Source of the DNA: Massalongia carnosa
Taxonomy: Eukaryota
Direction of reading: 5' to 3'
NCBI GenBank assembly: GCA_965645245.1
Contig: OZ287077.1
Location: 248,001-312,000 of the forward strand
DNA length: 64,000 bases
Positions 1 to 64,000 of the stretch are shown piece by piece. Position numbers and translations under genes: made by a program. Every line of letters starts with the position of its first letter. Position 1 is the first letter of the stretch. Under the pieces are notes generated by a model. That model was not told where the DNA came from. It searched no databases and saw nothing but the letters and a program-made list of their open reading frames with translations.

Positions 1-910
1 GTAAATTCAAATTCCGTCTTCATGCTACATGAAAACCAGATAGGTAATGTCTCTTTTAGGATAATACTCTCGTCAAGTACAGGTGCGAATAAAGAATACC
101 ATAAATCTGAATGATCGAGATATGCAAACAGGTTAAGCAATTTTGCAGCGCTCGCGTCATTACGTTGCACATATTCATAGGAAATGGTGTACGTAGATAA
201 AATGCTACGAGGATAATCTTTTAATCGGGTCGTTTTGTTGTTGTGAAGCTTCTCCCAAGTCTATTCATAGTATCGAATATAGTCGTTCACACTTGTAGTC
301 GTTCCGTGGATATAGGAGCCTGCATGAGCAAGTGCCAGTGGGAGACCACCCACTTTCTCGACGATCCTATCAAGGCCTATAAAATGCTTAGTAAATTGGA
401 TTAAGACTGTTGCTGGAATTTCATTACCTTCAACTGATCGTCCTATCCTGCATCGTAATACTTCTGCTCCTTGTAGATCGCTCATCCTTCCAAGTTGCCG
501 GTCCTGCCCGTGTTGTCGAAGCTGTCGTAATCGGCTTGTGATTAAAATAGCGCCATGATCGGCTTCCGGGAAAAAATCTTCCACATCATATGATTGAGGA
601 TCATTTACCTCAGGGGAATTATCACGATCGACATTATCGAAAATGAGAAGCCATTGATTGCTTTCATGTTGACTGAACCAAATAAGAATATTGCTAATGA
701 TTTCATCTAGCTCTTCAGGGGATGTTTTAGAGAATTTTCTACATGAATCCGGAATCTGATCTGGGGGTAATTGCCGAGCAATCTGTGCAAGACTTTGACG
801 TACACTTTCCTTACTTTCGCCGTTTAGCCAAAAAATAGAACTGAAAATCTTCTGTGATCTTTGAGCGAACTCGATCGCTAGCTGAGTTTTGCCGGAGCCG
901 CCCAGTCCGT

Positions 911-2239
911 CACGCGGGGGACAAAAAAAAAACTACACCAAAATTTAACCGGGTTCAACCCCCCACCAAAACACAAGCAATTTCCATACAATTTTGATGG
1001 GATAATCACCATTTCAACAACCAGTCATCCAATTCATTCAATCTATTCAATAACCAGTCATTTTACCCTCACCATCCAAAACAGCTCTCAATCTATCTGG
1101 CATAGTAGACACCCGTTCATTGATAAATGCCTGGGAAACGTTCGCCCACCCCTCATAAATTAGCCCCTTGGTCGTATCATCATCCCAATGAGGATATTTT
1201 TTTAAATATTGCTTCGGGGCCTGCCAGCAATTTTCTATGGGGGCCAAATCAGGTGAACATGGACAGTTGAAATAGTGCTTCAGATCGTTGTTCTGCTTCC
1301 AAGTGCGTACAATGTTTGATTTGCCTGGTCCATGTCCAGAATCACCGTCTTCTTCTAAGACGAAATCGTGTTTTGCTTCAATCCAGGGCTTCACAATAGG
1401 CTCCAATATAGAGTCGATATAGACTCGTTGACTCATCTTTCCATTGGAGTTTCCAGGAACTCTGTAAAAGTAGATATCTGACTTGAAGTCATGACCTGCA
1501 GCAGCCCAACAGTGATGTCTCTTCTTGACGGCCTCGTCTGGTTCATCTGCTTCTTGAATACAATCATGACAATAACGTTCACCTAATCTTCGTATGATGC
1601 GTAATTTGCCCTGAGGTCCCCATCCAAAGTGCACTTCGTCACTAAATCGAACTTGTTTCCAGTCTTCTGCATTTGGATATCTAGAAAGCATAGCATCTGA
1701 CCACTTCATACGAAGCTTTCTTGTCTTCTCGTTCACCCATCCCTTTCTGCACGCAATGCATTTGTGATAATCCATGGTGCCCATGATTCGTTGAATGGTT
1801 TTGCCACTGCAGTCTAGGCCTACTTCGAAGCCCAATTGCTCCCATGTAAGAGCGCGCGCCTCCATACCTTCTTCTTCCAATAGCCGTTCCATTTCTCTAA
1901 TCAATTTAGGCGTAACAATTTTGTGACGCCCACGAGCTTCAGAAACATCGGAATTATTATGATGACGGCGTGATGAGGCTCCTTCACGCAGGTATGCATA
2001 GCCCCTCGTACGTTCCACATCAAATGTGCGAAAAACATCCTCTTTGTGATAAGAAATGCCTTGCTTTTCGCAAAATTCAACGGCTCCCTGAATTTTAGCT
2101 TTGGTAGGAGTCTCGATATGTTTAGAATTCATAATAATGATAATTATCCCATCAAAATCGTATGTAAATTGCTTGTGTTTTGGTGGGGAGTTGAGCCCGG
2201 TTAAAATTTTGGTGTAGTTTTTTTTTTGTCCCCCGCGTG
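911..2239 (-). mobile_element. Tc1/IS630-like DNA transposon with ~100-bp imperfect TIRs and a 5-bp TSD (TCCGT)
   Basis: TIR CACGCGGGGGACAAAAAAAAAACTACACCAAAA starts at 911 and its inverse ends at 2239. TCCGT lies at 906-910 and 2240-2244. The empty site restores the host reading frame. Confidence 0.95.
1047..2132 (-). CDS. Tc1-like DDE transposase (DD37E), intact 361 aa
   Basis: Motifs VRFSDE, LEEDGDSGH and SPDLAPIENCW; 37 residues between the second D and the E. Confidence 0.93.
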   Translation of the reverse strand: MNSKHIETPTKAKIQGAVEFCEKQGISYHKEDVFRTFDVERTRGYAYLREGASSRRHHNNSDVSEARGRHKIVTPKLIREMERLLEEEGMEARALTWEQLGFEVGLDCSGKTIQRIMGTMDYHKCIACRKGWVNEKTRKLRMKWSDAMLSRYPNAEDWKQVRFSDEVHFGWGPQGKLRIIRRLGERYCHDCIQEADEPDEAVKKRHHCWAAAGHDFKSDIYFYRVPGNSNGKMSQRVYIDSILEPIVKPWIEAKHDFVLEEDGDSGHGPGKSNIVRTWKQNNDLKHYFNCPCSPDLAPIENCWQAPKQYLKKYPHWDDDTTKGLIYEGWANVSQAFINERVSTMPDRLRAVLDGEGKMTGY

Positions 2240-4266
2240 TCCGTGTAAAACGAACACCTTCCGGCGAGTCTCACGAGTTGGCTTGGGAAAAAGGGTATTC
2301 TTAAGGTCATTCATTTCCTGATCACGAGCTATGACTTTGGGTACACGGGGTAAGCCTTTCAAACTGAACAGCACTTTATATGAACCACTGTCTATTCAAG
2401 GATTTAGTAACTCAAGAATTATCAAGCAAACATTGACGCACATTCTCGTGTTGAAAGATTATTTCCACAAAGCTTCATTTGTTTCATCACGCTTTCCAAA
2501 GCCACATAGCGGGTTGTGGCGGCCATGATCTTGTTCTTCTGTGCTGCATCTTCGAGTCCAATACTCTCAAGCCCATGAGAAACATTGAAACGAAAGTAGC
2601 GATTCCCATCGTCGAGATCGGAATGCGCTCGATGAAAAGACTCCGCTGTTTTTTCTGTCTCTGTTGCAATGTCTTTCAACGTTTTTGCAATCTCGAAGAG
2701 GCTTGAGCCATAAGAATCTAAGGATGGAACACCGGTACCGATAGATATCAGGCATTTGATGTTTCCTCCAGCGCTTCATCTGACCACACACTTTTGGCCT
2801 CGTTCCAAAGATGTGCGACAGGATTGTTAGCCCCCACAGCCCCATCGACAAACTCTTCTTCAAACTGGCCAATTTTAACTGGATCAAAGAAGGATGATGC
2901 GGCAGATGTGGCTCGAGCTGCCTCCCAAATTCGTGTCTTATGGTACATATCTGATGATCCTCGAGAATGATACGATGTGAAAAGGACTGTGTCGGCAGTC
3001 TCTTTGCTCAGAGCGCATACAAATCTAGCTTTCATTAGTATCACTAGAATTATACGTGTAAATGCAACTTCCGAAGCACCAACACCTTGCATTGCTGATT
3101 CTCTGATCCTTTGAGGAGAGCATTTTCCCCTGCCTTCTCCTTCCGATTTACGATTTCTCGAATCGACCGTTCCAGCTCTTCCGTGTCGAATCTCCCCTGC
3201 ACGTGTCCGTTTATTGTGACACGATGCCGCTTTTTTTTAAACACTTGATCGAACAATGCGACATAGGCATCAATACATTCATCGATATTCATCTCAAGAC
3301 GACCTAGCATGATAGCAATCAATCCACCGGTACTTGTCCCTCCAATCATGTCGAAATACTCGCATGGCTTTGGCGGCGCATCCGGATTGATGATCTCCAT
3401 CAGTCGCTTGAGGATTGCGAGTGACGATAGCCCTCGCACTCCACCGCCATCAAGAGATAATAGGCATAAATCTTTATCTGGCATGATAGAAGGTCCTAGC
3501 TTTCTTCGACCTATACAACTAGCCTGGTAGGAATGTGCAGAGGCTGGCTTTGGAAATGAGTGGTATAGAAAGCATCAGTCAAGCTGTTATTGTTGCGCGG
3601 CTGAATGATATCCATATAAGGCTGAAAACGTCAAGCCCAGGCTTAACGAGATGCTTAAACAGTTACTACTGTCATCCAGGGTGCGTACAAGCTAGTAATG
3701 CCTGCCAACAGCACATTAAACCTTTTCGGTTTAAATCGTATGACGTGTTTATTGCTACTAATAATTACCCTAATCGTGCTAAACCACTTTCGGAATGAAA
3801 GAGTATCCCTTATCGACGATGATGGAAAGAAGTATGAGGTGCGTCCACGACTTCAGCGAGATACATCTTTTCGTCTCCTTTCGCACGCGCTGTTGTCTCG
3901 CGGTATCGATGTTCGGCCAGGCTGGTGATGTAAGCGGTTTCAGTCTTGTCGGCGTAGATTCGGATCACGACACAAGTCCCCCGGAATACTTCATAGATGG
4001 GATTTGACGCCTTAGCTGCTTCAAGAGCACTGTTGACTTTTCTGATCAAGACATCCGTAGGCTGGTTGGCGAAGCAAAGAACCGACTTGGAAAAAGCGAG
4101 TGAAAAGGAAAGGCAATCAGTAATTAAAGAGGCGTGGCGTACAATTAGATTAATCTTGATTTTTGCTTTAATTTTGGTGTGTATTTTAAGAATTTCAGTC
4201 TACGAGTTTCGTCCCAAGAGTTATGTCTCCTTACGACTTTTATTCCCCTAAGGCTTTTGTCCCCTC

Positions 4267-4384
4267 AGGGACTTTATTTCCCCATGGCTTTTATTCTCCC
4301 AGGGCTTTCATTCCCTCGGGGAACGAAAAGAGTAGGGAAACGAAAGCCCTGGGAGAATAAAAGATCTGGGGAAATAAAGTCCCT
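4267..4384. repeat. Long inverted repeat (43-bp arms, 3 mismatches)
   Basis: AGGGACTTTATTTCCCCAnnnCTTTTATTCTCCCAGGGCTTTC at 4267-4309 and its reverse complement at 4342-4384. Confidence 0.9.
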
Positions 4385-4424
4385 AGCCTAGAAAAACGCC
4401 CAAGGCTTTGAAATGACTGGGGCT

Positions 4425-4680
4425 TTTTAGTCCATATTCCTTTTCAATCACTACTCCCTTTCAGTCCCTACTCTCGTCTAATTCCTACCCACTTCCAGTC
4501 CCTACTCCTTTCAGTTTCTACTCCCTTTCAGTCACTACTCTCTTCCAGTTCCTATGCTTTTTGAATTCCTAGTCCCTTCCAGTCTCTACTCTTTCAGTCT
4601 TCACTCTCTTTCAACGTCTATAATCTCTCAGTCCCTACTCTCTTTCAGTCCCTACGCTTTTTAAAGCCCTACTAGTCCTC
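4425..4680. repeat. Degenerate ~20-bp tandem repeat (TCAGTCCCTACTCYCTT-like)
   Basis: About 12 recurring units visible. Confidence 0.8.
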
Positions 4681-4864
4681 AACCCCCTTTAGCGATAATA
4701 TTTAACTTTAATTTTTATGAAAAGCTTCATTCGCGAGACACTCGTCTCCGTTATATTGAGTGTAAAATTTTTCGTAAAACACGGATAAGTCTATGAAATG
4801 TTTCATTTATGACGCTCAGGATTTTAAATATTGGGGGGGGGGTTCGGAAAATGATCTCATGAAG

Positions 4865-5157
4865 TGTTAAATGGTAAGGCTACCATCGGTTAGATGGTCA
4901 GACTACCACTAGTATAGGCATCCATCATGAGCCTCGGGAGGTGCCTTGCAAAGTGCCTAAAAAAAGCAAATATGGGAGTCAAGGTCTGATCGTCAGGGTG
5001 CCTAAACAAGCAGATATGGGGGGACAAAGTCTGACCGTTTAGGCTCCTAGATGTGACTGTTTTGTGACTGCTACATAAAGCAGACAAATAGCCCACATAA
5101 ATCACCTTCAATGACAATCATGCTACTATACCTACAAAGTGAATTTATTTTTTCATA
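4865..5157 (+). mobile_element. Solo LTR, family A
   Basis: Begins TGTTAAATGG and ends TTCATA. TGAAG TSD at 4860-4864 and 5158-5162. Homologous to 17962-18238. Confidence 0.8.
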
Positions 5158-5575
5158 TGAAGGAGGGTTGGAAAAGAACTTTTGGTCACCGGAGGATTAA
5201 ATGATGAAGTCTATTAATAACAAGTGCTGATGCTAAATGAGGAAGAAAGATGAATCAAATCCTTGAATACTCCGCTGGATTCGAGCTAAACCGTATCTGG
5301 TCAAAAAGATAAGAATTCTCTGTTGACAGCACACACTGAAATGCAAAGACACTAACTAACCCCGTAAGAGCCTTGCACTACTAGAAGAGAGCTTTACCAT
5401 AGGATTGCCTCTAGTGATAAGCTTTCGTGCTTCCTATAGCTTTATCTTGCTTTAAATGATAGTAGTGCAAGTTCTCGCACGAAGCTGTGATGAGTAAGAA
5501 CAGCGTTAATACAAAACCATCACAGTCTACCGCTAGATCACGACCGCAGACCGAAGTCGAAACTGGCTTCCGAGA

Positions 5576-5881
5576 GTGGATGTTCCTTATATCAAGACAG
5601 CGCGGTTTCAAGTTGTGGAGATGGAGAAGGAGAAGTTCTTCAAGATGGCCTGGGAATTCATCAGCAAGGAGCATACAGAAACTGGGCAACAGATTATCAT
5701 GAAGCTAGCGACTGAGGAAGAGCTAACTATGATCAAGGCTCTTACAGATGAAAAGGTCGATGGCGTTGAGCTAGAAATGAGGCTGCGTATCTTTAAGAAT
5801 AGAACTTTTTCGAATCATTTCTCCCCCGGACATCCTGTCATTCCTGATTACGGAGGCCCCGCTCGATCGCGTGTTCAGTAA
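5576..5881 (+). pseudogene. Possible fragment of an NFX1/ZNFX1-like helicase N-terminal region
   Basis: FFKMAWEFI...QQIIMKLATEE resembles that region from memory; isolated and short. Confidence 0.25.
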
Positions 5882-7142
5882 TTAGCCTCAACGTGAAAAT
5901 GAGGTTTGGATATTCCATTAGCGGAATAAATAGAAAGGATTCAGGATACATGCATTGGAAGGAGAGGTAGGACTTGATTATTGGCGCGTACAAGTCATGC
6001 ATCCTCGACTAATCCCTATCGTCGACAACAAGTGATGATCACAAATTGTGCTCTGCCAATAAGCTGCCGTGGGGCGCGTAACTGGTCCCTAATTTAGCAT
6101 CACACATCATGCCAACACTTTCTCGCCTCGGCCACACCATCTTCTGTTGACAACCATCTGTCTTATTTCAAGCCAGCGGCTCCATAAACCTATCTCTTAT
6201 CCTCTTCTTCCAATCCACTTGACTCGCGGTCAAGCAAAGCCAGACGTCAGGAAAAGTGGGCATACCGTGGTTCATGTTCAGAGTGGCTCAAGGTTTCCGA
6301 ACACCAAATTCTTTGCGGAAGGGATGTGGGCATTACCCAGAGCTGACCCAGAATTCCCTAGGGACACATGATCCTTTGAGCGTTGGGGTATCGTATGATG
6401 CACTATTGTGGATGAATAGATCAGTAGAGACGTGTCATCTCCATTCAGAGGAGAATGGTCAATGGCGAGATCAAGTTCTGCGGAGTAGTGAGAGACCTCT
6501 CGTAGATGCTACGCTATACTGTTACACAAATCGATGCAACCTCTTACTGCGAAGTAAGAGCGGAGAAAATATCTTGATTTTGATTATTTATCTCATATGT
6601 CAATTTCTCGTTTCTTTGACAGTCTACACAGTAGCACACCTAATTCTCAATCTCGGAGATCTCTATATTTATAATATCATTCGGCCTATTACTCATGTGT
6701 TATGCTCATTATGCTTAGATACAAATCATAATAGCGACCTGTCCTGTGGTCCCATGTTTGACATTGTTCCAGAAGTCACTGAATATTTCAGCTAATTGCG
6801 CAGAAATAAATGGGCATATCGGCATATGGTCTACTTTGGACTGCGGTTAATTTATGTCACATCGACGCCCGGAGTTATTGCTTTCCTGTTTATTTCTGTT
6901 GACCTCTTGCTTCCCCCTTTGTTGCTAGCATCTAGATATACTGGGAAACCATTTACAAGGCTTTCTTTCTTGCGCCATCATATTTTCATCATAGTCTCAA
7001 CACTCAAGATCTCTCGCGATAATAAAGCGAATCCTGGCGATTTACAGCAGAAAGTTTGTTGATTTCAAGAACAAGTTTTTCTGATATCAACCAGAAAGGT
7101 CTACAACATAATCTTCTGAATCAATCCTCATCATCATCAATC

Positions 7143-7866
7143 ATGGCTTCTTTTTATTTAATTGATTATTCATCTCCAAATAATATCAGTGACATGCTAC
7201 GATTATGGGAGGAACTGGGACAGTATTTGATTATACAAGAAGAGTAAGCTCCGTCTTTGATCAATAATTCAAGCAAGTCTTTGCTTTTTTTTTTGACAAC
7301 CCTTCCTGACTGAAGTAAAACTAACATGATAGGGCGATCAAAAACGAAATCGTTATTATTGAGAATAGAATGGCCCTGCGAATCATGGGCAATCCCATAT
7401 TTGCGCAGAAGGCACGCTTTGCAAAGCGCTTGAATCTTGTAGCGAATGAGATTGCGCTTTTCGTGATCGAGGCTCGATGTAGTGGCAATTTATATCATCA
7501 AAAAATGATTCGTTATGCTTACCCATAATAGGGCTGGAAATAATGGGGAGGCCAATTCCGCAAATGCCAATTTTGCCTAGTGTTCATCAACAAAAAGCCG
7601 GCATGTTGAAACAGTTCTCCCTTGTATGGGAAGTGGCAGTAGGACACTGGGCCCATGCAGACACACAATGGGCCAATTTGATCGCTCCGGAACAAGGCGC
7701 GCGTTTTCGAGCCAGATTATCCGAATGGCTTGAAGCGACCTTTCCACCGCATCGACGCGCGGTACTGGATCAGCTATGGACGCATCGACAATGGGAAGAG
7801 ATTGGGGCGCGTCAGAATCCATGGGATGATCAGATACAGAATGTGGGAGGAGGATATAGATCATGA
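7143..7866 (+). CDS. Hypothetical 3-exon protein, ~193 aa (exons 7143-7243, 7333-7478, 7532-7866)
   Basis: Introns GTAAGC...CTAAC...TAG and GTAGTG...TAG splice into one stop-free frame joining ORF 7543-7866. Confidence 0.65.
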
Positions 7867-8659
7867 GGCGAACGGATCGGACGAATAGGAAAGGGGGGGA
7901 ATAGGGGGTTAGAGAGAAAGAAGGCGAGCAGTATGTGAGGGAGGGGTGAAGGGTTTGGTGAGGTTATGAAGGCTAACGGGGATAGATCGATCTAATGCTT
8001 GAGGATTAGTTATGAAGCTTTTGAGGATTCTGTGCCACTCTGCAGTGCCATTTTTTATTGGCTTGCATTGATCTCATCCGCTCACAGCACTACTTTTAAG
8101 ATTTCTTTCCCGTTCAGGAGTCTTGTGACCCATAATCGGAGTCTATAAAAACAGCAGAAAAGCAATAGAAAAAGTGGGAGTGAGAATGATAATGAGTAGC
8201 GTCAGCGTGCCCACTCCTGGTGGCTGGTCGGGGGAGGTGTCGATCACTGGGTAAGTGCCAAGCTTCGATTATTATCTAGGAATGATGAAGAGACTGAAAC
8301 CTTTAGGTTAAAAAGAAAAGACGGTATAAATCTAGAGGATGTGAGACATAATAACAACCTAGAAATTCCATCAAGAGGCGCATATTTCAATTCAATGTTT
8401 TCCCACGACATAGCTTCTTGTCGGCTTTTTGCTTCAGCGTCCTGTCGAAGGATCCAGCTAACCAGTGCTTGCTTGAGTAGTTCCTGATTATGCCGCTTCT
8501 TAGCACGATCTGATTGTGCTTGTCGCCTCGCTCGCTCGACTTTGGATGTCATCATTTCATTTGAGCTACGGACCTAAGGACAGCTCGGAAGGGTTAACAT
8601 GTTTAGCTCGGATAAAATTTCAACCGAAAATCGATTTGAGAAAACCATTGATAATGCTT

Positions 8660-8920
8660 GCAGTCGGCCTCCTTCCACCGTCCTTGATTCGTGTATGCCA
8701 ACGCCAGGTTGACTATACTGATTAGTGTGTCTAGATGCTCCTCTCCCAGTATCCCCGAGCCTGTCTTCATCACTTGTATCTCTAGCTCCTCGGCCTCCTT
8801 TCACCGTCCCTGATTTCAGTAGGTCATGCCAGTTTGGCCATGCTGCTCAGCGTGGAAGGATGCTCCGGCCTCAATATTCTCTTTCTTGTCTCTGCCGCTT
8901 TAGCAACAGTCTCTGCAGTG
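8660..8920 (-). pseudogene. Degenerate TPR repeats (kinesin-light-chain-like, NLR C-terminal type)
   Basis: RKRILRPEHPSTLSSM...NQGR*KEAEELEIQVM...LGEEHLDTLISIVNLALAYTNQGRWKEA, with stops and a frameshift. Confidence 0.8.
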
Positions 8921-9549
8921 GAAAAAATCCTCATAAGAATCTTTCTAGGAGAGTTAAGATGATCAGGTAGTAGTAGAGTGAGTATTTGAGAAAGAGAGGA
9001 GGATCAACGGTGTTAGGGTGTTAAAACGTGTCACAAGATGTCGAGGAATTATCTAAGTCGTCGCGACGAGAGGCCCAAAACTGCTACTCTTTCTCAAGAC
9101 TCGCTATTGGTTTCTTAGGTGTCTCTCGAGCTCATTCCCCCAGGAGGCCTAATACAGACTTATGTATCTAGGGATAAATCTGATTGGCGATGAGGTTGAG
9201 ATTTCTGTTTTACGACAGCTTTAGATATATTGGGGATAAATGCACTGGCCCAAGAATGCGGATAAATTGGCAGAGGAGCATGATAGTAGACATTGATTTC
9301 TACGAGAAAAGGCGAATTTATTACAAAAAGATAGAAAAAACCAACTAACGCTCCATCTATTGTAGATGACTTTCCTATCGCACCTCATTATAGACATCTT
9401 CTTGCTTATTTGCGTGCCTATTTGCAACATCCTTATTCCGCAGTGAATCTACTCGATTTTGCTTAGCGTACCTTCAGAAAACCGAGAGGGAATGGCAGCG
9501 TCGTCATAGTATTTGTAATGAGATATTTTAGAAAAGGTACAAAATTTCG

Positions 9550-9927
9550 CATAAAAGGTTGCTCTCTGGTAACATATTGAAATATCTGAGAAATTGTTCA
9601 CTGGACAATTTTGATCCTCCTGTCATAGAAAATGAACTCACTTTCATCAAACACTGTCGATTCGTCAAAGTTACGCTTTCCCCGAATGGCATTATAACCA
9701 CTGGTTGGCTCTGGAGATGGGATATAGAGATTGACACGACTGCACTCACCTTTCGAGTTCCATTCACGCCAGATCAGAAATCTTCGCCTCATGGCTTGCG
9801 CTTTTGTCAGAGATCACGGCTACGGCAACTCGCTTTGAAACTGAAATCACAGGGCTATGAGGTCCTTGCCAACAAGACATATGGGTATCTGCATGAGGAT
9901 GCACGTGCAGAACAAGGAAGCTATTGA
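9550..9927 (+). pseudogene. Fragment resembling the C-terminal region of fungal HET-domain proteins
   Basis: TFIKHCRFVKVTLSPNGIITTGWLW motif recognised from memory; no N-terminus seen. Confidence 0.4.
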
Positions 9928-11118
9928 GCCATAATTCGCTTGTAGCGTACTCATATGAGGCTTTGCATGTGTCGTGGAATAGTCAAGGAGCATTCTCGCC
10001 TCAAAGTCCACATAATTTGATAGAGCACAATCCGTAGCAGTCTCGGAAGAAGGCGGTGGAAGGGAAGAGGGTTCAGAATATTCCTCCTGATTCGCAGTGT
10101 TTGTGTAATGAGGCAGCACATTCGTTTCAATACCTGCCTCCCATGTACAGAAGAGGGAGTTTATCGAAGCTCCTGGATGAGTTATACTCGAGAAAGCCAT
10201 TGAGCTATAAAGTGGCTGTTGATCAGAGAACGAATGATTCAGTTGCGACTGATCATCGCGTATGATTGGCTCCGAAGTAACTGTTTGTTCAAACAATCGG
10301 GATGACTTCCCATCGTTCAAGTTGGCCCCTACCTGGGCTACCGCGTTGTAATCGATAGCTGCATCCCATCTGCAGAATAAAGAATCGGTCATGTCACGCC
10401 TCGTCTGACCCCCACCTGTAAGAAACACAGAAGAGTCGTCAGGTTGTTGAAGGGATTGCTTCCCAACTAGTGTCATACTACTGCTCGAGTCTAATAAATC
10501 ACTTAAACCCCACGATCCGAAGACGTGTCTGAGGTTATTCAATGGCACAGTATCGTACGGCTCGCTGGGCTGAAGCCACATATCCGGCATAAAGCTTTCG
10601 TGACATCTCGTATACGCTGTAGACTCTTCTTCATATGATGGGGTTGGACAGGTTGTAGGCTCTATGGGCGGGATAATATCATCCTGGGGCTCGCAAAGAG
10701 CTTGTTTTGAGTGGATTGAGACTGTGTTGGCCTTTCTCCTATGAGCTCTGCGGACATGCTGGTCCAAAAGACGCCTTTGGTTAACAGTCTTTGGACATAG
10801 TAGGCAACGGAAGACTTTCTCGGAATCTTAAAAACCCCCATGAGCATGGCTAATAATGATTAGATTTCTTTCGATGTACGTACGCGAATCTTCATGCCTA
10901 TTCCACGTTGACTTTCGAAGGAATCGTTTCCCACAGACTCTGCAATAAGATGCTCCTAACGCTGCCGAAGAGAAGTTGATAGTCAGATAAGCTCTATGGA
11001 TATCGCACTTAGCACCAAATTCGCGAAGATGTTCTCTCAGAGAGTCTTTGCATCGACTACCAGAATATGTTCGAGAACATGAAGATACTGGACAATTCTC
11101 TCGATCGGATTTCGACAT
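9847..11118 (-). pseudogene. C2H2 zinc-finger protein with an in-frame stop
   Basis: CPVSSC...H, YCRVCGKRFLRKSTWNRH and FRCLLCPK...LDQHVRRAH. TAA at 10828 separates two in-frame ORFs. Confidence 0.65.
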
Positions 11119-11364
11119 GCTGAAGGGAGTATGTAAAACTGTGGATGTAACAAACACGGAGGATGCTCGCGGTGCGGTGTTTAGTCAGCGGCCCAACTCA
11201 GCCATGATTCTCTAGTATCCAATTATCATCACGCAATTTGGAACAAGCCACTGGTTATCCAGCCACGCGTAATATTAGCTATCTGATAAAAACCACGAAA
11301 TAAATCTTGAGACCAAACCAAGCACAGTATGGCCCCATTCCTACTTTCCAATTGTTGGACTAGT

Positions 11365-11533
11365 ATACAAACCATCGTGTAACGCGTCAATTGCACTTTC
11401 AATTCGATCCTCGATAGCTGAATAGTGACCATTATGTTGTTGATTGTTGTCGTGTTGAAGTTGAGCTGTAAAATGTTGACACTGAGGGGTGCTCTCTGCA
11501 TTCCGAAAGTGGTCTAGCACGATTACGGAGTAC
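11365..11533 (-). mobile_element. Possible 5' relic of a pogo-like transposon
   Basis: TA-CTCCGTAATC terminus-like start followed by IEDRIESAIDALHDGLY (HTH_psq-like). Confidence 0.3.
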
Positions 11534-11869
11534 TCCAACATAAAAACCATCTTCTATCCTTCTCGAATTCAATCGACATGGCCGCTGACCAACGAAAACC
11601 TGACGCCCAGAAATCAGGGCGGCAAACTTTGAATCGTGAGATGTTCCATTCTAGTTCGTCCATTTCGCTCTTACTCACCTCTGAACAGAAAAGCGCACTC
11701 AAGATATCACAAAGCATCAACCTCAAAAGAAGCGAGCGAACTTCCAAGACCAAATCATTCAGCAGCATTCATTTTCCTCTCTGTCAACAAGCAATACTCA
11801 CAGTTCGGTACATCCTCTATTCGTTTTAATGGCACCGTGGAAAATTAATCGTAAAAAAGTGTTCACAGG

Positions 11870-13619
11870 ACTTACCGACTTGCGAGAAGCCTTCAGGCCT
11901 AGACCAAAGACTCGATCAAAAGCGAAAGCGATCACAAGGGGTTGAAGATCTAGTCCCTCAAACTAAGGGTCAGCCCCTTGATCTAGAGAGAAAGACTTTC
12001 ACAAGGGAGACTGAAGAACATCATCAGCTACCATCACCATCAACAAACAACCCACACCAGCAATCATCTGAGAAGAAAAGGAGGAGAGCTGTTTCCCCAG
12101 AATCGCGCTCGGAGGAAGTCAATAATCGCTCTCCGGAAAGGCGAAAGGCCTTACGGCAAACACCACAACAATCAGGTACGAGTACATACAGTCCCATTTT
12201 TGAGAGGCCTGAAGAAGGGCACAAAGCCTCAGAAAGCGAAGAGGAAGAGAAAGACGATCCTATCAGCTATTGGACCGCGAACCATACCTGGCCCGACAAC
12301 TTTGCAGAGCCCCGTGCAATGTCTTTTTCGAATAGCACCAACAAACGACAGCGAACGTCGGATCGTTCTCAAAGCGGCAAGGATGGAAAATCCCGGAGCT
12401 ATTCTCAGAGCCGTAAAGATGGAGATGCCCCGCAGCAATATACCAAATCGTACGAAAATTACATTCTTACACAAGGTCTGGACATGGATGATTACAAAGG
12501 CGAGAAACTTGTTTCTCTAGACAGCAAAGTGACTTGCAACGATCTTCAAAAGTTGACATACATGGCCATCTCTCCTACTGTTTATTCCAAGGTCGAAACA
12601 CTAGAGGTGGTCAAACTCTGCCGAAACCGAGATGAAGCAATGATAAACCGAGATGTTACACCGTTGATTGTGCCGCCAATCAAAGCACTCTATCTCAAGA
12701 ACGGAGTAAACCAGTTCGAGCATTTTACCGATGAGGTTAGCACGCAGTGGCATAAGAGTTGGGTTCTCGCAGGGCCTCGGCCTAAACCTGACCTGGCCGT
12801 TGGCTTTATCTCTTCTGCTTTTACAATAGCAGAAAATGAAAAATTGACCAACTATACATCCTTTGAAAAGTTAACGCGACCAACTGATGAAATGTGTTTC
12901 CCGTTCCTGATGTGCGAGGTCCAGTGTGGCAACTGGTCACTTGACTATGCTGACAGGCAGAAAAACATGCACAGCTGCAGTGTGGCGGTCAAGGCGCTTC
13001 TCAAGCTCGAGCAAAAGGCGGATCAGTACCGAGAGGACAAGCAATTCGAGAGCTTGCTTGGCAAGATCGTTGTCTATTCTATCTCACACGATCAAAAAGA
13101 TGCCCGCCTCTACGGGCATTATGCCTTGGTTGAAGAAGAAAAATGGACGTATTATCGCCTTCATATTCGGCATTTCGACATTGCACACGAGGAGAGGGAC
13201 CTGCTGTCCCTCCACAATTTTGCTCGCAATATCCTAATGATACATGCTTCAAAACTGTTGAAACGGCTTCAGAAAGCAATCGCAGTTCTCCCGATCTCAT
13301 CTACGCTATCATTCTCTGCAGGTACGATGAACTTGGAGGATGACTCGCGAGGCTTCCAACAACCCTCGCGGGTCGAGATGCCGAAGGTTTCGCGAGTCCC
13401 GTTCTTCCTGCCAGCGCCCAAAAACTGTTCGACGAGCAAAAGGAGCAGATGGACAAGCTCCTTCAGCAAATGGAACGGCAAAGGGAGGAGAACAAGGAGA
13501 AGGAGGAAAGGCAGAGGAAAGAGAATAAGGAGCAGATGGATGAGCTAAAGAAGGAAAAGGATGAGCTGAGGGAGCAAATCAAGGGACTCATGAACATACT
13601 CAAACAGACGAAGAGCTAG
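11870..13619 (+). CDS. PD-(D/E)xK-like nuclease-fold protein (DUF7924-like) with C-terminal coiled coil, copy 1
   Basis: The open frame extends upstream of 12319 to an acceptor at ~11869. Motifs PKPDLAVGF and FPFLMCEVQCG...ADRQ. A 1-nt frameshift near 13370 precedes the coiled-coil tail (TAG at 13617-13619). First exon uncertain. Confidence 0.7.
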
Positions 13620-14030
13620 ATTTAGAATACTGGATGCTCATCCGGCTTGGTAGATAGGTATGTGGATTGTTTCGTGAACCATATTTTTAGAATCTAGGAA
13701 TGATCCTAGAATCCTGACATGGTAGGTAGTCTCCGACGAGAGGGTTGAGAGATGCAGTTACAGGGAAGAAGATGGGATAGGAACAGGTATTATCAGATCT
13801 CTTAGAACTTTGATTCCTGTCAAGCTTAGTATTGCTCTGAAGTAGCTAGAGACTATCTAGTGTATGCTATGAGTATTAACATGAGTTGATTCTGGACGTC
13901 TCATAATGGCGATCTTCAGCTACCTTATATACGTGAGGTTCAATGAACCATTCCCATGTGAACCCTTGACCGATATATTCAATAAGCATATCACGTGACG
14001 TATGCGACGCCAAGACTTACGGCTATTAAC

Positions 14031-15162
14031 TCAAACGTCCCCAAACCACCTATGTGCCAATGCCTCGTGCGCCGTGAGCCTCTTCGCTGGATCAACGTTC
14101 ATCAAACCACCAATAAGATCTTTGAAGTCCGTGTCTACGCCTTTCCACAAAGAGAACAGCTTATGCGGGTTAGCCGTGTTAAAGCTGTCTTGAATAACTT
14201 TAAGAACTTCGCATCAAGGACTGTCGCCAAGATGCTTCAAGAGCCCATTCAGTCCGTCCTCGTCCGCAAAATAAGAGATCTGGCGCTTGAGGACGACTGC
14301 TAATGGCTCCTCGCCGTCAGCCAGCTTCTCTTCGTCGACGGCGAAGATGACTCTCTTAAACACTGCGTAAATGCACTGCATGACGACACTAGTGAACAGC
14401 CACTCTAAAATACGAGGGATGGTAGATGACTTACAACAACACCGAAAGAGAATATATCGGAGTACTTAACGCGGCCTTGAGCATGTGCTTCCGGGCTCCG
14501 CCACACTCAGTTGCCCATCTGTTTACCGGTGACATCGCTTCCAGGAGGTATATATGCAGCGTCTTCAATATCGGCGAGCTGAACCTGTTCAACAACCACT
14601 CCGTGATGATCCTTCTTCCGCTCGACCAAGATATTATTCGCTTTGCTATCTGCAGAGTATCAGCCCCATAAACAGAAGGAGCCTAGTTTATCAGAATGAA
14701 CAATGTTCTGGTCGTGCAGCGCCGCAAGTCCGCGTAATGTGTCTTTGAGGATTTGTTTTATAAGCGCGATCGATAAGTCCTCTCGGGCGAGGCCTAGAAA
14801 ATCGTCTATGAAGTATTTGTAAACAAATATCGACCGCTCCGGGATCGTGTCTTAAGATAAGCGGAGATAAGTGCCAGTTGCGCAGGCAGTAGTACATATC
14901 CTGAAAATGCTTGAAATCAGACTGGGAGACGTCTTTCAATATAAATTTCTTGTTTTTAGCGCTAGGTCGACAGAGGCTAGCAAGTTAAATAGCGTCAGTT
15001 GTCGAGTTTCAGGAGCACGTACATAGCAAGACAGACGCGGCGCAGCGGATTTCCTTTCTCTTGGAGGACTCGCTGGATGATATAACGATGGCCGGACTGG
15101 CCAACCAGCTCCGTGGTCGTAGACGCGTTCTTCTGTTAGGCATGGACTGTTACTGATGTCAT
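14031..15162 (-). pseudogene. Ser/Thr protein kinase pseudogene
   Basis: LRGLAALHDQNIVH, KANNILV, LADIEDA, WRSPEAH, DIFSFG and DPAKRLTAHEALAHRWF across introns; several premature stops. Confidence 0.85.
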
Positions 15163-15498
15163 TTTACTGTTAGGACGACGAAGTCGGATGAAAGGGCTTG
15201 TAGCGGAAGAAGGCGTTAGCAAACCGAACGTTGAAAATTGAGCCACACCTAAGTACGTTCGGTTTTGCTAGAGGCGAGAACGAGCGTGATAGAGACATCA
15301 AAGCGATAAAAGGTCTAAATTGAACGAAGTGTACGTATGGTAGTCAGAGCAATCTCTCAATCGCCCTATCTCCAGCCCTCCGATAGCATAGACTAGGGCA
15401 TGAGATGCAAAGTAGCCCAGGCAACAGCATAGGTAGCATCAGGCACGATGAAGCCTTTCACTGTACACCAAAGTTGTTCATACTATCGTCGTTATATA

Positions 15499-16388
15499 TG
15501 TTGGAATACTCGCTTAGCCCCATTAGTTCTAGCTCAGCCCTGCAGGCTACCATGACTGCTATAAGCAGTCACCTCCGTAGTAATTTCAACATTATGCCGT
15601 CAACTGTTTATTTAACAGGTTATGAGTCCCGGGTTTGTGCTTTGCGCCCCTCCGACGGCATCCTTCATGCATAGACTACGTACTATCATGTCGTATCAAG
15701 AAGATGATGAGGTGAAAGTTCAGACGTGGAAAGCGCGAAAACGAAGTGGAAACGACATCGAAAGGGATGAGAAACGAAGCGGAAACGAAGCGGAAACGTC
15801 ATCGAAAGTGGTGTACGTACGAAACGTGCTGAGGAGGACATCTACAACGGGCGGTGCCTCGAAGACTTCACATCTTGCATTACTGGTCAGATCAGCAAGG
15901 GGAGATAAAAGCCCTGCGATCAGGCCACCAACGTCAATGGTCTGCGGGAAAATGTCTAACAGAGACATCGAGAAAAGCCCTGCTCAGGCCATCAATAAAA
16001 CACGTCCATAGTACTCTTCCCATCCACCCATACACTCACAAAAGCTACGTCTCGAGAGATGGTTATGGGTTTAATGAGGCTACAAAGCAGGACAACAAAA
16101 GACATAAGAAAGAACTACGTGCTTAGGGAAAATGGAGTCAGAGGGAGCTAGATTCGTTCCGCAAGGGGAGCGAATCGGACACAGCTGGATGAATCACTTC
16201 GCAAGGGGAGTGATAAAAGCTGGATAGTTCAATTTTGGAGGCGAAAGGGGAGCCACGCTCGAAGGGGAGTGTTGGAATACTCGCTTAGCCCCATTAGTTC
16301 TAGCTCAGCCCTGCAGGCTACCATGACTGCTATAAGCAGTCACCTCCGTAGTAATTTCAACATTATGCCGTCAACTGTTTATTTAACA
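15499..16388 (+). mobile_element. Non-autonomous copia-type LTR element (TRIM), 890 bp
   Basis: Identical 119-bp LTRs at 15499-15617 and 16270-16388, ATATA TSD, PBS GGTTATGAG, PPT GAAGGGGAG; no pol. Confidence 0.95.
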
Positions 16389-16459
16389 ATATACGCTATA
16401 AGTCTTGACTAATCAGCCTTGCGTACGTAGCCACCGAGCTTTCTATTGCTCAGTATTCA

Positions 16460-16800
16460 GCCCGTCCTGTTTGTTGGATTTCTGGACTTACTCGAGCGCA
16501 TGGGGAATGGAAGGCAAATCCGCGATGTAGGACACCAGCGGTGAGGGGGGGGGAGGATCGGTGATGGCGGTAGACATCTCCACCGACGTGCTGACCTCCG
16601 CCCACCGCATCGTGCAGGCGGCGGGCTTCGTGGGCCAGATCGAGCTGCTGCAAGGCAATTTCATGAACTTGACCGGCATCCCGCAGCACCACCATATTGG
16701 GGGTCCCCTAAGCAGTTCGACGCCATTGTGAGCTTCTGGGCCTTCTCCATCACTTCATCCCCCCCTGGACTGTTAGGTTGCGCTGCTCCGCCAATGACGG
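16460..16800 (+). pseudogene. SAM-dependent methyltransferase fragment
   Basis: GGSVMAVDISTDVL...IELLQGNF...QFDAIVSFWAF; stop and frameshifts. Confidence 0.6.
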
Positions 16801-17149
16801 CGCTACCTGCCCCCCAGGGCGCGTGGTTCTCGAAGGATCTTTGACTTGACAAGTGGAGATGCCGAGCGATGTAGAACATATGTTCTGCAATCGGCATACA
16901 TCGCTCGAGATAGGGAAAAGTTTTTCATTCCGCTCCTTCGATCATTGCAGTCGTTTCTTCTCTATACTGTGAGATGTACACCATGCGCAAGAACTTCTCG
17001 ACATTAGACAAGGTTCCACGAGCAATCAAGTCATTGTCAATGAATGTTCTAAAATTAGACCCTCGAAAGAAGCGGGGTTATTCTTAATCACATGATAGTC
17101 AAAAGTCAAGCCTAAATCTTTCTCTGTTTATTTCATTGTTTCAGCGATT

Positions 17150-17245
17150 TGCCATGTTGAGCATGAGCAAGCAGATTGATGCAGCTTTCATCCTTAATGT
17201 ACTTCTTAACCAGATTCTTGACTAATCTATCAAGTAATGTCTTTT
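17150..17245 (-). pseudogene. Possible dynamin-like GTPase fragment
   Basis: RLVKNLVKKYIKDESCINLLA resembles the segment after dynamin G3; very short. Confidence 0.3.
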
Positions 17246-17961
17246 CCTTAACTTCGGGGACAATAATGATTCTAAACAGATCTTATCTAAATGTCAACCT
17301 TTCACATGAATTCAGGAAGGATGAAAAAGGCTGTATTCTGTATGTGGGAAATGCCCACATCTAGCTACCTATATAGAAGGGAAAAGGGGTCATGGCAGCA
17401 ACGATATTAACCCCGGCAAATTGAGGGGTAAAGGTGTGGAAGAAATGGCGTAGCTTAGCGGCATCTGCCGCGACAGGGGGTCGAGGATCGGCGATGAGAA
17501 TCGACCACATTCAGGTTTGACACTAAATCAGATGCCTGTGATGACTGAAGTAAATCATTTGAAGAAGCTGAAGTTTCTGACCCCCATAACAGGAATTTTT
17601 GGGGAAAAGAGACCCTATACCGCAGCTAAGCAGGTATCGAGTGTATATATATCATAAGAAACATAAAGGGGTGGTCAATGTATGATATATAATATAAGAT
17701 GGGAAACAAGAAAATAAAGAAAGAAATAGAATAACATCCACGAAGCAGTAGAAGCCCGCCAGCGACGAAGTAACAGATGACAGTAAATGGAGAGCGAATG
17801 GATAGCAAATTAAGTGGACAGCAGATTAAGTAGTAGTTGGACAACAAATAAAGTAAGAATTTAATTAATCAAGCAACAGGTATATAATACATGAATTGAC
17901 AAATGCACTACTTCACCTGCTGTTCATCTGCTGCTTCGTTTACTACTTCACCTGTGCCTAC

Positions 17962-18238
17962 TGATGAATATGATGAAATTCACGTGTAGGTATAATAGCA
18001 TGATTGTCATTGAAGGTAATTATCTATGTGGGCTATCGACCTGCTTTTATAGCAGTCACAAAAAGCAGTCACATAACAGTGATGCTTTAGACCTCCCATA
18101 GCTGCCTGTTAGGCACCTCCATAACTGTCTATTAGGCACCTCTTATAGGTGCCTGGCAGGTACCCGTGGGACTCACGATGGATGCCTATACTAGTGGAAG
18201 TCTGACCATCTAACCGATGGTAGCCTTACCATTTAACA
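17962..18238 (-). mobile_element. Solo LTR, family A
   Basis: TG...CA termini; CCTAC TSD at 17957-17961 and 18239-18243. Confidence 0.9.
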
Positions 18239-19049
18239 CCTACCTTAGGATAATCGTTTCAACGATAGACGTATTAATAGTGTTCCTACATACCACTGAG
18301 CGAAGTTTCCCTCGCCGCCAGCTCGCCTTCGCTGGCTGTTGCTTAGATATGCTGAAGGGGAATTGCTCTTTGTGCTCTGCTCTCTGGCCTGTGGGGCTGG
18401 TCTAGCACCTGCTTGAGTTGAGCGAGGATCGTGAGGCCGGAGTTACAGGGACGATTTTTATACGTGTTTCGCGAGTTCGACGATGAAGGAATCGGCCATA
18501 CCAGTATCATGGGCCACACCTGTTATGCCAGCATGGAGGCCATCTTGGTGGCCATGCCATACCCCCAAAAACAAACAACTAAAAACGGCACGCAACAATC
18601 AACTCGGATCTAGGATCTTCACTAGATACATTGGGTTTAGCCTACTATCTAGCGTGAGCTAATTCCAGACCCAACTCCAGCATCAATACCAGCTCCAGCA
18701 TCAACATCAAACGCTCTAGCTCCAGTATCAGCTGCCCCAGCACCGTGATTGTGGGTTTGCACGTACTTCCCCTGCGCGTAGTCCCTACGGTAGCTCGGAA
18801 AATAACAGTGGGGGATACTCCTCCGACATGGTGCACGCTCAGCCGGATCAGTCTACGACGTCACCTCGCCTCTTCCCCTTGCGCGTACTCAGTTTTAGAA
18901 AGTTCACCTATGCAGAATTTAGGTTGGCGATGACAGTCTAAGAGATCTGAATCCCTAAGGAGACTAAGTCCACAGGAGCTATTATACCTTACGAGCTCCA
19001 GGTCCTTACGATAATGCTCTTAGGGGTGATTTCAGATAGGTAAAAGACA

Positions 19050-20367
19050 CTATCGCTCAAGGTCCAAGAGATTTGTTGGCCACTCAGCGGGGTTCTGATT
19101 AACAAAGGCTTTTGCCTGTTCTCTGAAATCAATGCATATGCAGCGGATTCTGAGGTTGAGACGCGCCTCAACAGCAGCAACAAATTTCTCGCAATCAAGA
19201 CACATTTTCCTGCTAAACAATATCGTTGCTTTACGCAGGGATACAGGCGGCTGCGCAAGGTAGAGTCCCTGAAGAAAGGCTGTAATCGTTCTGCTGTCAA
19301 TCTCATATTGGGCCATTTCCAAGACTTCGTCATCGAGAAAGACGTGCTTGCTGAAAAGATAGGCTATCAACTGTTTCTCGGCGTGAGAGGCAAAGAACTT
19401 CCCCGGACGCCTCTGATCGATTTCAGGACTTGCTGGTAGTTGGTGCTCAACTAACCGACATATTCGGAAGACCTCTTCAGTCCAGTCTCCCCGCTAACCG
19501 TGGTCAATCCTCTTCATGGTGGCCACATCCGCTCATAGCGTCGACCGGTGGGAACGGAAGCCCTCTGTCCAGTCGGGCTATAGTCTTGGATTGCCTAGAG
19601 ATAGTGAAGCTCTTGATTGGCGCAGACAGTTCTATTGACGAGGTTTGAGGTGATTGATGGAAAGAAAATTGGGAATAATCCGGATCAATAGAATTTGCTG
19701 TGCGAAGAGGGATCAGAGACGGGGCGGATTGATTTTGGAGCAACTGGACAATTGCTTTGCGCTCCTTATCGGCGTTGTAGGTATGTTCCTTGTAGACTGC
19801 ACCAACTCTTCTATCTCTTTCATCAGAATTTCTGTCACTGGGAGAAGCAAGGTTGGAAGCTGTGCGTCCATGGTGATCGCTAAGAGTCCTGTCTGCACCA
19901 TGTCCGAGTAAAACTTGGGCGTTCTCAGCCCTACCCCATAGAGCGGCTTCCATTAATAGAGTCCTTCCTCTCCTATTACGTCCATTGACTTTGGCACCAT
20001 TATCCAACAGAAGAGCCACCATGCTTGGTGATCTTTCTGCAGCGGCGTAGTTTAAAGTCGTGTCTCCATTCTCATCCATGCCCTGTATGAATATATGCTG
20101 CTCGGCTGTTGTCTTGAGGTAATTCTCTACTTCTCTGACGTGACCAAGGATGCAGTCGGATATAGTGTAGTCAATTATCTTCTGCGAGAGTGTACCGTCC
20201 GGATCAGTTGAATTGTGGCCAGGTAGTATGAAGATTGTCATTTCTGTGGCATCGTTGAAGGAGGCTGATTGCTCATATTCGTCCATGAGATTCAAATTTG
20301 ATGCTAGACTTCCAGCAAGCTTTGTAATTTTTTCGGGTTCTGGGTCCTGCGGAATTCCTACAGTCAC
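19050..20367 (-). pseudogene. Ankyrin-repeat protein with C-terminal DYW/SsdA-like Zn deaminase domain, frameshifted
   Basis: Ankyrin repeats (GDTTLNYAA, GRTLLMEAALWG, GRTASNLA). Then AMSG, DWTEEV, SHAEKQL and SRKMCLDC. Two 1-nt deletions at ~19490-19508. Confidence 0.8.
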
Positions 20368-20670
20368 GAATCTCCCCCTTTACTTATCAATCTCGTATGC
20401 CACATGCTGTGTTGTTCGACTAAACGGAAAGCTGAATTGATCTGATAATACCTGTTCCTATTCCACCTTCTTCCTTATAACTGCATCTCTCAACTCTCTC
20501 GTCGGAGACTGAACAACCCGTAGGCCGTAGGGAAGAACTTCGTTTTTCACTAAGAAGCACGTACCTATCATGTCAGGATTCTAGAATCATCACTAGATTC
20601 TAAAATTATGGTTCACGAATTAATCCAGGTAACTATCAGCTCGGCCGGATGAGCACTAAGTATTCTAAAC

Positions 20671-22517
20671 CTAGCTCTTCTTTTGTTTGAGTATGTCTAT
20701 GAGCTCCTTGATTTGCTCTCTCAACTCATCCTTTTCCTTCTTTAGCTCATCCATCTGCCGTTCCATCTCCTCCCTTTGCCTTTCCTCCTTCTCCTTGTTC
20801 TCCTTCCTTTGCCGTCCCATCTGCCGTTCCATCTCCTCCCTTTGCCTTTCCCCCTTCTCCCTGTTCTCCTCCCTTTGCCGTTCCATCTGCTGAAGGAGCT
20901 TGTCCATCTACTCCTTTTGCTCGTCGAACAGTTTTTGGGCGCTGGCAGGAAGAACGGGAGCCGCAAACCATTCGGTATTTCGACCTTGCGGGAGTTGTTG
21001 GAAGTCTTGCTGTGGGCCGTCCTCCAAGCTCATCGTACCTGCAGAGAGTGATAGCGTAGATGAGATCGGGAGAACTGCGATTGCTTTCTGAAGCCGTTTC
21101 AACAGTTTTGAAGCATGTATCATTAGGATATTGCGAGCAAAATTGTGGAGGGACAGCAGGTCCCTCTCCTCGTGTGCAATGTCGAAATGCCGAATATGAA
21201 GGCGATAATACGTCCATTTTTCTTCTTCAACCAAGGCATAATGCCCGTAGAGGCGGGCATCTTTTTGATCGTGTGAGATAGAATAGACAACGATCTTGCC
21301 AAGCAAGCTCTCGAATTGCTTGTCCTCTCGGTACTGATCCGCCTTTTGCTCGAGCTTGAGAAGCGCCTTGACCGCCACACTGCAGCTGTGCATGTTCTGC
21401 CGGTCAGCATAGTCAAGTGACCAGTTGCCACACTGGACCTCGCACATCAGGAACGGGAAATACATTTCATCGGTTGGTCGCGTCAAGTTTTCAAAGGATG
21501 TGTAGTTGGTTAATTTTTCATTTTCTGATACCGTAAAGGCGGAATGGAGGAAGCCAATGGCCAGGTCAGGTTCAGGCCGAGGTCCTGCCAGAACCCAACT
21601 CTCATGCCACTGCGCTCTAACTTGATCAGTAAAATCTTTGAAAATATTTGCTTCGTCCGTTAGATGTAGTGCTTTGATTGGCGGCAAAATCAGCGTCGTA
21701 ACATCTCGGCTTACCATTGCTTCATTTGCAATCTGGCAAAGGTCGATCACCTGGAGTATTTTGTCCTCGGAATAAACAGTAGGAGAGATGGCCACGCATT
21801 CCATATTTCGAAGATCTTGGCAAGCCGCCTTGCTGTCTGGAGAAACAAGTTCTCTGCCTTTGATATAAGTCATGTCCAGACCTTGTGTGAAAATGTACTT
21901 TTCGTACGATTTAGTATATTGAGTATATTGCTCCGGGACATTTCCATCCTTACGGCTCTGAGAATAGCTCCGGGATTTTTCATCCTTGCTGCTTTGAGAA
22001 TGATCCGACGTTCGCGGTCGTTTGTTGGTATTGTTCGAAGACATTGCATGAGACTCTGCAAAGTTGTCGGGCCAGGTATGGTTCGCGGCCCAGTAACTGA
22101 TAGGATCGTCTTTTTCTTTCTCTTTCTCTTCGCTTTCTAGGGCTTCGGGCCCTTGTTCCAGCCTCTCAAAAATGGGGCTGTTTTTTTCAGGTACAGTTTT
22201 CTGGAACTGCACCGTTTGCGGTGTTTGCCGTAAGGCCTTACATCTTTTCGGATAGCGATTATTGGTTTCCTCCGAGCGCGGTTTTATGGAAAAAATACTC
22301 CTCCTTTTCTTCATAGATGATTGCTTGTGTGAGTTGCTTTTTGATGGTGATGGTAGCTGATGATGTTCTTCGTTCTCCCTTGTGAAAAGTTTTCTCTCTG
22401 GATCAATGGGCTGGTCCTTAATTTGAGGGACTAGATCTTCAGTCCCTTGTGGTCGCTTTCGCTTTTGACTGGGTCTTTGCTCTGGGCCTGAAGGCTTTTC
22501 ACAAGTCGATAAGTTCT
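20671..22517 (-). CDS. PD-(D/E)xK-like (DUF7924-like) protein, copy 2, inverted paralog of copy 1
   Basis: ORF 20908-22314, extendable upstream. In-frame TAG at 20908 (CAG in copy 1) precedes coiled-coil ORF 20671-20907. Copia inserted in its upstream/intron region. Confidence 0.75.
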
Positions 22518-22979
22518 GTGAGCACTTTCCTTAGGATTAGGTTTCAATAGATAACATTATGTTGGATACCAACCTATGGCGCTAGACATTATTATGGTCA
22601 CGTGTAACAGTAGACCTATTCCGGTATGCGGCACGCATCCTGGACTAGGAGGATTTCAGACCTTAGAAGTAGAGTCATAGAATCATTAATATAACAACAA
22701 TGAATAACCTCATACTTCTACAGGTTATGAGCCCGGCCAGCGCATAAGCTCATTAATCTTCGCTAGCGACAGGCCACAAATACCCCACACCCCCCAGAGC
22801 AAAGCACCTAGAACGAAGAACTTCCTACCCGAAAAGGAGGAATGGTGTGAGGCGGGAGGGTTAAGACCACTTGGCTACCAAAAGGAGCCAATTCTGAAAT
22901 GGCGGTGTGGAATCAAGCCAATGCGCCTGACCACCTACCACAATAGATAGGAAGAGTGCTACGCCCACGTACTGAAAGG

Positions 22980-23490
22980 ATACGAAGTAGAACGCTCATA
23001 TACCAAAGGCTACGAGGCAAACGCTCACATACCAGACGGCTACGAGGCGAAGACGCTCATACGAAGCAGAACGCTCACATACCGAAGGCTACGAGGCGGA
23101 GAACTTGCTCATATACCAAAGGTTACGAAGCGAAGACGCTCACATACCAGACGGCTACGAGGCGAAGACGCTCATACGAAGCAGAACGCTCACATACCGA
23201 AGGCTACGAGGCGGAGAACTTGCTCATATACCAAAGGTTACGAAGCGAAGACGCTCACATACCAGACGGCTACGAGGCGAAGACGCTCATACGAAGCAGA
23301 ACGCTCACATACCGAAGGCTACGAGGCGGAGAACTTGCTCATATACCAAAGGTTACGAAGCGAAGACGCTCACATACCAGACGGCTACGAGGCGAAGACG
23401 CTCATACGAAGCAGAACGCTCACATACCGAAGGCTACGAGGCGGAGAACTTGCTCATATACCAAAGGTTACGAAGCGAAGACGCTCGCAT
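22980..23490 (+). repeat. 115-bp tandem repeat (~4 copies plus a degenerate one) in the copia 5' leader
   Basis: Units start at 23041, 23156, 23271 and 23386. Confidence 0.95.
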
Positions 23491-23566
23491 ACCACAACAG
23501 CTACAAGGCAACCCACCTTCCTACAACCCAAAGGCGTTGAGAACTCTTCGCCCAAAAAACCACAAA

Positions 23567-24523
23567 ATGTCAGACCGACGAGAAGAGCAGGAGAAGGCTC
23601 CCCGCATCATTCTCCAAGGCTCCGAGAACTATACATTATGGCGATCCTACATTCTGGGAGAGCTCAAGCAGAAGAACTGCGCCTGGGCAGTCACCGGAAA
23701 GCCAGAGCCAACGAAGGAGTCCGTCAGATCGGACATCATAGCCATGGGCTTCAAACCCACCGAAATGACGGCCCAAGCACTCTGGACTGCCCTCTCCACC
23801 GAAATTAAAGAGCACCGAGCCTCCCTGAGCAAAGCGGAGGGCATCATCAAAAACTCCGTAGCCTCCAAACACCAAGCAGCTATCGAGGGCAAAGAAGCCA
23901 AGGAAATGTGGGAAACCCTACAAACGAAATTTCAGCACATCTCTCCAATGAGCATCTCGCGACTCATCCTGGAGACCACCAAATTACGACTATCGGACTG
24001 CACAGACATTCACGAATATTGCAGCAAATACCAAGAGGCCTACGACACTGTGTGCGGCCTCATTCCCACAGATTCCGAGATCCCCGCAAAAGGAGCCGAG
24101 GTACTCCTGCAGGCAGGACTGCTCACTGGGATGGGAAACGAATACTCGGGGATCGTCTCTATGATGGAGACAGAGTGGAAAATGGGGAACACAAACATCG
24201 CCGAGAGCACTAAAAAGCTTATCCGGTTTGCAGAAATCAGGAAAGAGAACGACCAAACTCCAGGACAATCCGGCACACCCAAACAATCGGCACTCTTCAC
24301 CTCCAAACCACCAAAGCCTAGTAATCGAGCACCCCCGGGGACCTGCACAAACTCAGATTGCATCAAGAAGGGAAATACACAGCACTACACAGACCGTTGT
24401 TTCCTGAGATACCCCGAACTTCGGCCAAAACACTCGCTGCATCAGATGAGAACAAAAGGCTCTAGGCAAAATCGCCAAAGCCAGACAGAGAGCCCTTCCG
24501 AGACCCCGTCCCGCGAAATTTGA
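23567..24523 (+). CDS. gag: Copia Gag
   Basis: LQGSENYTLW, AKEMWETL and a CxxxxCxxxxxxxHxxxxC knuckle variant. Confidence 0.9.
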   Translation: MSDRREEQEKAPRIILQGSENYTLWRSYILGELKQKNCAWAVTGKPEPTKESVRSDIIAMGFKPTEMTAQALWTALSTEIKEHRASLSKAEGIIKNSVASKHQAAIEGKEAKEMWETLQTKFQHISPMSISRLILETTKLRLSDCTDIHEYCSKYQEAYDTVCGLIPTDSEIPAKGAEVLLQAGLLTGMGNEYSGIVSMMETEWKMGNTNIAESTKKLIRFAEIRKENDQTPGQSGTPKQSALFTSKPPKPSNRAPPGTCTNSDCIKKGNTQHYTDRCFLRYPELRPKHSLHQMRTKGSRQNRQSQTESPSETPSREI

Positions 24524-27500
24524 CAACCAAAGGTGCTAGCGGTCAAAGGGCCGAGAGACGCTTCCTGGCTGGTTGACAGCGCGGCGGACGTGCACGTGTG
24601 CAATGATCGAAGCTTGATGACTGAGTACCACGAAAAGCCTACCCGGATCGGAGGCTCAACTGCAGATGGGGTTTCACCAGGCCGTGGAAAGGTGCGCCTT
24701 CGCCTCAGCCTGAAAGACGGTCGCGAAGGAGTGATCCTGAACCTGAACAACGTGTTTTTCCTTCCCCACAGTCCTTCTAATCTTGTCAGCCTCGGCCTTC
24801 TTAACATTCATGGAATTTTCTATGATAATGAGAACGAGACACTCTATGATAGAAGAACAAAGGAAACCCTGGCTTACGCAGAAAGGTGGAGGACCAGCTT
24901 CCTTCTTCACCCTCTCAACCTCTCTGTCTCTGCAACTCATCTAAAGCAGATCGACGCCAACACGTACGAGTGGCCACCACACGCCTACAGGACCACCACC
25001 TCATCAAAACTACCTCTCACCACCTGGCACAAACGACTCGGCCACCTCAACTTCCCCTCACTGAAGCAACATCTCCACAAACTGGAGATCGACTACGTGG
25101 ACGACTCAGAAAAGTACATGTGTGACAGCTGCCAACGTGCGAAAGCCACAAAAATCTACAACCGCCACGAGCCTCAGAAACGAGCAAGCGAGTCGTACCA
25201 GTTTATACACACAGACCTAGTAGGTCCCATCAACCCTGTTGGTTTTGGAGGGGAGAGATACTTCTTCACATTTACGGATGACTTCACGCGATATACCGAA
25301 GTGCACACTGGTGCCCGGAAAAGCGATTGGTTCAAATGTCTCAAGACCTTCTACAACCTCTGCAAAACCAGGTCACACAAGGAGAGACCAGTCGAACGCC
25401 TACGTTCAGATTATGGATCAGAACTGCAGAGCAAAAGGGTAGAGGAATGGTTTGCGAAGAAGGGCATCACTTTTGAACCCTCAGCACCGTACTCTCAGGA
25501 ACAAAACGGCGTGTCAGAACGAATGGGAAGAACCATCATGGATATGACAAGAGCGACAATCCTAGAGGGAAGCCTTGATGACGAGCTGTGGCCTGAAATT
25601 GTTCTTGCGATGACGTACGTCAAAAACGTTCGTCCCACGAAGGCTTTAGGTGGAGACAACCCCTACCATGCACAGCAGAAAATCCACCCAGATATCTAAC
25701 ACCTCCGAGTGTTAGGCTCGACAGTGTACGTTCTCCTACACGAAGAGGAACGAGCCTTAAAGTCTGAGAAGTGGAACCCACGAGCCTTACGCGGTATTCT
25801 TGTTGGATACGATGGTCATACAATCTACAGAGTCCACATCCAAGAACAGAACAAAGTCATTCGCATCAAAGATCTCAGAATCTTTGAAGACTACGAGGCC
25901 AAGACGTCCACCGAGCTTCCTGAATACAAAAACACTCCCACCTTCTCAGGTTTCTTACTCTCCGATGACGATGACGAGGCGACGAGCGACACACAGATGT
26001 TGGATGTAGGCCGAAAGTTCAACAATGCAACAGGTGCCAGCGAGTCAACTCCCAGTAAAGTAACCCCTAGGAAGGGCCGAAAGGTCACTACTAGAGATGA
26101 AACTACGGAGACAAGGAAGTCTCGGTCTGGCCGAACGATAAGGCCTACACAAAAGGCTCAAGATCAAGATCTGATAGTACATCTCAGCAAGCTGCTAGAC
26201 CTTGACTTGGAACACAGCTCGGAGGAAAAAGCAAACGCGTTCCTGACAAACATCGAATGCGAGGAGGACGGCCATGACGCAGACGACGACCCATACACAA
26301 TCTTGACTTCGAGGCTCATTCAGGCCAACGCCCAAAGTAAAGGAGACTATGTCCTTGCCACCCAATTAGATGTCGAAGAACCTGAGTCATACAACAGGGC
26401 AATGCAATGCCCCCACGCCTCGCAGTGGGCACAGGCAATGAAAGAAGAAATAGACTCTCTACACGAAAACAAGACCTGGGTTCTCATACCAAAGAACGAG
26501 ATGGAGTCAGGTCATCGACCTCTGGGGGGGAAGTGGGTGTACAAGGTCAAGCGTGATGTCGAAGGCAAGGTATCTAGATTCAAAGCCAGATGGGTTATCA
26601 AAGGGTACCTACAACAGTTTGGTGTTGATTTCGATCAAACCTACGCATCCGTGGTGAAGCCAATGGCCTTCAGAACCCTGTTCGCCCTTGCCGCCTTCTT
26701 CGACCTGGACATCGACCAGATGGACGTAAAAACGGCTTTTCTCTATGGCCTCATTGATCAACTGATATATATGGAGATTCCAAAGGGAACTGAGACAGAA
26801 GCCACAAAGAATATGGTTTGCAAACTGTTGAAAGCTATCTACGGCCTCAAACAATCTCCCCGCCTCTGGTACGAACGCTTTTCAGCCTTCCTCCTCGAGA
26901 AACTCGGCTTGAAACGCATCCACGCAGACCACAGTATATTCGTATCGGGTGCAGGGCTGAAAGGTCCCGTACTCAGCGTCTTCGTAGATGACATCAAGAT
27001 TGTAGCGCCAAAGGACAGTGGGATAATCAAGCGAGTCAAAGCAGAACTCACAGCTGCATTCTCTATGTCAGATATGGGTCCCATCAGCTTTTACCTAGGA
27101 CTGAGAATAGATCGGGATCGAAAGCAACGAACCATCAAACTGTCTCAACCGGCCTACATCGAAAAGTGTTGGAGAGATTCCATCTCGACAAAGCCAACCC
27201 CGTCAACACCCCGATGAAAGAATCTGTGCCACTCTCCCAACGCGAGGAAGGAGAAGCCTCACCACCAGAGAAGGAGAGATACCAAGGAATGACGGGGTCC
27301 ATAATGTTCTCCATGGTAGAGACCAGACCAGATATTGCCTTCGCCACGTCCCTCGTAAGTCGCTTTGCCAAGAACCCGAGCCATCAGCACACCGAAGCAG
27401 TCAAAACCATCCTCAAATACCTCAAGGGCTCGAAACATCGAGGCATAACCTATGGGGGGGATGAAGAACTGAAAATCGAAGGCTATTCGGACTCGGATTG

Positions 27501-28032
27501 GGCAGGTGACAAGGACAGCCGGAAGTCAACATCCGGTTTCATCTTTATGCTGAACGGGGGACCGATAAGCTGGTGCTCTAAAAGGCAATTAACAGTTGCT
27601 CTCTCTTCCACAGAAGCGGAATACATCGCACTCACGCTGGCCGCCAAAGAAGCCACCTGGCTTCGTCTACTCCTCACAGAGCTTGGGGTGTTGGAAGCGG
27701 ACCAACAGCATGCTGAGATCAAGGTCTCCAACAAGAACTCGTGCGTACAAGCGATCGACAGAGACCTCAACAGCCTCAAGCCCAGCGACGGAGACCCCAC
27801 TGTTTCACTCAAAGGTGACAACCAAGGATCTCTTGCTCTGGCACACAACCCAGTATTCCATGCCAGGACCAAACACATCGATATCCAGCACCATTACATC
27901 CGAGACGAGGTGGAGGCAAAGAGAATCGAGTTGACCTACGTGCCAACTGGGGAGATGATCGCCGACGGCCTGACGAAGGCCCTAACGCACGCAAAGTTCC
28001 ACACCTTTGTCGAACAGATGCAGATGACCTAG
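24524..28032 (+). CDS. pol: Copia Pol (PR-IN-RT-RNaseH), in frame with gag; TAA at 25697 and frameshift near 27165
   Basis: WLVDSAA, WHKRLGH...CDSC, HTDLVGP, QNGVSER, QMDVKTAFL, FVDDI, YSDSDWAG and ADGLTKAL. Confidence 0.95.
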
Positions 28033-28655
28033 AGCCAAATCAGCACAGCCACACTACCTGGAGCCACAACCTACCAATGAACCGATGCAACCAACAGCTG
28101 CTGATTCTTCCAGAAAAAACGAGATAAAAATCGATTCGTTAACGTGGGCGATTCTTACGTAACTAGCGCATAGCTTGTGGGGGGGTGTTGGATACCAACC
28201 TATGGCGCTAGACATTATTATGGTCACGTGTAACAGTAGACCTATTCCGGTATGCGGCACGCATCCTGGACTAGGAGGATTTCAGACCTTAGAAGTAGAG
28301 TCATAGAATCATTAATATAACAACAATGAATAACCTCATACTTCTACACATTAAAGCGAGTATAGGAAAGGCGATGATGAATTCATTCAATCAGCAAAAC
28401 GCGTTCTTGAATGAACATAGCGAAAAGAAGGAAAGCTTGCGTGAGAAAATCAAGGGAATCTTGATCGTGTGGGCACTGTGGGTTGGCATAATGTTGAAAT
28501 TACTACGGAGGTGACTGCTTATCCCTCTCGCTGTCATTCTAGCACCCCCCCCCCAAGCTAAACCATTGTTGGTTAGAAAGCGCTAAACCTTAAACTTTTG
28601 ACCAATCAATGTTATTCCTATTCACAAGAAGTTGTACGGAGTATCAGATACCTAT

Positions 28656-30970
28656 TTACTCGTCCCCTATCATATGAATAGCTTCCCAACAGCTGGCTTT
28701 CTTACAGCAGGGCCTGATTGGATTACATCCTCCACAAGCCCATATAGTCTGAGCACCCCTTCGCCTTCTTTTACGCCCATCGACACTTATTTCAGCCAGT
28801 GGCTCTCCCTTCCGCTTTGAAGGTCGTTTTTTCTCGGCGTTACATTGCACACATCTTTTTCTGCCTTCAAGACGAACGTAATGATGAATGGGAGATGGTA
28901 CTAAAGCATCAATCGTGGTATTGATGCTTATCTTTGATGAGCCGGGCCTGATGCCCGCTTGATTTGATATCAGTTCAAGAGCAATCCGACGAAGAAATTC
29001 AGAACGAGTAAATTTTATCTCCTCGGAATCGAAAGAGTTCAGCGAGTAAAGTTTATAGGCATTCAATCCGGCTGCATCTAAAATAAAAATGAACAAAGGC
29101 CACCAGTAACGATCCGTTCGACGATTGTATGAGTAAATCGCTCGTTGCTGAGCGTTTCCATCCGATCCCCCCATATGAAGATTATATTCTTTGATTGGGG
29201 CTGGTATCGGTAATCCTAAGGGCCGTTGAACCTCTTGATTGAGCAAGGGAATGGAGTGAGCCAGAGTTGATGGGAAATACGATACAATAGGTTGAAGAGA
29301 GGTCTCGGGAATTCCATATCTCTTGTGCGGATTTATATAGTGCATTTCGTACAAGTCCTGAGGAGAATGACCGGTGGTCATGTACTGCACACCATTATTA
29401 TCCACCCAGCCCATACAAAGCACCTTATCGTCGACCACCATATGGGCCTGAAGACCCCAGTCTTTTCCTTTTGAAGTGACGTCCCGTATGGCCTGTCACG
29501 GTGCGAGGTCAGGTAGAAATTCAGATGGTGCAAACGTATTACTTGATTGTCTAGCTAGGTGGACAAGACGTTCGACAAGGAGAAAAGAAACAGAAAATCC
29601 AACGTGGGCGAGTATAAGACTCTGGCGAACGGAACCAGTCCCAATCCAGCCGTTGATCCAATTTCCCAAGTCCCTGGCATGAAACTATCGCTATGACACT
29701 ATTGACAGTCCGAACACTTACCTTCAGCCGGAACACTTACCTTTGCCCTGACTAAACCGGATTAAGCTTAGTTCCTTTCGGATCGGCTAGCCGGCTAGTG
29801 CTTCGTTCAAGCAGCTAAGGTTGGTTCAATGAACTAACTGGCAGGTGCCCAGTCACTCCATGACATGGCCAACAATTCTTCTGGAAAGCCCGAGCCCTTT
29901 TTAGCAGTTCCACTGGCAGCTATTCCGATTGATCGAAGTGCCTTGAATAATTTCGTACTAGTAAAGAAATTATCACAGAAAAGATGATAATTCAGTGAGG
30001 ATGGAAGTTCTTTACATAACTGAATCACTAGCAAAGCACTAGGAGTTAGTTTATCTTTTGGCAAAAATCCCAATTGTCTGACTGTTTTCAATTCACTTAT
30101 TCTGCTACTCTTCGAGGCAAACATAAATGACAACAGATAATTATCCTGACAGAGACTGTAGATTTTAAATCCTTTATGGGCACTTTTTGTAGTAATCTGC
30201 AAGGTATGTCGAGAACGGCCCTTGAATAACACCAGCTGTTCATCTATAGATATCATACTTCCTGGTCTGCAATGTTTCAATGAAGTCTTTCGGAAATCAG
30301 TAGCCAACGGTTCCAGTTTCTTCCACCAATCAGGTCCTTGACCAAGTCCGATAGGCTCAGTCTGTCCATTATTGATTTTCAAAAATCGTTTGATTTGTTG
30401 AAATCGACCAAGCGACATCGCGGACAGAATAGGCATGATAACTGGTTTGTCAGGACGTTGATTCCAATAATCCTCTGTAGCAGGTAGATGATCGAGTCCC
30501 ATAAGAATTAATATGCCCAAAAAAATCTCAATTTCCGAGTCAGTAGTGTCAGTCCAAACCCGATGATTGTTCTCCTTCTCCTTTTCCATGTAGTTATTTG
30601 CCTTGATATTGGTATGATTTGCGATGATACGACAATGCTGCCTTGTTATAAATAACCGAAATAATCCCAAAGGATTTCGAGAATCGTTTTCAACGAGCGG
30701 AACAAAAGGCCTGTTTTCAACCCGAATGGGGGTATATTTTGAGGAAATAGGGGGAAAGTCGATTAAAATATCCCGAACACTTCTTTTGCGATTTATTTTA
30801 TGTTGCTTCGCTGAAATGGGAGATTTGTCTGATACACTCGGGATTTCTTCTTCATTGAGCGTCATACTTATAAAATCAATTCCGAAGCTAGAAGAATAGT
30901 AATTTATGTGATTTATTTTGATTGAATGACCGAATAGTATTCTTTGAAAAGTAAACAAACGCGCAAACAC
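28656..30970 (-). pseudogene. piggyBac transposase split by a solo LTR
   Basis: SIDEQL, FCDNFFTS, YNLHMGGSD and a Cys-rich C-terminus. Removing 29494-29870 restores GFPEELLAIRDVTSKGKDWG in frame. Confidence 0.92.
29494..29865 (-). mobile_element. Solo LTR, family B (372 bp)
   Basis: TGTCA...TGACA termini, TGGCC TSD; homologous to 41692-41961. Confidence 0.95.
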
Positions 30971-31439
30971 TCTAGAGAAAACTAATGTTCTGATGACTCA
31001 TCGGTGCGGAAGCTAGTCCAATATAGATTAGCTTGGGAGGGGGGTGCTAGAATGACAGTGAGAGGGATAGACCTGAATTTCTAAGCATCGAAGATACCAG
31101 AAATTCTCAGATGTAACTATTCCCATATCAGTAAAATACGCGAGGGCATTCGCATATTACGTCAGATATGATCTAGCTGGCTTGGCATTCGCAACAGATC
31201 CTTCCTTGCCAAGGCAGAAGATGCATTGAATAGATTTACAATCGATTGAGATGAAGTCTGAAAGACTCGGCGGATCAAGGACGGATAGCGGTGTTACATC
31301 TCGTTCGAGCCTGTTATTCGAGGCGGAATGCTTTGAATGGTGTGCACACCTGGCTTCCTATTAGCGTCCCAGCTGACTAACGTGGCTGCGATAACATCTT
31401 CGCAGCCAAGAAGTTGAATATGAGCTTACCCCGCATCGG

Positions 31440-31980
31440 ATGAATGGTGTGGTCCCTCCAGCAATTCTAGAATGCATCAATCCACTGCCCACGGACGAAA
31501 CTGCCGAGTGGGCAGAAACAAACCCGGATGCCGCCCGCCTCCTCGCAGACGAGGAGCTCACTGCGGAGACTGCCCTTGCTTTCCAGAATCTATTTCGGGA
31601 AAGATTCCTTACAAGATCCATTGACTCCTTCACGGTGAGTTTCGATATAGAACTTAGTCTGAAGCGAAAGCCCGACGAGCCCATTACCTCCTATTATAAA
31701 CACAGCCCTCATGCTTCGTGTTGGGGCCAGGGATCGTCCGACAGCAGGCTTAGCTGTGCTTTTTCTTTTGGAATCCGCCACCTTGGATGTAATCATGACA
31801 GCATTCGTGAAAGGCTTATTTGACGACGAGGTCCGGAAAGACACAACTTATGATCACAGGCCAGTCTCTCCGAGGGCTCCGTAAATTAGCCGAAGATGCT
31901 GATCGAGTCAAAAGGAACTTCACAAGCTACTTGATGAGGAACACAAGATCAGGGAGCTAGATTTCCACAGAGATGTAGTG
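31440..31980 (+). pseudogene. Degenerate gypsy gag-like fragment
   Basis: RKPDEPITSYYK...VGARDR...TAFVKGLFD; frameshifted. Confidence 0.55.
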
Positions 31981-33164
31981 AGAACAATAGCCCAACCAGC
32001 AACCCGCACGGCATCCACAATGTGCAGTAGTAGCAACGATAAATATATCTTCTTTCCAAACTCACAGCTTTACTTTCCTCCCTCAGGCTAGATCATATTT
32101 ACCCGTACACAGAAAGGTAGAAGACAAACAAAATGGTAAACAGAAATGCATAAAGCGATTGACAGAGGAGTCGTGAACGGGATGACGATGGACATGAGGA
32201 TGGGGCTAGGATGACCTTGATAAAGGCACCTTTGTTGTCAGCAACTTTTGATCCTCTTGTCTTGGCTTATCATGCCCGCACTCGCCCACCTCCTTATGAC
32301 CACAGTCTTCTCGCTGCCCCCGCCTGGTTGCGCGCAAGACTATCGAAGATTACGGCCATTTCATGTAGGTGGCCTGCTCTGGCCAAACTCCAATACTTTT
32401 CCGTTTGATCATGCCAACTTAACGTCTTATAAAAGGTCTACTTCTATGTCCTTGCAATGCAGATTTAAGCGACGGCGCCAAGTCTCAACAACTTAGCATA
32501 TTTGTCCGGATAGTTAAATGTTCAGAAATTATTGCCCAAAGCTTTGATCTTTCTCTAAACTATCGCTTTTAGCTAGCTTTCTTTAGCTTCCCCCTTGTTA
32601 TGGTAATTCTCCGGCTAAGTGACCATAGTGGATGAGGGAGGTGAAACCGTGCTCATCACCGAAGTCGAGGCCACAGGGCAGCTCGCTATTATGGCTTGTG
32701 CTTAAGGAACGATTTCTCGATATGGGATTGAGCGTGCTGTTATGCAGGCTGCCACAGAGACAACGAGTTGAGATGTGGGATAAATCAACGTCAAGGCTTT
32801 CCACTATTCTTGCTATGTATACATAGAATCCTTGGGCGTCTTTAAATATTATTTTGTACATCTAATTGATCGAGCTCGCTATCCTCCAGTTAATGAGCTC
32901 TATTAATTCCGTCCGATGCAGAACCCAAACCCCAATACCTTTAGACGAGACAGTGCCATCTCAGGCCTGAGATGTTTCGAATGAAAAAATCTAATTTACT
33001 ACTACTTTTCATTTACTTACTATTTGGCTTGCTATTTTTTCATGCGAATCTCAAAATATCTCTGATTTCTGCTCCGGACCTGCTCCGCTTTCGCTCCGCA
33101 ACGGCCCTGCGCCATCTCCTCCTTGGCACCCGCCAAAGAATCTGTCAAAGCCCCCACATCTAGC

Positions 33165-33650
33165 CCCTAAATAGCCTTTCAAATAGTCTCCGCTGCTTTT
33201 CAAATAGTCTCCCAGATAGCCTCTCAAAAGCCTCCCAAAGAGCCTTTCAAATAGCCTCCCAAATAGCCTTTCAATTATCTCCCAAGTATCTCTCAAATAT
33301 CTCCCAAATAGCCTCCCAAGTAGTCTCCGCTGCTTTTCAGATAGCATCTCAAATAGCCTCAATAGCCTCGCATAGAGCCTCCCATAAAGCCTCGCATAAA
33401 GCCTCCCAAATAGCCTCCCAGATAATCTTCACCGCTTTCAAATAGTCTCCCAAATAGCCTCCCAAATAGCCTTCCAGACATTCTGCGCTGCTTTTCAAAT
33501 AACTCTTCAAATAGCCTCCCAGATAACTATCAAATAATCTCCCAAATAGCCTCCCAAATAACTTTCCAAATAGCCTCCCAAATAACTTTCCAATTAGCCT
33601 CCCAAATAGTTTCCCAAATAGCTATCAGATAGCCTCTTGAATAGCCTCAA
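33165..33650. repeat. Degenerate 12-bp minisatellite (CCCAAATAGCCT)
   Basis: Dozens of variant units. Confidence 0.9.
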
Positions 33651-33806
33651 TATCCATCTCCCCCGTTATCAATTTTCTTTTTCCGCCGCCTTTCGCATAG
33701 CTTCTTTAGCTTTTTGGTCTCGTGCATCTTGAATTCGTCCATTTTCTCGAAGCTGTCGATAATGAGACACTCTAGAAGCGTAAATATAATCGACTCCGTT
33801 TTCTCC

Positions 33807-34247
33807 TGTCAAGGACTGGGTTGGGAATTGAACTAATGTTCCTAGGAATTGGATTGGATGATCAAGATGTCTTTATTAATGAGGCTATAGCTAGGAGGTG
33901 GTTTGCTATACAAGACGTCGGACGAGGAGTCAGCTATCTACTGGATATGTCCTCTTTTTATACCTGAGCCAGCCCCTTCTTTCTCATGTTTTACCTTCAC
34001 CCTAGATGAGAGATTTGGGTGATGGTGGCGGTGATAAGGTGGAGCGATAAGTGGGCCAGTGGATGTGATCGTTCTAGCGATAAGAGAGTGTAGGGGAGTG
34101 AGGAGATTGGTGGAGTGGAGTAAGGGGTTTATTCAGACTCATACCGAGGATGAATCTGAATAGGCTTTCAGGTGGCTTTTACCTCGATCGCCGCTTGGCG
34201 GTTCGGGGTAATCAATTGGGTTTTAACTCAAACTTTATTTCATGACA
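33807..34247 (-). mobile_element. Solo LTR related to the LTR of gypsy 41962-48537
   Basis: TG...CA termini, TCTCC TSD; shares the R/U5 half (GTCCGACGTCTTGTATAGC...CCCAGTCCTTGACA). Confidence 0.92.
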
Positions 34248-34741
34248 TCTCCCTTCCAACCGGATTTTCTATTATATGTCGTTTGACGTGATTATCAGCT
34301 CGTCCGTCTCGAGTCTTATCTATATCATCGTCAATTTTTTTCGTCAATATCTTCCGTTAACATTCCTGTATCGAGTTCAAGTTGATATTCAGCAAGCGTT
34401 TCTCGTGCGAGCGATAAATATTTAATTTTTGCACTCGATAACGCGTCAACCCGAAATTCGGAAACGATAGAAGAAAAAATGGGAGCGTCTGAAGAAACAA
34501 AACGGGATCGCGAATGAATAACAGGAGTATGTTTTTGCACCTATTGAAATAATTAATCAAAACGTCAAAATTCAAATGAGAATTCTAATCCGAAAAACGC
34601 AGTACGGCGAATTGTTTTTATTGTTTATATGTTTGCGGCATCGTTCGATTTGATTTACGGAACGTGCGGAGGCCTGAGTAAGAGCAAAACGTGTTGAGAC
34701 ATGAAGAGCTAAAATAGAAAGAATTATTAGCTGGCTGAGAT

Positions 34742-34959
34742 GAAGGGAGCTGCTGTCACGATTCTACACGGCACGACCTCGGCACTCGGCACCGCCTAGG
34801 GCAATCGTAGATGGAACACGACGACTATACCACATGGGTACTAGCGCAGTAGAGGATATATAGGAGTAGGTTCTGGTTGTCGATTGTGTTTTTCCTTCTT
34901 TATCTTTATTGTATTCGTTTCTAGTGTCCCTATGACTTGTCTCTAGGTAGATCATAACA
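34742..34959 (+). mobile_element. PPT plus 3' LTR (34754-34959) of a truncated gypsy element
   Basis: GAAGGGAGCTGC followed by TGTCACGAT...ATCATAACA; no TSD. Confidence 0.7.
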
Positions 34960-34994
34960 TAATAAATAAAGCTTGTATGCATTCAGCGCAGCAG

Positions 34995-35285
34995 TACGCC
35001 GCGCAACGGGTCGGGTTTCTCTACTGAAAACCTGTCAGGCGATTGGAGGTCACAGACCCACGAACCCCTATGAGATATCCCTCAGTTAGCTAGCCTAGAC
35101 CTCCCATATATCAATACACACCACACCTTTTCACCCATATTCCACATTAGCCCATACAGCTTGATAAAACCCAACCCGTTTATGGCGAACCCTATGCTTT
35201 TTGGTGTCCGGGTTGAGTTTTGAAAGAAAAACCCGTTGGCGAAAAAGCAATTTTGTGGCGAAAACCCAACCCGTTGCGCGGCGTA
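34995..35285. mobile_element. hAT-type MITE containing a solo LTR
   Basis: TIR TACGCCGCGCAACGGG; 8-bp TSD CGCAGCAG. Confidence 0.92.
35033..35166 (+). mobile_element. Small solo LTR (134 bp) inside the MITE
   Basis: TGTCAGGC...GCTTGATA, AAACC TSD; absent from the MITE copy at 57631. Confidence 0.8.
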
Positions 35286-35802
35286 CGCAGCAGCATCTAA
35301 TAAAAAGATGAACAACGGCCACCAATACCGATCACTTCGACATTCGTATGAATAAACCGCTCTTTGTTGAGCACTGCCGTCTGAACCGCCCATGTGAAGA
35401 TTGTAATCTCTGATTGGGGCGGGAATCGGTAGGCCCAACGGCCATGAAAATGATTGATCAAGCATCAAAGTGGTGTGAGCATAGATCGATAGGTAATAAG
35501 GTATAATTTGTTGAGCGGAGTCTTCTGGAATACCATGTCTTTTCAGCGGATGTAAATAGTACGAACTTTCAAGCTCTCGAGGATGATGACGAGTAGTCAT
35601 GATTTGAACGGTGTTGTTATCCACCCAGCCCATACAAAGCACCTCATCATCGACAATTGTCTTGGCCTGAAGTCCAAATGTTTGGCTTTGACCGCAACAT
35701 TCCGCATGGCCAGCAACTCCGCGGGAAATCTAGAGCCTTTTTTGGCTGCCCGCATGCAGCAATTCCTAGTGATCGAAGAGCTTTGAATAGCTTTGTGCTG
35801 GA

Positions 35803-38800
35803 GCATTTGAGTCAAACCTATCGAATCTATTTTGAAGACGATCAGCCAGGCTCTTTTGTGCTAAACACATGCAAAGCGCTGATCCAGAGAACCCTGTCCA
35901 ATCAACGGCGGAATCGGAGCAAGCGAGAACGACATCGTCCGGGCCATGAGGAGTCGCGAGATCCTCCTTCCTCGGCAGAGACCGTCCTTGTGGCGACGGG
36001 ATTCCGAGAACAAGGTCGCCCGAAGCGGAGAAGTTCGCCAAAGGTCCAGAAGAGAACTTTGGGCTTCACGCACAGCTCGAAGGCACCCCGCAGCTGTCCT
36101 GTTGCACGGTGGGAGATGTGCTCGACCAGGCAACGGAGCGCAACGTCAGCCTCAGTCTGATACAGCGAATATCGTTCACCAGATGGCACGAGATCTTGGG
36201 GGAGGATCTGCAGGCCCGTATCACCAACTTCATCGTGCGTTATGAGACGAGGAGCGGATGGATGCAAATCCGGGCGCATAGACATCTCAAAAGCGCAGTG
36301 ATGGACGCACGAGCTCAAGGCTGGCCATATGCGCATTTTCAAGTCACTCTCGTCACTAAGATCATACCTGGTATGTGGCGATCATGATTCCTTCCTTCCC
36401 CGGAGCCCGAGACCCGACTAATCCGATTTGCCTAGATCCACGTCCTTCGCGAGGCCTTTCACCACCATCACAGCGAAGCGGGCGGGAACAGCTGGAAGAC
36501 GAGATGGTGCCGACCTACCGATCCCGACCAGTGAGGCAAGACGCTGCTGGCCCCGTCGAGCCGGGCAGGGAGTCATCCGAGCCGCCGAGAAAGCGACGGA
36601 GAATCCAAATGCTCAACAAGGGAGCAGAAACTCCCGCCATCGAGATCGACGCTGATGATGACGACGATGCCCTCGACGGCGTGAGCCGATCAGCTGCGTT
36701 CCCTTGGCCAGAAACTCCGCCTCAGATGGGTTCCGACTCCCTTCAACTCCTTAAGGATGCAGCGAACAGTCCCGAGAACCAATGCGTGAATCCACCCTCC
36801 TCGTCAGGCCTGTCGCCGACATCGCAACCACGATGAGAGCGACCTCAGTGCAACGAAGAGGCCTTGCCGGAGAATCAAGCTCGAAAAAGGACCCTAGACG
36901 CCGTACCCATCGAGCTGGGCAAGGAGTCATCCGAGCCGTCGAGCACGCAGCGGAGGGCAGAAGAGACCCTCGCAATCGCGGCGGAGGCCGAAGGTGACGC
37001 CTTCCGCGGCTTGAGCTCGCCAGTGGCAGTCGCTTCGCCGGAAACTCCGCGACCGATGCAGACCTCCCTCCCCTCCACCCTCAATAAATTAAAGGACAGC
37101 CACTAGACGATCAACCGCATGATCAATCCATCTTCCGGGGAGTTGCATGAGCGGGTCATTGACGTGGACGATCAAGATGATAGGGAGCAAACCGCCCCGG
37201 CCATTCCCGCGGGCGTGAAAAACATCACCATCGGCGCGGGGATCGTGGAGGATCTGAGTCACATCTCAGACGAGACGGACCGACCAACAACCATGCCAGA
37301 AAAGTGAGTGGCGAACCCCTCGGCCCGCTGGGAGGCGACGAGCTAACATACAAGATGTAGACTCATGGAACTGGTGAGCATCACCGTGCCGGAGCATCTT
37401 CACGAGGAGAATCGATGGCTCGATTGTGCACGTCTGTTCTGTCACGATCCCGGCAAAGTCGGCTCCGAGGAACGAATTCGCATTCAAGAGTGCACGGCGG
37501 ACCTCTATCTGTATCAAGCGTTTGGGATCTTTGTCATGATGGAGATGGAGATGTTTCAGAAAGGAGGATATGATGCGGATGACATGGGTTTGGAAAAGGT
37601 ACGCATCTACGCGCATTCTCCCTGCTCGGAATCCTCGTCTTCCTTCCTCCCTCCCTCTTTTTCTGACTCGAATGGAACCGGCAGACCATTGAAATGCTCG
37701 GCGTGATTGCGCTGAATCGCGTGCTCGTCAATTCGTATCGCGACATCCAGGATGCGCGTGAACGTCAGGCCTGGACCGAGCATCTGAAGGAGGGGACGGC
37801 AGAGGAGCCACAGCCCGTGAATGCTCAATGTCCATCGCGAAACCCGTACGGTATCGAATGCCCCTGCGTGGACGATGGTCCTTCGGCTCGCCTCAAGCCC
37901 ACCCTCGGCGCCAATCTCATCGTGGTGCCGGCGGCGATCATGGCCAACTGGCTTCGGCATGCGTCTCAGTTTCTGGTGGAGGATCCCGTGCTCGGCCCAT
38001 GGCAGATACGGCACGGATACACCAGCCCCAAGCTGAATGGAATCGTTCCTCGTCTGCATCCCATCCAAGACCGAAAATGGTTGGAGCTGAAAGGACCGAG
38101 CAGCGCGTCGGCCTCGTATCATGTAGACGCCTCGGCGACCGTTGTGATCACCAGCAAACATTGCCATCTCCGACACGTCGTCAAGCCATTCACGATATTC
38201 GCTCAGCAACTCAAGAAAACCGCCAGGTCCAGGCCGACTGTAACCCGAGAGCCCATGACGTTCGCATGGGGCCGAGCATGGATGGACGAGGCGCATCAGG
38301 AAGTGTCGGGCTTTGGAACGGCGCATCGGATCTTTAAGCAGCTGGGCAAGCACGTGCGCAAATGGCTGCTGACGGGAACGCCGTTTGAAACCTCACCCGA
38401 GCAAATGGCGAATTGTATCGCCACCCTGGACGACGGATGGGCCTCCTCGCTCCTCATTCCCCAAAAACCATGGCCGCGCCGAGATCGGTATCGGCAGCAG
38501 CTTCGGGAATGTACGTTCGCCAAGATCAAAGAGCTCGAGGCCATGCACAAGCGACTGGTCAAAGGCACGGACGACAGTGGACTGCTGATGCCGGAGCATG
38601 TGCGCAAGCTTTCCATCGTCTTGAACACCATCTGGCTCAGGCGCAGTGCCACGAGATCCAAGTTCTTCGATCAACCGCTGACGAAAGTTCTGCCCAACAT
38701 TCATCATGATGTCGAATGCATCCTGCCGCCCGAATTCCTCGAGTTGGTGAATAGCGAGGTTCTGACCATCACCAGCGTCTTGCAAAAGGAGCTGGACCAA

Positions 38801-39774
38801 GCCATCGCGAAATGGGAAGCCACTATCCCTCACCTGACCCCCAAACCCCAGCTGAACATGAACTACTGGCTCCTTCGAGCCCGGCGGATGCGAATCCTCA
38901 GCTCCTTCCCGCGCTTGGGTACACTGGATGAAACGTGGAGGCTGTCGTACACGGGAAAGGAAGATCGGAACGCGGACAACGGATGGATCAAGTCGGTCGG
39001 TGGTCGCTTGTACGAGCTGCAGCGAACAAACTCACCGTACGAGGCCTTCATCCGAGACGTTTGCGCGCCTGCCAATTGCCCCAAGATCGCCGCCCTCAAT
39101 CAACTGATGGACGAGGCGTGGGAACCAGGTGAGAAGGCGTGTTTTGCCACCATGGGCCCCACGAACGCGTTGTTGCTCTACTGGGTGAGTGATTACCCCG
39201 GAGGAAGAACCCTTCCAAACCCCCCCCCCCCTCTCGGGCCCTCTCGGGGCGCCTCGCTAATGATGTGTAGTATCTTCGCATCGTGCGCAAGGCCGATGTG
39301 GCGCTCCTTCATGGCGCAATCGAAAAGTCGCGAACCCAGGACATTGTCTGGCTCTTTCAAGAAGACCCGATCACCATGAGCAAATACCCCGGGGAGGTCT
39401 CGCCACAGTATCTGGTTGGCACCACCAAACTCATCGGTGTGGGTTACACCATGACCAAAGCACGGCGACTGGTTCAGTTGAACCCGGAATGGATGAGTCG
39501 CGACGAGCTGCAGGCCCAGAAAAGAATCAACTGCATCACGCAACACGGACAAACCCACACCTATGCCTTGCGGTGCAAGGGCTCGAACGTGGAAGAAGTC
39601 ATTTACGATCGCCAAAACCGACGGGCGCACTTGATTGCTTTGGCGCTGGATCCAGCGAAAATCAAGGAGGATGACAAGGTTATACGGGGGGTGGGGGACG
39701 ATGCGAGCGATGACAGCGATTTCGAGGGGTTGGAGGAATCGGGAGAGGTCGGTATGATTCGAGTGCAAGTGTAG
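35803..39774 (+). pseudogene. SNF2-family helicase-like gene, 5'-truncated and disrupted
   Basis: GGYDADDMGLEK|T (intron), LIVVPA, WMDEAH, WLLTGTP, GVGYTMTKARR and QAQKRINCITQ. Introns near 36370, 37304, 37599 and 39186; stops at 36834 and 37104. Confidence 0.8.
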
Positions 39775-40172
39775 AGGAGTTGAAGTGAACTTAGATAGCG
39801 TTCATAGAGAAGATGAAGTTCGTTCGCACGAGACAGCGAGGGACTACAGTGAACGAGATTGACCGATGAAGACCGCATCAAAGTCAGGCGAAAAACTCGA
39901 CGAATGAGTCATGACGGCTCGAAACGAGAAATAAAGATTGACTATCTAAGTTATTACTATGGAGGGAAGAGAGCTGCTCATCGTTTTGCGGTCCTCTTGA
40001 TGAGATGCACTGATCCTGCTCTGTACTCCGATTTCACGATGAGAAAAAGACCCTTCAATGCGGAAGAAGCAATGACTGGTTTATCAATGATCTTTCATGC
40101 AAATCTAATTCACATGTAATTTTCTTGCTTCCAAAGCGTTCTAGGGTGGAAAGCAGGATTATATGGACAAAA

Positions 40173-40416
40173 TAGTCAGATGGTAGGGACTACCATCATG
40201 GGCATTCATCTAGTGCTTATCTTCGGCGACTCTACCACGGGGACCGAGGTGACCTCCGGGGACCGAGATTCAGTGGACCGGCTGACTCCTTATGAAAAGG
40301 GTCGCCGAAAGGTCTCCAATGTGACTGCTATATAATGAAGTAGATAGCTCACATATAATCCATACCTTCAATGACAATTATGCTATTATACCCACACGAG
40401 AATTTACTATTCATCA
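40173..40416 (+). mobile_element. Diverged solo LTR, family A
   Basis: Shares GTGACTGCTA...CCTTCAATGACAAT...TATACC with the 4865 and 17962 copies; boundaries approximate. Confidence 0.6.
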
Positions 40417-40573
40417 AAAACATCATTTGAAGTTCGCTTGCTTTCTGGGCGTTCAATGAACAAGAGAAAGGTTCATTGAGCACCCGCGAATGAAATGAAT
40501 CTTCAATGATAATATCGACGAATTTATTTATTTATTTTATTTTTATTTTTTACTTTTCCTGTCAAAAGACTCG

Positions 40574-40840
40574 TTATATGATAAAAATTGTATCTTTATT
40601 AAAACAATCGTTTCGTCTGCATGATAGATTGATTGACATATTTTTTCGCGTAAACGGAGTTTTTGGATTTTTCTTCGTTTGCAAAAGTCGTCCTAGCGGA
40701 GTGAATACGCTGGGCCTGCAGTAATCGAATATGTTGCCGAGGGGGCCGGTCCTGTGACGATTTTTGTATTCTTTCTTTTCGAGAGCATCAGCTCTTCTTT
40801 TCGACGCAAAAAGTGTTGAATGTTCAACTTCTACCAGCAC
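40574..40840 (-). pseudogene. Possible degenerate hAT transposase fragment
   Basis: LFASKRRADALE...RHRTGPLGNI resembles the fungal hAT WRxxGPLGKLHN segment. Confidence 0.3.
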
Positions 40841-40994
40841 AACAGATTAGATTAGATCAGTTCCAGTCTAACCGTATCGGTTACTTAAGACCTTCAGCGG
40901 TGTCTTAAGTAACCTAGGCTCGGATAAACTAATATCACTTCGCTTAGTAGAGGTTGACTACTTATAAGGAGAAGACTGCTTCATAGTAACTCTT

Positions 40995-41441
40995 TACGCC
41001 GCGCAACGGGTTGGGTTAAACCCGTCGGGTTTGGGTCGGGTTTTCGGGTCGGATTGGACTCCCTAGAACCTGACCCGACAGGTTCGGGTGATTTATGCGG
41101 GTTTCCGGGTTAAACCGTTCAACCCGGTCAGTTATTTCTGCAAATAAAATATGAAAATTCGACGAAAATATAACGTTTGAAATGATAAAAATTCTGCTTA
41201 CTAAGTATTATTTCTTGCTGATTAATTCTCAGAATTTTCAGAATTTTAAAAGGTATTTAAAACGTCTAAAAAACATGTTTAAAAATGACATAAAAAATCG
41301 ACCGGGTCGAACGGGTCAAACGGGTTAACCCGGGAACGGTTCCCCAACCCAGCTGGTTGAGCCCTACAGGCTCTCTAACCCGGTAGCGGTTCGGGTTCGA
41401 CTAGTCAAAACCTGACCCAACCCGACCCGTTGCGTAGCGTA
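40995..41441. mobile_element. hAT-type MITE, long form (447 bp)
   Basis: Same TIR, many AACCC/GGGTT subterminal repeats; TSD TAACTCTT/CAACTCTT. Confidence 0.9.
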
Positions 41442-41547
41442 CAACTCTTTATCATATATATTAGGGTCATACACATTGTCATTTATTACATAGTTATATA
41501 GTCATAGTCATATACCTATTTCAACAAAAAAAACCTCTAAATGTAGT

Positions 41548-41691
41548 TATACCGCGCAACGGGTCGGGTTTGTCTACTGAAAACCCAACCCTTTTGTGGC
41601 GATCCTTATGTTTTTGGTATCCGGGTTGAGTTTTGAAAGAAAAACCCGATTGCAAAAAAGCAATTTTGTGGCGAGAACCCAACCCGTTGCG
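41548..41691. mobile_element. hAT-type MITE, short form, right TIR cut by an LTR
   Basis: Aligns with 57631-57782. Confidence 0.85.
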
Positions 41692-41961
41692 TGTCATGGA
41701 GTGACTGGGCACCTGTCAGTTAGTTCATTGAATCAACCTTAGCTGCTTGAACGAAGCACTAGCTGGTTAGCCGATCCGAAAGGAACTAAGCTTAATCCGG
41801 TTTAGTCAGGGCAAAGGTAAGTGTTCCGACTATCAATAGTGTCATGGCGATAGTTTCATGCTAGGGACTTGGGGAAATTGGATCAACGGCTGGATTGGGA
41901 CTAGTTCCGTTCGCCAGAGTCTTATACTCGCCCACGTTGGATTTTCTGTTTCTTTTCTCCT
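41692..41961 (+). mobile_element. Partial LTR, family B, cut by the gypsy element
   Basis: Matches the reverse complement of 29578-29865. Confidence 0.9.
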
Positions 41962-44900
41962 TGTCATGAAATCGAACCAACCCGATCCAGAATCAATCCC
42001 GCAGATGAATCTGACTAAGCTCCCGTTCCTCTATTCAGCTTAGTCAGAATCTCATTAACTAAATCGAGTTTAGACCCCTCTCAACGGCTTCAGGTCAAAG
42101 CTGTACCATCACCATCAAAGCGTACCAACGACAGGAGAACCTCATCTCCACCTTTTATCGTCAAACACCTCGTCAAACCTTCGTGCTGTACGTCTCCTAA
42201 TAGGGGGAGATGAACACTGATCGAATCTTCATGCAAAGGGGTTCGAGACAAATATAAAGGAAGGACAAGTTAATTAGATAGTTGACTCCTTGTCCGACCT
42301 CTTGTATAGCAATCCATCACCTAGCTATAGCCTTATTAATAAAGATATCTTAATCACCCAATCCAATTCCTAGGAACATTAGTTCAATCCCCTGCCCAGT
42401 CCTTGACATTACGTCGGACCTACATCGAAAGGTGCCTTTCATAGCACTAGCCCCTGTCCCCCCTCATATTCCACCATCATGTCTTCGTCTTCAGAAGAGA
42501 TGACCGTCCCCCAAAACCCTCTCATCGACGAGAACGTGAAGTTGTTTCAAAACCAGTTCCAAACCAATCCTGAAGCATTCGTCGCGGAAATACGACGACT
42601 TCATGCCGAGGTAGCCCGGTTGCAGGCCGCCCCAGCTCCCGACCCCCCTATACCCACTCCAGCATCAACCTCGTCTCCCTCGTCCGTTCCGGCAATGGAC
42701 CCTCAGATAGCTGCCCTCCTGCAGCTCCTTTTGACCCGGAATTCCGAGTCCAAAACCGATCTTCGTTCTGAAAAACTTCCCGACATCTCCGAGTACGATG
42801 GAGATGAAGCCAAGTTGGACTCCTGGGAACAGAGCCTGATTCAACGGATGCACGTTAATCATGATCGATACTCCACCGATGCCTCCAAGATTACATACGC
42901 GGAGAATCGGCTCACTATCGGGAAACGAGCTCACAACCTTATGAATGCGTATCGAGTGGATGGCATTTGTAGACTCACCACCTTCTCCGAATGGCGTTCT
43001 GCTCTTCGCCTAGCCTGCGGCAACCCCTTCGAACAAGAGGATGCCCGTAAGTACCTTCGAGAAACCCTCAAGCAGGGCTCTCTGAGTTTCGAAGAGTACA
43101 ACACTCTCTTCTCTCAGAAAAAAGACCGATCCAGAATGGAAGACGCTTCGTTGATTGATGCCATGAAGGCAAACATCAACTACTCCGTTCAAACCGCGGC
43201 CGTCCAGTACCGAGTCCCCGGCACCAATCTGGAGCCAATCACCTTCGACGAGCACGTCGCAATGTGGTTAAGCACGGACCGGAAAATCCGTCAGATCCGT
43301 CATCTGGCACCCAAGGCCACGACTCCGGCCACATCAGCTCCCGCCAATCGAAGAAACGGCACCAACCTTCCTGCTGCCCTTTCCCCCGCACTGTCGTCAC
43401 GGGCACGGTCACCCCATTGATCCCAACCCCCGCCTTCCCCCCAGCTGGAGACCCCATGGACCTAAGTCAGGCCATGGCGGCTGTCAAAGGTCAGTCGTTG
43501 AAAACCGAGGGAGTAAGGAAGATCTGCGAGAATTGGAACCTGTGCTTCTATTGCAAATTGCAACACCTCGGGTCGGCCTCTGACTGCCCAAATAAGCCTA
43601 CCAAACGCCTTCGTAACATGGAAGTCGTCTCGACCCTCACTCCCGAGACTGACGACTCGGGAAACGTCTAGACTCTGCGCATCGTCGCGCGCAGAGCCCT
43701 ATTTTAATTTCTTCTTGTCTGTTAGCCAACTCGTTTTCTCCCCCCCTTCAATCAAACACTCGTTTTTCCGCATCCTCCGCTTTGGAGCTGTTTGAAACCG
43801 AAGAAGCGTTTCGAGATAGCCACCTAGTGGTATCATGTATCTTACGTTTAGGTAGATCCCGAATTCAAGCTCTCAATCTGATTGATTGTGGTGCATCTGG
43901 CTATGCATTCATTGACAAGAAGTTTGCGCAAACTCACCAAATCCCCCTTCATCCCCTCAAATACGCCCGACGCCTTGAAGGCTTCGACGGTCAGCCGGCT
44001 CTGACTAGAAATATCACTCATGTGGCCGAGGTAGCCATGGACTTAAACGGACATGTAGAAAGATTATTCCTTTTCGTAACAGGACTGAAAACCTACCCCA
44101 TCGTCCTGGGACACCCGTGGTTGCGACGATATCAAGCTCTCGCTGATTTCGAGTCCAACTCTCTCTCCCTGTCTTCCTATTTCTGCCTGGCTCATTGTAG
44201 CCCTCATCCAGTCAAGGTGAAGGCCTACAAGGGCGAGAAATTCCTATCTCCTTCGGAAAGTCAGGAAGTATGGGAATCGGAAAACTACTCGTCCAATAGT
44301 CAAATCCTGTCCGAAAAACCTGTCCTGTCCGATAAAACCACGCCGCGCGATAGTAAGACAACTTCTCTCGAAAATCAGGACATCAGTCGTATCGAAATAG
44401 CGATTGAACAGGGCGACTCACCGAAAATCCGATATCGAAGTCCCTCTTCGTATCGCACCTCTACTCAGCGACATGCTGCCCAGCAGAATCGCAATCCTCC
44501 TGTTTTGGACGTCTGTGAAATCGGCGCCCTCAACTTCAACTATCTCGGACGAAAAAAGAGTCACGAGATGTTTGCTCTCTCCTTGAAAGAAATCGATCAC
44601 TTTCTCGGCCTGACTCAACCTGAACCTAAGCCTGAACCCAAACCCGAATCTCGCCTTCGTCAAGAGACTGACTGGGCACACTCGAAACCAACCTACCAAC
44701 CCAACCCCCGGTCCAGCCCTAGTGAAAAGAAATATCACTTAGCCCTGTTCCGTATGAACCAGGCTCGGACACAGTTATGTTCAGTTACCGAACCCGAACC
44801 TCAACCCTTGACACTGCAATCATCAGTGACCGCCGAAGAACTGAACGCTTATCGTGAGCGAAAGAACGTCGACCCAGCCCCCCTTCTACCCAAACAGTAT

Positions 44901-47900
44901 CACGACTTTCTGGATGTCTTCTCCAAAAAAGAATCGGACGTCCTGCCCGAACACCGACCCTACGACCATGCCATAAAGCTAAAAGAAGGCTCTCCAATCC
45001 CGAATCAAGCTCTTTATGGCATGAGTCGAACCGAAATCGAAGAACTCCGACGCTACCTTGATGAGAACCTGTCGAAAGGATTCATCCGAGCTAGTAAATC
45101 CCCCGCTGCCTCCCCAGTCATGTTCGTAAAGAAGCCAGGAGGAGGACTTCGCTTCTGTGTCGACTATCGAGCCTCAATGCCATCACGATTAAGAATCGGT
45201 ATCCGCTTCCCCTGATCACCGAAACCCTGAATCGCCTGAGTCGGGCTAAGATATTCACCAAGCTGGACATTATTTCAGCGTTCAATCGGCTCCGCATCAA
45301 GGAAGGAGATGAAGAACTCACCGCATTCAGAACCCGTTTTGGCCTCTTCGAATCCCTGGTCCTACCATTCGGCCTCTGTAACGGCCCCGCCTTCTTTCAA
45401 CACTTCATCAATGATACTCTTCGAGAGTATCTCGACGACTTTTACACGGCCTATCTAGATGACATTCTCATCTACAGCGAAATTGAAGGCGAGCATGAAA
45501 TCCACGTCAAACGTATCCTCATCAAGCTGAGAGAAGCCGGGCTGCAAGTAGACATCACCAAATGCAAATTTCATGTCACAGAAGTTGCCTATCTCGGACT
45601 AATCGTAACCACCGAGGGAATCAAAATGGACCCCGCTAAAATCGAAACAGTAACTCATTGGCCAATACCGATCAATATGAAAGATGTACAAAGCTTTCTG
45701 GGATTTGCTAACTTCTATAGACGATTCGTATACGGCTTCAGTAAGATAGCCGGCCCACTGACGAATCTAACCAAAAAGGAGGTCAGCTTTCAATGGACTG
45801 ACAAATGTCAACAGGCATTCGAAACTCTAAAAAAAGCTTTTACCTCGGAACTAATACTGATGCATTTCGATCCCGATCGTCCTATCATCGTGGAAACCGA
45901 TGCTTCGGACTACGTCTCTGGTGGTATCCTTTCTCAGTATGACAACGAGAACGTGCTTCGCCCCATCGCATACTTCTCCAAGAAACACAACCCGGCCGAA
46001 TGCAATTATTAGATCTATGACAAGGAACTCATGGCCATCGTCCGATGCTTCGAAGAATGGAGACCGGAATTGGGAGGTTCTGCTCACCCCATCAGCGTTA
46101 TCTCAGATCATAAGAAGTTGGAATACTTCGCTTCAACAAAACAACTCAGTCGTCGTCAAGCTCGCTGGTCCGAATTCTTATCCCGATTTGACTTTAAAAT
46201 AGTCTATCGACCCGGAAAAGCTGGTGGTAAACCAGATGCACTGACTCGTCGCTCAGGAGACCTCTCTAAAGAGGGGGATGAAACTGATGAAAGACATAAA
46301 CATCAGCATCAAACCATCCTGAAAACTCATAACCTGGACGACGAAGTGGCGAAAAGTTTCTTATCCACGATTATCCTAGCCCCCGCGTTCATCGAACAGG
46401 ATCCCGAGTCCGTTGAACATGATCACGAGTTCATTGAACCTGAACCACAGCTGGATCAGCCTGCCGACCAAACCAATCCTGGCCAAGACCCGACCGACGT
46501 CCCAACTCAGCTGTTATGGGAACAAGCTCTGGAACAGGATCAATTCTCTCTGAAAGTTCTAGACATGCTTCGCAATAATGTCAGATATCATAACGGCATT
46601 CAGCTAGCCGAATGTAAAGATAAAGAAGGGATTCTTTATTTTCGAAACCGTCGATACGTACCCAATTCGGATCGGCTCCGTCTCCGTCTCATTCAACAGG
46701 CACACGACAGCGTAGCAGGTGGCCATCCCGGTCGTTCCAAATGCTACGAACTAATGAATCGATCATACTGGTGGCCCAGTATGCATCAAACCGTCAAACG
46801 ATTCATTCGTAACTGTCACACCTGTAGACGATCCAAACCATCCCGCCAACGATACCAAGGATGGCTACGCCCTCTGTCCCCACCCGAACGTCGATGGCGT
46901 GACGTTTCCATGGACTACGTAGGTCCGCTGCCTCCGAGCACCTTCATAGGTATAACCTATCGTTATATCCTCGTCTTCATCGATCGCCTTTCCAAGATGC
47001 GACATTTCGTCCCCACCACCTCCATGGAGGTAGAAGAGGCTGCTAACTCCTTCTACCAAAATGTATGGAAATTACACGGTCTCCCAGACGCCTTGATTTC
47101 GGATCGAGGCACCCAATTCACCTCCGATTTCTGGGACATCATGTGTAAACGGCTTAGAATTGATGCTAGGCTATCAACCAGTTTTCATCCCGAGACAGAT
47201 GGCCAAACCGAGAGGGCTAATGCAACCATGGAGCACTATCTTCGGGCATACGTCAATTACATGCAAGATGACTGGGCCCAGTACTTACCCGGTGCCGAAT
47301 TCTCCAGCAATAACACCGACTCCTCCAGCATTCTCGCCTCTCCCTTCCTGGCTAATTATGGACAACACCCCAGGGTAGGATTCGAACCCGAAGAGCCCCT
47401 TCCGCAAGACCTGACCGCCCAGGGAATCGCTAACCTGATCGCCGCCAATCGATTCGTAGACAAGATGCGAGACGTAGACACTCACCTACGAGAAGAGATG
47501 TTGATCGCGCAGGCCTCATACGAATCTTCCGCCAATGAGAACCGCCGTCCTTGTCCTCCTTATCTTGTAGGAGACATGGTATGGCTGAACACCCGAAATA
47601 TCCAGACAGCCCGTCCGGCAGCCAAACTGGACGATCGAAATGTCGGTCCTTACCGAGTCTGTAAGGTGTTCGCCAACCCTCTTGTTGTTCAACTGGAACT
47701 CCCCGACACGGTTAAAATTCATCCGGTCTTTCATGTAAATCTGCTACAACACGACGCAGACGACCCCCTCCCAGGACAAATTCCTGAGCTTCGCGACCCA
47801 ATAATAGCCGAAGATGGACAGCGAGAATGGTATGTCAACAGCATTCTGAACTCGAAACTGGACAGACGTTATCAACCTCCGCTTCTCAAGTATTTCGTCA

Positions 47901-48537
47901 ACTGGGAAGGACATACCCCCACCTGGGAGCCATTTCACCTACTAACCAACTGTCAACAAGCTCTGGACGAATTCCACGAAGCCTATCCTGGTGCATCCGG
48001 CCCACATCTCACCCCCTGTTCCATTCCTCGATGTCGCTGTCATGAATAAAACTGCTTCGCAGGAGCTCAGCTCTTGAAAGGGGAGCTACTGTCATGAAAT
48101 CGAACCAACCCGATCCAGAATCAATCCCGCAGATGAATCTGACTAAGCTCCCGTTCCTCTATTCAGCTTAGTCAGAATCTCATTAACTAAATCGAGTTTA
48201 GACCCCTCTCAACGGCTTCAGGTCAAAGCTGTACCATCACCATCAAAGCGTACCAACGACAGGAGAACCTCATCTCCACCTTTTATCGTCAAACACCTCG
48301 TCAAACCTTCGTGCCGTACGTCTCCTAATAGGGGGAGATGAACACTGATCGAATCTTCATGCAAAGGGGTTCGAGACAAATATAAATGGAAGGACAAGTT
48401 AATTAGATAGTTGACTCCTTGTCCGACGTCTTGTATAGCAATCCATTATCTAGCTATAGCCTTATTAATAAAGATATCTTGATCACCTAATCCAATTCCT
48501 AGGAACATTAGTTCGATCCCCTGCCCAGTCCTTGACA
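41962..48537 (+). mobile_element. Ty3/gypsy chromovirus 1
   Basis: LTRs at 41962-42408 and 48090-48537, PPT GAAAGGGGAGCTAC; gag 42479-43671; pol with IDCGA, YLDD, RNaseH, IN and chromodomain to 48049. Frameshifts near 43390 and 45172, TAG at 46010. No TSD. Confidence 0.97.
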
Positions 48538-48659
48538 ATAGCAGGAGTCCCAGTTATAGTAGAATAGAGCTTGGTCTGCTGACTAAGTATTGTGCCTTTT
48601 GGTCGGGAAGGACAGGTGGCGCAATGGTAGAAATCTATTCACTATCTCGCTCCGTCACA

Positions 48660-49019
48660 GGGTTCGGGTTTTTATGCGGGTTTCCGGGTTAAACCGTTCA
48701 ACCCGGTCAGTTTTTTCTGCAGATTAAATCCGAAAATTTGACGAAAATATGACGTTTAAAGTTATAAGATTTTTGCTTACTAATCATCATTTCTTGATGA
48801 CTAATTTTGAGAATTTTTGGAATATTTAAATGTGTTTAAATCGTCTAAAAAACACGTTCAAAATTGACATAAAAAATCTACCGGGTCGAACGGGTCAAAC
48901 GGGTTAACCCGTGAACGGTTCCCCAACCTGCCGTGTTGAGCCCTACAGGTTCCCCAACCCGGTAGCGGGTCGGGTTCGACTAGACAAAACTCGACCCAAC
49001 TCGACCCGTTGCGCGGCAT
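48660..49019. mobile_element. hAT-type MITE, long form, left end missing
   Basis: Aligns with 41080-41441. Confidence 0.85.
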
Positions 49020-49699
49020 TTGTCCCCTTTTACATGTGTACTTAGTTATTATTTGAGCTATATATTCTGCTCTATCGAGCTCATTAGTTAGTAGTTCAAC
49101 AAACTCAGTCTCTACTTCAACCTATCCTATGATCTCTCAGATCTCTATAGTTATCATAATAAATTTAAAATGCAAAGAGTTCTTTATCCTCTTATCTTAT
49201 CAAGCGTAGTTAAATTACTGATGGACGAATTCTTTAGGGTTTTAAATTTGCTAATCAAAGCATCAAATTGGAACATCCTCCTGAAAAAACCGACTCGACT
49301 CGATGCGAGAAATTCATCTGCTTATCCGCCGACTGGCTTCTCTCATACAATTTGTCAAGATGAAGATAGAAATAGGCTAGGATAATCTGAATACACAATT
49401 ATCGTTGCGTGTTTGAAGTAGTGATCGATGAAGTTTCATCTACATGGAAGCTGGAAGCAAGACAAAATCTGCGCAGTCGAACGAAAAAAACAAAACTTGA
49501 AGGCTCTATCTCATCAGAAAATGAAATAAGGCGTTGCTTAGAGCTTGAAATGCAAATGCCTCTTGGTTCCTATCTCGACCCAACGGTAAAACTCGATGAC
49601 TCGTCAAGTACGTTACGTAAATGCATTTTTTAACAAAGAATGAAGGGATTCACTTGCTGATGAAACAGAACTAATGCAAGTAAAGCTAGGGGCAAAGAT

Positions 49700-51045
49700 T
49701 CAATCCATTACAATCGTTGCTTTGATACACTCCTTTGATCGAATGCTTTGCAATGCATCGCCAAATTGTTCAAGACGGAATTTGTGGCTTACTATTCCTC
49801 TCACATCTACCTTCCTGCTTTCGAGGTAATCCACTGCTCGAGGGAGGCACCACATTTCAGAGAACGACCTATTTAGCACTATTACTTTCCGTCAAGTCAA
49901 ACTAGATTCTTTCCACTGTAGCCACTCACCCTATGAGCGTAATCTCGTTTAAAAAGACCTTAGAAGGGGAAACTTTTATAAGCGCATCAGCATCGTAGAC
50001 GCCATAGAACACTAGCATTCCGCCCCGAGTACAATAATCGATTGCTTTCTCCAGAATCTTGTGAGAACCTGTCGCTTCTACTACGACATCAAACCCATAC
50101 GGGTGCCGTATCTTCAAGTCAGCCCATTGGGCTGAAGGATCTGTCCTGTCGAATTCGACGTACTCATCGGCCACCTTCAGTGATCTTGCCAAGTCCATCT
50201 TGGGACCTGCATTGGATGCTATTACAACATGAGCCCCTCCATTAATTCTCAGGAGCTGTGCAAAGCATAGGCCAGTGGCCCCAGCCCCGAGAAGTAGAAT
50301 CTTAGAGCCAACAGGGGCCTTGATTCTGTCCATTCCGTGCACCGCACAAGCAGTTGCTTCAAACAAAGATGCCTCTTCCCAAGATAGGTTATTGAAGCGG
50401 AACAATTTGGCGGCGCTGTAAGTACAATACTCCGCGAATCCTCCGTTCACTATCACCTCCGGCAACAGATCATATTATCAGTATTTGCGCTCAGAGATTT
50501 GGCAGATCAGATTAAGGAAATTTGACGTACAGTGAACACCATGGGCTAGCATGTTCTCACATAGCAATGACTTTCCCTTGCGGCAGTAATGGCAGTAGCC
50601 ACATGTCTCTGAATTATCTGCTGTCACCTTGTCACCGATATTGAAGCCTTTCACAGCAGCTCCAATCCTGACGACAATTCCAGATGTCTCATGACCTGTT
50701 ACGACAGGCATGCGCGATTCAAAATCACCGTCTCCAGAGACTTAGCAGAGCCCCTCTTGTATACCAAATCTGCAAAAGCTATTGCAAGGTTTCGAACTCA
50801 CCATGGATATGCAGGTCTGTTCCACAAATTCCGCATGATTTGACTTGCAATTACGTCAGTCAGATGTGTAATACTGAATAACGCTGAAGAGCAAAGGTTA
50901 AGCAGTAATGGCGATTAAAACGATACTCACCTTTGACAAGTACTTCGTGTAGCTGAGGCTCTGGAACTGGAATACTGACGAGTTCATAATCGCGTATCTT
51001 ATTGTAACGAATCGCTTTCATTTGAGTGGGAATTGTGTGTGCCAT
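49700..51045 (-). CDS. Zn-dependent medium-chain dehydrogenase, D-arabinitol/polyol dehydrogenase-like; 5 exons, intact
   Basis: CGICGTDLH, GHE, CGYCHYC...C and GAGATG; four introns splice into one open frame ending CIKATIVMD*. Confidence 0.9.
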
Positions 51046-51359
51046 TTCGGTTGACGAAGAACTATACGCTATTTGTTATGCACCAGTTCGAATGAGATAA
51101 GGAGCAAATTTGTAGGTGATTATATGTCGAGAATATTTGAAAGAGATAAAAGAGGTTTACACAAGGAGATAATGAAAGATGCATAGTTAGACTAGATACA
51201 AGGGATGCTTCACGTAAGATGCTGCGGACCAATCGTGACGACTAGCGTTTGCATTAGACTTCTGACTTTGAATGAGTCGAGAGATAAGAAAGTACCGAGG
51301 CGAGGAATACTTGCATGTATACTGTCAAAGCAGGTTTAATCGGGTTACACCACCTATGA

Positions 51360-51505
51360 TACGCAGCGCAACGGGTTGGGTTTTCGACGAGCAAAAATTG
51401 CTTTTTTGCAACCGACTCAAAACCCAACCCACACATCAAAAATAGTAGGGTTCGCCACAAACGGTTTGGATTTGATTAGAGAAACCCGATTCGATGCGCG
51501 ACGTT
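51360..51505. mobile_element. Degenerate hAT-type MITE, short form, reverse orientation
   Basis: TACGCAGCGCAACGGG start; internal similarity to 57631-57782. Confidence 0.7.
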
Positions 51506-51581
51506 ATCTTTGGAACGAAGAAACGTCTCTTAATGCTTATCAATTCAACGTCGTAATAGATTCAATTTGTAATTGTTATTA

Positions 51582-54500
51582 TGTCATGGTGTGAACTGAA
51601 CATCAGAAGGTCCATTGAACTTCCATCTACCATTAAGGTTTAGCTCGGTCGCACGGACCAGCTTGTGTGCTGTCTCTTCCGCGCTGCTGCGGTCTAACCG
51701 CATTGGGCTTAGAATGCCATTCAGGAGGCATTTAGGAAATCTCTGCAAGCAAGCAATGCTTTTCTCTTCGTGTACGTCTTGTCGAGCTATCATGTTGCAA
51801 ATAAAGCACTGTTCACCACGTGGATAGGACCTCTGCCTACAGACCGTGACATTACGAACACCTCACCCATACTCCAGTGTGGATATCCTCCTCGCTCTAC
51901 CAGCATGTCCTCGGACACACCTACCAGTTCCTCTTCCTCCTCTCCTTCGCTCTCCGTCCTCGGTGGAAACATCGATCTTGTTAGCACTTCAGCCTCCCCA
52001 GAAGCATGGCTTCTTTCAGTACAGAACAACACTTCGAGATTGGTACCGATACATTCATGGTCTAGGCACATTCGTCAAGGAGAGTAAGAGATCGTTGGAA
52101 GCACAAGCCCAGTTCCATGAAGAGAAGTCTAGACTATACGAGGAACAGGTGCAGCGGTACAACCTTCTTGAAACCGAGCATAACGAACTGTATGAGCAGC
52201 TCCGGGCCTCCAATAACGAAAACGTTTCTGCTCGCGCCATTGTCTCTACCCTCGGTCAGCAAATCCAAGGGCATCAGTGTCAAACCACAGCCAGGGGAGA
52301 CAGTCGTTCTGAAAAGCTTCCTGATATTCCAAAGTTTTCCGGAAACAAGGAGGAGCTTCGTTCCTGGATCACTCAACTGCACCTCAAGCTCTTCGTTAAC
52401 GCTGATCGATATGTAGGCCCCAAAGTTGGTCTTGTTTATGCTATTAGTCGACTGGAAGGTTTGGCATTGTCCTAGATTCAGCTATATGTCAAGTCCGAGA
52501 ACGAGATCGCTCTCGAGGATGTTCTAGCCCTATTAGTATTGTTAGAGAGATCCTTCGGCGACCCAGATGAGAAGGCAACCGCTCAACGAGAACTGCGCTC
52601 CCTCCGTCAGCGCAATCGAGAATTTCATGTATACCTCTCCGACTTTCAGCGCTTAGTCCCTGACACCAACTTCGACGAGGAAGCCCAACGTTCAGCCCTT
52701 CTAGACGGGGTGAGCGACGAGCTTAAGCAGTTGATAGTCACTCAGGATCTACCGAACGACCTGAACGGACTGATTTCTTTACTGCAGAAGCTGGACACCC
52801 ATCAGCGCAATGTCAACGCCTCACTCCAGAAGCCCTTCTCGTCTCGGTCCCCTTCGTCGCCCTCCGTAGGAAGTACTCCTCGCCCGCCGACGGGAGGAGG
52901 TGTTGCTTTGCCTCGTGCTTCTTCGTCCGCCCTCTCGTCCCCCTCTGCGGCTCCGGCCTCTGACCCCATGGACCTCTCAGCCGTTGGGCGAGGGAAACTA
53001 CCTACAGCGGAGGTCAGTTGACGGATGACCGAGGGCCTCTGTCGTTATTGCGGAGAGTCTGGACATTTCGCTACGAACTGCCCAAAGTTAGCCAAGGGTT
53101 CGGGAAAGCTGAGGCCATCACGCCTCAATGAGGCCACTCTCGCTGAACCGGCGGAAAATGTAGAGTCTTCGAGCTAAGTCGCGCTCGAAGACCATTGGAA
53201 GGACCTTCATTGTCAATTTCGGTTTTTTCTGTCAGAAGATTCGTTAGAGGGTAGACACCTCGTCATACCTATTAGACCTTCTGTTGACAACCGTTCCTTC
53301 TGCACCCATGCCCTGATCGATTGCGGTGCCGCTGGTTATGCATTTATTGATGCCTTCTTCGCGCAAAGAAACTCCCTGCCCCTTAACCCCCCTCGCTCAC
53401 CCTCGTGTCCTCAACGTAGTGGATGGTCGCCCATCCGCTGGAGGAATTTTGACCCATCTTGCTAATTTGGGAATGAACGTCAAGAATCACACGGAACGTG
53501 GTTTGTTTTTCGTTACCCAGTTGGGTCATTATCCTGTTGTTCTGGGAGTTAAATGGCTTCAAATCCACGATCCATCCATTAGCTGGGTGCATAATAGTCG
53601 GACATTTTCGTCCCCTCACTGTTTTCAAGAGTGTTTATTGAAAAAACGCTCACCTCTTGTCATTCCTGGTACCCATGACCTCTCGGAAGAGCTTCCCCTC
53701 GAGGCTGCTTCTTTCTTGAAACATACAGTTATTGAACCTCCTGAGCACAAGGTCCCTCTCGAGGCTATTGAACCTTTCGAGCCTGCCCAATTGTACATGC
53801 CTGTCCAGGATGTCAAGTGGGAGGTGGTCGAGCCCTCTGAACCTAAGAACCTCCGTGTTAACGCTAGTCTTGAACCCTCGAAGCTCATGCATCCTGTACT
53901 GTCCCCTGTCCTGTCCCCTGTTCTGTCCTATGTCCTGTCTCCAGATTTGAGTATTCACATGAACGGGGCCTCCCCTTTCTCGACCCTTATGAAGAATTGG
54001 AAGAATGAGATATTCACTGCTTCTCTTTATGAAATTGACGAAGCAGTTAAGGCTAGTCAAGCCGTTAACCTTTCCGCTGCATCCCTGGGGAACGTCGAGA
54101 AGACGTTAAAACCCAAGATTTATGTTGATCCTGCCACTGTTTTCCCCAAGTAATTACATGACTTACTAGATGTTTTCTCCAAAAAGGAAGCCGATAAGCT
54201 TCCACCACATCGTTCTTATGACCACAAGATCGCTATGACCGAGGGAGCTATTCATCCTTCGGGCCCACTGTACAAGATGTCAGCCCCTGAATTACAATTT
54301 TCACAGAAATATCTAAAGGAAAACCTCGCGAAGGGGTTCATTCGCTCTAGCTCATCGCCTGCCTCCTCTCTTGTTCTGTTCGCCCGAAAGCCTTCCGGAG
54401 GACTTCGTTTCTGTGTAGATTACCGAGCCCTGAATGCCATTACAGTTAAGAATCGCTACCCACTGCCTCTGAATTCAGGAAACCCTAGACCGACTAGCCA

Positions 54501-57399
54501 AAGCGGTGATCTTCTCCAAGTTCGACATAGTGGCAGCCTTCAACAAGCTGCGCATTCAAAAGGGACAAGAGTGGATGACGGCGTTCAAGACGCGATTTGG
54601 TCTCTATGAGTACAATATAATGCCCTTGGGACTATGTGGAGGACCAGGCTCCTTTCAGCTTTATATCAACGATGTTCTTAGAGAATATCTCGATGCCTTC
54701 TGTACTGCCTATATTGATGATATCCTAATTTACAGCAAGTCCGTCAAGGAACATAAGATTCATGTACGAAAAGTGCTCGAAGCGCTTCGAGCCGCCAGAC
54801 TTCAGTTAGACATTGGGAAATGCGAGTTCTTCGTTACCGAGACTACCTACCTGGGACTGATAATCTCCGACAAGGGTATACGCATGGATCCTCAGAAAGT
54901 TCTGGCCATCAAAGAATGGGCCTCGCCAAAGAACGTTAGAGACATTCAGGCCTTTGTGGGTTTTGCCAACTTTTATCGTCGTTTCGTCAGAGGATTCTCT
55001 GAAATAGCCTCCCCGTTGATCAAGTTGCCTCGGAAGAACACTGTCTTTGCCTGAAATCAGGAGTGCGAGAAAACCTTTCAGGTCCTAAAGGATGCTTTTG
55101 TCAGCGATCAGGTCTTGATGCATTTCGATCCAGAGAAGAAAATTATAGTTGAAGTCGATGCCTCCGACTGGGTAGTTGGAGGAGTTCTGTCGCAGTACGA
55201 TGATGAGGGAGTATTGAGGCCGGTGGCCTTTTTCTCCAAGAAACACTCACCTGCAGAAATCAATTACGAAATCTATGATAAAGAACTCATGGCTATCGTT
55301 CGTGCTTTTGAGGAATGGCGATCAGAGCTCGAAGGAGCTGCCTTTCCCTTATGTCATTTCAATTCACAAGAATCTAGAGTACTTCATGACAACCAAACAA
55401 CTAAGCCGCCGTCAAGCTCGTTGGTCAGAATATCTTTCCCGTTTTGATTTTAAGATCGTGTACCGCCCAGGAAAGAGTGGAGGAAAACCAGACGCACTGA
55501 CTAGAAGGTCTCAAGACCTACCTGAAGGGGAGGATGACTCTCGATTGAAGATTCAACATCAAGTGGTCTTGAAACCTCGAAATCTGGAACTTCTGAGCAA
55601 TATTGTAGACAATGCTAGTCAAGTTGACGATCGTCAAACGGAGCAAGAGGCCGAACGGACTCTGGAAGAATCTGGACTGAAGGCCTTCAAGTCGACCCAT
55701 TTCCGACGAAGATCCTTGGACTATTGCGAGACAAAGTAAGCCACTCGAAAGAAATCTCCGTGGCGGAGTGCGAAGAAATCAATGGTTGACTGCATTATCG
55801 AGGGAAGATGTACGTCCCGGACTCACATGCACTGAAAATGAAACTGTAGAATAATGCACGACAGCCCAGTAGCGGGACACCCAGGAAGAGCAAAGACTTT
55901 TGATCTTATGCAACGTCAGTATTATTGGCCTCGGTTTTATCAGTTCATAGCCAAGTACGTGAAGCATTGTCATGTTTACGCCCGAAGTAAGACCTTTCGT
56001 CAAGGGAAGACGGGAGTACTCAGGCCTCTGCCGGTACCAGAACAACGCTGGCAGGATCTTTCAGTGGACTTTGTCACCGGTCTACCCGAGAGCAAGGGGA
56101 TCGATGCGATCATGGTAGTGGTTGATCGTCTTTCCAAGATATGCCACTTCTCGCCCTGCCTCACCACTCTCGACGTCGAGGGCCTCGCCGCACTGTTCCT
56201 GAAGGATATCTGGAGATTACATGGGCTACCACGAACAATCATCTCGGATCGAGGAGTGCTTTTCGTCGCGGATTTTTAGAAATCATTATGCAAGCGTTTG
56301 GGAATTCAGGGTCTTCTGTCTACAGCCTTTCACCCGGAAACAGACGGGCAGACGGAACGAGTCAATTCCTCCATGGAACGATATCTGCGGATGTACTCCG
56401 ACTACTTACAGGACGATTGGGTTGACTGGTTACCGCTGGCAGAGTTCACTGGCAATAATACGACCTCGGAGACCACTGGCTTCAGCCCCTTCTTTGCTGA
56501 AATGGGATTTCATCCGCGTATGGGATTCGAGCCTGTGGATCAAGTATCGTCATCCGCTAGTCTCAACGCTGAGAGCTTTGTCATCAGAATGCAGGAAATA
56601 AGCAGAAAGCTTCAAGAAGAAATGCAGTTCTCGCAAGCGAAATATGAGTCAGACGCCAATGAACATCGAGTCCCAGCTCCGGTTTATGAAGTAGGAGACA
56701 ACGTATGGCTGAATGCCAAAAACATACGTACTCAGAGACCTGCTCGCAAACTGGACTGGAAGAAGCTCGGTCCCTTCAGGGTGTCCCAAGTCGTCAGTAA
56801 ATACGCGTATCGCCTCGACCACCCTCCCGGTATGAAAATCCATCCAGTGTTCCATGTCTCGCTCCTGACCCCTGTCCCTCGCGATCCTCATCCTGGCCAC
56901 ATCCCTCCGGCTCCCCCAGCAGTCCTCGTCAACGGCGAGGAAGAGTATGAAGTGGAGGAAATTCTCGACTCCAAGCTTGTGCGAAAACGCCTGAAGTACC
57001 TTGTGCAGTGGATAGGACGGAACGATCCTACTTGGGAATACGCTTAGTACGTTAACAACGCAACTGCTAGAGTGAAGGGATTTCATAGACGTTATCCAGG
57101 TAAGCCCCAGTGATTCACACCAACTGTCATCAATAGCCTGCGTGGATTCAGGCCTCGATGGAGGGAGCTACTGTCAGGGTGTAAACTGAACATCAGAAGG
57201 TTCATTAAACTTCCATCTACCATTAAGGTTTAGCTCGGTCGCACGGACCAGCTCGTGTGTTGCCTCTTCCATATAGGAAATCTCTGCAAGCAAGCAATGC
57301 TTTTTTCTTCGTGTCGTCTTGTCTAGCTATCATATAGCATACTTCATAATAAAGCACTGTTCACCACATAGATAGGATCTCTGCCTACAGACCGTGACA
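51582..57399 (+). mobile_element. Ty3/gypsy chromovirus 2, degenerate
   Basis: LTRs at 51582-51851 and 57172-57399 (diverged, with an indel), TATTA TSD, PPT GAGGGAGCTAC; gag, PR, RT (YIDD), RH, IN and chromodomain broken by many stops and frameshifts. Confidence 0.97.
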
Positions 57400-57630
57400 T
57401 ATTACTTCAAATAGAAATTCTTTTGCAGAAATCACGTAAACGTTGAAAATCAACAAGATATAAAGAATCCGATTTCTTCGATTATAATTTATTAGTTTTA
57501 ATAACAAACAGTAGCAAACAGAGTAGCAAACAGAATCCTTATATAAGTTATTAATTATTGTTGTATAATCGACTATTATTTTATAGACGATTTGATAAGA
57601 TTATCAAAGTCGATTTTATATAATCTTGAG

Positions 57631-57782
57631 GACGCCGCGCAACGGGTCGGGTTTCTCTACTGAAAACCTTACTCGTTCGTGGCGAACCCTATGATTTTTG
57701 GTATTCGGGTTGAGTTTTGAAAGAAAAACCCGGTGGCGAAAAAGCAATTTTGTGACGAAACCCCAACCCGTTGCGCGGCGTA
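57631..57782. mobile_element. hAT-type MITE, short form (152 bp)
   Basis: TIRs present; perfect 8-bp TSD ATCTTGAG. Confidence 0.95.
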
Positions 57783-57883
57783 ATCTTGAGATTAAATCGA
57801 ATTGTAATAGAAATAAGAAGAAGTTATTTGAATTATTGAATTAAAAGTATTATAACGTCGTCTTGTAAGACTAATTATTACTA

Positions 57884-58160
57884 ACGTCTTAGCCACCCAC
57901 TCGGGTCAGCCACGCAATCGGGTCACCCCACCAAAAATTTCTGACTACATATCATCACCAACAAAAATTCTAAAATCATCACCATATTACTTCCACCACC
58001 CCCAAAACTAACTAAAAACATCACTATCCATCTTCATTTCCTTCCAAACTGCCTTTGCGAACTTCACTTTACCATTTAAAGCATGGTATCGTTCCTTTTG
58101 TTTGGCCAATGCTTTCTCCTTTCTCTGTTTTTCCTCCGCAATCGCCTGTCCCTCGCCCAC
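57884..58160 (-). mobile_element. 3' end of a pogo/Fot1-like transposon, interrupted by gypsy 3
   Basis: TA + ACGT terminus with an internal TCGGGTCA direct repeat; transposase-like C-terminal tail VGEGQAIAEEKQRKEK... Confidence 0.65.
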
Positions 58161-58618
58161 TGTGAGAGTGACTCTGGAGTAGGAGTAGTGTAGTGGGTTA
58201 AGAGTAGAACAATTTAGTACGGAGTAGTTTAATTGTAAGATAATCTATCTAGGTGGGCCTAACACCACATTATATAGATCAGTGGGAATAGTCGAGGTCG
58301 AGTTTCTTCAGTACTCTGCCAACTACGCCAACTAATAGCGGACGTTCCTCCGTGGGCTCAGACCTTCTGTCCCGTCCCATTAGTCATCGCTTGACCTGAC
58401 TATAGTATGACTGTATTCAGCACCGCTGAGTCATCAGGCTTAGTAATAATCTATAAGAGGGACAGTAGACACTAGTCCTTATGGGTTATAATGCTCAGTG
58501 TGACTGCTAATAGATTGGTAGGTGCTAAAGCTAAAAGCTGATTCCCTGAAGATGGGAATCGAGCTTTCTATATACCCCTTGGGGTCCTATTTACTAACTA
58601 CTTGTCTGGTTACCTGTC

Positions 58619-58775
58619 TGCCTTGTTGCCTTCAGCTGAGGTCTAGTAGATAGCCTTGCTGCCTTCAGCTGAGGTCTAGCAGATAACCTTGTTGCCTTCA
58701 GCTGAGGTCTAGCAGATAGCCTTGTTGCCTTCAGCTGAGGTCTAGCAGATAGCCTTGTTGCCTTCAGCTGAGGTC
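58619..58775. repeat. 33-bp tandem repeat (~5 units) within the LTR
   Basis: GCCTTGTTGCCTTCAGCTGAGGTCTAGCAGATA units. Confidence 0.9.
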
Positions 58776-59357
58776 TCCTAGGCGTCCCAGGCCTCCCATG
58801 AGATCGAGGCTTATCTGAATAGCTTCAGTTGCTGCCTAATAAACTGGTAAGGCTGATTGCTGATGGCTTAGTATTGCTATCCGCCTTATCATGACTAAGC
58901 ATCCGGATTATCAGTCACCCGGTCTTCTTGGGTGAGTCATCTCAGGAGCTAGCGCAGTCCTGTATTGCCGCGCTATTACAATTACCTCCCTTCTAGTAAT
59001 GAGCTCCTGCGAAATTCATCCCAGGTAGTTCGTGCGTTCAGCCCATCATCGCGTGGTAATTGCAAGCGGTTAATCGTGCCGATGGCTTTAACGTCGATGG
59101 CCGCTTGAATGCAGGCTAGCAAGAGTTGGGATTTGTAAGAGCTTGGAAGATATTAGGATAACATAACTTGATGCTCTGGCTCAGCCTCATTAAAAACCTC
59201 CCACCTCCCTTCTAGGGAAGGTGCTAGGAAAAGAGCTACTGGCCTGGATGGAATCGAGCATGACGTTACTGCAACACATTGCTGAGCTCCTAGCGCAGCC
59301 TCATTAAAAACCTCCAACCTTTTTTCGTGGGCAGGTGGTAGGAAAAGAGTGCTGGCC

Positions 59358-62300
59358 TTATTTAGTCCTCTTTGTGCGTCGTCCTGTTTCTTTCGCTAAT
59401 GAGGGAGTTCTAGTGGCCTGAGGGGTGGACTTTGCTGTTGGCTTGGTAGGATTTTTCTCATGAAATTCCCTCAATAGCTTTCGTAGATGTTTGACGCCGG
59501 CGACGGGCTCCCATGTGTCTTCCGCGTCGGGATAACCTTTCCAATGCACTAGATAATATAATCCAGCCGGTCGTCCGTCTTCTGCTTCTTTTGCATAGAC
59601 TGCACTATCTCGTATGCACTCTACTTCATACTCTTGCATGTCATCGTCTTCGAATTCAAGCTGTTCAGCCATTTGTTCGTCTACTACCTCCCTTCTAGTG
59701 GTGTCTCTTTCCAGCAGAGACACATGAAAGACTGGGTGTATTTTCCAACTTTTCGGAAGTTCTAGCTCGTAAGCTTGAGTGCCTACAGGCCTCAACACCT
59801 TAAAGGGACCCAAGAACTTATGCTCAAGCTTCTTGTTCCTTTTCGTCTTAATATGTTTGCTGTTTAGCCAAACCATATCATCGGGAGCGTAGCAACGTTC
59901 TTTCACCGTTCTATTGTGATATTTGGCTTGATTGTCTTGGGCTAATTGCAGGTTATTTTTCAACTCTGCTAACAAATCGCGTAGATTTTTAGCCTGTTCC
60001 TCAGCTGTCTTCGACTTCGATCGAGGGTCTTGGTTATCTTCATAACTCATCCTTGGGTGGTAGCCTATATTAGCCTCGAACGGGGTGAGCTTGGTGCTTG
60101 AATGACGGGTGTTATTGTATGCAAATTCAGCGGTAGGGAGCCATTGCACCCAGTCATCTTGTTCGAAACGGCAGTAAGACCTAAGGTAAGCTTCCATGGT
60201 ACTATTTTGACGTTCTGTCTGACCGTCTGTTTGTGGATGGAAGGCTGTGCTTAGCCTACGCTTTATCTTCATGTAATAGCATAGGGATGACCAGAAGTTT
60301 GATGTAAATAGCGAGCCCCGATCGGTGACTATGGAGTCAGGTAGGCCGTGATACTTGAACACGCAGTGCCTTAGCACTTCAGCTAACTGTTCAGCAGTCA
60401 GCGTTTTCTTCACTGCCTCATAGTGCACCATCTTGGTGAGCCTATCAACGACGACTAGGATGGAGTCATAATCAACTCCCCTCCAGTCCTTACTCTTAGG
60501 TAAGCCAGTGACGAAGTCCATCGTAATGTCCTTCCACTTATGAGTTGGTATAGGCAACGACTGCAAGTTTCCATAAGGCTTATGCCTCGTAGCTTTGCTA
60601 CTCATGCAGACGTCGCAACCCTCTACATAGCGTGCTATGTCTGACTTCATCGATGGCCAGTAGTACTTTCTACTCACTAGCTCAATCGTCTTGTCTTTCC
60701 CGAAGTGCCCTGCCAGCGGATCATCATGATTTAACTCAAGAATTTCTCCTCGTAAGGAGGCTGGGATGTAGGCCTTTCCTTCATGGAATAGACAGTGGTC
60801 CGAGTCCGACCATGGCTCGCTGGAGGGCGCCACCTCCTGTGTCCCCGACACGTCACTGTCTTTCAAGGTAGCTAACCTTTTCCGAACAGTGATAGCGACC
60901 TCGTCAACCTGTTGCAACTCAGGAAGACGCTCTAATACTCCCCTAGAAGCGGGTTGAGTATAAGGTGACTCGCGCTGTGCGAGAGAGTTTCGCAATGAAC
61001 TCCAGTATGCCTTCACCTTCGGAACAACCAATGTTCCGCATGTTATGATCTTCCATATTTCACCGTGGTGAGACCCCGTCGGGCCAGAAGCATCATCTAA
61101 CGACTCCCCTGACATTGCCCTCATTAGACAAACGCGTGCGTTCTTATCTGCTAGGGATGTCTGCAAAAGGTGGAGCGTTTTGCGGTTTTCAACCAGCACT
61201 TCGCCATCATCATCGCCAGCGGTAGGAGGTCTTGACAGCCCATCGGCTGGGTTCCTCTTACCCTGACGATAATCGATGCGGAAATTATACCTGGAAAGCT
61301 CTTGAGCCCACCTTACTTGCCTGCCGCTTAGGCGCTTGGTATCCATAAACCTCGTAAGGTTATTGTGATCAGTCAACACGAGAATTTCGTGAGACGACCC
61401 CTCAAGGTAATGTCTCCAAATTTTGAAGGCCTCGACTATCGCTAATAGTTCAGCATCATGGGTCTCGTAATTACGCTCAGCCGGTAGCATCTTGCGTGAG
61501 TAATAGGCAACAGGGTGCCATTGTCCCTCGTCATCTTGCTGAGCCAATATGCCGCCAATAGCATAACCTGACGCATCGGTTTCCACGCGTACTGGTTTAC
61601 TAGCATCGTAATGCCTTAGTACCGGGGCCTCTATGAACGACTTTTTCAGCTTCTCAAAAGCCTCTAGAGCTTCCTCCGTAAGGAACTCGCTTTCGACACC
61701 CTTAGGTGCTTTCTGTCTATGATTAGCGGGCTTTGTTTTCAGCATAGCGGTAAGTGGCCCTGCTATTTTACTGAACCCACGAATGAATCGTCTATAGAAA
61801 TTCGCGAAGCCTATGAACACCTGTACATCGCGTACGCATGTGGGCCGTGGCCAATTTTGCACTGCTTGGATGCGATCTTTTCGCATATAAACACCCTTAG
61901 GATTGATGACATAGCCTAGGAATTCGACTTCGTCGGTGCTGAATCGGCATTTTTGTAAGTTACAAAATAAGCCATGCTTGCGGAGTTGTTCTAACACCCA
62001 TCGCACAGCATCTTCATGGGCCTTACCCTTCTGTTCGGTATAGATCAGTATATCATCCAAATAAACGATGCAGAAGACATCCAGTTTTAGTGCCAACGCT
62101 TTATTAATATAAGCTTGGAAGGAGGCGGGAGCATTGGATAATCCGAACGGCATGACGCAGTATTCGAAATGGCCATATCGGGTGCGAAAGGCTGTCTTCC
62201 ATTCGTCGCCTTTCTTAATTCTGATGCGATTATAGGCTGCAGTCAAATCCAATTGGGTGTATTGTTTGGCCCGTCCTAGTCGATCTAAAGACTCGCCTAC

Positions 62301-63104
62301 TAATGGTAGCGGGTAGCGATTTTTAACTGTCAAATTGTTCAGACCCCTATAATCCACGCAGAGCCTCAGGGTACCATTTGCCTTAGGCACGAAGAGAATA
62401 GGAGCTCCAGCTGGTGAGGTGGATGGCCGGATAAATCCATTAGCCAGGTGAGCATCGAGGTAGGCTCTTAGCACTGCAAGCTCTGTTTCTGATAGGCTAT
62501 AGATAGGTCCATATGGAGGCTGCTTTCCATCCACGAGGTCGATCGCATGATCATGGGGCCCGTGCTCTGGTAGCTCGGCTGCACTATCTTCAGAAAAGAC
62601 ATCTGCGAAATCCTTATAAGCCTCAGGGACCTTGATTTCTTGTACCTTCACTGAGGCTATTCTAGCTCGACGGCTCGAATGGATGTTATCTACACCTAGC
62701 GCCTTAGCATGGACCACGTAGGTCGGTGTATCTTCTGATAACGCCTCTTCTATGAAGACTTCTGGCTCTATAAGCTCTATCCGATGAGTAGTCATCATGG
62801 CCGATTGAACGCTTAGTTCTCGCCAATTCAGGGTCCTTGCTGACCAATCAATATCGGGATTGGCTAGCTGCAGGAATGGCATGCCCAACACGATATTATG
62901 AGGTATATCTGCTATTAGGAATGTTTCCTCAAAGAAACGTTGCAGACCTAATTGATCAGTTACCCCGAACACCAACAGACCCATGCCATGTGTCATGACT
63001 TGCTGGTGATTAATAGCTTCCAAACTGACGCTGGAGTGTAACACTGTCAGAGCGCATATATTTGCGTAAGCTCTAGAAATAAGGTTAACTTCACCCGCTG
63101 TCAA
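59358..63104 (-). CDS. pol: Gypsy Pol (PR-RT-RH-IN-chromodomain), 1248 aa open
   Basis: CVDYRGLN, YLDD, ETDASG, H-H-C-C, GPF and YLVHWKGY...TWEP. Confidence 0.97.
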   Translation of the reverse strand: MTAGEVNLISRAYANICALTVLHSSVSLEAINHQQVMTHGMGLLVFGVTDQLGLQRFFEETFLIADIPHNIVLGMPFLQLANPDIDWSARTLNWRELSVQSAMMTTHRIELIEPEVFIEEALSEDTPTYVVHAKALGVDNIHSSRRARIASVKVQEIKVPEAYKDFADVFSEDSAAELPEHGPHDHAIDLVDGKQPPYGPIYSLSETELAVLRAYLDAHLANGFIRPSTSPAGAPILFVPKANGTLRLCVDYRGLNNLTVKNRYPLPLVGESLDRLGRAKQYTQLDLTAAYNRIRIKKGDEWKTAFRTRYGHFEYCVMPFGLSNAPASFQAYINKALALKLDVFCIVYLDDILIYTEQKGKAHEDAVRWVLEQLRKHGLFCNLQKCRFSTDEVEFLGYVINPKGVYMRKDRIQAVQNWPRPTCVRDVQVFIGFANFYRRFIRGFSKIAGPLTAMLKTKPANHRQKAPKGVESEFLTEEALEAFEKLKKSFIEAPVLRHYDASKPVRVETDASGYAIGGILAQQDDEGQWHPVAYYSRKMLPAERNYETHDAELLAIVEAFKIWRHYLEGSSHEILVLTDHNNLTRFMDTKRLSGRQVRWAQELSRYNFRIDYRQGKRNPADGLSRPPTAGDDDGEVLVENRKTLHLLQTSLADKNARVCLMRAMSGESLDDASGPTGSHHGEIWKIITCGTLVVPKVKAYWSSLRNSLAQRESPYTQPASRGVLERLPELQQVDEVAITVRKRLATLKDSDVSGTQEVAPSSEPWSDSDHCLFHEGKAYIPASLRGEILELNHDDPLAGHFGKDKTIELVSRKYYWPSMKSDIARYVEGCDVCMSSKATRHKPYGNLQSLPIPTHKWKDITMDFVTGLPKSKDWRGVDYDSILVVVDRLTKMVHYEAVKKTLTAEQLAEVLRHCVFKYHGLPDSIVTDRGSLFTSNFWSSLCYYMKIKRRLSTAFHPQTDGQTERQNSTMEAYLRSYCRFEQDDWVQWLPTAEFAYNNTRHSSTKLTPFEANIGYHPRMSYEDNQDPRSKSKTAEEQAKNLRDLLAELKNNLQLAQDNQAKYHNRTVKERCYAPDDMVWLNSKHIKTKRNKKLEHKFLGPFKVLRPVGTQAYELELPKSWKIHPVFHVSLLERDTTRREVVDEQMAEQLEFEDDDMQEYEVECIRDSAVYAKEAEDGRPAGLYYLVHWKGYPDAEDTWEPVAGVKHLRKLLREFHEKNPTKPTAKSTPQATRTPSLAKETGRRTKRTK

Positions 63105-63999
63105 TTAGTGCTTTTGCTGTTTCTTTAGCGTGTGTTATTTCGTACTCTATGCAGGGTGCGACTTCCAATGTCTTAGGACTTGCCGATGCCTCTTTGATAG
63201 TAGTCGCCGGTAAGGAGGCAGCAGCGGCGACTATGCTTTTTTTTGGATGGGGACAGTCTTTTACCCAATGTTCGAGGGATCCACAATTATAGCAGCTATT
63301 CTTGTTATTATCTTGTATCTCGGTCACAGTGCCTAGCGGAATGGCATTGCTATTTGTCGACGGCGCGCTAGTACCAGCCGGAGCCGCATTCCTGCCGCCT
63401 CGGCCTCTTCCGCCTCTATTGCCTCTTCCGTGGTGACTACCTCGATGACCTCTTCCGCCTCGACCTCCGCGATGATTAGTTGGATATGGTTCTCGGCGGC
63501 CCTGATCGTTAGAAGCCTGGGCACCTTGCTCCCGCCTGGAGTAGCCTCTACCTGTTGATGATGGCAACACAGCCGCTCCCTCAGCTAGTTGTGCATCACT
63601 GATGAATTCCGCTATGGTAGCGGGATGTCGATGACCTAGTGCTAAGGAATTCCGAATTATTGGTATGACTCCCGTACGAAGCTTCTGGACCATCTGTTCT
63701 TCGGTAATAGGATGTTCCGGATCTGCATCGGCTAATATTGTTCGTAGGCGTTGTAAGTGGGCCGCAAAGGATTGAACAGTATCATTGGGACGTTGTTGTG
63801 CATGATGGTACTGCATCCAGGTTCGATCTTTGAAAACTTCTGTAGAGCCTAGTTGATTCATGAGGTTCTTTTTGAACTCCTTCCAGGTAAGATTCAGATG
63901 ACCCCCTCGTGATAGTATCTCATGCCAATTGTCGCTAGGGGTGTCTCGAAGGTAGCTGCCTGCATAGGCTATACGACGATCTTGTTCCGTTTCAGGCAT
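63091..63999 (-). CDS. gag: Gypsy Gag (partial) with CCHC knuckle and start of the protease
   Basis: CYNCGSLEHWVKDC; ends ALIDSG at a frameshift. Confidence 0.9.
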   Translation of the reverse strand: MPETEQDRRIAYAGSYLRDTPSDNWHEILSRGGHLNLTWKEFKKNLMNQLGSTEVFKDRTWMQYHHAQQRPNDTVQSFAAHLQRLRTILADADPEHPITEEQMVQKLRTGVIPIIRNSLALGHRHPATIAEFISDAQLAEGAAVLPSSTGRGYSRREQGAQASNDQGRREPYPTNHRGGRGGRGHRGSHHGRGNRGGRGRGGRNAAPAGTSAPSTNSNAIPLGTVTEIQDNNKNSCYNCGSLEHWVKDCPHPKKSIVAAAASLPATTIKEASASPKTLEVAPCIEYEITHAKETAKALIDSG

Positions 64000-64000
64000 G

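What the first reader, a model, noticed from the sequence alone, without database searches (positions are those of the whole stretch)
906..2244. Intact Tc1-like DD37E transposon with a 5-bp TSD and CAC termini instead of a TA duplication
Seen: outer TIRs CACGCGGGGGAC are perfect, TIRs are ~100 bp, TCCGT lies on both sides, and no TA is present at either junction. The empty site is fixed independently because it restores LHGLGGSGKT in the host gene. Known: IS630/Tc1/mariner elements almost always duplicate TA. Inference: a fungal lineage with altered target choice and stagger, possibly undescribed and recently active (open ORF).
Basis: partly seen in the sequence, partly recalled or inferred. 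Interest (0 to 1): 0.8.

Follow-up and report, generated by a model that had tools for sequence, protein, structure and literature searches.

The report
Tc1-like transposon duplicating five bases
This recently active fungal jumping gene belongs to the Sleeping Beauty/Tc1 family, but it copies five variable letters of its landing site instead of the family's trademark TA pair, and so do its relatives in other DNA samples, which makes it a natural test case for how these gene-delivery enzymes choose and cut their target.

Summary
Confirmed and extended. The 1,329-bp element (911-2239) has 103/104-bp TIRs and an intact 361-aa DD37E transposase that folds like Sleeping Beauty/Mos1. In this genome 39 of 40 two-ended copies carry an exact, variable 5-bp duplication and none TA; targets favour TA-N-CCWGG-N-TA. 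Three other sequencing runs hold the empty site. Related families do the same: 18 of 29 scored loci in this genome and 21 of 36 metagenome loci. Canonical Tc1 families in the same genome use TA. The 5-bp elements form one clade (100/99) that appears to nest among 2-bp lineages, including a relaxed TA/TT family. The switch tracks WPPxSPDL becoming FNxxxSPDL and a longer clamp loop; causation is untested. Nine paper searches found no description, but Repbase and Dfam could not be checked. The scan earlier noted one dead copy of this kind in another genome (e1-7639546). New variant of a known kind.

The parts
906..910 (+). left copy of the 5-bp target-site duplication, TCCGT (host DNA)
   Evidence: the empty allele keeps one copy (joint skipping 1334 = 1329 + 5 bp in three runs)
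911..1013 (+). TIR downstream of the transposase gene, 103 bp, terminus CACGCGGGGGACAAAA
   Evidence: 79 exact copies of the terminal 18-mer in G000, 0 for the reversed control
1047..2132 (-). intact transposase ORF, 361 aa, two HTH domains plus Tc1-type catalytic domain
   Evidence: Pfam DDE_3 8e-8 and HTH_Tnp_Tc3_2 1e-5; best structural match Sleeping Beauty 5cr4, Z 20.4
1638..1640 (-). first catalytic aspartate, D165 (FSDE)
   Evidence: D in 91 of 96 aligned homologues
1506..1559 (-). end of the clamp loop (residues 192-209), longer and acidic, lacking the basic-aromatic xSGR-type end of the 2-bp families; candidate target-shaping segment
   Evidence: alignment; low pLDDT at 188-197; role inferred from Mos1 R186/F187 (PMC5481204)
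1347..1349 (-). second catalytic aspartate, D262 (EEDGDSGHG)
   Evidence: D in 94 of 96
1266..1274 (-). YFN motif replacing the WPP of Tc1 WPPxSPDL; best protein marker of the 5-bp clade
   Evidence: N289 in 95 of 96 homologues; xN in 26 of 29 rows with a 5-bp TSD and WP in none, WP in 101 of 120 canonical homologues
1233..1235 (-). catalytic glutamate, E300
   Evidence: E in 94 of 96; 37 residues after D262
2136..2239 (-). TIR upstream of the transposase gene, 104 bp
2240..2244 (+). right copy of the 5-bp duplication, TCCGT; followed by GTA, which puts TA at +2/+3 as in the family's target consensus
264..905 (-). NB-ARC domain of the interrupted host gene (patatin-NB-ARC-TPR, fungal NLR type), from the P-loop onward
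   Evidence: Pfam NB-ARC 5e-5; TPR-like repeats just outside the window
2245..3484 (-). upstream part of the host gene: patatin exons and the start of the NB-ARC domain; has its own 1-bp loss near 2764
   Evidence: Pfam Patatin 9e-16 and 1e-8; three runs carry an extra C behind 2764

Best explanation
This is an autonomous, recently active cut-and-paste transposon of a fungal clade derived from Tc1. Its own transposase joins the two element ends to opposite target strands 5 bp apart instead of 2 bp apart, and gap repair leaves a variable 5-bp duplication. Shown: the 5-bp duplication, the ends, a palindromic target bias (TA-N-[C C W G G]-N-TA), recent spread, and that the trait is shared across the clade. 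Inferred (about 0.9): the duplication comes from a 5-bp stagger made by this enzyme as a dimer. Inferred (about 0.75): the state is derived from TA, by way of a relaxed 2-bp state like family X. Hypothesis (about 0.4): the enzyme gave up the Mos1-type bend-flip-trap reading of a central TA; the remodelled clamp-loop end, the NGK loop and the WPP-to-FN change hold a differently bent target whose flexible TA steps lie just outside the two cut sites.
For: 39 of 40 two-ended copies have an exact 5-bp TSD, 36 sites by a flank-similarity rule, 30 different TSD sequences. TA stands at -3/-2 in 27 of 72 half-sites against 4.8 expected. Empty allele in 3 of 4 runs laid. Related families: 18 of 29 scored loci in G000, none TA; 21 of 36 distinct metagenome loci. 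Controls in the same genome: 18 of 20 canonical Tc1 loci show TA at both ends (read by eye); family Y 3 of 3 TA. One clade in three trees. Purifying selection on the ORF: dN/dS 0.08-0.16 in 4 of 10 pairs, dS saturated in the other 6. Fold: Mos1/Sleeping Beauty E about 1e-10, next class 5e-4; Z 18-20 against 9.6.
Against: No transposition assay. 1 of 40 copies (L205) has unmatched flanks. 11 of 29 related G000 loci and 15 of 36 metagenome loci lack an exact 5-bp match; some are explained (mis-anchored ends, swapped flanks, end deletions), others are not, including a 7-bp match at L146 and TA-like ends at L148. The nodes that nest the clade among 2-bp families are below the starred threshold (87/93, 92/98, 83/81) and the root is one long branch. 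The motif changes all map to one stem branch, so they are a single correlated event and do not show cause. The model has low confidence in the clamp loop.
Confidence: 0.9

Rival explanations
1. The CAC...GTG ends are moved in trans by a different enzyme that naturally makes 5-bp cuts (Transib/CMC-type), and the Tc1-like ORF is a passenger.
For: CAC termini with GC-rich 5-bp duplications recall Transib/RAG (recalled, not from a call); TSD GC is 64%.
Against: Termini vary with the transposase lineage (CACGC, CTCGC, CAAGC, CAAGT) while the 5-bp TSD stays. Family X has CAAGG ends yet 2-bp duplications. The ORFs are under purifying selection with the DDE triad kept. The CAAAA box lies at positions 12-16 of the TIR, as in canonical Tc1 of this genome. 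A survey of fungal genomes lists Transib as absent (PMC5751038, passages).
Confidence: 0.03
2. The clade is a separate, deeper ITm-related lineage (as Zator is treated) whose 5-bp stagger is old, not a derivative of TA-duplicating Tc1.
For: Low similarity to standard profiles (IS630 NF033545 35 bits against 95 for canonical Tc1 of this genome); a long stem; 495 representatives at E below 1e-30; nesting nodes not starred. No Tc1, Sleeping Beauty, impala, TRT or Zator sequence was in the trees.
Against: Families Y (TA, DD34E) and X (2-bp, DD41E) share the clade's Cys motifs and form a graded series with it. The closest solved relative is Sleeping Beauty by sequence (E 4e-18; Mos1 0.26) and by fold.
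Confidence: 0.2
3. The real duplication is TA or shorter, and the 5 bp are a boundary error or part of the element.
For: None found in the focal family. TA dinucleotides are enriched near the sites, but outside the duplication.
Against: 30 different 5-mers; only 7 of 36 contain TA; the empty allele differs by exactly 1334 bp; the host frame is restored only with one 5-mer.
Confidence: 0.01

Closest known systems
Tc1 family of the IS630-Tc1-mariner superfamily (Sleeping Beauty, PDB 5cr4; fungal impala-type elements)
   Same: About 1.3 kb, one intronless ORF of about 360 aa, paired HTH domains, DDE catalytic domain with SPDL-x-PIE, TIRs starting with C and a CAAAA box at 12-16; best sequence and fold match.
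   Different: Variable 5-bp duplication instead of TA; GC-rich target core with TA steps outside it; FNxxxSPDL for WPPxSPDL; KGW-type linker for K/R-P; longer clamp loop; D-E spacing 37-43.
Mos1 mariner strand-transfer complex (PMC5481204; passages, part 2 of Results, and Discussion read)
   Same: Same fold over the full length (5hoo, E 1e-9).
   Different: The paper states that the family integrates strictly at TA with a 2-bp stagger, using R186/F187 and the V214 loop to trap flipped adenines; the matching clamp-loop end here is remodelled (alignment-level inference).
DD37E families TRT, Mosquito/ITmD37E and L18 (PMC5630946, PMC10379824; passages)
   Same: [quoted passage not shown]
   Different: TRT and Mosquito are reported with TA duplications and mainly animal hosts. 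Here the spacing comes from an insertion after the conserved His and varies from 37 to 43.
hAT5, hAT6, hAT7 and PHISTA (PMC12730594; passages)
   Same: Precedent for lineages that changed TSD length inside a superfamily.
   Different: Other superfamilies, and shifts of 1-3 bp in elements with no strict target; here a strict 2-bp TA target became a loose 5-bp one.
Transib/RAG-type elements (recalled; CMC link in PMC12730594)
   Same: CAC termini and a GC-rich 5-bp duplication (recalled).
   Different: Unrelated enzyme: this one is 361 aa with a Tc1/mariner fold. The likeness is convergent.

Membership tests
IS630-Tc1-mariner superfamily | DDE/D transposase of the Tc1/mariner fold with paired HTH domains | tested here: met
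   Pfam DDE_3 over cut-off, HTH_Tnp_Tc3_2 under cut-off; Foldseek and VIA top hits are Mos1, Sleeping Beauty and SETMAR
IS630-Tc1-mariner superfamily | single ORF between TIRs, about 1.3 kb | tested here: met
   1,329 bp, 103/104-bp TIRs
IS630-Tc1-mariner superfamily | TA target-site duplication, 2-bp stagger | tested here: not met
   0 of 40 two-ended copies TA, 39 exact 5-bp; TA found by the same approach in control families
Tc1 family (DD34E) | DD34E spacing and WPPxSPDL motif | tested here: not met
   spacing 37-43 in 95 of 96 homologues; xN replaces WP in 109 of 120 homologues
Tc1 family (DD34E) | branches within Tc1 in a transposase tree | tested here: inconclusive
   nests among TA-duplicating Tc1-like families of G000 at 87/93 and 92/98, rooted on one long IS630-like branch; no published reference members in the tree; no topology test run
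DD37E/TRT, DD37E/Mosquito | TA duplication | tested here: not met
   papers report TA; this family has 5 bp
DD37E/TRT, Mosquito, L18, L31, impala | monophyly with the named family | not testable with these tools
   no tool supplied their sequences; clade motifs were not found in the 6 supplements held for PMC7325037, which may not include its alignments
Transib / CMC superfamily | [quoted passage not shown] | tested here: not met
   only 37 residues lie between D262 and E300; fold matches Tc1/mariner
any Repbase or Dfam family catalogued with a 5-bp TSD | consensus match and TSD annotation | not testable with these tools
   neither database is offered

The most novel reading that the evidence does not exclude
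A widespread, undescribed ascomycete clade of Tc1-derived transposases moved from the strict TA/2-bp integration mode to a 5-bp stagger with a loose TA-N7-TA target, and living intermediates (TA family Y, relaxed TA/TT family X) sit in the same genome, so a few definable segments (clamp-loop end, NGK loop, WPP-to-FN) can be tested as the switch that sets stagger and target choice in Sleeping Beauty-type enzymes.
Probability: 0.55. Interest if true: 0.82.

Novelty: new variant of a known kind. Interest (0 to 1): 0.73.

Why it matters
[quoted passage not shown] The Mos1 structure paper names altered or randomised target specificity as a goal for these gene-delivery tools (PMC5481204). An intact, recently active natural enzyme with a 5-bp stagger, next to 2-bp relatives in one genome, makes the question of what sets stagger and target choice in this fold directly testable.

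Tried and rejected
Searches for a prior description returned none; passages of 15 papers were read and none described a Tc1-like element with a 5-bp TSD. The library lacks most subscription journals and Repbase Reports; one review sought by DOI was not held; bioRxiv supplements are closed, and TE tables there could bear on novelty. L134 first looked TA-flanked, but its right end is of the CACGC type and its left end has a deletion, so it is not a TA member. L148 is unresolved. The conserved Cys cluster (C125, C128, C188, C191) was considered as the switch and rejected: TA family Y has it too. DD37E was rejected as a clade label. A RAG1 profile search of G000 found nothing, but its control rang nowhere, so it is uninformative. 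No RNA holder was listed. Run X7 covers only the element, at depth 2; no conclusion is drawn. The transposase has no match in plasmids. A first self-BLAST TIR script found nothing in L031-L060; only right ends of the L036 family were later seen, followed by TA. The careful mixture-model tree did not finish; its quick tree is the one cited. No complex prediction was run.

Full report
Observation. The window reads TCCGT | CACGCGGGGGAC ... GTCCCCCGCGTG | TCCGT at 906-2244. The TIRs align over 104 columns with 6 mismatches and 1 gap. A minus-strand ORF at 2132-1047 encodes 361 aa with D165, D262 and E300. Removing 911-2244 restores VLHGLGGSGKT in the NB-ARC frame of a patatin-NB-ARC-TPR gene; removing only 911-2239 does not. 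Contigs of 3 of the 4 public runs laid (X2, X3, X6, three studies) skip exactly 1334 bp here. These may be paralogues or relatives of the gene, since X6 is about 90% alike, but they show the empty state. The host gene has other lesions, so the insertion may not have been what inactivated it.

The family. G000 (52 Mb, 25 contigs) holds about 40 copies: 79 exact terminal 18-mers and 36 matches of at least 1,200 bp among the 40 candidates scored. All 30 full-length loci have an exact 5-bp duplication; one C-run also fits 6 bp. I added 12 of 14 further loci, leaving out two single ends. Of the 42, 40 had both ends and 39 of those matched. A flank-similarity rule gave 36 sites; a few more lie in shared repeats (L007/L019, L029/L211), so the independent number is slightly lower. 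There are 30 different 5-mers. Counted on both strands, the target is T-A-N-[C C W G G]-N-T-A: T at -3 in 48 of 72 half-sites, A at -2 in 46, never C at -2, and TA at -3/-2 in 27 against 4.8 expected. Of 30 copies, 21 keep the 361-aa ORF and 26 differ from the consensus at 4 or fewer positions, so spread is recent.

The clade. The protein has 422 homologues in one search; the named ones among the best 120 are ascomycetes (Pyrenophora, Bimuria, Clathrospora, Botrytis, Rutstroemia, Colletotrichum). A profile finds 495 representatives at E below 1e-30. In G000, 40 related loci at 52-82% identity gave 29 with paired ends, 18 with an exact 5-bp match and none with TA; 4 of 9 further loci matched. 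Among 80 metagenome loci at 36-70% identity, 36 had no paired ends, 2 lacked a flank and 6 were duplicates. Of the 36 scored, 16 matched under a fixed register rule and 5 more, mis-anchored by that rule, matched in the unbiased scan. Termini were CACGC, CACGG, CTCGC, CAAGC and CAAGT. The 15 misses include short contigs whose flanks probably come from different insertions (inference), a 7-bp match (L146) and the unresolved L148.

Controls and intermediates. Canonical Tc1 families in G000 show TA at both ends in 18 of 20 loci; two lacked a right end (read by eye). Family Y (DD34E) shares the clade's Cys motifs and has TA in 3 of 3. Family X (DD41E, CAAGG ends) has 11 two-ended copies: 5 TA/TA, 2 TT/TT, 4 unmatched and none with 5 bp; G precedes the dinucleotide in 27 of 33 ends. 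Three trees put all 5-bp rows on one side: SH-aLRT 99 (77 rows), 99 (32 rows, mixture model, quick tree) and 100/99 (26 rows). In the last, Y branches first (87/93), then X (92/98), then P0245/P0394 (83/81). These nodes are not starred, the root is one long IS630-like branch, no published reference families were included and no topology test was run. Derivation from TA is therefore likely, not shown.

The enzyme. The closest solved sequence is Sleeping Beauty (E 6e-5 alone, 4e-18 by profile). The model (pLDDT 84.8) matches Mos1 and Sleeping Beauty at about 1e-10, with other classes at 5e-4 or weaker; VIA gives Z 20.4, 18.5 and 18.2, then 9.6. Between families dN/dS is 0.08-0.16 in 4 of 10 pairs and dS is saturated in 6, so the ORF is working, not cargo. 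Across the series, 2-bp families keep WPPxSPDL, a short clamp-loop end (FRSGR, FKHSGR, FKSGR) and a K/P-K/R-P linker. The 5-bp families have FNxxxSPDL, a longer and often acidic clamp-loop end, and an NGK loop. The xN form is in 26 of 29 5-bp rows (3 had no parsable motif) and WP in 101 of 120 canonical homologues.

Mechanism. In Mos1 the target bends about 147 degrees, both adenines of the TA flip out, F187 fills the gap, R186, K190 and W159 hold the backbone, and the V214 backbone reads the adenine (PMC5481204). The paper suggests that Tc1 enzymes use a basic-aromatic pair at the same place. That pair is present in families X and Y and not evident in the 5-bp clade. My reading is that the dimer now attacks phosphates 5 bp apart on a target that bends at TA steps just outside the cuts and at a weak central pair. 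The 5-bp outcome is shown; its production by this enzyme is strongly inferred; the residue-level cause is a hypothesis, because all the changes share one stem branch.

Comparison with what is known. It works like a Tc1 element and is one by protein, but fails the TA criterion. TRT and Mosquito DD37E elements are reported with TA (PMC5630946, PMC10379824; passages). The fungal Tc1/mariner elements in the passages read have TA where a TSD is given (PMC3441728, PMC4112212, PMC12506042, PMC13728883, bioRxiv 10.1101/2025.11.06.686975). Passages of PMC9977792, PMC3599309, PMC11544213, PMC6737239 and PMC5751038 held nothing on such a clade. For PMC7325037 I read passages, searched 6 supplements and read part 1 of 19 of its tree file. 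TSD-length variants are known in hAT and PHIS (PMC12730594, passages). From memory, not checked here, a few ITm-related elements use 3-bp targets (TBE1, Tc4, Zator); I recall none with 5 bp. Nine searches found no description, but Repbase and Dfam are the likeliest places for one and were out of reach. An earlier scan note (e1-7639546) reports one dead CAC...GTG copy with a 5-bp duplication in another fungus; it is an unchecked AI note and is not counted as support.

Verdict. Real, well supported and clade-wide: a new variant of a known kind. Interest 0.73; about 0.55 that it is undescribed as framed in the novel case.

Noticed in passing
L236-L265 (family X; e.g. G000:C4:527024-528358): A DD41E Tc1-like family with CAAGG ends makes 2-bp duplications with relaxed choice: 5 TA/TA and 2 TT/TT of 11 two-ended copies, with G before the dinucleotide in 27 of 33 ends.
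   Followed up: partly
L062 and L063 (G000:C12, about 909-921 kb): Two inverted copies of a related 5-bp family have swapped duplications (GCTAT and CCTGT), the expected mark of an inversion of about 10 kb between them.
   Followed up: no
L095 (G000:C9:1003084-1005363): A CACGC-type element is flanked on both sides by the same block of about 140 bp in inverted orientation, including the end of a canonical Tc1 element; possibly template switching or aberrant transposition.
   Followed up: no
L021 and L069; L013 and L206; L026, L027, L207 and L070; L007 and L019: Different families or copies sit at the same or neighbouring sites inside other repeats, which suggests target hot spots; L026/L027/L207 may instead be passengers of a larger duplicated element.
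   Followed up: partly
L236:2829 and L253:2092: 5-bp-clade elements are inserted exactly at the terminus of family X copies.
   Followed up: no
window 261-3484 (-) and L266: The host patatin-NB-ARC-TPR gene is a pseudogene apart from the insertion: TAG at 261-263, a 1-bp loss near 2764 and stops in the TPR array.
   Followed up: partly
transposase residues C125, C128, C188, C191, H168, H207 (window about 1512-1760, -): A conserved Cys/His set in the linker and clamp loop (85-92 of 96 homologues) could be a metal site; the Cys motifs are shared with TA family Y.
   Followed up: no
P0061 cluster: Multi-copy Pyrenophora tritici-repentis members of this clade are annotated as 'HMG box protein'.
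   Followed up: no
L188/L189 and L176 (metagenome): A 571-bp internally deleted element with CACGC ends and a 5-bp duplication, a MITE-like derivative.
   Followed up: no
L146:both ends: One relative shows a 7-bp direct repeat (CCCAGGT) instead of 5 bp; single instance.
   Followed up: no
G000, whole genome: Many intact, near-identical Tc1-type families coexist, and the focal family shows little RIP-type decay (TpA/ApT 0.56).
   Followed up: no
L050-L059 and L035-L060 families: Larger DDE_3 elements carry a second ORF, in one family with a long EEEVD repeat; the right end of the L036 family is followed by TA.
   Followed up: no
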